40,083 bases of DNA from sequence record DRR723986_75299. One strand, written 5' to 3'. Numbering within the stretch: position 1 is the stretch's first letter; each line of letters begins with the position of its first letter. A program made the translations under genes and the position numbers. Positions 1 through 40,083 of the stretch are shown piece after piece. The notes beneath the pieces were generated by a model that worked only from the letters and a program-made list of their open reading frames with translations, was not told the origin of the DNA and searched no databases.

Positions 1-642
1 AAAGATGTTGTAAGCGGAGATTTTTATTGGTTAGAAAACCTGGAAGACTCTACCCTAGTTGCTGTTGCAGACTGCACAGGTCATGGAGTGCCAGGGGCAA
101 TGGTTTCAGTGGTTTGTCACAATGCGCTAAACAGAGCAGTAAGAGAATATCATTTAAGTAAACCAAATGAAATTTTAGATAAAACTAAAGAACTGGTGGT
201 TGAAACATTTAAAAGCAAATCCGAATTTGTAAGGGACGGAATGGATATCTCACTATGTCGTATACATAAGAATTCCGAAATTGTTGAATGGGCTGGTGCA
301 AATAATCCGCTCTATATTTATAAACGAATTAGCAATTCTATAGAAATCATAAGCTCAAACAAACAACCAGTTGGGGTATCAGACTACAGTGAAAACTTCA
401 CGAATCATGAATTGAAACTTGAACAAGGTGATATTATTTATTTATTCACAGATGGATATATGGATCAATTTGGTGGTGAACATGGCAAAAAATTCAAACA
501 TTCTCGATTTAGAGAGATTGCTTTAGACTTAGGGAAACAAGGAATAAAAGGCCAAAAAGAAGTTTTTGAAAAAGAGTTCCATAATTGGAAGGGCAACTTG
601 GAACAAATAGATGACATCTGTATCATAGGAATTGAATTATGA
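1..642 (+). CDS. SpoIIE/PP2C-family Ser/Thr phosphatase domain protein (5' part outside window)
   Basis: Frame is open from base 1 (KDVVSGDFYW...VADCTGHGVPGA). Motifs DGMDIS, FTDGYMDQFGG and QIDDI are present. The track's start at 88 is internal. Confidence 0.92.
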   Translation, partial: KDVVSGDFYWLENLEDSTLVAVADCTGHGVPGAMVSVVCHNALNRAVREYHLSKPNEILDKTKELVVETFKSKSEFVRDGMDISLCRIHKNSEIVEWAGANNPLYIYKRISNSIEIISSNKQPVGVSDYSENFTNHELKLEQGDIIYLFTDGYMDQFGGEHGKKFKHSRFREIALDLGKQGIKGQKEVFEKEFHNWKGNLEQIDDICIIGIEL

Positions 643-1112
643 AATTGATTAGTATTTTTTCTTTGTTGGTTGTGATTTTTTATCAATCCACAGTGTTTTC
701 TCAAACAAAATTGAACATTGAATCGGTTGACAGCACCATTATAGAAGTGTATAGACACACCAGCAAAGAAATGGCTACAAAAGAAGAGGACGCTGGCTGG
801 GTCTTATTATCTAAAAAATTAGTGGATCCTAAATGGTCTTCAAAAATTGTGAAATTCTTACAAGATCCGAGCAATTTTTCAGAAGATCGTGCTTTATTAA
901 CTCACGATAACGTTCAGATATATTTCTATGATCAAGGCGAATTAATCCTTGCATTTCATTTATCCACTTTGACTTTAAATATGTTTATTGAGGATGGTAA
1001 AGTCCACAACACATGGAGCATCACAGCTAAAGCTGCAAAGAAAATCAAGAAAATTTTAAAAAAGATTCAGGTACTAGATTTTATCGAGGAAGATTTCCAA
1101 TTTCCCAATTAG
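639..1112 (+). CDS. hypothetical exported protein
   Basis: 157 aa, Sec-type signal (MKLISIFSLLVVIF...VFS-Q), ATGA overlap with the upstream stop. Confidence 0.7.
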   Translation: MKLISIFSLLVVIFYQSTVFSQTKLNIESVDSTIIEVYRHTSKEMATKEEDAGWVLLSKKLVDPKWSSKIVKFLQDPSNFSEDRALLTHDNVQIYFYDQGELILAFHLSTLTLNMFIEDGKVHNTWSITAKAAKKIKKILKKIQVLDFIEEDFQFPN

Positions 1113-1882
1113 TTTTTGCGAACAACGTAGAGTAATTCGGTTTTTGGAATTCTGTAACGTTCAAACTTCTCTTTGGGCAGTTCTTCTGAATAATCTACGA
1201 TATCCACAGTAAACCCTGCTTCTTCTAATCGTTTGGGATAATTCAATCCGTACAACCTCACGTGGTCATATTGCCAAAAATGTTTCTCTCGCTCTTCAGG
1301 ACTAGTGATCGACCAATCTTCATAAGTCTCGGTTCTAGAACTATCAATTGGCACCTGCATTATTCCCCAGCCTCCTGGCTTCATAATACGATACAATTCT
1401 TGCATGCATTTTAAGTCATCCTTTACGTGTTCCATTACGTGATTACAGAAAATCACTTCGTATTGATTATCCTCTAAAGGAATTTCGTGCAAATCAAAAT
1501 GCATATCCACAATTGGTGATAATAAATCGCCTGTGGTATAATCTAAGTTTTTTTGCTGCTTGAATTTTTTATGAAAACATTGCTCGGGAGCAATATGCAT
1601 CACTTTTAAATCTGGCTTTGTGAAGAAATCTGACTTTTCCTTTAAATAAAGCCACATCAATCGGTGACGCTCTAAAGTTAAGTCGTAAGGGCACAATACA
1701 TTTTCTCTATGCGCAACGTCAGATCCATAGGAAAGAAACTTTCTAAACGATTTCTCGCATACGGGGCATTCTACATTATCTCCTTTGTAAAAAGGAGCCG
1801 CAATCACCCTAAACACATAGCTTAAACGAATAAGCCAAGGTCTCGGCACTGTATTAATTAACCACTTATAAATCTTCTTCAT
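1109..1882 (-). CDS. class I SAM-dependent methyltransferase with N-terminal Zn-finger-like segment
   Basis: CPVC...CPYDLTLERHR, HIAPE, IFCNHVMEHV, RIMKPGG, QYDHVRLYG. Confidence 0.88.
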   Translation of the reverse strand: MKKIYKWLINTVPRPWLIRLSYVFRVIAAPFYKGDNVECPVCEKSFRKFLSYGSDVAHRENVLCPYDLTLERHRLMWLYLKEKSDFFTKPDLKVMHIAPEQCFHKKFKQQKNLDYTTGDLLSPIVDMHFDLHEIPLEDNQYEVIFCNHVMEHVKDDLKCMQELYRIMKPGGWGIMQVPIDSSRTETYEDWSITSPEEREKHFWQYDHVRLYGLNYPKRLEEAGFTVDIVDYSEELPKEKFERYRIPKTELLYVVRKN

Positions 1883-1898
1883 TTCTTCTGATTGCGAG

Positions 1899-1906
1899 CA
1901 AAGATA
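1899..1906 (-). promoter_or_regulatory. Bacteroidota -7 promoter element TATCTTTG
   Basis: Exact TAnnTTTG, 16 nt upstream of the methyltransferase ATG. Confidence 0.6.
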
Positions 1907-2048
1907 AAAAAACTAGGTCTTGAAATTAAACAGAGTAAAAACAAACATCCAGAATTTGGTTGAATTAATCGAGAAATTGAAGCTATACACCGAATCAAAA
2001 TGATATGCCAAATTAATGTATTAACTTCATACAGTTAAACGATTATCA

Positions 2049-3941
2049 ATGTCAGCTGATTATAAAGACTATATATTCAACAACTCTAATGATTCAATTA
2101 TCATTTGTGACACGGATGGAATTATAATTGAATGTAACCCAGCAGGGTTAAAATTATTTGGGCTTTCGTTAAATCAAATAATTGGAATGAAAATGATTGA
2201 TTTATATGCAATCAAATCTCACGCTGAAATGGTAATCCAGCAACTTTCAGAGCATAACGTTTTTAAAGGTGAAATATTAAATAAAACTCCAGAAGGAAAA
2301 CTATTCTGGTCTTATTTAACTGCTAATTCCCTTTTCAATTCAGACGGAGAGCAAATTGGAACAATGGGAATTTCAAGAGATGTCTCCGAAGAAAAAGAGA
2401 TGAAGAAAGGCTTCGAAATCATTGTTAATGACGCCAGCGATTTTATTTATTCCACCAATTTCAAAGGAGAGTTTACCTTTCTCAACGAAGGGTTGACAAA
2501 AATTGGTGGTTATGTACCAAAAAAGCAGTTAGGTAAAACATTTACTGATTTTTTACATCCCGCTTGGAAGGATAAAATCTCAGCCTATTACGAAACCATG
2601 TTCTTAGAAAAAATCCCTAATTCTTATTTAGAATTTGAAATGATTTGTGCAGATGGAAGTGCACTTTGGGTAGGTCAAAATGTAACGACAAAATTCTCAG
2701 AAACAGATCCTGATAAAATTGAAGGATTTTTCGGAATTGTGAGAGATATTTCAAAGAGAAAAAACACCGAGAAGGAATTAAAAGAAAGTGAAAAAAGATA
2801 TCGTGAGTTGTTTGAAAACTCTTCAGATTTGATTCAAGAAATTGATTCTAACGGTAAGATAATTTATGTTAATCAATCATGGTTAAGGACGCTCGAATAT
2901 ACTCTTGAAGAAGTTGAACAGCTCAACCTCTTTGAGCTCATTCACCCAGACAGTCAGATTCATTGCCAAGACCTCTTCGCAAATATACTGCAGACAGGCG
3001 AATGTCATGTAGAAAGACCTAATTACTACATGATTAGTAAAAATGGAAATCAAATCTACGTAGAAGGGGCCATTACTATAAAAACCGGACCAGACGGGAG
3101 CTACAGAATCCAATCTTTTTTAAGAGATTTAACTAAAGAAAAAGAACTTTCTAAACTCGCTGAAACGCAAAGAAACGAGATTAATCAGAGTATTGATTAT
3201 GCTAAAGGAATTCAGAAATCGGCTCTTCCAACTCATGATGAAATAAACGAATTGCTAAATGAAGCATTTGTTTTTTACAGGGCAAAAGATAAACTTAGCG
3301 GAGATTTTTATTTAGTTGACCAATTAAAATCGAATGCTAACGAACCATTAACTGCCGCAATAGTTGCCGACTGTACTGGTCATGGTGTACCTGGGGGGAT
3401 TTTGAGCTTATTATGTAATGCACTATTGAAAGAAACTTTTTCAAATCCACTCATAAATAGCCCAGCCGAAGCATTAGAGTTTGTTAGAAAAAAATTGATT
3501 GCCTTATTCAGAAATTCAGAAGAACGTGAAGTGCAAGACGGCATGGATGCTGCCTTTTGCGTCATCAATCATCAACAAAATCAGATTTATTTTTCGGGAG
3601 CCAATTTGAATTGCTATATCATTAGAAATAATGAAGTGATTACCCTAAAAGGTGATCGCCAGCACGTAGGAAAAAATTACATAAGCGAGGCTTTTACCAA
3701 TCATTTTTTCGATATTCTAAAAGGAGATAGAATTTACATGTTCAGTGACGGGTACGTTGATCAATTTGGAGGCCCTGACAGGAGAAAATTCATGAAAGGA
3801 AGATTATTGAAATTTCTATTGGAAATTCATCAACTCAAAATGGAAGAGCAATTACAGCTTCTATCAACTACATTTAATGAGTGGAAGGGGAACATTGAAC
3901 AAACGGATGATGTCACAATTCTTGGATTCAAGTATGAATAG
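2049..3941 (+). CDS. soluble triple-PAS sensor fused to SpoIIE/PP2C phosphatase
   Basis: Three PAS/PAC units (ending GISRDVSEEK, GIVRDISKRK, FLRDLTKEK), then SIDYAKGIQ, LSGDFY, ADCTGHGVPG, DGMD, SDGYVDQFGG, QTDDV. No TM segment. Confidence 0.92.
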   Translation: MSADYKDYIFNNSNDSIIICDTDGIIIECNPAGLKLFGLSLNQIIGMKMIDLYAIKSHAEMVIQQLSEHNVFKGEILNKTPEGKLFWSYLTANSLFNSDGEQIGTMGISRDVSEEKEMKKGFEIIVNDASDFIYSTNFKGEFTFLNEGLTKIGGYVPKKQLGKTFTDFLHPAWKDKISAYYETMFLEKIPNSYLEFEMICADGSALWVGQNVTTKFSETDPDKIEGFFGIVRDISKRKNTEKELKESEKRYRELFENSSDLIQEIDSNGKIIYVNQSWLRTLEYTLEEVEQLNLFELIHPDSQIHCQDLFANILQTGECHVERPNYYMISKNGNQIYVEGAITIKTGPDGSYRIQSFLRDLTKEKELSKLAETQRNEINQSIDYAKGIQKSALPTHDEINELLNEAFVFYRAKDKLSGDFYLVDQLKSNANEPLTAAIVADCTGHGVPGGILSLLCNALLKETFSNPLINSPAEALEFVRKKLIALFRNSEEREVQDGMDAAFCVINHQQNQIYFSGANLNCYIIRNNEVITLKGDRQHVGKNYISEAFTNHFFDILKGDRIYMFSDGYVDQFGGPDRRKFMKGRLLKFLLEIHQLKMEEQLQLLSTTFNEWKGNIEQTDDVTILGFKYE

Positions 3942-3982
3942 AATTCCTTTTAATATTCTGTGTAACTTGTTCAAAAAAAGTT

Positions 3983-5230
3983 ATTTCCGATCGAGTTAAA
4001 CATCCATTTCTTCAAATTCTGCTGCTAATTCTGGCAGGGGAAAGTGTCTTTATTTTACCATTTGTATTAGCGAGAGTTTTTCGGCCAACCTACTTAACCG
4101 TATTTGATTTAACGAACGAGCAATTAGGCATTTGTTTTTCAGTGTTCGGCTTTGTAGCTATCGAGGCGTATATTTTTGGAGGATTTTTAGCTGACAAAGT
4201 TCAACCCAAAAATTTAATTGGAACCTCCCTCCTACTCACTTCTTTAGGAGGATTTTACATGTCAAGTTTGCCAGGTTTTAAAGGCATGTGTTTTTTATAT
4301 GGATATTGGGGATTCACGAGTATATTTTTACTCTGGGCAGCAATGATCAAAGCCACTAGAATTTGGGGTGGCGACAAAAGTCAAGGAAAAGCTTTTGGTT
4401 TATTAGATGGTGGACGTGGACTGGTCGCATTCTTAATTTCAAGTATAGCAGTTTATACTTTCATCCTCACCTTAGACATTCCGGTTGAAGAAGCGAATAA
4501 TGAACAGAAGGGAGCAGCCTTGAAGAATGTCATTATAATGAGTTCAAGTTTTGTTAGCTGCATAGGTGTTCTGGTATTATTATTTTTCGGCAAAGTTGAT
4601 AACAAAGATTCTTTGGCAGTTAATTTTAAAGAGATGCTGGCTACCTTCAAATTCCCACAGGTTTATTTGTTGTCAGGAATCGTTTTTTGCGCGTATTCTG
4701 CTTATCGATTAACAGATTTATTGCCTCAGTTTGCTCATGAAATTGCAGGAATGGATGAAGTTTTCACTTCAAAAATTTCTACCGTGATGCTTTTCGCTAG
4801 AGCAGCTGTTGGTCTATCAATTGGATTTTTTGCAGACAAGCGTAATCATTTTAATTTACTAATCACTGGTTTCGTAATGGTGGGATTAAGTTGTGGCCTT
4901 TATTTATTACTTGGCTCGGCAGTCAGTAACTTACTTATTTTCGTTATCCCAACTTTGCTGATCGCAATAGGAACTTACTCAGCCAGAGTGCTATATTTTT
5001 CAGTAATCGCCAAATCAAAAATCCCATTAAGTATCACCGGTTCTGCAGTTGGACTAATATCTGTTATTGGCTATACCCCAGATATTTACTTTGGAATTGT
5101 GAGTGGCTATTTTTTAGATAATTTTGGCTATACAGACGGATTTAGAGCGAACTTTTTCATGGTTTTAGCATTGGCTATCTTTGGAATCGTTCTCGTTATG
5201 CGATTGAAAAGAATACTAAAAAATGAATGA
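3983..5230 (+). CDS. MFS transporter (start uncertain; frame extends upstream of GTG 4142)
   Basis: Many TM helices and a GGFLADK motif. The in-frame upstream extension QILLLILAGESVFILPFVLARVFRPT supplies TM1. Start placed tentatively at ATT 3983. Confidence 0.85.
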   Translation: MSDRVKHPFLQILLLILAGESVFILPFVLARVFRPTYLTVFDLTNEQLGICFSVFGFVAIEAYIFGGFLADKVQPKNLIGTSLLLTSLGGFYMSSLPGFKGMCFLYGYWGFTSIFLLWAAMIKATRIWGGDKSQGKAFGLLDGGRGLVAFLISSIAVYTFILTLDIPVEEANNEQKGAALKNVIIMSSSFVSCIGVLVLLFFGKVDNKDSLAVNFKEMLATFKFPQVYLLSGIVFCAYSAYRLTDLLPQFAHEIAGMDEVFTSKISTVMLFARAAVGLSIGFFADKRNHFNLLITGFVMVGLSCGLYLLLGSAVSNLLIFVIPTLLIAIGTYSARVLYFSVIAKSKIPLSITGSAVGLISVIGYTPDIYFGIVSGYFLDNFGYTDGFRANFFMVLALAIFGIVLVMRLKRILKNE

Positions 5231-5723
5231 AGCAATTTTCAAGGTTTTTCCAGAATTAACAATGGACGAGTTTACACTCAAAGCCATCTCCGAAAATGAC
5301 ATGGATGAGATTAATGAAATGTGCAGCTATCGGCCAGCAGATCGGCAATCTACAGGACCTGAATTACTGCAGAAAATTGAAGATGAATACCTAGCACAAA
5401 ACGGTATCAATTGGGGGATATATTTTGAAAATAAACTGATTGGAACCATAGGCTTTTATCGTGGATTTGAAAACAACGAAGCGGAAATTGGATATGTATT
5501 ATTGAAACAATATCGCGGAAAAGGCATCACCACCAGAGCAGTCAAATTATTGGTTCGTTTTGCTTTTGAAGACATGAAAATTTCAAAAGTGAAGGCTTAC
5601 ACAGCCAAGGATAATCTGGCTTCTCAACACGTTTTAGAAAATTCCAGTTTCAGAAAAGTAGCGTCAGATATCGAAGATGACTGCAAGTTTGAGTTGATAA
5701 TGAGTGATTTACAGCATCAATAA
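5223..5723 (+). CDS. GNAT N-acetyltransferase, RimJ/RimL type
   Basis: LIGTIGF, EAEIGYVL, YRGKGI, DNLASQHVLE. Confidence 0.88.
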   Translation: MNEAIFKVFPELTMDEFTLKAISENDMDEINEMCSYRPADRQSTGPELLQKIEDEYLAQNGINWGIYFENKLIGTIGFYRGFENNEAEIGYVLLKQYRGKGITTRAVKLLVRFAFEDMKISKVKAYTAKDNLASQHVLENSSFRKVASDIEDDCKFELIMSDLQHQ

Positions 5724-5770
5724 ATAAGTTACTTTTTTTAATAAATCGAATTTATTTAGTAAACTTAAAT

Positions 5771-7111
5771 ATGAAAACACTCTTCACCTTAATGCTATTT
5801 AGCATCACCTTCTCACTCGTTGCGCAAAACAACTCAACGAATATCTTTTTTAATGTAGACAGTGACGTCATGCGAATTAATGACCTCTATAAACTCCAAA
5901 AATTCATTGAAGAAAAACGAACGATCAAACTGATTGGTCATGCTGATAAATCTGGAAATGCAGAATACAACCTAGACCTTTCAAAAAGACGTGTTGAAAA
6001 TGTCAAGAAATATTTGGTTTCACAAGGTTATCCTGCAGAAAAAATAGCCACAGACTATCAGGGAGAATCGAATGCAGGATCTAAAGAACATTTCTTTAAT
6101 CGTAGAGTTGAAGTTATTTATAACACACCAGACAAAACACTGAATTCTTTTGAAGACTTTAAAAAATCCTTGATGCCTGCAGTACAAACCTTTTGGATTC
6201 ATAATTCAGGAGACACAACAATTGAAGGCGAAAAAGGAACTATCGTTACATTAGCTTCAAGTGCTATGATAACAGTTGACGGAACTATTCCTTCGGGTAA
6301 AATAAAAGTTGAACTAACTGAGTACACGAGTAACTCAGATTATTTTGCAGATGATTTATACACGCAATCTGGTCAAGAATTAATTGAAACCAATGGCATG
6401 ATAAAAATCGAAGCCTTTTCTGGGGAGGATAAATTGGAAATGCAAAGTGGCAGTACAATTGAAATAGGTTTTCCGAAAACATCAACCAAAGAATTCACCA
6501 ATTTCAATGGAGAACGCCTGGCTAATGGAACAATGAATTGGACCAATACGGCTATACAAAAAGACTTTAAATTAGTTTTAGATGGTTCAGACAAAGTTAA
6601 ACTCACCACCGGACAGGGATCTATGGGAAGAACCTATCCTTATCAATTATTTAGAACTGGAGATACCACTGGAATGGCAAAGTTTTTTCAAGAGCAAGAA
6701 AAAATTGAGCAATTTAAAAACAACTATTATGATGTCATTGAATCAAATAAACTTGATTTTATTAATTGCGATCGTTTTTTACGTGATAAAGGACGTGAAC
6801 TGTATAGGACTCGATTTGAAGTTTCCATTTTAAACAAACAAATTAAGTTAATGGCTGTAAATATAATTTTCAACGAAATTAAAAGCATACTTGAGCTATA
6901 CGACTACAAAGAAGGTTTTGAACAATCAAATCGATTTATTGAAATGGCGATTCCTGATAAAGCTGATGTGACCATTATGGCTATTGGTCAAAATGAAGAA
7001 ACGAAAGAGGTTTACTTTTTCAAAGAGTCAGCTAATATTACTGAGGATTACATCAAAACAGTAACGCTAGTTAAAACTTCTTATGAAGAGATTAAAAAAC
7101 AGCTAGACTAA
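5771..7111 (+). CDS. exported protein with N-terminal OmpA-like peptidoglycan-binding domain
   Basis: Signal peptide, GHADKSGNAEYNLDLSKRR and NRRVEV. C-terminal part (EGEKGT, ETNGMI, FINCDRF) is uncharacterised. Confidence 0.85.
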   Translation: MKTLFTLMLFSITFSLVAQNNSTNIFFNVDSDVMRINDLYKLQKFIEEKRTIKLIGHADKSGNAEYNLDLSKRRVENVKKYLVSQGYPAEKIATDYQGESNAGSKEHFFNRRVEVIYNTPDKTLNSFEDFKKSLMPAVQTFWIHNSGDTTIEGEKGTIVTLASSAMITVDGTIPSGKIKVELTEYTSNSDYFADDLYTQSGQELIETNGMIKIEAFSGEDKLEMQSGSTIEIGFPKTSTKEFTNFNGERLANGTMNWTNTAIQKDFKLVLDGSDKVKLTTGQGSMGRTYPYQLFRTGDTTGMAKFFQEQEKIEQFKNNYYDVIESNKLDFINCDRFLRDKGRELYRTRFEVSILNKQIKLMAVNIIFNEIKSILELYDYKEGFEQSNRFIEMAIPDKADVTIMAIGQNEETKEVYFFKESANITEDYIKTVTLVKTSYEEIKKQLD

Positions 7112-7783
7112 AGCAATCGTAGCTTCTATGGCTTGTTTTACATTCTCTCTGATTTCAAGAATATTAGCGTCCATCATATAGCAAGGCGCCGTTACAATTT
7201 TATTAGCGGTATCTACTTGAATTTCTTTAATCGTTTTCATGGCCGCTTTTGCACCTACAGATTCAATTCCGGCGTTAAAACCATTAATATCATATGGGGA
7301 AGATTCTTGATCACTACCTAAAGTCATACTTGCTGAAATCGCACTGCCTTCTAATGCCTTTGCAACAACAACAGGACTCACGCACAATGCACACACAGGC
7401 TTCCCAACATTAATCATGTTCACTAAAAGCAATTTAATCTCCGCATCAATTTCTCCCTCAGGACCTAGAAATGCCCATTTTGAAAAATTCTTGGCAGAAC
7501 CAAAACCACCCGGTATCACTAAGGCATCTATATCTGCAGGACTCACATTTTTAACTTCTGTTACTTCTCCCCTCGCAATTCGCGCTGCTTCGACCATCAT
7601 ATTTCTGGTTTCATCTTGTTCTTCACCGGTTAAATGATTGATAACATGATGCTGTTGCTTGTTTAAGGATATGCATTGATATTCATGACCCGCTTCAACA
7701 ATTGCTAACATGGCCATTGTAGCCTCTTGTATCTCAGCACCATCATAGACTCCACAACCTGAAAGTAATATTCCGAACTTCAT
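7103..7783 (-). CDS. elbB: glyoxalase ElbB (DJ-1/PfpI superfamily)
   Basis: LLSGCGVYDGAEIQEA, EAARIARG, IPGGFGSAKN, IVTAPCYM. Confidence 0.93.
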   Translation of the reverse strand: MKFGILLSGCGVYDGAEIQEATMAMLAIVEAGHEYQCISLNKQQHHVINHLTGEEQDETRNMMVEAARIARGEVTEVKNVSPADIDALVIPGGFGSAKNFSKWAFLGPEGEIDAEIKLLLVNMINVGKPVCALCVSPVVVAKALEGSAISASMTLGSDQESSPYDINGFNAGIESVGAKAAMKTIKEIQVDTANKIVTAPCYMMDANILEIRENVKQAIEATIALV

Positions 7784-7833
7784 AATTAATGTTTATTTAC
7801 TCAGATAAATTTAGCTAATTTTAAACAAGATTC

Positions 7834-8226
7834 ATGAATAAAGATTTTGATAATATTGTTTTTTATGATGGCGATTGCGGATTTTGCAATGCATCTGTTC
7901 AGTTTATTCTGAAGAAACGCAAAGAGAATTTCTATTTCAGTCCACTTCAATCTGAATTTGCCGTAGAAATACTAGGAGAGTCAGCAATTGCCATAAATCT
8001 TGAAACAATTTTCTTTAAGCGGAAACATAAAATTTACGATAAATCATCAGCTGCTTTGAGAGTTTGCGCCGGTTTAAAAGGGGCCTATCCTTTAATGCAA
8101 GGATTTTTAATTGTGCCTAAATTTCTACGCGATTGGGTATATAACGGCATAGCTAAAAGACGGCATAGAATAAAAAAGGGGTATTGTGTACTTCCAACTG
8201 AAGAAGAAAAGCAATTCTTTCTTTAA
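7834..8226 (+). CDS. DCC-family (DUF393) thiol-disulfide oxidoreductase
   Basis: FYDGDCGFCN (DxxCxxC), FSPLQS, KSSAAL, RDWVYNGIAKRR. Confidence 0.9.
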   Translation: MNKDFDNIVFYDGDCGFCNASVQFILKKRKENFYFSPLQSEFAVEILGESAIAINLETIFFKRKHKIYDKSSAALRVCAGLKGAYPLMQGFLIVPKFLRDWVYNGIAKRRHRIKKGYCVLPTEEEKQFFL

Positions 8227-8367
8227 TTACTTTTTAGGGCATCCACCGCAATGCTTGCCTTTCTTTTGATATTTCTTGCAGCATTTCTTTTTCTTTGAAC
8301 ATGCTGATAACAAATCTACCTCAGATAAAGAGGGATCAAAATTGTTGATGTGCGGGAATTCATTCAC
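8227..8367 (-). CDS. 46-aa Cys/Lys-rich small protein with FhuF-C-like CC-x9-C-x2-CP motif (not in ORF track)
   Basis: Manual translation from GTG 8367: MNEFPHINNFDPSLSEVDLLSACSKKKKCCKKYQKKGKHCGGCPKK*. Its stop abuts the DCC stop. Confidence 0.75.
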   Translation of the reverse strand: MNEFPHINNFDPSLSEVDLLSACSKKKKCCKKYQKKGKHCGGCPKK

Positions 8368-8383
8368 AGTGTAAAATTGCTAA

Positions 8384-8398
8384 TTAGAATCATTCTAA
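8384..8398. promoter_or_regulatory. perfect 7-1-7 palindrome TTAGAAT-C-ATTCTAA, putative Fur box
   Basis: Inverted repeat seen directly, between two divergent starts. Resembles the ATTTAGAATnATTCTAAAT-type Flavobacteriales Fur box (from memory). Confidence 0.7.
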
Positions 8399-8437
8399 AC
8401 AATACCACTTTTGTGGTATTTTGATTAGCTTTAGTCT

Positions 8438-9328
8438 ATGAGAATATTTGAAACCCTTGTAATTGCTGGATATCTATTGAGTTCTTGCGGTTCATCCCAA
8501 GTCAGCACTGAACATGGAAATGACGCCTTAGCAGATAAAAAAATTGAAGAAATTGATTCCACTAAAGAGGAAAAACGGGACTACCCAGACAATGTTGATT
8601 CGAGTCAGCACGCCCAGGTTTTAGCATTTATTGAGCTCGTTGAACAGAATAAATTGGATGAATTATCCAGTATGATTGAGTATCCGCTAAAAAGAGAAAG
8701 CCCTTTGGCTGATATTACTACAACTTCTGAGTTTGTCGATTATCCCTACGAACTATTTGATGAAGAAATAAAAACTCAACTTCAAAAATATTTAGATGAA
8801 CCGGATATCATTGATAGAACTATGTCAAACGGAAAGTTCGGAATATTGAATGGATTGATTTGGTTTTGGGATGGCGGCAGTGTTGCAGCACTGAACTATA
8901 CTTCTAAAAAAGAACAAGATTATATCAAATTAAGAGATGCCGAAATAAGAGCGCTACTCCACCCTTCTATTCAAAGTTTTGAAAAGAACTATTATATCGG
9001 TCAAACAGAAAAATTTACGTTTAGAATAGATTGGATGGATGATTCCTACGAAAATCTGAGATACGTCTCTTGGTCTAATAAATGGAACATGACTCAACAG
9101 CCAGATATCATTCTTGAAAACGGAATAATGGAGAAACAAGGAACAATTGGAGGATACACGACCAGCTTTGAAAATGGCGAATATTCCTATGTACTTGATC
9201 AAAGGTGGGCAGCCGAAAATGATTCAGGTCTCGGCGACTTTTTATTGGTCATGAAAAACGGCAAAGAAATAAGTTCAGCAAGGGTAACAGAAATTTTGGA
9301 CGAACTGGCCTTCTTGAAGAAAGATTAA
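8438..9328 (+). CDS. hypothetical lipoprotein
   Basis: Lipobox LLSS-C, acidic linker, 296 aa. Confidence 0.75.
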   Translation: MRIFETLVIAGYLLSSCGSSQVSTEHGNDALADKKIEEIDSTKEEKRDYPDNVDSSQHAQVLAFIELVEQNKLDELSSMIEYPLKRESPLADITTTSEFVDYPYELFDEEIKTQLQKYLDEPDIIDRTMSNGKFGILNGLIWFWDGGSVAALNYTSKKEQDYIKLRDAEIRALLHPSIQSFEKNYYIGQTEKFTFRIDWMDDSYENLRYVSWSNKWNMTQQPDIILENGIMEKQGTIGGYTTSFENGEYSYVLDQRWAAENDSGLGDFLLVMKNGKEISSARVTEILDELAFLKKD

Positions 9329-9426
9329 AGCACAAATATTGCCGCAATTATAAAAATGAAGACTATTACTATATATTGCCAAAAATCAACAAAATACTTG
9401 CCGTATCTTGACCACCATGCTCTCAT
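9325..9426 (-). CDS. 33-aa single-pass membrane protein (not in ORF track)
   Basis: MRAWWSRYGKYFVDFWQYIVIVFIFIIAAIFVL*. ATG is 6 nt after the ABC-F stop and the ORF fills the whole gap. Confidence 0.65.
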   Translation of the reverse strand: MRAWWSRYGKYFVDFWQYIVIVFIFIIAAIFVL

Positions 9427-9432
9427 TAGATG

Positions 9433-11058
<1,626 letters not shown>

Positions 11059-11106
11059 TCAAGCTTTTTTATTCGTTCACAATTCCTTAGTATATCTAAG
11101 GGAGCG

Positions 11107-11114
11107 CAAATTTA
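11107..11114 (-). promoter_or_regulatory. -7 element TAAATTTG for ABC-F gene
   Basis: TAnnTTTG about 50 nt upstream of the ATG. Confidence 0.55.
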
Positions 11115-11179
11115 TCCAATTCAAATTCAAATTCTAATCTTTTATTTGAAAAAAAATTTTGATTTATCGAAATTGAGTA

Positions 11180-11187
11180 TATATTTG
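11180..11187 (+). promoter_or_regulatory. -7 element TATATTTG (TTTG at 11158-11161 as possible -33)
   Basis: Consensus match 36 nt upstream of the lipoprotein ATG. Confidence 0.6.
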
Positions 11188-11223
11188 CACGGTAATTAAT
11201 ATTTAAGTAAGTAAAACCAAGTT

Positions 11224-11613
11224 ATGAAATTAAGAACTTTATTAGTAGGAGCAGTTGCTGGATTAGTGTTGACTGCTTGTGGTGGAGGATCATCTCCAGA
11301 AGATACAACAAAATCATTTGCTCAAGCTTTAGCTGACGGAAATTGCGACAAAGCAATGGAAATGGCTGTTGACAATGCAAAAGAAACTGTACAAGGATCA
11401 ATTGATGCTGGATGTGAAAAATATGACACAGACATCAAAAAAGTTTCTTGTGAAACTGAAGGAGAAACTGCAACTTGTACTTGTGAAGAAACAAGAACAG
11501 GAATGGACATGACTTTCAACTATGATTTAAAACAAGTTGACGGAGCATGGAAAGTATCTGCTTACCAAAAAGATATGGGATTAGATTTAGGAGGCGAAGA
11601 AGGAGCTGAGTAA
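11224..11613 (+). CDS. small lipoprotein, DUF4878/NTF2-like
   Basis: LTA-C lipobox, SPEDTTKSFAQAL, LKQVDGAWKV, four further Cys. Confidence 0.8.
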   Translation: MKLRTLLVGAVAGLVLTACGGGSSPEDTTKSFAQALADGNCDKAMEMAVDNAKETVQGSIDAGCEKYDTDIKKVSCETEGETATCTCEETRTGMDMTFNYDLKQVDGAWKVSAYQKDMGLDLGGEEGAE

Positions 11614-11630
11614 TCTAATTTATAATTTTT

Positions 11631-11666
11631 AAAAACCCGTGTCGGCTCAGCCAACACGGGTTTTTT
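11631..11666 (+). terminator. intrinsic terminator
   Basis: AAAAACCCGTGTCGGC-TCA-GCCAACACGGGTTTTTT stem with flanking A/T tracts. Confidence 0.85.
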
Positions 11667-11678
11667 ATTTCCTTTTAT

Positions 11679-12347
11679 ATGAATAAAATTTTAACACTAT
11701 TGTTTTTTTCAGGGCTACTGTTCTCTTGTGGTTCAAATGAAGAACAAGCTGGAGAAGAAACCACAAAGTACGTGCACATCCCTCCTGCTCTGCCTGAAAA
11801 TGTATACAATGATATCGCTCCAGGTGATATTATCATTCGAAAAGGAAATGGACCTTTGTCTTATCATTTGATGAATAACACCAAAGAGGATTATTCGCAT
11901 TGTGGGACAATTGTAAAAGAAAACAATGAATGGATGGTAATTCACACCATTGGTGGTTCTGGAAGTGAAGATGATATTGATGGTGTACAGTTAATTACTC
12001 TTGACGAATTCGTAGCGCACTCAGCAGATTCAATGCTGTTTATTTGCCGACCTATTTTTGTGGATTCTGCTGGACCAAAAGTAGCTGAAAGAGCTTATCA
12101 TTATTTAGATCAGGCTACGCCATTCGACCACAGTTTCAGCTTATACACTGAAGATAAATTGTACTGTTCTGAACTACTTTTCTACATGTTTAAAGAGGTG
12201 AATACCGACAACAAAAACATCTTTGACGTCAAGAAAAAACACAAGTCATACATGTTGATGTTTTCAACTTTCTTTAATGAATCAAAATTTGAACCTATTT
12301 TCCATTTGAATCCTAATAAGGACGAATGGTACGTGCTACACGAATAA
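11679..12347 (+). CDS. permuted papain-like NlpC/P60 (YiiX/YebB-like) cysteine hydrolase lipoprotein
   Basis: LFS-C lipobox, PGDIIIRKG, YSHCG (His), LYCSEL (Cys) in permuted order. Confidence 0.87.
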   Translation: MNKILTLLFFSGLLFSCGSNEEQAGEETTKYVHIPPALPENVYNDIAPGDIIIRKGNGPLSYHLMNNTKEDYSHCGTIVKENNEWMVIHTIGGSGSEDDIDGVQLITLDEFVAHSADSMLFICRPIFVDSAGPKVAERAYHYLDQATPFDHSFSLYTEDKLYCSELLFYMFKEVNTDNKNIFDVKKKHKSYMLMFSTFFNESKFEPIFHLNPNKDEWYVLHE

Positions 12348-13253
12348 ATCAGGAATTGTTTGTGTTCCTTGAATGCCTCCAGTATGGATAGCTAAAATTT
12401 GAGATCCTGAATTGAATTCTCCCCGCTTTACTTTATCGTATAAGGCAAACATCATCTTCCCCGTATAAATTTGATCGAGTTTTATGGCATGCTTTTGATA
12501 GAATGTTCGGATAAAATCTAGTAATTCATCTGTGTATTTAGCATAACCCCCAAAATGGTACTCAGATTCCAAATGGAACTGCTCCATTTGCTCTTCAATA
12601 TCTTCCTTCAACCAACCTGCAGCAAAAAGCAATGACTGCACATCTTCTTTTAAAAATCCTCCGCCTTTTAATGCAGAGATTGCAACCAATTGCGTTTGAT
12701 CAAGAGCCGATAAAATTCCAGCAGCCGTTGTTCCTGTACCACATGGAACAAAAACAAAATCCATGACTTGTTCAAATTCCGAAACGATTTCTGCACATCC
12801 TAACATGCCATGAAAATTTTTACCGCCTTCAGGAATAATCAACACATTTCCGTGCCTTCTTCTTAGTTCTTCATGGTAATACTTTTCGTCTCTCAAGGCA
12901 TATTCGTCACGTGGGGTGAATATAAGTTCCATCCCGTTTTCATGAGCGGTCTCCAATGTTTCATTAGATGAAAAATTAAGTTCATCCCCTCTAATGATTC
13001 CAATTGAAGCAACTTTTGTTTCTTTTGTCAAAGCGGCTGTAGCGGCAATATGATTAGAATAGGCACCACCAAAAGTGAGTATTTTATCATATCCTCCTTG
13101 GCGGAATTTTTCAATATTAAATTTCAGTTTCCTCCATTTATTTCCAGAAATTTGAGGATGAATCAGGTCATCTCTTTTGATGTAGACAGCAATGTCATGC
13201 TTTTTAAAAAGCTCATCTTCTAATAATTGAATTGGACTCGGTAATTTCATCAA
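12336..13253 (-). CDS. ACC deaminase/D-cysteine desulfhydrase family PLP enzyme
   Basis: KRDDLIHPQISGNKWRKLK, TFGGAYSNH, IPEGG, GTGTT, LDQIYTGK, IHTGG. Confidence 0.92.
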   Translation of the reverse strand: MMKLPSPIQLLEDELFKKHDIAVYIKRDDLIHPQISGNKWRKLKFNIEKFRQGGYDKILTFGGAYSNHIAATAALTKETKVASIGIIRGDELNFSSNETLETAHENGMELIFTPRDEYALRDEKYYHEELRRRHGNVLIIPEGGKNFHGMLGCAEIVSEFEQVMDFVFVPCGTGTTAAGILSALDQTQLVAISALKGGGFLKEDVQSLLFAAGWLKEDIEEQMEQFHLESEYHFGGYAKYTDELLDFIRTFYQKHAIKLDQIYTGKMMFALYDKVKRGEFNSGSQILAIHTGGIQGTQTIPDLFV

Positions 13254-14146
13254 CTCCCTTTTGGCGTGTACATGGTCACTCCATTTTTATTGTATTGATC
13301 AATCATTACTTGCAAAAATTTCTCTGCATCAAGTAAAAGCGTATCGGCCTGGCCAATTTTCACCTTTGTAAGTGCGCCTTCTTGCTCAAGCATTGGAATT
13401 AAATCATCACATTTCCTTTTTTTAGACCATTCAGGATCATGCACCTTCGTTTTAACTTGATGGGAGGTCCCATTTTCGTCAACCACTTTAAATTCAAATA
13501 TTTCAGGATAATAAACAGGAAATTTGAAATCCACTGCATCCTCTAAAGTATGCAAATTGGTACCTGCCATGGAAAGAGTTACACCAACGTATAAAATCTT
13601 GCCTTTTGCTTGTGAAACTTTATAAAAGGGACTTTTATCGTTGTAAGGTGTCAACTGATTGAAATGTTCGCCAATAAACTCTTCAGCTTTTGGCCCAATC
13701 GCTGATACAGGCTCAGTAGGATGTAAACTTCGCTTAGCATTCGGTAATGTTCTGAAATATTCTGTGATTGCACCAGTTTTTGAAGGTGAATTCAACACAT
13801 CAAAAAATGGTGTGTTTCGGATATAATTTAATTGATAAACATTGTTTGGAGATGTTGGCATCAAAACGTTTCCTTTCTCTCCCACAGCGGCTAGTAAAGC
13901 ATCAACAAATGTTTTAGGTCCTTCTTGAAGATGTCCAATTCTACTCAGGCTTGAATGGACTAAAATGGTATCATTTAATTCTATTCCCGCTTTTTGTAAA
14001 TCTTTCAACAAATCATCACTTGATAAAGAGGCATTAGCATTCGCCTGCGCTTTTAAGGCTTGATTGCGGTTCTTTTTTTTTCGTTTGCGGTTCCAATTTA
14101 AAAGCGAAGTGGGCGTAATTGACCTAACAAAATCTTTTAAACTCAT
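13250..14146 (-). CDS. AAC(3)/Antibiotic_NAT family N-acetyltransferase
   Basis: ILVHSSLS, VLMPT, GAITEYFR, RSLHPT, SPFYK, LHTLE. Confidence 0.87.
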   Translation of the reverse strand: MSLKDFVRSITPTSLLNWNRKRKKKNRNQALKAQANANASLSSDDLLKDLQKAGIELNDTILVHSSLSRIGHLQEGPKTFVDALLAAVGEKGNVLMPTSPNNVYQLNYIRNTPFFDVLNSPSKTGAITEYFRTLPNAKRSLHPTEPVSAIGPKAEEFIGEHFNQLTPYNDKSPFYKVSQAKGKILYVGVTLSMAGTNLHTLEDAVDFKFPVYYPEIFEFKVVDENGTSHQVKTKVHDPEWSKKRKCDDLIPMLEQEGALTKVKIGQADTLLLDAEKFLQVMIDQYNKNGVTMYTPKGS

Positions 14147-14898
14147 TTACTCACAAATTTATACGTGATAGAACCTGATTGGCTTGAACCAGAAGAAGAA
14201 CTGAAATTAAATCTAGATTTTTTAGCATAAGTCAAGGCTTGATTCACCATGCACTCATCTGCTCCTCTTGAGGCGCCAGCGTTGAATTCTGCCGATTTAA
14301 CATCTCCACTCTTATCCACTTTAATATCTATCACTACTGTTCCAGAAGAATTACATTTATAACCTGGTTTTGGCAATGAGTGCGCCTTTCTGTTAGTCAA
14401 GCTATAAGACACCATCACCTCTCCTGCAAAGGCATTTGAACCACCTGTGGTAATGCTTTTATCTACATTGTTGTTATTATCGGTCTTATTATCTTCTTTC
14501 GTTTTATTGGATGAATTATTTGTTTTGCTAGCGTCTGGATGCGTTGCCGCCCACTCTTCAAAATATTGTTTTTCCAAATCTTTTGCCGAGATCTCATCAA
14601 AATGCTCCATTTCTTGCGTTGAATAATCATCATAAGATTTCTCTCTATTATCATTGGCATCAGCTGCCATATTATAGATTTCTTCTGAGGGTTGATTATT
14701 CATGTTCATTTGTTCCAACATCTCTGGATCCATCATGATATCTTCAAGTGGAATAGTAATTTCTGCAACGGGCTCAACAAACTTGTAAGGCTTTTCTACA
14801 GTCGTGAAATTGGCATAGAAAAAGAAGGCCACATGTATAATTGTAGTCCCAATTATCGCGAATTTATATCGCTCGATATATTCTAAAATACTATCCAC
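14143..14898 (-). CDS. TonB/TolA-like membrane-anchored protein
   Basis: N-terminal TM with His (GTTIIHV), low-complexity linker, C-terminal P.Y.C...GTVVIDIKVDKSG...QSGSITYKF. Confidence 0.75.
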   Translation of the reverse strand: MDSILEYIERYKFAIIGTTIIHVAFFFYANFTTVEKPYKFVEPVAEITIPLEDIMMDPEMLEQMNMNNQPSEEIYNMAADANDNREKSYDDYSTQEMEHFDEISAKDLEKQYFEEWAATHPDASKTNNSSNKTKEDNKTDNNNNVDKSITTGGSNAFAGEVMVSYSLTNRKAHSLPKPGYKCNSSGTVVIDIKVDKSGDVKSAEFNAGASRGADECMVNQALTYAKKSRFNFSSSSGSSQSGSITYKFVSK

Positions 14899-17009
14899 TA
14901 ATCTTCTTTTCTAATAAAGATTTGTTGTTCCAAATTATAATAAAACACTTCATCCCCCTCTTCTATTCTTACGACTGAAGGGTCAATAGGTTCAATATTA
15001 ATATACTGATAATTCAGTAAAGTATCGCCTTGATCCGTCAACAAAGCGTATTTCCCATACCTTTTCGCCACCAATACCGAATCATTCATAAAGTATAATT
15101 CCTCTTGAATTGGATCGATAATCTTCTCTCCCTTCAAATTAATCAGTCCGTAGAACGGATCAGATTTTACAATAGCGGTTTCGTTTTTAAAAGATTGCGC
15201 AAAATCATATTCAAATTCAATCTTCTTGATTCCCTTGTTGTCAACATATCCCCATTTATCTTTCTTCTGCATAGCAATTAAGGGACCATAAAACCCAACA
15301 TCTTGTGCATCTCTTTGGAATAGCTTTTTACCTGTGGTATCGCACAAATTAAATCCTTTCTCATATTCAATTTTTGCATAACCGTTTCTAAAAGCAGCCA
15401 TTTGCTTGTATTCTGGATAAGTTTCAAGCCACTCATTAAAAATGAGTTCGTATTCATTGTTGATGAAATTAAACTCATCATCTTTTTCAACTATGGCATA
15501 ACCCGCTTTCTGAAGGCCGATAAAATCATATTCAAAGTTCAATAAGGTATCACCAGACAAATTAATTATCCCCCAATAATCATTTAGTTGGGCGGTATAT
15601 GCAGAATCGGCATATTTCCTTAAACTCTCGTATTTAAAAGGGATGTAAGTTGTACCGAACAAGTCAATCAATCCGAAATAATCGTTTTTACTGACAACGG
15701 CTAAACCATCTTCAAAATCATAGGCATCACTGAATTGCGGCTGTAAACGAACATTTCCTTTTGTATCAAAATAGCCGTAATAATCTTCATTCTGAAAGTA
15801 AAAGAGTCCTTCGTGAACTACACCCAAATCTTCATAGGTAGGATCCACGATAAACTCCCCGTTTCGATCGATCAATCCCCACAATTCATTTTGTTCGACA
15901 ACGGCAAATCCTTCATTGAAGAGCAAAGCATCATCAAATTTTGGATTCACAATTATCTTTCCAAGCTTATTGATATAGCCATATTTTCCGTCTTTTTTAA
16001 TTGCAGCTAAGCCTTCAGAAAACCACTCTACACTTTCAAATCGATAATCAATTACCAAATTCCCCAGCTTATCAGAATATCCCCATCCTTTTGAATTTTT
16101 AACGGGATAAAAAACCTTATCTGCCATATTCAATTCTTTCAACAAATCTGATTTGAACGGATAATCTGGATATTCCTCACTAAAGAGTTGAATAGTTTCT
16201 GCAGAATATTTTTCCTGCATTTTAGCGTTGTACAATTTGATCCAAGCGCGTGTTACATTTTTGTTTGCAGGGAATTCAACAATGAAGTTTCTGTAGGCTT
16301 CCACCGTTCCTGTCGCTGTAGAAATTTCAAATATTTTATCTTCTGCTTCTCCTTTATATGGACTGTCTGGATTCAATTTCACGAAATTGACATAATCTAT
16401 AAAGTTATTGGAGAAGGTTTGCTCAACATAATGCGTTTTATGGAACTGCTGAGTGGCTTCGGTAGTAAATTCGGAACCTGGGTAAGCATTCAAAAATGTT
16501 TTATAGTCATCTGATTTACCTGATTGAACTGCTTGCTCAAAGGCCAATTTATCTCTTTTATAAATTGCAGAATCTAAATCTGGACTCCATGCATTTTTAT
16601 CGATAAAATCTTGAAAACCAAAGATTGAATTCACATCAACAGCTCTTTGGTAAAACAAGTCAGAAATGTGATCCCTTTGTTTCCAAATCATTGCACTGTC
16701 CAACTCCAATTGTTTTTCGTATTTCAATTTAGTTTTTTGATCAGTCGTAGCAAAGGTTTCAACGCAAACAGAAATTTTTGAGTAGGCCGAATCAAGATTC
16801 GTAAACGGATTATCTGTTCTTGCATAAATGATACTCAATCCAAATTTGGAAGGAATAGGGTGTTTTTTTTCGGATTTTTCAAAGAGTCGCTTGGCTTCAA
16901 AATAATTGAAAATCTCCAGAGCTTCAAAGGCCTTATTCAACTTCCCAGCAAAGCCTATAAAAGAGCTGGTTAGCAATAAAATCAAAAGGTATTTAAAGGC
17001 ACGATTCAT
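14898..17009 (-). CDS. WG-repeat exported protein with N-terminal helical repeats
   Basis: Signal peptide, repeated Y..F...YP.S helical units, many KYGYINK.G / WGLID..G / F.EG.A.V repeats. Confidence 0.88.
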   Translation of the reverse strand: MNRAFKYLLILLLTSSFIGFAGKLNKAFEALEIFNYFEAKRLFEKSEKKHPIPSKFGLSIIYARTDNPFTNLDSAYSKISVCVETFATTDQKTKLKYEKQLELDSAMIWKQRDHISDLFYQRAVDVNSIFGFQDFIDKNAWSPDLDSAIYKRDKLAFEQAVQSGKSDDYKTFLNAYPGSEFTTEATQQFHKTHYVEQTFSNNFIDYVNFVKLNPDSPYKGEAEDKIFEISTATGTVEAYRNFIVEFPANKNVTRAWIKLYNAKMQEKYSAETIQLFSEEYPDYPFKSDLLKELNMADKVFYPVKNSKGWGYSDKLGNLVIDYRFESVEWFSEGLAAIKKDGKYGYINKLGKIIVNPKFDDALLFNEGFAVVEQNELWGLIDRNGEFIVDPTYEDLGVVHEGLFYFQNEDYYGYFDTKGNVRLQPQFSDAYDFEDGLAVVSKNDYFGLIDLFGTTYIPFKYESLRKYADSAYTAQLNDYWGIINLSGDTLLNFEYDFIGLQKAGYAIVEKDDEFNFINNEYELIFNEWLETYPEYKQMAAFRNGYAKIEYEKGFNLCDTTGKKLFQRDAQDVGFYGPLIAMQKKDKWGYVDNKGIKKIEFEYDFAQSFKNETAIVKSDPFYGLINLKGEKIIDPIQEELYFMNDSVLVAKRYGKYALLTDQGDTLLNYQYINIEPIDPSVVRIEEGDEVFYYNLEQQIFIRKED

Positions 17010-17016
17010 TTAATTA

Positions 17017-17024
17017 CAAAATTA
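17017..17024 (-). promoter_or_regulatory. -7 element TAATTTTG
   Basis: Consensus 7 nt from the ATG of the WG-repeat operon, implying a near-leaderless transcript. Confidence 0.5.
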
Positions 17025-17117
17025 ATCTTTTCATCAATTCAGCGCATCAGATTTCGAACAAACCATATAATTTAAAATAAAAGCGGCAATTCATGGCTAT
17101 CAATTAAGCTATACTTG

Positions 17118-17125
17118 TAAATTTG
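17118..17125 (+). promoter_or_regulatory. -7 element TAAATTTG
   Basis: Consensus match. It overlaps the track's TTG start, supporting ATG 17147 as the true start. Confidence 0.6.
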
Positions 17126-17146
17126 CACGCTTACTATTTTCTGTTA

Positions 17147-18028
17147 ATGGTAAAAATTGCTGACCGAATATTATTTTACATCATACTAAAGCCGCTCTCC
17201 TACCTGCCATTAGGGGTGTTATACTTTTTTTCGGCGATAGTTGGTTTCTTGACGTTTCATCTCGTGAGATACCGTAGAGCTGTCGTGCGTGAGAATTTGG
17301 TCAACGCATTTCCTAAGAAATCCGAATCAGAAATTAAAAAAATTGAAAAAGACTTCTACAAGCGTTTTGTAGACTTCATCTTTGAAAGTATTAAAGCTGT
17401 TAGTATTGGAGAAGCTGCTTTGATGAAAAGAACAAGCATTAAGAATCCTGAATTAATTCAAGAGTATTACGACAAGGGCCGAAATTTAATTATCACTTGT
17501 GGGCATTTGAATAACTGGGAGTTTTATGCACTGAGTTTACCTAAACAAGTTCCTTATAAAACCTTCTCAGTATATCAACCATTAAAAAATTCATTTTACG
17601 ATCGTATTCTATATAATTCAAGATCTAGAAATGGAATGCGCTTGATTGAAACCAAGCAGTTGATTCCGTTCTTCAAAGAGGATACACCAGATTTAAGAAT
17701 GGTGGTAATTGTGAATGATCAATCACCTTCAAATAAAGAAAAAGCATATTGGAACAACTTCTTAAACCAAGATACTGGTTGGAATACGGGTCCAGAAAAG
17801 CTGGCGACCAAGTTCGATTATTCGGTCATTTTCGGACATTCAAGAAGAGTTAAGAGAGGATATTACGAAGTTGAGTTTGCTGAAATTAGTGAGTATCCAG
17901 CGAAAACAGCTGAAGGTGAAATAACAGAAGTTTATACCAGATTACTTGAAAAACTAATTATCGATTCGCCTGAATCATGGTTATGGTCACATAAGCGTTG
18001 GAAGCATAAGCGTCCATCTCACCTTTAA
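17147..18028 (+). CDS. lipid A late acyltransferase (LpxL/HtrB family)
   Basis: YRRAVVRENL.NAFP, GHLNNWE, NDQSP, FLNQDT, WLWSHKRWK. Confidence 0.9.
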   Translation: MVKIADRILFYIILKPLSYLPLGVLYFFSAIVGFLTFHLVRYRRAVVRENLVNAFPKKSESEIKKIEKDFYKRFVDFIFESIKAVSIGEAALMKRTSIKNPELIQEYYDKGRNLIITCGHLNNWEFYALSLPKQVPYKTFSVYQPLKNSFYDRILYNSRSRNGMRLIETKQLIPFFKEDTPDLRMVVIVNDQSPSNKEKAYWNNFLNQDTGWNTGPEKLATKFDYSVIFGHSRRVKRGYYEVEFAEISEYPAKTAEGEITEVYTRLLEKLIIDSPESWLWSHKRWKHKRPSHL

Positions 18029-18045
18029 TTGCTAAATTCAAACTA

Positions 18046-19320
18046 ATGAGTGCAATTCCATTAGCTGAACGAATGCGTCCTCAAAAAATTGAGGATTATA
18101 TTGGGCAAGATCATATTCTCGGTGAGAATTCTGGCTTAAGAAAAGCGATTTCATCAGGCAATATCCCCTCTATGATATTTTGGGGACCTCCTGGAGTTGG
18201 CAAAACCACCTTAGCACAAATCATTGCAAATACAGTCGATAGGCCTTTTCATGCACTGAGTGCCATTAATTCCGGCGTTAAAGACATCAGAGAAATCATT
18301 GCAAAAGTTGATAATCAAGGATTGTTCGGGAATAAGAATGCCATTTTATTCATAGACGAAATTCACCGCTTTAGTAAATCACAACAGGATTCACTTTTAG
18401 GAGCAGTTGAAAAAGGCATCATCACTTTAATTGGAGCTACCACTGAAAATCCGTCATTTGAAGTGATTTCAGCCCTGCTCTCGCGTTGTCAAGTTTATAC
18501 TTTACAGCATCATTCTAAAGAAGAACTCACTGGATTGATGCAAAAAGCATTACAGACAGACACTATTTTAAAAGAAGTTAATGTTGACTTGAAAGAAACA
18601 GAGGCCTTACTTAAGATATCAGGAGGTGATGCGAGAAAGTTATTGAATGGATTGGAAATGGTGGTATCACAGCTGGATGGAGATCAAATTACCATCACCA
18701 ACGAGGCGGTGACTCAAATTTTGCAGCAAAATATTGCCATGTATGATAAAGATGGCGAACAGCATTACGATATTATTTCAGCATTTATCAAATCAATCAG
18801 AGGATCTGATCCTAACGCAGCAGTATATTGGTTGGCTAGAATGATTGAAGGCGGTGAAGATCCAAAATTCATTGCAAGACGATTAATCATTTCTGCCTCA
18901 GAGGATATAGGATTAGCAAACCCCAATGCTTTAATGATGGCCAATTCAGCCTTTGACGCTATTAATAAAATTGGATGGCCCGAAGGGCGTATAGTACTTT
19001 CACAATGTGTGATTTACTTGGCCTCTTCGCCTAAAGGAAACGGTTCTTATATGGCAATTAACCGAGCACAATCATTGGTTAAAGAAACCGGAAACTTAGC
19101 TGTCCCTTTACATTTAAGAAACGCCCCAACCAAATTAATGAAAGACTTAGGTTACGGTGAAGAATATAAATACTCTCATGATGGAGCGAACAATTTTATT
19201 GCGCAAGAGTTCTTTCCAGACGAACTAAGCGGAACGAAGTTTTACCAAGCCGGAAGCTCAAATAGAGAAAAAGAAATTGAACAAACAATCAAAAATCTCT
19301 GGGGGAAGAAATATGAGTAA
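18046..19320 (+). CDS. rarA: replication-associated recombination protein A (RarA/MgsA)
   Basis: PLAERMRP, GPPGVGKTT, FIDEIHRF, GATTENPSF, ISAFIKSIRGSD, VPLHLRNAPT. Confidence 0.96.
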   Translation: MSAIPLAERMRPQKIEDYIGQDHILGENSGLRKAISSGNIPSMIFWGPPGVGKTTLAQIIANTVDRPFHALSAINSGVKDIREIIAKVDNQGLFGNKNAILFIDEIHRFSKSQQDSLLGAVEKGIITLIGATTENPSFEVISALLSRCQVYTLQHHSKEELTGLMQKALQTDTILKEVNVDLKETEALLKISGGDARKLLNGLEMVVSQLDGDQITITNEAVTQILQQNIAMYDKDGEQHYDIISAFIKSIRGSDPNAAVYWLARMIEGGEDPKFIARRLIISASEDIGLANPNALMMANSAFDAINKIGWPEGRIVLSQCVIYLASSPKGNGSYMAINRAQSLVKETGNLAVPLHLRNAPTKLMKDLGYGEEYKYSHDGANNFIAQEFFPDELSGTKFYQAGSSNREKEIEQTIKNLWGKKYE

Positions 19321-19321
19321 T

Positions 19322-19347
19322 GGGCACCTCGACTCCGCTAGGTGACC
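19322..19347. repeat. GC-rich REP-like imperfect hairpin
   Basis: GGGCACCT-CGACTCCGCT-AGGTGACC. Resembles the dispersed Bacteroidota CTTCGACTnCGCTCAG-type element (from memory). Confidence 0.5.
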
Positions 19348-19385
19348 AAAGTGGAGTAATGAGTTAACTATTAAGTAACAACAGA

Positions 19386-19455
19386 CGAGAATCGAAAATC
19401 GGGAATCGAAAATCGATTGACGAAAAACGAAAATCGAAAAACGAAAGACGAAAAT
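19386..19455 (+). repeat. tandem degenerate heptamer array, consensus CGAAAAT, 10 copies
   Basis: CGAGAAT CGAAAAT CGGGAAT CGAAAAT CGATTGA CGAAAAA CGAAAAT CGAAAAA CGAAAGA CGAAAAT. Confidence 0.9.
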
Positions 19456-19458
19456 CAA

Positions 19459-20403
19459 ATGACAAAAACCAAAGCTTGGATCAGTGCAATGCGCTTAAGA
19501 ACACTTCCCCTATCTTTTAGTGTTATACTAATGGGATCAGCTTTAGGTGTACTCGGCCAAGACAGTAGTTTGCTTGGAGGCTTGTTTCAAAATCGTAACT
19601 GGAAAATTATAGTTCTAACCTTGGTCACAACACTATTTCTTCAAATTCTTTCAAATTTCGCGAATGATTACGGTGACTCTAAAAAAGGTGCAGATAACGC
19701 AGACAGAATTGGACCCGAACGAGCTGTCCAAAGCGGAGTACTGAGTAGTAAAGAAATGCTGATGGGAATAATCGTCACCAGTGCCTTAAGTTTGATTTCT
19801 GGAGTGTTATTGTTACTAGTGTCATTTGGTAATGAGTTAGATTTTACTTTTTTAGCTTTCCTTATTTTGGGAATATTGGCAATAGCTGCTGCAATCAAAT
19901 ATACGGTTGGCAAAGGTGCTTACGGATATTCAGGTTTAGGAGATGTATTTGTCTTTCTATTTTTTGGAATTCTGGGAGTTAGCGGATCATTTTATTTACA
20001 CGCTCATCATTTTGATTGGATAATTCTACTACCATCAACTACAATGGGCTGCTTCAGTGTTGCAGTGTTGAATTTGAATAATATGAGAGATCAAGTCAAT
20101 GATGCTGCTGTGGGCAAAAACACCCTAGCCGTGAAACTTGGCTTTTATAAAAGCAAATTGTATCACGTGATGTTGTTTGTGGTGGCTTACTTCATTTTTC
20201 CTATTCCATTGATGATATCCACAATTTCAGAACCAGTTGTATACTTTTTCATCTTTCCTACATTAATTATTCATTTCTTGCACATCAAAAAAGTACTACA
20301 AGTTAAGGAACCAAAGGAATTTGACCCCGAATTAAAAAAAGTAGCCTTATCTACATTTTTATTTGCACTATTATTTTTTGTAACCGTTTTGATCCAATTT
20401 TAA
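19459..20403 (+). CDS. menA: 1,4-dihydroxy-2-naphthoate prenyltransferase
   Basis: RLRTLPLS, QILSNFANDYGD, RIGPER, YGYSGLGD, NLNNMRD, GKNTLAV. Start moved to ATG 19459 because the track's N-terminus is translated repeat. Confidence 0.95.
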   Translation: MTKTKAWISAMRLRTLPLSFSVILMGSALGVLGQDSSLLGGLFQNRNWKIIVLTLVTTLFLQILSNFANDYGDSKKGADNADRIGPERAVQSGVLSSKEMLMGIIVTSALSLISGVLLLLVSFGNELDFTFLAFLILGILAIAAAIKYTVGKGAYGYSGLGDVFVFLFFGILGVSGSFYLHAHHFDWIILLPSTTMGCFSVAVLNLNNMRDQVNDAAVGKNTLAVKLGFYKSKLYHVMLFVVAYFIFPIPLMISTISEPVVYFFIFPTLIIHFLHIKKVLQVKEPKEFDPELKKVALSTFLFALLFFVTVLIQF

Positions 20404-20409
20404 ACAGTC

Positions 20410-21087
20410 ATGAGAATAGATATTTTAACCATATTACCAAAGCTGTTGGAATCACCATTAAGTGATTCAATCATGAAAAGGGCGCAAGAAAAAGGGCATC
20501 TTGATCTTCACATACATAACATCCGCGATTATTCTGAACAGAAGCAAAAAAGCGTTGATGATTACCAATATGGCGGAGGAGCAGGAATGGTAATGATGTG
20601 TCAACCTATTGCTGATTGTATTGAAAAGCTCAAGTCAGAACGTGATTATGATGCCATCATCTATATGACACCTGACGGCAAAAGACTGAATCAAGTCACT
20701 TGTAATCACCTATCATCCTTTCAAAATATCTTGATACTCTGTGGACACTACAAAGGCGTTGATCAAAGAATTAGAGACCTGTACATTACGGATGAAATAT
20801 CGATTGGAGACTATGTATTATCTGGTGGTGAGCTTGGCGCAGCAGTACTTGTTGATGCGGTTGTGCGATTGATTCCTGGCGTAATTAATGATGAAACCTC
20901 TGCCCTGACCGATTCTTTTCAGGATAATTTATTAGCACCTCCGGTTTATACCAGACCTGAAGATTACAAAGGATCTAAAGTCCCATCCATATTACTTTCT
21001 GGTGACACTAAAAAAATTGAAGATTGGAGAAATGAGCAAGCATTGAAAAGAACACAGGAAAAACGTCCGGATTTATTAAAGGAATAA
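20410..21087 (+). CDS. trmD: tRNA (guanine37-N1)-methyltransferase
   Basis: [47 protein letters not shown]. Confidence 0.97.
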
Positions 21088-21115
21088 AAAAAAGCAGCTC
21101 TTTCAAGCTGCTTTT
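21088..21115. terminator. bidirectional intrinsic terminator
   Basis: AAAAGCAGCT-CTTTCA-AGCTGCTTTT between convergent genes. Confidence 0.8.
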
Positions 21116-21133
21116 CTATTTTTCGAATTTATT

Positions 21134-21538
21134 TTATTCTTCTTCTACCCAGGATTTTTTCACATAAAATCGAACTAGGTAGATGACATCTTTGTCGGTT
21201 GGTAATAATCTAATTTCACTGTTCGTTAAATCAATGATCCAATAGTATTTATTCCCAACATCACTTACTACATCATAAGTATAGACATCATACTCTTCGT
21301 CATACTCATTAGATTCTACGTAATAAACGCTTTTCATTTTGTCTGTTGTATGCGTAAACATAGATGCATCTTTATTCAGTTTGAACATAGAATAATCTTC
21401 CCATTTTTCGCAGTTAACAAATTCTTCTTTGTCGTTATCCCAATCACATTCTTCTCGCTGGTCGCAGCTAAAAAATACTTGAGAGTAACTTAAACTTCCA
21501 AGGCACACGAAGGCCAAAAACATTCCAAATTTTTTCAT
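21134..21538 (-). CDS. hypothetical acidic exported protein
   Basis: Signal peptide ending SYS-Q; -7 box TACTTTTG at 21571-21578. Confidence 0.72.
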   Translation of the reverse strand: MKKFGMFLAFVCLGSLSYSQVFFSCDQREECDWDNDKEEFVNCEKWEDYSMFKLNKDASMFTHTTDKMKSVYYVESNEYDEEYDVYTYDVVSDVGNKYYWIIDLTNSEIRLLPTDKDVIYLVRFYVKKSWVEEE

Positions 21539-21622
21539 TCTTTTTATTTAATTAATACAATCTGATAATTCAAAAGTAGTGTTTGAACTTTTGGTTTCGC
21601 TCAGTAATATACCGTATATTTT

Positions 21623-22072
21623 TTATTTATTATGCATGAGGTGATTAGAAGAATCTCTTCTTTCTCTTTCTCTGGGCTTGTTTGAATCGAGCGAATTATT
21701 CTTTAGAATAAAGCGGATAGGCACCACGCAGCGGACATTTACTGCTTTACCCTTTTGGGAACCAGGCGTCCAATTGGGCATGGATTTTACGATTCTTAAA
21801 GCCTCTTTATCGAGCGAGGGTGAAACTGAACGTAAAAGGCGAGCTTGACCAATATGACCATCTTTGAAAACTACGAATTGAACATAAGCAACCCCTTGTT
21901 CATTTTGCTCAACAGCAGTTTTTGGATAGACGATATGGTTTTGAAGATAATTTATTTTAGCCCGGTCTCCTCCTGGAAATTGGGGTGCAACTTCAGCGAA
22001 ATCTACAATCATTTCTTGCCCAAATAAGGACACAGCAAGACAAAGGTATATTATAAGAGATGAAAATTTCAC
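21623..22072 (-). CDS. TonB C-terminal domain protein
   Basis: PQFPGG, IVYP, QGVAYVQFVV, LDKEALRIV, MPNWTPG, VPIRF. Confidence 0.88.
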   Translation of the reverse strand: MKFSSLIIYLCLAVSLFGQEMIVDFAEVAPQFPGGDRAKINYLQNHIVYPKTAVEQNEQGVAYVQFVVFKDGHIGQARLLRSVSPSLDKEALRIVKSMPNWTPGSQKGKAVNVRCVVPIRFILKNNSLDSNKPRERERRDSSNHLMHNK

Positions 22073-22075
22073 CGA

Positions 22076-22492
22076 CTAGCGAGGTTGGGTTAATGAGAAT
22101 GTAATGGGTAATGTGTATCTCACTCTCACTTTTTTTCCTCTCATGGCTCCAGGCTCCCAATTTGGCATCAATTTCACAACACGAATTGCCTCATCATCTA
22201 GTGATTTGTGAGCTCCTCTTCGAATTGAAACTTCTGAAATTGAACCGTCTTTCTCTACAATAAATTGAACGTAAACTTTTCCTTGAATATTTTTAGACTT
22301 GGCTTCTGCAGGATATTTAATATTGTCGTTGATAAACTGCTCCATTGCATCACCTCCACCAGGGAATTTTGGCATCTGTTCAGGCATATCAAAAATCATC
22401 CCTTTGTTTGTCGAATCTGTTGGTATTTCGTTTGCGTAATTAATTTGTGTAAATCCGAAAAGTGCTATTGCAAAGGTTAAAAGTCTGGCCAT
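22076..22492 (-). CDS. TonB C-terminal domain protein
   Basis: EQMPKFPGG, IKYP, QGKVYVQFIVEKDG, LDDEAIRVV, MPNWEPG, LPITF. Confidence 0.92.
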   Translation of the reverse strand: MARLLTFAIALFGFTQINYANEIPTDSTNKGMIFDMPEQMPKFPGGGDAMEQFINDNIKYPAEAKSKNIQGKVYVQFIVEKDGSISEVSIRRGAHKSLDDEAIRVVKLMPNWEPGAMRGKKVRVRYTLPITFSLTQPR

Positions 22493-22684
22493 ATTAAGTG
22501 GGGTTTTGACACTAATCTAAGCTATTTTTGAGACAATTCATAGCAAGTAAACTTTTTTTTAGATAACCATAGGATATTCCCCCGTCAACCAATTTTATCC
22601 ATAGATAAATCAAAAAATAATAGTCTTGAATAGTTCGAAAGCTTCAAATTTGTAGGATATTAATATTAAGCTTATTTTTGAGTA

Positions 22685-23326
22685 ATGGCAAATTTCAGTA
22701 AATCTGTATTAATGGTGTGCATGCTTATTTTAGCATCATGTAATAAAGATCCTATTCAATATTCTTTTGAAGGCACCATTACTGAGAACACCAGTTCTGC
22801 TCCACTAGCAGATGTTAATGTAGATATCAAGCAGCTAGAAGTCAACAATTCGGTTTCAACCACTTTATATGATGATGCTGGGACAGCTGTTACAGACGCG
22901 AATGGGTTTTATTCTATGACTTTCGAACGCAAAAAGGTGAGTCAATTCAAAGTAGCTTTGCGCAAGTCTGGTTTTTTTAAGAAGGATGTCGAAATCAGTG
23001 CTGGAGATATTTCTTCTGAAAATACGAATGTGCTGAACTACGAAATGGACGCTAAAAGCTGGGTTAATTTTGACATTGAAAATACAGGGCTTTCAGATCC
23101 CGGAGATGAATTTCTAATTATCTTATATACCTACAGAACGGGCTGTACTGAGTGCGCTTCAGAAGATTACAATTATTTCTATGGTGATGTTGATACCAAT
23201 TTTAAAATCGCAACAACGGCAGGTTCGTATTTTAAATTTACCTATTCTCAAGTAGGCGTAAATTCCTATACCGACTCGATTTACCTGACGCCATTCGACA
23301 CAGTAAATTATGTGATTAACTACTGA
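22685..23326 (+). CDS. lipoprotein with carboxypeptidase-regulatory-like beta-sandwich
   Basis: LAS-C lipobox, EGTITE...PL..V.V, TDANGFYS, CxxC. Confidence 0.72.
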   Translation: MANFSKSVLMVCMLILASCNKDPIQYSFEGTITENTSSAPLADVNVDIKQLEVNNSVSTTLYDDAGTAVTDANGFYSMTFERKKVSQFKVALRKSGFFKKDVEISAGDISSENTNVLNYEMDAKSWVNFDIENTGLSDPGDEFLIILYTYRTGCTECASEDYNYFYGDVDTNFKIATTAGSYFKFTYSQVGVNSYTDSIYLTPFDTVNYVINY

Positions 23327-23383
23327 TAGGTAACTGTTTATCGAATAATTTGCCAAATTCCCTCATAGCCTAATTCTTTAAAT

Positions 23384-23391
23384 TAACTTTG
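23384..23391 (+). promoter_or_regulatory. -7 element TAACTTTG
   Basis: Consensus 21 nt upstream of the SulP ATG. Confidence 0.6.
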
Positions 23392-23412
23392 CCGCTATTT
23401 TCAAACTAGCGC

Positions 23413-25053
23413 ATGATTAAATTAATTCGTAATACTCAGAAAAATCTTAAGAATGAAGTTTTCTCAGGACTAACCGTTGCGCTTGCACTAGTGCCTGAAG
23501 CTGTAGCATTTGCATTCGTTGCAGGAATTGATCCATTAGTAGGATTGTACGGCGCATTCATGATGGGCCTCATAACTTCTATTTTTGGCGGTAGACCAGG
23601 AATGATTTCAGGAGCGACTGGCGCTATGGCTGTTGTGATGGTTGCACTAGTCAAAATAGGTGAAGATGCTGGTGGCCATGGATTGCAATACCTCTTTCTT
23701 ACACTCTTGTTGGTTGGAATTATTCAAATATCTGCAGGATTATTTAAGCTTGGGAAATTCGTTAGATTGATCCCTCATCCGGTAATGATGGGGTTTGTGA
23801 ATGGTTTAGCTATCGTGATTTGTATGTCGCAGTTTGGAATGTTTAGAGAGCCGGTTTTAGATGCTGCTGGTCACAAAATTCCTTTAGAATCTGGAGTTGG
23901 ATTTGAAACAGCTTTAATACAGGGAGCTGAATTGTGGACCATGCTTGGATTAGTTGCCCTGACAATGGGAATCATGTTCGGATTACCCAAATTAACCAAA
24001 AAGATTCCTGCAGCACTTACTGCGATATTAGTAGTAGCAGCAATCGTAATTTTTGGCAACATGGAAGTAAGTACCGTTGGAAGTTTTATTCAAGACGGTT
24101 TACCTGACGGACAAACTGGTGGAATTGACGGCGGTTTACCACAATTTCAATCGGATCTTTTTACAGCCATTCCCATCAATTTTGAACTGTTCAAAACGAT
24201 ATTCCCTTTTGCACTAATTCTAGCGGCGATTGGTTTAATTGAATCGTTGATGACTTTAAATTTGATTGATGAATTAACTCAAACGAGAGGAAATAGTAAT
24301 CGTGAGTGCATTGCACAAGGTAGTGCGAACATAGTGAATGGATTTTTTGGAGGCATGGGTGGTTGTGCCATGATTGGACAATCCATCATCAACATTAATT
24401 CTGGAGCAAGAGGACGACTGTCTGGAATAATTGCTGCGGTCACCTTATTAATGTTTATCTTATTTGGCGCTCCATTAATTGAGCAAGTGCCAATTGCTGC
24501 CCTCGTGGGTGTAATGTTTATGGTGGTTATCGGAACATTTGCTTGGTCAAGCTTTAGAATTCTTCCAAAAATTCCTTTAACAGATGCTTTTGTATTGATT
24601 TTAGTTTCAGGAATGACGGTGATATTCGATTTGGCCATAGCTGTAGTTGCCGGAGTTATAGTTTCTGCTCTTGTTTTTTCATGGGAGAACGCGAAAAGAA
24701 TTAGAGCTAGAAAAAGTATAAAGGAAGATGGTACCAAGGTTTACGAAATTTGGGGACCATTATTTTTTGGATCTGTACAAACCTTTGTTTCAAAGTTTGA
24801 TGTGGCTGAAGATCCTGAAAAGATTGAAATTGATTTTATAGAATCAAAAGTATCAGATCACTCAGGCATTGAAGCCATTTTTGGATTGGTTGAGCGTTAC
24901 GAAAAGGCTGGAAAGTCAATTACTTTGAAGCACTTAAGTCCTGACTGTGTAAGGATTTTGAAAAAAGCCAGTGCCAAGTTTAATGATGTCATAGTCGAAG
25001 ATGTTGACGATCCGAGATATTACGTAGTAATTGACGGACCTGAACCGGCATAG
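23413..25053 (+). CDS. SulP/SLC26 anion transporter with STAS domain
   Basis: SGLTVALALVPEAVAF, GGRPGMISGATGA, IESLMT, GGMGGCAMIGQS, GPLFFGS, DHSG. Confidence 0.95.
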   Translation: MIKLIRNTQKNLKNEVFSGLTVALALVPEAVAFAFVAGIDPLVGLYGAFMMGLITSIFGGRPGMISGATGAMAVVMVALVKIGEDAGGHGLQYLFLTLLLVGIIQISAGLFKLGKFVRLIPHPVMMGFVNGLAIVICMSQFGMFREPVLDAAGHKIPLESGVGFETALIQGAELWTMLGLVALTMGIMFGLPKLTKKIPAALTAILVVAAIVIFGNMEVSTVGSFIQDGLPDGQTGGIDGGLPQFQSDLFTAIPINFELFKTIFPFALILAAIGLIESLMTLNLIDELTQTRGNSNRECIAQGSANIVNGFFGGMGGCAMIGQSIININSGARGRLSGIIAAVTLLMFILFGAPLIEQVPIAALVGVMFMVVIGTFAWSSFRILPKIPLTDAFVLILVSGMTVIFDLAIAVVAGVIVSALVFSWENAKRIRARKSIKEDGTKVYEIWGPLFFGSVQTFVSKFDVAEDPEKIEIDFIESKVSDHSGIEAIFGLVERYEKAGKSITLKHLSPDCVRILKKASAKFNDVIVEDVDDPRYYVVIDGPEPA

Positions 25054-25054
25054 T

Positions 25055-28054
25055 TTACCAAATTCTCCAGTCAGTTTCTAGCACCTCTGCCCTATTTGTA
25101 GGGTTTTGTCTCCCTTTAGTAAGTGTAAACACTTCCTCTCTAACGAAATCGTTCATTTCACTAAGGTGAATAAAACCGTCACCATTGAGGTCTGCTTTCA
25201 TTTCTTTAATTCCAGTTAGAAAACTGTAAGTGAAAACACCGTTATTCCAATCATCACCTTCTATTGCGAATTCTAATCCTCCGGCAGATGAGATGATCAC
25301 AGCTCCAGAAGACTTTCGTATATCTGTAAACAACTCTTTCATCAGTTCAAAGCTATTGTTGAGTCCTAAATTTTGAGTTGCTGATGAATTGATTGCTCTA
25401 AAGGTTAAATCTTCCTCATTTCCGTCAGTAAAACTTTCTTCAACAGCAACCAGTTCTTCTTTATCAATTTCACCACTATGACAGGCGTCAATCATCATCA
25501 ACTTGCGTCTTGCAGGTATACCGTCCAATAAATTCTCAAACGACTCATAAGGTATTCCGTTCAAAGCTGGATTCTGAAAATCAATATTATAAGATGCCAG
25601 ATAATAATTCAAATCTGAATCCAAAATACCGTGCCCAGCATAGAAGACACAAACAATATCATCTACTGTCGTTTTATTGAGCTCGTCTTTCCAACTACTG
25701 ATTAATTCATTATTCACCTCTTCATTTACAGCTGATTTAACAATAACTTTATTAAAAACTCCAGATGTGCTATCAAATAGAGCGGCTACATCTTGTGCGT
25801 CTTTTGCCGCATAAGTTAAGTTGAACTTATCATCTTTATATTTTGAAGCACCAATTGTGTATAGATATAAATTAGGAAGCTTTTGTTGGTTAGATTGATA
25901 ATCTACCGTCACGGTATGCGCCAAGGACTCCACGCCTTTTTCGTTCAATACACTCACAGAAATAGCATTTTTACCCTGAGATAATTGAACGGGAATGGTC
26001 TTATTTAAGGATTTAATCTTCTGATCTTTTAACGAAAATCCTTCAACTCCATTTAATGGAACTTCATTGACCCGAATAATGATTCGATCTAAATTAAATT
26101 CGTTGTCATTTACGGCAATATCTAAATTGATTTTATTTTCAGTAGCAATTACTGGCAACTCCTTTTCGTTAGTTACTGAAGCGACAGGCAATTGAAAACT
26201 CCCATCCAGCATTTCTTCTGTAAAGCCCATTTTCTTTAATCTTTTCAAATAAGCCTTTTTAAACGGACCGATTAAGTCAAGGTTGGAAGCTTCTAAACTT
26301 TGAAGAATAATGTCAGGTCGATTGTATTTTAAATCAAACTGGGCAAAGGGAAAGACCTCTACTCCTTTCACAAAATGAATCAATTTTTGTGCACCTTTTG
26401 TTGCGTAGTAAAACTGATCAGGATTGACAATGGCAAAATCTTTAGGCCCAGTTGAAATTAAACTGACCATCTCTTTTCCAGTCACCAAATTCCAAATTCT
26501 TCGGGTACCATCTAAGGAGCTTGTGATCAAACGCTCACTGTCATCAGAAAAACGTGCTTCTTCAACATAGGTCAAATGCCCAGAAAACTTAAATTTTTCA
26601 GATTTAGTTTTCAGGTCAACCACATATACCTCATTATTTTCAGAAGATGTATAGGTGAGTAATGAATGATCGGCATTGATTTGCATGGCTCCGATATGAA
26701 CCCCTTTAACATCTTTTTCAAAGAACAAAGCGCCGGTTTCAAAATCCCAAACTTGCAGTCTGGTTTTATACTCAGTAGTAGAAATGGCTGAATTAATCGT
26801 GAATACATATTGATGATCTTGTGAAACATGAGAAAGATACATTGAAGGATCTGCAGAAGCGCTAGGAAATTTAGAAACTGCACCCGTGGCCAAATTATGC
26901 TTGTACATTCCATATCCTGATGAATCGGCTAATACAGTTTCACCTTTAGGACCAAAAAAGGCCTTAATGCAACCGTCAAGCGTTTTCACTTTTTTACCTG
27001 TTTTACTATCGCAGACATAGGTTCTACTCTTGATTTTGGTGGGGTCCATTTTATCCTTAGTCATTTCTAAAAAGGTAAACATGGTTCCATCAGGTGAAGC
27101 ATCATAAATGATAGTTGATTCTTTAGAGGTCACCATTTTACCTATGATCTTTTTCTTCATTAAGTCAACCCCAATAAATTCCTTAGTTTCTGTGTTTTTC
27201 GAATACTTTTCGCAAATCAAAATCTTTCCATCATTAGAAGATTTGAAATTCACGAAGTTAGGTACCTCAATATCATGCACGTCTGGAAATTGCCAAATAC
27301 GCACTCCGTCAACTCCCGAAGTAACAGGAATATGTGAGCCCGGAACAAATGATACTGACCTGCCTGTGAAAGGAACGATTTTTAAATCCTGTACTTTTTT
27401 ACGCAACTCAACATCATAAATCGCTTGCCCGGTAAACAGGTATTTTGAATCTTTACTGAACACAAAATTGACATTCAAGGTAGTATCTATTGGGCCTACT
27501 GATTTTGATCCTTGCCTGAAATAGGTGGTGTAAATGTAAGGCATAACCTCAGTGGCGCCGAATGTGTTCTTTACTTTTTTATAAACGATTTCTGTTTTAC
27601 CATCTGGCGAAGTAAAGACCAAATCTTTCATTGATTTTTCATACAAATGCGTTGAGGCAATGATTCTGCGTGTGGGTTCATATTTATAATTGGTGTAGTC
27701 GTATGGTGCTCCCTCTTTGTAAACAGATTCGCCCGTTTCAACATTGATGTGAAACTGATCATTGGTAAAGGCTTGGCTGGTAATAATCGTTTTACTGTCT
27801 GGACTAAAGTAAATGGAATCTGCCTGTTTTAGTAAGTCTTTAGAATAGGTAACATTCCTCAACATCCTACCAGTTTTGACATCCCAAATCGAAATAGCCG
27901 TAGAAAAAGTTTTAGCTACAAATTGTTGATTTGGACTCATGGCAACTGTGGTAGCCCAATCTAAGCCAGCCGCTATAACTACCTGAACCTCTTGTGCCCT
28001 GGAAGAAAAACTTACGAGGCAGCTCAGGACAAAAACGTGCAATATCTTTTTCAT
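25055..28054 (-). CDS. exported WD40 beta-propeller + caspase-like (peptidase C14) protein
   Basis: Signal peptide SSRA-Q, WD40 repeats (GHLTYV...SSLDGTRRIWN), FYAGHG and IDACHSG dyad, NGVFTY, ADLNGDG. Confidence 0.9.
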   Translation of the reverse strand: MKKILHVFVLSCLVSFSSRAQEVQVVIAAGLDWATTVAMSPNQQFVAKTFSTAISIWDVKTGRMLRNVTYSKDLLKQADSIYFSPDSKTIITSQAFTNDQFHINVETGESVYKEGAPYDYTNYKYEPTRRIIASTHLYEKSMKDLVFTSPDGKTEIVYKKVKNTFGATEVMPYIYTTYFRQGSKSVGPIDTTLNVNFVFSKDSKYLFTGQAIYDVELRKKVQDLKIVPFTGRSVSFVPGSHIPVTSGVDGVRIWQFPDVHDIEVPNFVNFKSSNDGKILICEKYSKNTETKEFIGVDLMKKKIIGKMVTSKESTIIYDASPDGTMFTFLEMTKDKMDPTKIKSRTYVCDSKTGKKVKTLDGCIKAFFGPKGETVLADSSGYGMYKHNLATGAVSKFPSASADPSMYLSHVSQDHQYVFTINSAISTTEYKTRLQVWDFETGALFFEKDVKGVHIGAMQINADHSLLTYTSSENNEVYVVDLKTKSEKFKFSGHLTYVEEARFSDDSERLITSSLDGTRRIWNLVTGKEMVSLISTGPKDFAIVNPDQFYYATKGAQKLIHFVKGVEVFPFAQFDLKYNRPDIILQSLEASNLDLIGPFKKAYLKRLKKMGFTEEMLDGSFQLPVASVTNEKELPVIATENKINLDIAVNDNEFNLDRIIIRVNEVPLNGVEGFSLKDQKIKSLNKTIPVQLSQGKNAISVSVLNEKGVESLAHTVTVDYQSNQQKLPNLYLYTIGASKYKDDKFNLTYAAKDAQDVAALFDSTSGVFNKVIVKSAVNEEVNNELISSWKDELNKTTVDDIVCVFYAGHGILDSDLNYYLASYNIDFQNPALNGIPYESFENLLDGIPARRKLMMIDACHSGEIDKEELVAVEESFTDGNEEDLTFRAINSSATQNLGLNNSFELMKELFTDIRKSSGAVIISSAGGLEFAIEGDDWNNGVFTYSFLTGIKEMKADLNGDGFIHLSEMNDFVREEVFTLTKGRQNPTNRAEVLETDWRIW

Positions 28055-28233
28055 AATTCTTGTTCAGTTAAAGATAAAAAATTGTCGGGTTATTTGAGAT
28101 TATTCATCTAAATCATTTAGATATTCATTCATAGAAATCCCTCCTCTGTCGAAAATAAATGAGATCTAGGCCTTTAGTATTTTGATTTGCTGCCTATTAT
28201 CCCTAAATTGACATACACCCTAATTCTTATCCT

Positions 28234-28632
28234 ATGCAAAACTTACATTTAAAAGGATCAGAAAAAACTCCACACTTCTACTTAAATTCTAACGGGGAGA
28301 TCCGTTTTGGTGGGATATCTATGCCTGAAGATGCCGCCTCATTTTACTTTGATATCATGGATTGGATCAGTGATTATTACCGCACACCCAATCAACAAAC
28401 AGACGTAACGGTTAGTTTCTTGTATTTAAACTCCAGCAGCTCTTCTATGATTTTCAAAATATTCCATGCGCTAAAACGCTTGCAAGACAGTGGAAAATCA
28501 AGGGTGAAATGCAACTGGTATTATGAAGTTTCTGATGACAGTATGAAGGATTATATTCAGAAAGTTCAAGATTTGGCTGACAATATTGAATTTAAAATTC
28601 ATCCTACCGATAATATTTTAGTTGAACAATAA
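28234..28632 (+). CDS. siaC: SiaC-family (DUF1987) regulatory phosphoprotein
   Basis: GSEKTP, G.SMPEDAASFY, YLNSSSS, V.CNWYY. Confidence 0.85.
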   Translation: MQNLHLKGSEKTPHFYLNSNGEIRFGGISMPEDAASFYFDIMDWISDYYRTPNQQTDVTVSFLYLNSSSSSMIFKIFHALKRLQDSGKSRVKCNWYYEVSDDSMKDYIQKVQDLADNIEFKIHPTDNILVEQ

Positions 28633-28742
28633 ATCTACTCGACAACTAGACTAAACCGATTGAGCAAAATACACAAACACTAAACTCCTCATAATCAGTA
28701 AATAAAAACTTCCTAAAACTTTTAGATTTGATTTAAATGCCT

Positions 28743-28750
28743 TAGCTTTG
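28743..28750 (+). promoter_or_regulatory. -7 element TAGCTTTG
   Basis: Consensus upstream of the second siaC. Confidence 0.55.
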
Positions 28751-28794
28751 CCGAAAATTTTAACAAGAACAATAAAGAACTGTTAAAAGCATAA

Positions 28795-29190
28795 ATGGAA
28801 AATTTCGTTTTAAATAGAACAGAGAGGACTCCTCAAATTGAGCTCAACACCAATGGTAGATTGAGTATCAAAGGGAATTCTACACCCGTTGATGCTTATG
28901 GTTTTTACCTGGATGTGTTGGATTGGGCAACGGATTACTATCGGAACCCCGCAGATAAAACGAACATCATCATAGAGTTTTCCCATATCAATTCCAGTTC
29001 ATCAAGTATTGTTTATCGTATTTTTCATCTTTTGAATCGTCTACACGAATCAAAACGCAGCTTTGTTAGGTGTATTTGGGCTTATGATGTTGAAGATGAA
29101 TTCATGATTGACTTTATTGAGTCGATTCAAGAGGTTGCATCGAGCATTTCAGTATTGAAGCAGCCTAAGTCTGTTGAATTTGCTTTTTAA
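28795..29190 (+). CDS. siaC: SiaC-family (DUF1987) protein, paralog 2
   Basis: TERTP, IKGNSTPVDAYGFY, HINSSSS, VRCIWAY; colinear with 28234-28632. Confidence 0.8.
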   Translation: MENFVLNRTERTPQIELNTNGRLSIKGNSTPVDAYGFYLDVLDWATDYYRNPADKTNIIIEFSHINSSSSSIVYRIFHLLNRLHESKRSFVRCIWAYDVEDEFMIDFIESIQEVASSISVLKQPKSVEFAF

Positions 29191-29542
29191 GCGGTGTATT
29201 GGGCAGGTATTTCTTCTGCCAAAAAATAAACGTTAAACTTCCTATAAAATACATGATGCCATCCAGAAGATCTGCTGTGTACTGGCCATGTTGTAAGGGT
29301 AAATAATATTCAAAATAGACGGTCCAATAAGCAGTTATGCTTAAAATGAACCAAATGGGCAGGCGTAAATACTTGTGCTGTGTTAAGCGAAGAATCAATA
29401 GTAAAAGACCCAAAACCAAAGGCATTGCACATAGATCCGTTAAATAAAATGACATCCATTGAAATGGAACAGCATTAATTTGTTCAAGCAGTTGAACAAG
29501 TGCATAAACGAGTGCAAAGGATATGAAATATAAATATTTCAT
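29165..29542 (-). CDS. hypothetical 4-TM membrane protein
   Basis: YLTDLCAMP...FEYYLP...YTADLLD..MY pattern with hydrophobic helices. Confidence 0.72.
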   Translation of the reverse strand: MKYLYFISFALVYALVQLLEQINAVPFQWMSFYLTDLCAMPLVLGLLLLILRLTQHKYLRLPIWFILSITAYWTVYFEYYLPLQHGQYTADLLDGIMYFIGSLTFIFWQKKYLPNTPLKKQIQQT

Positions 29543-29832
29543 TAACCGTTTGCCATTGCCGTTAACCAGGCCAAAAAGGCACCGATTGCGCCGATAAATA
29601 AAAATATGGAATAAACAATGTGGTAGGCAATACGCACCAATAGGTACTTAGAATTCTTAGCGCGCTCTTGATAGATTTCAAGTTTGGTTGGCTCCCTAGC
29701 AGCTTCTTCAGCGGCAAGACGCTCTTCTCTTTTTTTATCAAGTGCCTTAGGAGATAATGCTTCACCGCAGTTTTTGCAGTAATCTTCAGCCTCATTCCAG
29801 GTTTGGCATTGTAGACATTTTCTTTCAATCAT
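29542..29832 (-). CDS. zinc-ribbon protein with C-terminal TM helix
   Basis: CLQC-x8-CKNC, charged helix, hydrophobic C-terminus; 1-nt overlap with the next gene. Confidence 0.75.
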   Translation of the reverse strand: MIERKCLQCQTWNEAEDYCKNCGEALSPKALDKKREERLAAEEAAREPTKLEIYQERAKNSKYLLVRIAYHIVYSIFLFIGAIGAFLAWLTAMANG

Positions 29833-29837
29833 AACAC

Positions 29838-29873
29838 AAAAAAACCCTGAAGCGAGCTGAGTCGTTCAGGGTT
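29838..29873 (-). terminator. intrinsic terminator of cold-shock gene
   Basis: AACCCTGAA...TTCAGGGTT stem followed by U7 on the minus strand. Confidence 0.8.
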
Positions 29874-29896
29874 ATCAATTTTATATGTTCGTATTC

Positions 29897-30088
29897 TTAG
29901 ACAACTTTAACATTAACGGCGTTTAAACCTTTCTTTCCATCTTGTAACTCAAACGTTACTTCATCATCTTCACGAATTTCATCAATTAATCCAGAAATAT
30001 GAACGAAATGTTCTTTCTTAGATTCGTCATCTATAATGAAACCAAAACCTTTGCTTTCATTGAAGAATTTTACTTTCCCTTTATTCAT
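29897..30088 (-). CDS. cold-shock protein (CspA family)
   Basis: GKVKFFNESKGFGFI (RNP1), FVHISG (RNP2), GKKGLNAVNV. Confidence 0.96.
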   Translation of the reverse strand: MNKGKVKFFNESKGFGFIIDDESKKEHFVHISGLIDEIREDDEVTFELQDGKKGLNAVNVKVV

Positions 30089-30197
30089 TGTATTTATTTT
30101 AGATAAAAATAATTAAAAATTAATTCTGCGCCAGCTTCTTGTTGATGAAATCATCCAATTGTCCATCTAACTCTACGAGCGCTTAAATTGTATTAAC

Positions 30198-30225
30198 AAA
30201 AAAGGGAGCAATTAAATTGCTCCCT
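30198..30225 (-). terminator. intrinsic terminator with no upstream minus-strand CDS
   Basis: Perfect 10-bp stem AGGGAGCAAT-(3)-ATTGCTCCCT, then a U-tract on the minus strand. Confidence 0.8.
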
Positions 30226-30265
30226 AACCCTTAACCTGTAATCGTCTTATTTGACTGTTTTACAT
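30198..30265 (-). ncRNA. candidate small RNA (~67 nt)
   Basis: Bounded by an ECF-type promoter and the orphan terminator; no ORF. The 5' end is estimated. Confidence 0.5.
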
Positions 30266-30270
30266 CTATA

Positions 30271-30298
30271 TAAACGGGATGACTTATAAAAGGTTTCA
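30271..30298 (-). promoter_or_regulatory. ECF-sigma-type promoter TGAAAC-N16-CGTTTA
   Basis: Minus strand reads TGAAAC CTTTTATAAGTCATCC CGTTTA, matching the TGAAAC-N16-CGT consensus of B. subtilis SigW/SigM-type ECFs. Confidence 0.55.
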
Positions 30299-30322
30299 AT
30301 TTTATTTTTTTAATTTTGAAAG

Positions 30323-31819
30323 ATGAACCCAAAACTGCTTATACTTTGCCTTTTTTTTATGGCTAAAATGTCTGTTAACGGACAGTATAGCTTTGAACAA
30401 AAGATCACACTGTTACTGGAAGTTGAAGATAATCCAGTTTTGACTAAAAGGGCAATAAATACCTTAACTGAATTTAAAGTCTCTTTAAACAAGTATTCGA
30501 AGCTCAAGCCTAAAAAAAAGGTATCCAAAATTTATACAGCAGTAAAAAAGGAATACCTTAGAAACTACCGTAATGGGTCTTTATTCCCCGACCTATTTAA
30601 TAAGAACACTTACAATTGTGTTACCGGAACAGCTTTATTGTCTATCATTTTTTCTGAATTCGATATTCCTCATCAAATTGTTGAGCTGCCACGGCATGTC
30701 TATATCCTGGCATATCCAGAAACTGAGGCTATCGGAATTGAGTCAACAGCAAGTCATAATGGAATATATCCTTGGATGGAAAAAAACAGTGTTCAAGCCC
30801 TTTCTTTTTTGGTACGTAGTGATCAAATTACGGCTGATGAAATTGCAATACGCGGAGCTGAAAATGTACTCGTTGAAGAGTATTACGAAAATCAAGATTT
30901 AAATTTTGAAAATCTTATCGGCATTCATTTCATAAATGCTGCTCTTAACGAAATAGAACGAAAAAACTCAAAAAGAGCAGTTGAACTGATAGAGAAATCG
31001 AAAGCGTATTATATTTCACCTATAACTGAAATGATCGAAGGTGGTATTTACTCTGAACTCATTTCTGATACTGAATACAAAGACATTAACTTACCCGATT
31101 ATGTAACTGCTTTCTATAATTTACTTGAAAAGCCATCAGCAAAAAATCACTGCGAATCTTTCTACAGAATGATTTTAGAAGAAGCACTATTCAATAGAAA
31201 TGATCGCGTTTTTTTGGACACCTCAAGATATCATGCCGCGAGAAATATAGCTGATTCAGTAGATCGAGACAATTTTCTTAGCTTGAGTTATATTGAAGAA
31301 GCTAGATGGCACGCCACCAAAGATCGTCACTATGAGAGTTTACAGGCTGGTATAAACGGCCAAAACCTCAATCCTTCAAATCTTATTTTTGAAGACATTA
31401 TCACTCATGAATTACGTTCATATGCATATGACCTTTTCGAGTATGATTATATTGAAATTGACTCCATTTTATCTCCGATTATTGAGCAAAACCCCACCGT
31501 TATGAAGAACCTTGAATTTGCCGAGTTTTATATTGGATTTTACTATGAAACTGCTTCTGAGGCCTTTTATAATAGTGATGAAAAAATTGGGCTTCTATTA
31601 AAACAGAAGTGTGAATCCTTATTAGAACAGGCACTGGTTCACCATAAAAACCTTAACATGACTCTATTTCAAGCTGAATTGTACGGCGATATGGCGAGCT
31701 ATTACTATCGTGAAAAAGATTACGATAACGCAGAAAAGTGGATTTTACTTGCCATGGAAACTTCTGATGATTCTGAAGCCTATAAGAACAGGTATAACTA
31801 CATGAAGTATAGATTCTAA
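30323..31819 (+). CDS. exported transglutaminase-like domain + helical/TPR-like protein
   Basis: Signal peptide, YNCVTGTAL...LPRHVY...IEST, C-terminal TPR-like helices. Confidence 0.65.
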   Translation: MNPKLLILCLFFMAKMSVNGQYSFEQKITLLLEVEDNPVLTKRAINTLTEFKVSLNKYSKLKPKKKVSKIYTAVKKEYLRNYRNGSLFPDLFNKNTYNCVTGTALLSIIFSEFDIPHQIVELPRHVYILAYPETEAIGIESTASHNGIYPWMEKNSVQALSFLVRSDQITADEIAIRGAENVLVEEYYENQDLNFENLIGIHFINAALNEIERKNSKRAVELIEKSKAYYISPITEMIEGGIYSELISDTEYKDINLPDYVTAFYNLLEKPSAKNHCESFYRMILEEALFNRNDRVFLDTSRYHAARNIADSVDRDNFLSLSYIEEARWHATKDRHYESLQAGINGQNLNPSNLIFEDIITHELRSYAYDLFEYDYIEIDSILSPIIEQNPTVMKNLEFAEFYIGFYYETASEAFYNSDEKIGLLLKQKCESLLEQALVHHKNLNMTLFQAELYGDMASYYYREKDYDNAEKWILLAMETSDDSEAYKNRYNYMKYRF

Positions 31820-32574
31820 CCTTCTTTCTTTTCAAAAGTCTTCAATTCGAATGTTTCTCCATCAAAAACGCCGTAAGTAAAATAGCTGATCCAATCTCCT
31901 AAATTGATGTATTGCGCACCATCTTTCAAATCAAACTCAATGGGTAAATGTCGGTGTCCGAAAACGTAATAATCTCGGTGCTTTTCGGTTTGTTTGTCTT
32001 TGCAATATTGAATGAGCATCTCTTTTTCTTCACCGTAAAAAGTAGCGTCAGAATTACCAGTTGCCGCCCTACTCTTTCTTGACATAAAATTCGCCAAACC
32101 GATTCCAAAATTTGGATGGAATCTGGCAAAAAGCCATTGTGAAATCTTAGACCTGAATACTCCTTTAATGAATTTGTACGATCGATCTCCAGGGCCTAAA
32201 CCGTCTCCATGGCCGATAAAGAACTTCTTACCAAAGTATTCTCGCTCAATTTCAGTAGTATGCAATTCAACTCCTAATTCTTTCGGAATGTAATCGAAAA
32301 TCCACATGTCGTGATTTCCAATGAACCAATGCACTTTGATTCCAGCATCCGTTAATTCAGCAATTTTGCCTTGAATTCTCACGAAACCTTTAGGAATAGC
32401 TCGTTTATATTCAAACCAGAAATCAAAAACATCTCCTAAAAGATAAATTTCTTCTGCTTCGTCTTTAATGGAATCTAGCCATCTGATGATCTTTTTTTCA
32501 CGAATCAAACTATCCTCATAATTGGGCGCACCCAGATGAAAGTCAGAAGCAAAAAAGATCTTTTTGTTAGCCAT
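31816..32574 (-). CDS. lpxH: UDP-2,3-diacylglucosamine diphosphatase (LpxH-like metallophosphoesterase)
   Basis: ASDFHLG, LGDVFDFWFEY, GNHD, HGDG, FGHRH, NLGDW. Confidence 0.85.
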   Translation of the reverse strand: MANKKIFFASDFHLGAPNYEDSLIREKKIIRWLDSIKDEAEEIYLLGDVFDFWFEYKRAIPKGFVRIQGKIAELTDAGIKVHWFIGNHDMWIFDYIPKELGVELHTTEIEREYFGKKFFIGHGDGLGPGDRSYKFIKGVFRSKISQWLFARFHPNFGIGLANFMSRKSRAATGNSDATFYGEEKEMLIQYCKDKQTEKHRDYYVFGHRHLPIEFDLKDGAQYINLGDWISYFTYGVFDGETFELKTFEKKEG

Positions 32575-32587
32575 TTAGCCCAATTGA

Positions 32588-33727
32588 TTAGTGCCCAAAT
32601 ATAGCGCTTAATTGCTTTTCAAGCTCAGGACCTCTAAGATTCGTACCAATCACTTTGCCTTCTTTATCGATTAGCACGGTGAATGGAATTCCTTTAACTG
32701 CATAATCTTTAGCGGCAATTGACTGCCACTTTTTTAAATCACTCACATGACTTGGCCAGATGAGTCCGTCTTGCTCAATGGCTTGCATCCACCTTCCTTT
32801 ATCATGATCTAAAGAAACAGAGTAGACCTCAAAACCGTCTTTGTTGTACTTATTGTAATTCTTTACCACGTTAGGATTCTCTGCTCTACACGGTCTGCAC
32901 CATGAAGCCCAGAAATCAATCAACACCACTTTACCTTTTAAATCTGATAACTTAATGGTATCTCCTTCGGTATTGGGTAAGCTGATTTCCTTAGCCGGAT
33001 TACCAGGACTTAAAAAGGCCGTTTTTTCTTTATCCTTTTTCAAGTTGGCAATGTAAGTTTGAACGCTTTGCACGGTTGGAGAATCTCCGAATGATTTAGA
33101 TAACAATTCACCAATGGATTGATACAAGTCCCACTCCTTATCTTTATCTATCACATTAATGGTAATGATCAAGGCTGGAGAATTGGCGTATTGATTGATG
33201 AAATTGTTTCTGTTTTGATAGAAGTTTTCTGCTACAGGTTTAAAGTAAGCATCAAGTTCTGGCCCTAAGCTAGGGTTTGAGCGTGCAATACGCTTTAATG
33301 AATCTTCAACATATTTAAATTCGTTGAGCGCTACCACAAACTGATTCATAGCCTCAGACTCATCTGAACCAACAAAATTTGAAATTTTTGCTAGCTGCTT
33401 GGCGTCACCGTAAATTTTGATGGTATCGTTTCCTTTTAGGATGATGTTCACCAATTGGTTGTTCTCTAATTTGAGGTAATAATAATCTCTAAACGGAAGA
33501 TCGTAAGTAAAAGCGAACTTACCTGTACTATCTGCTATCACTGTTTTTAGCGGCTTGTTGACACCTCCTAAATTTTGATTCCCGAAGGCTATTTTTTGAT
33601 TTTCAGCACCAACAATTTGCCCAGAAATTACAGCTGTTCCAAAGGTAACTTTGTTCTGTGGTCCGACTTGTGAAAGCGCAAACCCTCCTATAATTAATGC
33701 GAATATGAGTGTTAGTGATTTTATCAT
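32588..33727 (-). CDS. TlpA-family disulfide reductase, exported
   Basis: Signal peptide, LIDFWASWCRPCRAENP, GIPFTVLIDKEG. Confidence 0.92.
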   Translation of the reverse strand: MIKSLTLIFALIIGGFALSQVGPQNKVTFGTAVISGQIVGAENQKIAFGNQNLGGVNKPLKTVIADSTGKFAFTYDLPFRDYYYLKLENNQLVNIILKGNDTIKIYGDAKQLAKISNFVGSDESEAMNQFVVALNEFKYVEDSLKRIARSNPSLGPELDAYFKPVAENFYQNRNNFINQYANSPALIITINVIDKDKEWDLYQSIGELLSKSFGDSPTVQSVQTYIANLKKDKEKTAFLSPGNPAKEISLPNTEGDTIKLSDLKGKVVLIDFWASWCRPCRAENPNVVKNYNKYNKDGFEVYSVSLDHDKGRWMQAIEQDGLIWPSHVSDLKKWQSIAAKDYAVKGIPFTVLIDKEGKVIGTNLRGPELEKQLSAIFGH

Positions 33728-33736
33728 AGTTTATTT

Positions 33737-34912
33737 TTAACCTAAAATTTCTTGCAATTTTTGTTCCAAAGCACCGCCTCTTAAGTTCTGGTCAATTATT
33801 CTACCGTCCTTATCTAACAAAAAGGTTGCTGGAATTGAGTTGACATTATATTTTGCTGCTGCTGCAGATTGCCAACCCTTTAAATCAGAGACGTGATTTG
33901 GCCAAACAAGGTTGTCAGCCTCAATGGCTTGTTTCCACTTGTTTTTATCGGTATCTAATGAGACACTGTATACCGTAAAGCCTTTGTCTTTATACTTTTC
34001 GTAAGTTTTAACTACGTTAGGATTTTCCATTCTGCAAGGCCCACACCATGATGCCCAGAAGTCAATCAATACCACTTTACCTCTTAAAGATGATAAGGCA
34101 ATCATTTTTCCGTCAGGATCTGCGAAATTGATTTCAGGCGCCAAATCTCCACCGCCGCCATTTCTAATTTGATCTAATTGCGCAAGTGTATTTGATTTCG
34201 ACTCTTGCACATAATCAGGGTACTCAGAATACGGATACTTTTCGCGCATTGCAGCCTCTACCTTATCAAAATAATCTAGGTCAGTTGAATCAAAAGTTGC
34301 CAATCCTGAAGGTGGATAAAATTCTTGCAACATGATCCAACTTACTGGAGATGCAGGCTTTTGGTTGATATAATTAATTGCGTATTCTTTCTGAATCAAT
34401 CCGATAGAATCTAATTCAGCCAATAAAGATGCTTTGGCTTCGCCACCTAAGGTCACATCTAACTGTGATTTGATCGAATTTTCTTTAGGCATGAAATCCT
34501 TCAAAAACATCATGTAATCTCTGTAATCTTTTGAGTTTTGATCACCTTTAATATCATAATTCAATCCCAATCCTGGATATGAACCGGTCAACTCAATCGC
34601 TCCAGCGTTTTCATCTGGAAAGAGATAAATCAATTCTCTTGTTGTGCCGATATCCAACACATACTCACGCAATTCTTTGGTATCCGTCCACATTTCAAAG
34701 CTGCCATCAGTTGTTGTTACTGAATCTACCAATCGTTCTTCACCATTTTCAAAAACCCACAATGAGATTTTTTGATTTTCGGCACCATCAAGATTTCCTG
34801 AAATCTTTATCCCATCTCTTTCTATCTCTTCAGTTGTTTCTGCCTCACCGCCACAGCTGGCCAACATTAGCAACATGAAAAACGCAGTGAATATCTGTTT
34901 TGATTTGTTCAT
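33737..34912 (-). CDS. TlpA-family disulfide reductase lipoprotein (DUF4369-like N-domain)
   Basis: LAS-C lipobox, DFWASWCGPCRMENP. Start moved to ATG 34912, just after the gatB stop. Confidence 0.92.
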   Translation of the reverse strand: MNKSKQIFTAFFMLLMLASCGGEAETTEEIERDGIKISGNLDGAENQKISLWVFENGEERLVDSVTTTDGSFEMWTDTKELREYVLDIGTTRELIYLFPDENAGAIELTGSYPGLGLNYDIKGDQNSKDYRDYMMFLKDFMPKENSIKSQLDVTLGGEAKASLLAELDSIGLIQKEYAINYINQKPASPVSWIMLQEFYPPSGLATFDSTDLDYFDKVEAAMREKYPYSEYPDYVQESKSNTLAQLDQIRNGGGGDLAPEINFADPDGKMIALSSLRGKVVLIDFWASWCGPCRMENPNVVKTYEKYKDKGFTVYSVSLDTDKNKWKQAIEADNLVWPNHVSDLKGWQSAAAAKYNVNSIPATFLLDKDGRIIDQNLRGGALEQKLQEILG

Positions 34913-34913
34913 A

Positions 34914-36368
34914 TTATACCATCTCATTGATTAATTTACTTGCAGATTTAGGATCTGCTTTTCCTCTACTCTTTTTCATTAATTGCCCCATTAAGAAGCC
35001 CATTAATTTTTTCTCTCCACCTTTGAATCGCTCGTATTCTGAAGGATTTTCATCAAACACTTCTTGAATTAATGCCTTAATGCTGTCGTCATCTGAATCT
35101 TGAATCCAATCGTTCGCTACCGCAATTTTCTCAGCATCATCTGTTGATTCAAGCATAGCTGGAAACAACTTTTGAGACGCTAAATTGTTAGACACCTTAC
35201 CAGAATCAATCAATTCAATTAATCCAGCAATGCGCGCAGCTGAAATCGGAAACTCATGAATTCCAATGGCTTTTTCGTTCAGGTAAGATTTGACGCTTCC
35301 CATTAACCAGTTCGCTGCTGATTTGTAATTCTTTGTATTTTCAATAATCTCCTCAAAATACAAGGCAATTTCTTTTTGATCGGTCAAAATACCTGCATCA
35401 TAATCAGATAAGCCCAATTCATTCGTGTACTTGTTGAACAAGGCATTCGGTAAAGGCGGCATCTCATCTTTGATAGATTGAATATGCTCCTGCGTTACCT
35501 TGATAGGCTGTAAATCTGGCTCAGGAAAATAACGGTAATCATTGGCTGCTTCTTTAGATCGCATTGCCGTTGTAGTGCCCGTTACCGCGTTGAAATTTCT
35601 TGTTTCTTGTACCAAAGTTTCACCTTTTTCGTTGGCCAAAATTTGACGTTCTATTTCAAACTCAATGGCTCTTTGCACGTTTCTGATGGAGTTCAAGTTC
35701 TTAGTTTCAGAACGTACACCAAATTCTTTTGATCCTTTCAGCATCACAGATACGTTGGCATCACATCTCAACGATCCTTCTTCCATATTTCCATCACAAA
35801 TGTCTAAGTAGCGCACTAATTTTCTGATCTCGGTGAGATAGTTATAAGCTTCTTGAGATGAACGAATGTCTGGTTCTGATACAATCTCAATCAATGGCAC
35901 CCCTGCTCTATTCAAGTCAATTAAGGTGTTGAACGGATCGATATCGTGAATACTTTTACCAGCATCCTCTTCCATGTGAATTCGCGTGATTCCAATTTCT
36001 TTAGTTGATCCGTCTTCAGACTTTACCAACACCTTACCACCTGTGCAAATTGGCGTAGTATCTTGCGTAATTTGATATCCTTTAGGTAAATCTGGATAAA
36101 AGTAATTTTTACGAGCAAAATGCTGATGCTCTGCAATGGTTGATTCACAAGCGATTCCCATTTTAATGGCAAAATCAATTGTTTTCTTATTCATTTTAGG
36201 CAATGTTCCTGGATGCCCTAGGGTAATTGCACTAATATTTGTGTTGGGTGCAGAACCGTATTCATTTCTATCGTTTGAATAGGCCTTTGATTTCGTCAGC
36301 ATTTGCGCGTGCACCTCAAGCCCAATAACAGCTTGATATTTATTTCTTATTTCTTCTGATAATCCCAT
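34914..36368 (-). CDS. gatB: Asp-tRNA(Asn)/Glu-tRNA(Gln) amidotransferase subunit B
   Basis: VIGLEVHAQ, RKNYFYPDLPKGYQI, HMEEDAGK, DLNRAGVPLIEIVSEP, DYRYFPEPDL. Confidence 0.97.
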   Translation of the reverse strand: MGLSEEIRNKYQAVIGLEVHAQMLTKSKAYSNDRNEYGSAPNTNISAITLGHPGTLPKMNKKTIDFAIKMGIACESTIAEHQHFARKNYFYPDLPKGYQITQDTTPICTGGKVLVKSEDGSTKEIGITRIHMEEDAGKSIHDIDPFNTLIDLNRAGVPLIEIVSEPDIRSSQEAYNYLTEIRKLVRYLDICDGNMEEGSLRCDANVSVMLKGSKEFGVRSETKNLNSIRNVQRAIEFEIERQILANEKGETLVQETRNFNAVTGTTTAMRSKEAANDYRYFPEPDLQPIKVTQEHIQSIKDEMPPLPNALFNKYTNELGLSDYDAGILTDQKEIALYFEEIIENTKNYKSAANWLMGSVKSYLNEKAIGIHEFPISAARIAGLIELIDSGKVSNNLASQKLFPAMLESTDDAEKIAVANDWIQDSDDDSIKALIQEVFDENPSEYERFKGGEKKLMGFLMGQLMKKSRGKADPKSASKLINEMV

Positions 36369-37180
36369 TAGCTTTTTGCAATCAGTTCTTTGATCAATTT
36401 TGTCATATTAGGTTCAGCCTTGGCAGCTGTATCAATAATTTCTGGTATATCCACCGGTTTTAAAGTTTCGGGCGTACACATATCTGTAATGATAGAAACA
36501 GCAAAAACAGGAATATTCATGTGTCTGGCTACAATCACTTCAGGAATGGTTGACATCCCTACTGCATCTCCACCTATAGTTCTCAAATATTTGTATTCTG
36601 CAGCAGTTTCTAAGTTTGGACCTGCAACTCCGCAATAAACGCCTGTGTGTACTTTTATCCCCAATTCACTGGCTAAGATTTTTGCATCTTGAATCATTTG
36701 CGGATTGTATTGCTCATACATATCTACCCAACGATCACCCAATTCATCCAAGTTAGGTCCTCTCAAAGGATTGGCTGGAAACAAATCAATATGATCATCT
36801 AAAATCATGATGTCTCCTTGTTTGAATTTAGGATTTAATCCGCCAGCGGCATTAGAAATAAACAATTGTTGAATACCCAACATCTTCATTACACGAATTG
36901 GAAAAGTGACTTGCTGCATGCTGTATCCTTCATAATAATGAAAACGACCTTGCATAGCTACCACCTTTTTACCGCCTAAATGCCCGAACAATAATTTACC
37001 CGAATGACTCTCCACCGTTGAAACCGGAAAGTTAGGTATGTCTTCGTAAGCCAGTTCATCTGTGATGTCAATCTCAGATACTAAACCTCCTAAACCAGTA
37101 CCTAAAACGATACCAATATCTGGTTTACCTCCAATTTTTTCATGGATGAATTCTGTGGTTTCAATGATTGTTTTCAACAT
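36368..37180 (-). CDS. punA: purine-nucleoside phosphorylase (trimeric class)
   Basis: VLGTGLG, STVESHSG, QGRFHYYEG, NAAGG, GPNLETAAE, VGMSTIPE. Confidence 0.93.
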   Translation of the reverse strand: MLKTIIETTEFIHEKIGGKPDIGIVLGTGLGGLVSEIDITDELAYEDIPNFPVSTVESHSGKLLFGHLGGKKVVAMQGRFHYYEGYSMQQVTFPIRVMKMLGIQQLFISNAAGGLNPKFKQGDIMILDDHIDLFPANPLRGPNLDELGDRWVDMYEQYNPQMIQDAKILASELGIKVHTGVYCGVAGPNLETAAEYKYLRTIGGDAVGMSTIPEVIVARHMNIPVFAVSIITDMCTPETLKPVDIPEIIDTAAKAEPNMTKLIKELIAKS

Positions 37181-38204
37181 AGCTCAGCACTTCTTTATTA
37201 AAGCCCTCTGTATTATCAATTTCAACTGTGATACTTTGGTAGGCCCAAGGATACTTTTCTGTGAGTGCTTTAAACTCTTGTGTATCCAGACGCATGGCAT
37301 CTTTCTCAGTAGTTAAAATTAAAGGTTTTTCGTTTGCAAATTTATCAAATAAATTGTGAATCTCAGTGAGTTCTGAAGCCCTAAATTTGTGGTGATCATT
37401 GTAGTTGAAATGATGGATAATTTCAGCTTGCTCAGCAATGTACTTTTCTAAAGGAGCTGTTTTCGCAATTCCGGTTACCAAAATGATTTTTCGACCCGAT
37501 AAGTTTATGGATGCTGCGCCCTGTAAAGGCAGCACTTCACCGTAAATAATGCGTGAAAAATAAAGCGATTGATGCGCTAAGGGCTTACATTTACGCTTGA
37601 TTTGCTCTTTTTCATGTTCGCTTAATTCAGGACATTTGGTGACAATGATGATATCGGCACGTTTTTTACCAATTTTAGATTCGCGCAAATTGCCCATTGG
37701 CAAAATGAAATCTGAATAGTAAGGATGCGAATAGTCTGAGAGCAAAATATTCAAACCCGCATGAATGGCACGGTGCTGATAAGCGTCATCCAGTAACAGT
37801 ACATTGATATCGGGCTGTTGGCGGAACAAATCCATAGCGCCTAACACACGATTGGCCTCTACTGAAACGGTGATGTCATTTTTAAACTTTTTATAAAACT
37901 GTAGCGGCTCATCACCAATGGTTGCGGCGGTTGAGTTTTCATCTGCAATTTTAAAACCACGCTCTACCCTACCAAAACCTCTTGATAAAGTGGCGACTTG
38001 GTGTTGATCTTTCAATAAACGAATGAGGTATTCAATGTGCGGCGATTTACCTGTACCGCCCATACTCAAATTGCCAACATTAATGGTAGCTGCTGAAAAT
38101 TTAGAAGACTTCATGATTCCTCTATTGTAAAACAAATTGCGGATGGATGTAATGCACCAATACACCATTGCAAAAGGAAAAAAGATGAGTCTGAAATACT
38201 TCAT
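37161..38204 (-). CDS. lpxK: tetraacyldisaccharide 4'-kinase
   Basis: VGNLSMGGTGKSP, LSRGFGR, IGDEP, LDDAYQH, P.GNLRE, TTEKDAMR. Confidence 0.96.
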   Translation of the reverse strand: MKYFRLIFFPFAMVYWCITSIRNLFYNRGIMKSSKFSAATINVGNLSMGGTGKSPHIEYLIRLLKDQHQVATLSRGFGRVERGFKIADENSTAATIGDEPLQFYKKFKNDITVSVEANRVLGAMDLFRQQPDINVLLLDDAYQHRAIHAGLNILLSDYSHPYYSDFILPMGNLRESKIGKKRADIIIVTKCPELSEHEKEQIKRKCKPLAHQSLYFSRIIYGEVLPLQGAASINLSGRKIILVTGIAKTAPLEKYIAEQAEIIHHFNYNDHHKFRASELTEIHNLFDKFANEKPLILTTEKDAMRLDTQEFKALTEKYPWAYQSITVEIDNTEGFNKEVLSYVENNH

Positions 38205-38209
38205 TAGAA

Positions 38210-38217
38210 CAAAAATA
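38210..38217 (-). promoter_or_regulatory. -7 element TATTTTTG of lpxK operon
   Basis: Consensus 5 nt from the ATG, implying a leaderless-type start. Confidence 0.5.
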
Positions 38218-38330
38218 AGCTTCTCAGCAAATTGACACAGAAAATCTAAGTATTTAAACGAATAATCAGCTTGCTTTATTTTGAGAGCGCTAAAAAGGCT
38301 TAGTTAGGATGGATTTGGTAGATTAGTTCT

Positions 38331-39116
38331 ATGAAAATTTTCTTGCTTATAGCGAATGTGATGCTTGCCGGCATCTTATTTGGTCAGGTTTTAGATGGCG
38401 CGCAACAGACGAACATGTTCGTGCATGCCAATAAAGGGTTGTCATTCAGAGCAGCACCGAGTTCATCTTCAGATAAAATTGAAACGCTCAGTTACGGCAC
38501 CGAAGTAGTGATAGCAGAATATGTAGGAGAACCAATAGAAATCAATGGCTTTACAGGGCGTTGGGCCAAATTATACATTGACAAGCAAGAAGGTTATGTG
38601 TTTGATGCCTATCTGTCTGACTGGCCAGTTGTGATTACTGAAGATTTTCACCCACACCTCTCCGATTATATCTATGCCATGGGAGATTGGGTGGATGGTG
38701 ACAAAAACTGCACGATTGATGACGATACCCTTACCGTCAAAAGCACCTTTGAACAAGGCGATTATCAATTTACCGGTGATGAATGTGATGCAGATGAAAC
38801 CTTGAACTTGAAGGACATAAGCGTGCAAGAGGCCTACATCATTTTTTCAGGATTCATTCCTACTTACGGCGGCTTTTCATTTACCAGAAACAACTTTACA
38901 TGGGACCAAGCAGATGGTGTATTTGTGTATGATTTTACCAATAATGACGATCAATTCTCGCGTTGGTATCATGTCACCTGCACGAGAGACGAGCATGATG
39001 AGTTTGATTATATAGAGGTGTATTTTGACTGGGAAGGCGGCGGAGGCTGGATAAAAATCACAGAGAACACAGCCATTAATGGTGTTGTGGTAAAGAAGTA
39101 TTACGGCTGTCATTGA
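38331..39116 (+). CDS. exported protein with N-terminal bacterial SH3 domain
   Basis: Signal peptide, GLSFRAAPSSSS..I.TL.YGTEV...GRW...EGYVFDAYLS, acidic C-domain. Confidence 0.82.
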   Translation: MKIFLLIANVMLAGILFGQVLDGAQQTNMFVHANKGLSFRAAPSSSSDKIETLSYGTEVVIAEYVGEPIEINGFTGRWAKLYIDKQEGYVFDAYLSDWPVVITEDFHPHLSDYIYAMGDWVDGDKNCTIDDDTLTVKSTFEQGDYQFTGDECDADETLNLKDISVQEAYIIFSGFIPTYGGFSFTRNNFTWDQADGVFVYDFTNNDDQFSRWYHVTCTRDEHDEFDYIEVYFDWEGGGGWIKITENTAINGVVVKKYYGCH

Positions 39117-39255
39117 GGGAATTGCGGGTTTTACGGTATTTACTCCCTTTTTATTAACAGTGGACGGTATTTAGGGTTTGATTATTTATCTTGGTGGGAG
39201 AAAATATAAAAAAGGATAAGCCTACTGGGTTTATTTGAAAGTTTACATTAATAAA

Positions 39256-40050
39256 ATGGACGCAATAAAAGAGTTTGTAGCTGAGTACTCAGAAATTTTA
39301 ACCATTGCAAGTATAGTCATTGGTATATTTGGAGTTGTACTTGCCATCATTTTCTACATCAAGTCTAAAAAGAAAAAGGAACTTAAGTATTTTACAAGGA
39401 GTTTTAACCTTGTTCATGAATCCTTGTCAGAAGTACCCAAACTTGAAATTAAGTATAACAAGAATGAAGTAAAATCTTTGACAATTACCCGCATTGCTTT
39501 TTGGAATTCTGGCAGTGAAACTGTTGAAGGAACAGACAGCGTTAAATTGGATCCCGTTAGAATAGGAATTTCTGAAGAAGGTTTAATTTACAGTATTGAA
39601 ATTGAAAGTAAAACTGCTGATTCAAATAATTTTAACCTAGTGCCTTTTGGTGAAAACGAATTTCAACTAACCTTTGATTATATCGATAAGAGTGAAGGAT
39701 GTTCAGTTAAAATTTTTCACTCAGGCTCAATTAAGAATGAATTATATGTAAATGGTAAAATTAAAGGAGGTGAATTGAACTACCAATCACCGAATGATGA
39801 TTTTATCAAAACCACGAATAGAATTGACAAATTACTTGGAAAGATAATTGGTACCCAACTTGTTTTGTTAACTATGCGCACCTCCTGGCTTATTTATCTC
39901 ATTGCAACATTTATCTTAATATTTGCTGCATTTTTTAAGTCTGACTGGAAAATTGGAGTCATTGCGGTTATCACAGCGTTTGCTTCAATTGCCATGTACC
40001 CACGTAAATCAGTTCCAAAAGAGGTGAAAGACCTGTTCAATAAAAACTAA
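39256..40050 (+). CDS. hypothetical membrane protein (1 N-terminal and 2-3 C-terminal TM helices)
   Basis: Hydrophobic termini around a soluble beta-rich domain (FWNSGSET). ATG 39256 preferred over TTG 39235. Confidence 0.75.
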   Translation: MDAIKEFVAEYSEILTIASIVIGIFGVVLAIIFYIKSKKKKELKYFTRSFNLVHESLSEVPKLEIKYNKNEVKSLTITRIAFWNSGSETVEGTDSVKLDPVRIGISEEGLIYSIEIESKTADSNNFNLVPFGENEFQLTFDYIDKSEGCSVKIFHSGSIKNELYVNGKIKGGELNYQSPNDDFIKTTNRIDKLLGKIIGTQLVLLTMRTSWLIYLIATFILIFAAFFKSDWKIGVIAVITAFASIAMYPRKSVPKEVKDLFNKN

Positions 40051-40083
40051 TGTTAACATATTAAGTAAATATCATTTCCGTCC

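Follow-up and report, generated by a model that had tools for sequence, protein, structure and literature searches.

The 40,083-nucleotide stretch of DNA analyzed here (sequence record DRR723986_75299, hereafter the window) carries on its minus strand a 46-codon ORF at 8227..8367, consisting of 46 codons (8230..8367) with a GTG start (read as M) and a TAA stop (8227..8229). GTG is the only start available, since an in-frame TAG lies four codons upstream, although in three of the seven loci of the same genus the same codon position is ATG. The encoded protein has an acidic N-terminal half and a strongly basic C-terminal half carrying the motif CC-x2-Y-x6-C-x2-CP (C29, C30, Y33, C40, C43 and P44). 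The ORF stop directly abuts the stop of a convergent gene at 7834..8226 (+) encoding a DCC1-like thiol-disulfide oxidoreductase (PF04134, E 1.2e-20). Beyond it, an OmpA-family gene (5771..7111, +) and a DJ-1/PfpI gene (7103..7783, -) overlap by 9 nt at their 3' ends (7103..7111). On the other side, a 70-nt intergenic region containing two palindromes (8382..8400 and 8401..8420) separates the mini-ORF from a divergent 296-aa ORF (8438..9328, +), which has a lipoprotein-like N-terminus (…LLSSCGS…) and no Pfam or NCBIfam family.

An earlier note, made from the sequence alone, had described this ORF, the acidic and basic halves, the Cys motif with a spacing one residue shorter than in FhuF, and the abutting DCC gene, and all of these observations were confirmed. 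Its interpretation, a minimal Fe-S or metal-binding protein with an FhuF-type motif or alternatively a leader/core-type disulfide peptide, is only partly supported, as detailed below.

A conserved family of small four-cysteine proteins

A six-frame search of 41 related genomes found matches in 33 at E<=10. Within the same family as the window, intact homologs occur in 21 of 25 genomes at E<=1e-3, and every good match is an open frame of 45-83 codons, with a 98% identical copy in the nearest genome (G001, locus L001; G and L numbers denote the related genomes and the loci examined). A word-indexed protein search gave eight small proteins from sources including Paracrocinitomix mangrovi, a Crocinitomicaceae MAG and a Chitinophagales MAG, and every source name seen is "hypothetical protein". 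A profile built from 31 sequences (alignment A1) was searched against 1.84 billion proteins and found 251 cluster representatives at E<=1e-3, nearly all 43-60 aa; the 150 listed are 34-119 aa long (median 51), with the match usually at the C-terminus. The family is found mainly in Bacteroidota but is patchy across the phylum, with 12 of 301 evenly drawn genomes matching at E<=1e-3. A scan of named genomes confirmed at least 6 loci, including a Dyadobacter, a Cytophagales MAG, a Chryseobacterium-labelled MAG and two Desulfobacterota MAGs. In the two Desulfobacterota homologs (L064:1501-1557 and L066:1501-1563) the Cys motif sits at the N-terminus and is followed by a long lysine-rich (poly-lysine) tail, the reverse of the layout in Bacteroidota, and their neighbors (UbiA-family, PilZ) give no hint of function.

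The ORF evolves under purifying selection in this frame. Within the genus, 21 pairwise comparisons give pN of 0.16-0.28 with synonymous sites saturated (pS 0.59-1.09), and in the 19-codon conserved block of 24 loci the nucleotide diversity is 0.17, 0.15 and 0.57 at codon positions 1, 2 and 3. The possibility of a chance ORF lying over a conserved DNA or RNA element, such as the 3' end of the DCC transcript, might be suggested by the sole GTG start and the short gap between genes, but is very improbable: the frame is open in every good match, substitutions concentrate at third codon positions, the ORF is conserved in the 20 of 26 loci where DCC is not adjacent, Rfam gave 0 matches at E<=1 in 7000..9500, and no terminator-like site was found around the gene.

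The N-terminal half varies between lineages and is mildly acidic (median charge -2). The conserved C-terminal core (8236..8295, minus strand; residues K25-P44, KKKKCCKKYQKKGKHCGGCP) has the invariant pattern KKxCCxxYxxxGxxCxxCP, more fully (K)KKxCCKKYKKKGxxCxxCP followed by about three residues, with a median charge of +11. The invariant columns in the 31 sequences of A1 are K26, K27, C29, C30, Y33, K36, G37, C40, C43 and P44. Among 137 representatives of <=70 aa, Pro follows the last Cys in all 137, and the aromatic residue is Tyr in 126, Phe in 10 and Trp in 1. Further Cys in the variable half are present in 103 of the 137 and absent in 34, so that four Cys form the core. The spacing between CC and the next Cys is x8, x9 or x10 in 40, 95 and 14 of 149 representatives, giving a family motif of CC-x2-Y-x5-7-C-x2-C-P. 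An AlphaFold2 model computed with A1 is modest (mean pLDDT 66.7) and predicts a helix over residues 28-36, with a mean pLDDT of 85 for residues 31-40.

Similarity searches did not place the protein in any described family. Pfam and NCBIfam scans of the protein and Pfam scans of 31 members gave no family, a profile search of PDB sequences returned 0 hits at E<=10, and comparison of the AlphaFold2 model using Foldseek against PDB and a wide VIA-align search found no match, while ESM Atlas returned only unnamed Bacteroidota clusters. Our literature searches, within the collection covered, found no description of the family. Of 8000 scored candidates, three appeared to be longer, fused forms. Two (P0009 and P0010) continue past the usual C-terminus as ...CPKLW..., as if a TGA stop had been read as Trp by the gene caller, and are probably artefacts, while the third has a long low-complexity N-extension; none has a Pfam domain, and all three were rejected as fusions. 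A lipoprotein signal ("LSAC") in the N-terminal half was likewise rejected, since there is no basic or hydrophobic leader and the motif is not conserved.

The upstream region and probable iron-related regulation

Inspection of the upstream DNA of all loci revealed a palindrome, TTTAGAATnATTCTAAA, just before the start codon. In the window this is a 19-bp Fur-box-like sequence, GTTTAGAATGATTCTAATT (8382..8400, minus strand; located through its exact 15-mer core), ending 14 nt before the GTG and matching 16 of 18 scored positions of the Fur box reported for Riemerella anatipestifer, 5'-ATTTAGAATTATTCTAAAT-3' (PMC5609570). The published box was itself predicted, from Fur- and iron-regulated promoters, and then supported by gel shifts on four promoter fragments only; in a second study, deletion of a Fur box derepressed rhuH (PMC11967795). 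After dropping L001 as a near-duplicate of the window, a box of >=14/18 lies within 120 nt upstream in 24 of 26 loci (L012 and L022 lack it), against 4 of 569 equal-sized control windows from the same loci. Two weaker matches to the Fur core in the window (23714 and 24554) lie inside a long ORF and were treated as chance.

In 11 of 27 loci a Bacteroidota -7 element (TAnnTTTG) directly abuts the box, which would then cover the transcription start, and in many relatives the box ends 2-15 nt before the start codon. In L002, L003 and L006 the divergent 296-aa ORF is missing, and an ABC-F gene on the same strand as the mini-ORF ends 73-83 nt upstream of it, so the box can only serve the mini-ORF. 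In the window, the shared intergenic region suggests possible co-regulation of the 296-aa ORF.

The 15-mer core with <=1 mismatch occurs 7, 10, 12 and 11 times in G001, G003, G006 and G021, against 2-3 for the reversed control, and 3 times against 1 in G015. Of 20 further sites examined in G003 and G021, four lie inside long ORFs and the others lie upstream of ORFs. The ten neighbors scanned with Pfam are an IscA-like gene divergent from succinate dehydrogenase cytochrome b, a SufS-like aminotransferase, NqrA, imelysin, a multihaem cytochrome c, FeoB, a TonB-dependent receptor, a DUF2271 protein and HemB. The occurrence of boxes next to iron-using as well as uptake genes (L043-L048 and L053) hints at direct Fur control of iron use in this family. 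In G006 (L042, G006:C2:86565), a Fur-like box also lies 20 nt upstream of a 186-aa ORF resembling, by eye, an ECF-type sigma factor. Fur-family genes are present in all five genomes searched, with two copies in four of them. Related genomes are not independent samples, but the box is kept across some twenty genera. We interpret this, from sequence alone, as Fur repression, with induction upon iron starvation being the likely regulation.

The second palindrome, AATACC-N8-GGTATT (8401..8420), lies directly upstream of the Fur-like box. It occurs in 2-6 copies per genome against 0-1 for the reversed control in five genomes. All 8 further sites examined (the palindrome was noted at L046, L058 and L070-L077) have a Fur-like box of >=14/18 within about 20-110 nt, always in the order palindrome, box, gene, and precede feoA, imelysin-like lipoprotein genes, iscA-like genes and, once, a DCC1-like gene. 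It may be a promoter element or the site of a second iron-related regulator. In the window, the plus strand reads CACTTTTG, a near -7 element, inside this palindrome.

Neighborhood and candidate functions

The convergent DCC neighbor recurs in 6 of 26 loci, spread over three genera (window, L002, L006, L007, L012 and L020), and a DJ-1/PfpI gene follows on the same strand in six loci. In another set of genera the mini-ORF is followed by a 164-188-aa ORF without a Pfam family and then by a GDPD-family gene. Across L013, L015, L017, L019, L021, L024 and L068, the following same-strand ORF is 137-188 aa and lies after 8-125 nt in the six loci other than L068; the two scanned (L013 and L068) have no Pfam family, and the GDPD assignment (PF03009) was shown for L013, the others being grouped by BLAST or by eye. 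This arrangement may be an operon.

The alternative raised in the earlier note, a peptide whose cysteines are oxidized or modified by the DCC1-like oxidoreductase, is not supported, and this reading, or that of a secreted cationic antimicrobial peptide, is very unlikely. Although the two stop codons abut and one DCC gene (G021, L074) lies behind a Fur-like box plus the second palindrome, the genes are convergent and thus not co-transcribed, and synteny already weakly refutes this reading. Only 1 of 23 DCC genes of the family has a Fur-like box (none lies upstream of the gene here, with a best score of 11/18 for the near-identical G001 copy), and only 4 of 23 have a mini-ORF within 1.5 kb. DCC genes were therefore rejected as regulon mates. 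No signal peptide, leader motif, maturase or exporter is conserved nearby, and the neighbors differ between genera.

The analysis establishes in silico a conserved protein-coding gene under purifying selection, a strongly cationic C-terminal knuckle of roughly 20 residues with four invariant Cys, and an upstream region carrying the Flavobacteriales Fur box, whereas expression, Fur binding, metal binding and function are inferred. The protein is probably a new player in how these bacteria cope with iron shortage, and its most likely function is that of a stand-alone metal or Fe-S knuckle of the iron-starvation response. In our preferred but tentative model, Fe-Fur would occupy the box when iron is sufficient and block transcription, and the protein, presumably cytoplasmic, would be made when iron runs short. 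Its four Cys would hold a metal center, most likely a [2Fe-2S] cluster bound as in the single-loop CC...CxxC site of the siderophore reductase FhuF, while the lysine-rich flanks would dock the knuckle onto an anionic partner such as a ferric chelate, a ferritin surface or another iron store, so that electrons could be passed to release iron. No FhuF_C or Bfd-type domain was found in the five genomes searched, while 2-3 ferritin-like genes per genome are present. However, a 20-residue loop without a protecting fold may not hold an oxygen-stable cluster. A bolder and doubtful extension is that this is the smallest natural ferredoxin yet seen, a free-standing knuckle of about 20 residues binding a [2Fe-2S] cluster through the FhuF-type CC...CxxC loop, made only under iron starvation and replacing the missing FhuF and Bfd proteins in many Bacteroidota and some Desulfobacterota as the reductant that frees iron from ferric chelates or ferritin, with the second palindrome perhaps marking a further, undescribed iron regulator.

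A Cys4 site flanked by lysines fits equally well a zinc knuckle that binds nucleic acid. In this rival view, which we consider possible but less likely, a Fur-controlled zinc (or mononuclear iron) knuckle would bind RNA or DNA through its lysine-rich flanks and act as a small regulator or RNA chaperone of an iron-sparing response, working like the small basic Fur-regulated proteins FbpA/B/C of Bacillus subtilis. The high positive charge fits this reading at least as well, a Cys4 knuckle with a short helix is typical of nucleic-acid-binding zinc knuckles, the boxes near iron-using genes make an iron-sparing program plausible, and no family hit contradicts it. Conversely, no homology to any nucleic-acid-binding family was found in the Pfam, NCBIfam and PDB searches, no RNA partner or target is known, and the adjacent CC pair with a conserved aromatic residue and a terminal position is the specific signature of the FhuF cluster loop, not of common zinc knuckles.

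An iron, heme or other metal buffer, chaperone or sensor, holding released metal transiently during starvation or signaling its level, comparable to the role proposed for the cyanobacterial Fur-regulated Cys-rich protein IsiE, is less likely still. The conserved Fur box, the four invariant Cys and the additional Cys of most members are compatible with this role, and the invariant Cys-Pro could alternatively act as a heme-regulatory CP motif. However, one site per 46 residues is a poor store, the extreme lysine content is not explained, and the reading rests on analogy rather than on homology to IsiE or metallothioneins.

Flavobacteriales and their kin are major degraders of organic matter in waters and soils where iron is often limiting, yet their iron-starvation response is little studied outside a few pathogens. 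The findings provide an unannotated micro-protein family covered by no Pfam or NCBIfam model, a clear regulatory handle in the Fur box, and a sharply defined four-Cys site amenable to direct spectroscopic testing. If the site holds an Fe-S cluster, it would define a minimal cluster-binding module and identify a missing step of iron mobilization in a large phylum; if it binds zinc and RNA, it would be the first candidate iron-sparing regulator in Bacteroidota.

Comparison with known systems

FbpA, FbpB and FbpC of Bacillus subtilis are likewise very small, basic proteins of the Fur regulon, and are not known to be Cys-rich. IsiE of cyanobacteria is encoded by a previously overlooked 59-codon gene and is Fur-regulated, Cys-rich and of unknown function (PMC8634477); its motif is different (CXCC/CXXC), it occurs in another phylum and it is not polybasic. 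The bacterioferritin-associated ferredoxin Bfd (PF04324) is a small, Fur-repressed, four-Cys [2Fe-2S] protein that mobilizes stored iron. Its Cys pattern differs (C-x-C ... C-x2-C), and Pfam scans, which include Fer2_BFD, gave no hit for the window protein at E<=1 or for any of 31 members at E<=10, but the absence of PF04324 matches from the five genomes with ferritin-like genes leaves its niche open. Within the Flavobacteriales Fur regulon, no homolog of the mini-protein appears among the 11 loci of Table 5 of the Riemerella study (PMC5609570), although the upstream box matches the published one and lies next to feoA/B, TonB receptor and imelysin genes in relatives.

The closest resemblance is to the C-terminal [2Fe-2S] loop of the ferric-siderophore reductase FhuF (PF11575; crystal structure 7QP5), but membership of that family is not shown. 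PF11575 matches 0 of 31 members at E<=10, gives no hit on the mini-ORF locus and none above the cut-off in five genomes, and matches 0 of 201 Bacteroidota genomes. NCBIfam TIGR03950 gives only a sub-threshold hit to its last 22 positions (E 0.077; 12.8 bits against a cut-off of 137.9). A search for FhuF relatives returned only close enterobacterial proteins with almost identical tails. The mini-protein has 46 aa against 262 and lacks the N-terminal FhuF domain (PF06276) present in those FhuF proteins, its flanks are lysine-rich rather than Arg/hydrophobic, and its spacing is x9 instead of the family-defining x10 (CC-x10-C-x2-C in E. coli FhuF). An hhalign comparison of A1 with the whole of FhuF placed columns 27-46 exactly on residues 240-260, albeit with a probability of only 3.2% (P 0.014). 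At the level of the motif the likeness is real: E. coli FhuF ends ...RRTCCQRYRLPDVQQCGDCTLK and the mini-protein ends ...KKKCCKKYQKKGKHCGGCPKK, both with two basic residues before CC, a Tyr three residues after it, then C-G-x-C and about three residues to the C-terminus. Expression of fhuF is iron-regulated, as is inferred here for the mini-protein. In the FhuF structure all four ligands lie in one loop, the two adjacent Cys bind different Fe atoms, and the cluster sits between positively charged patches (bioRxiv 10.1101/2023.07.04.547673), suggesting that a short cationic loop is in principle enough to ligate such a cluster. The mini-protein may thus work like the cluster loop of FhuF, or like Bfd, without being a demonstrable member of either family.
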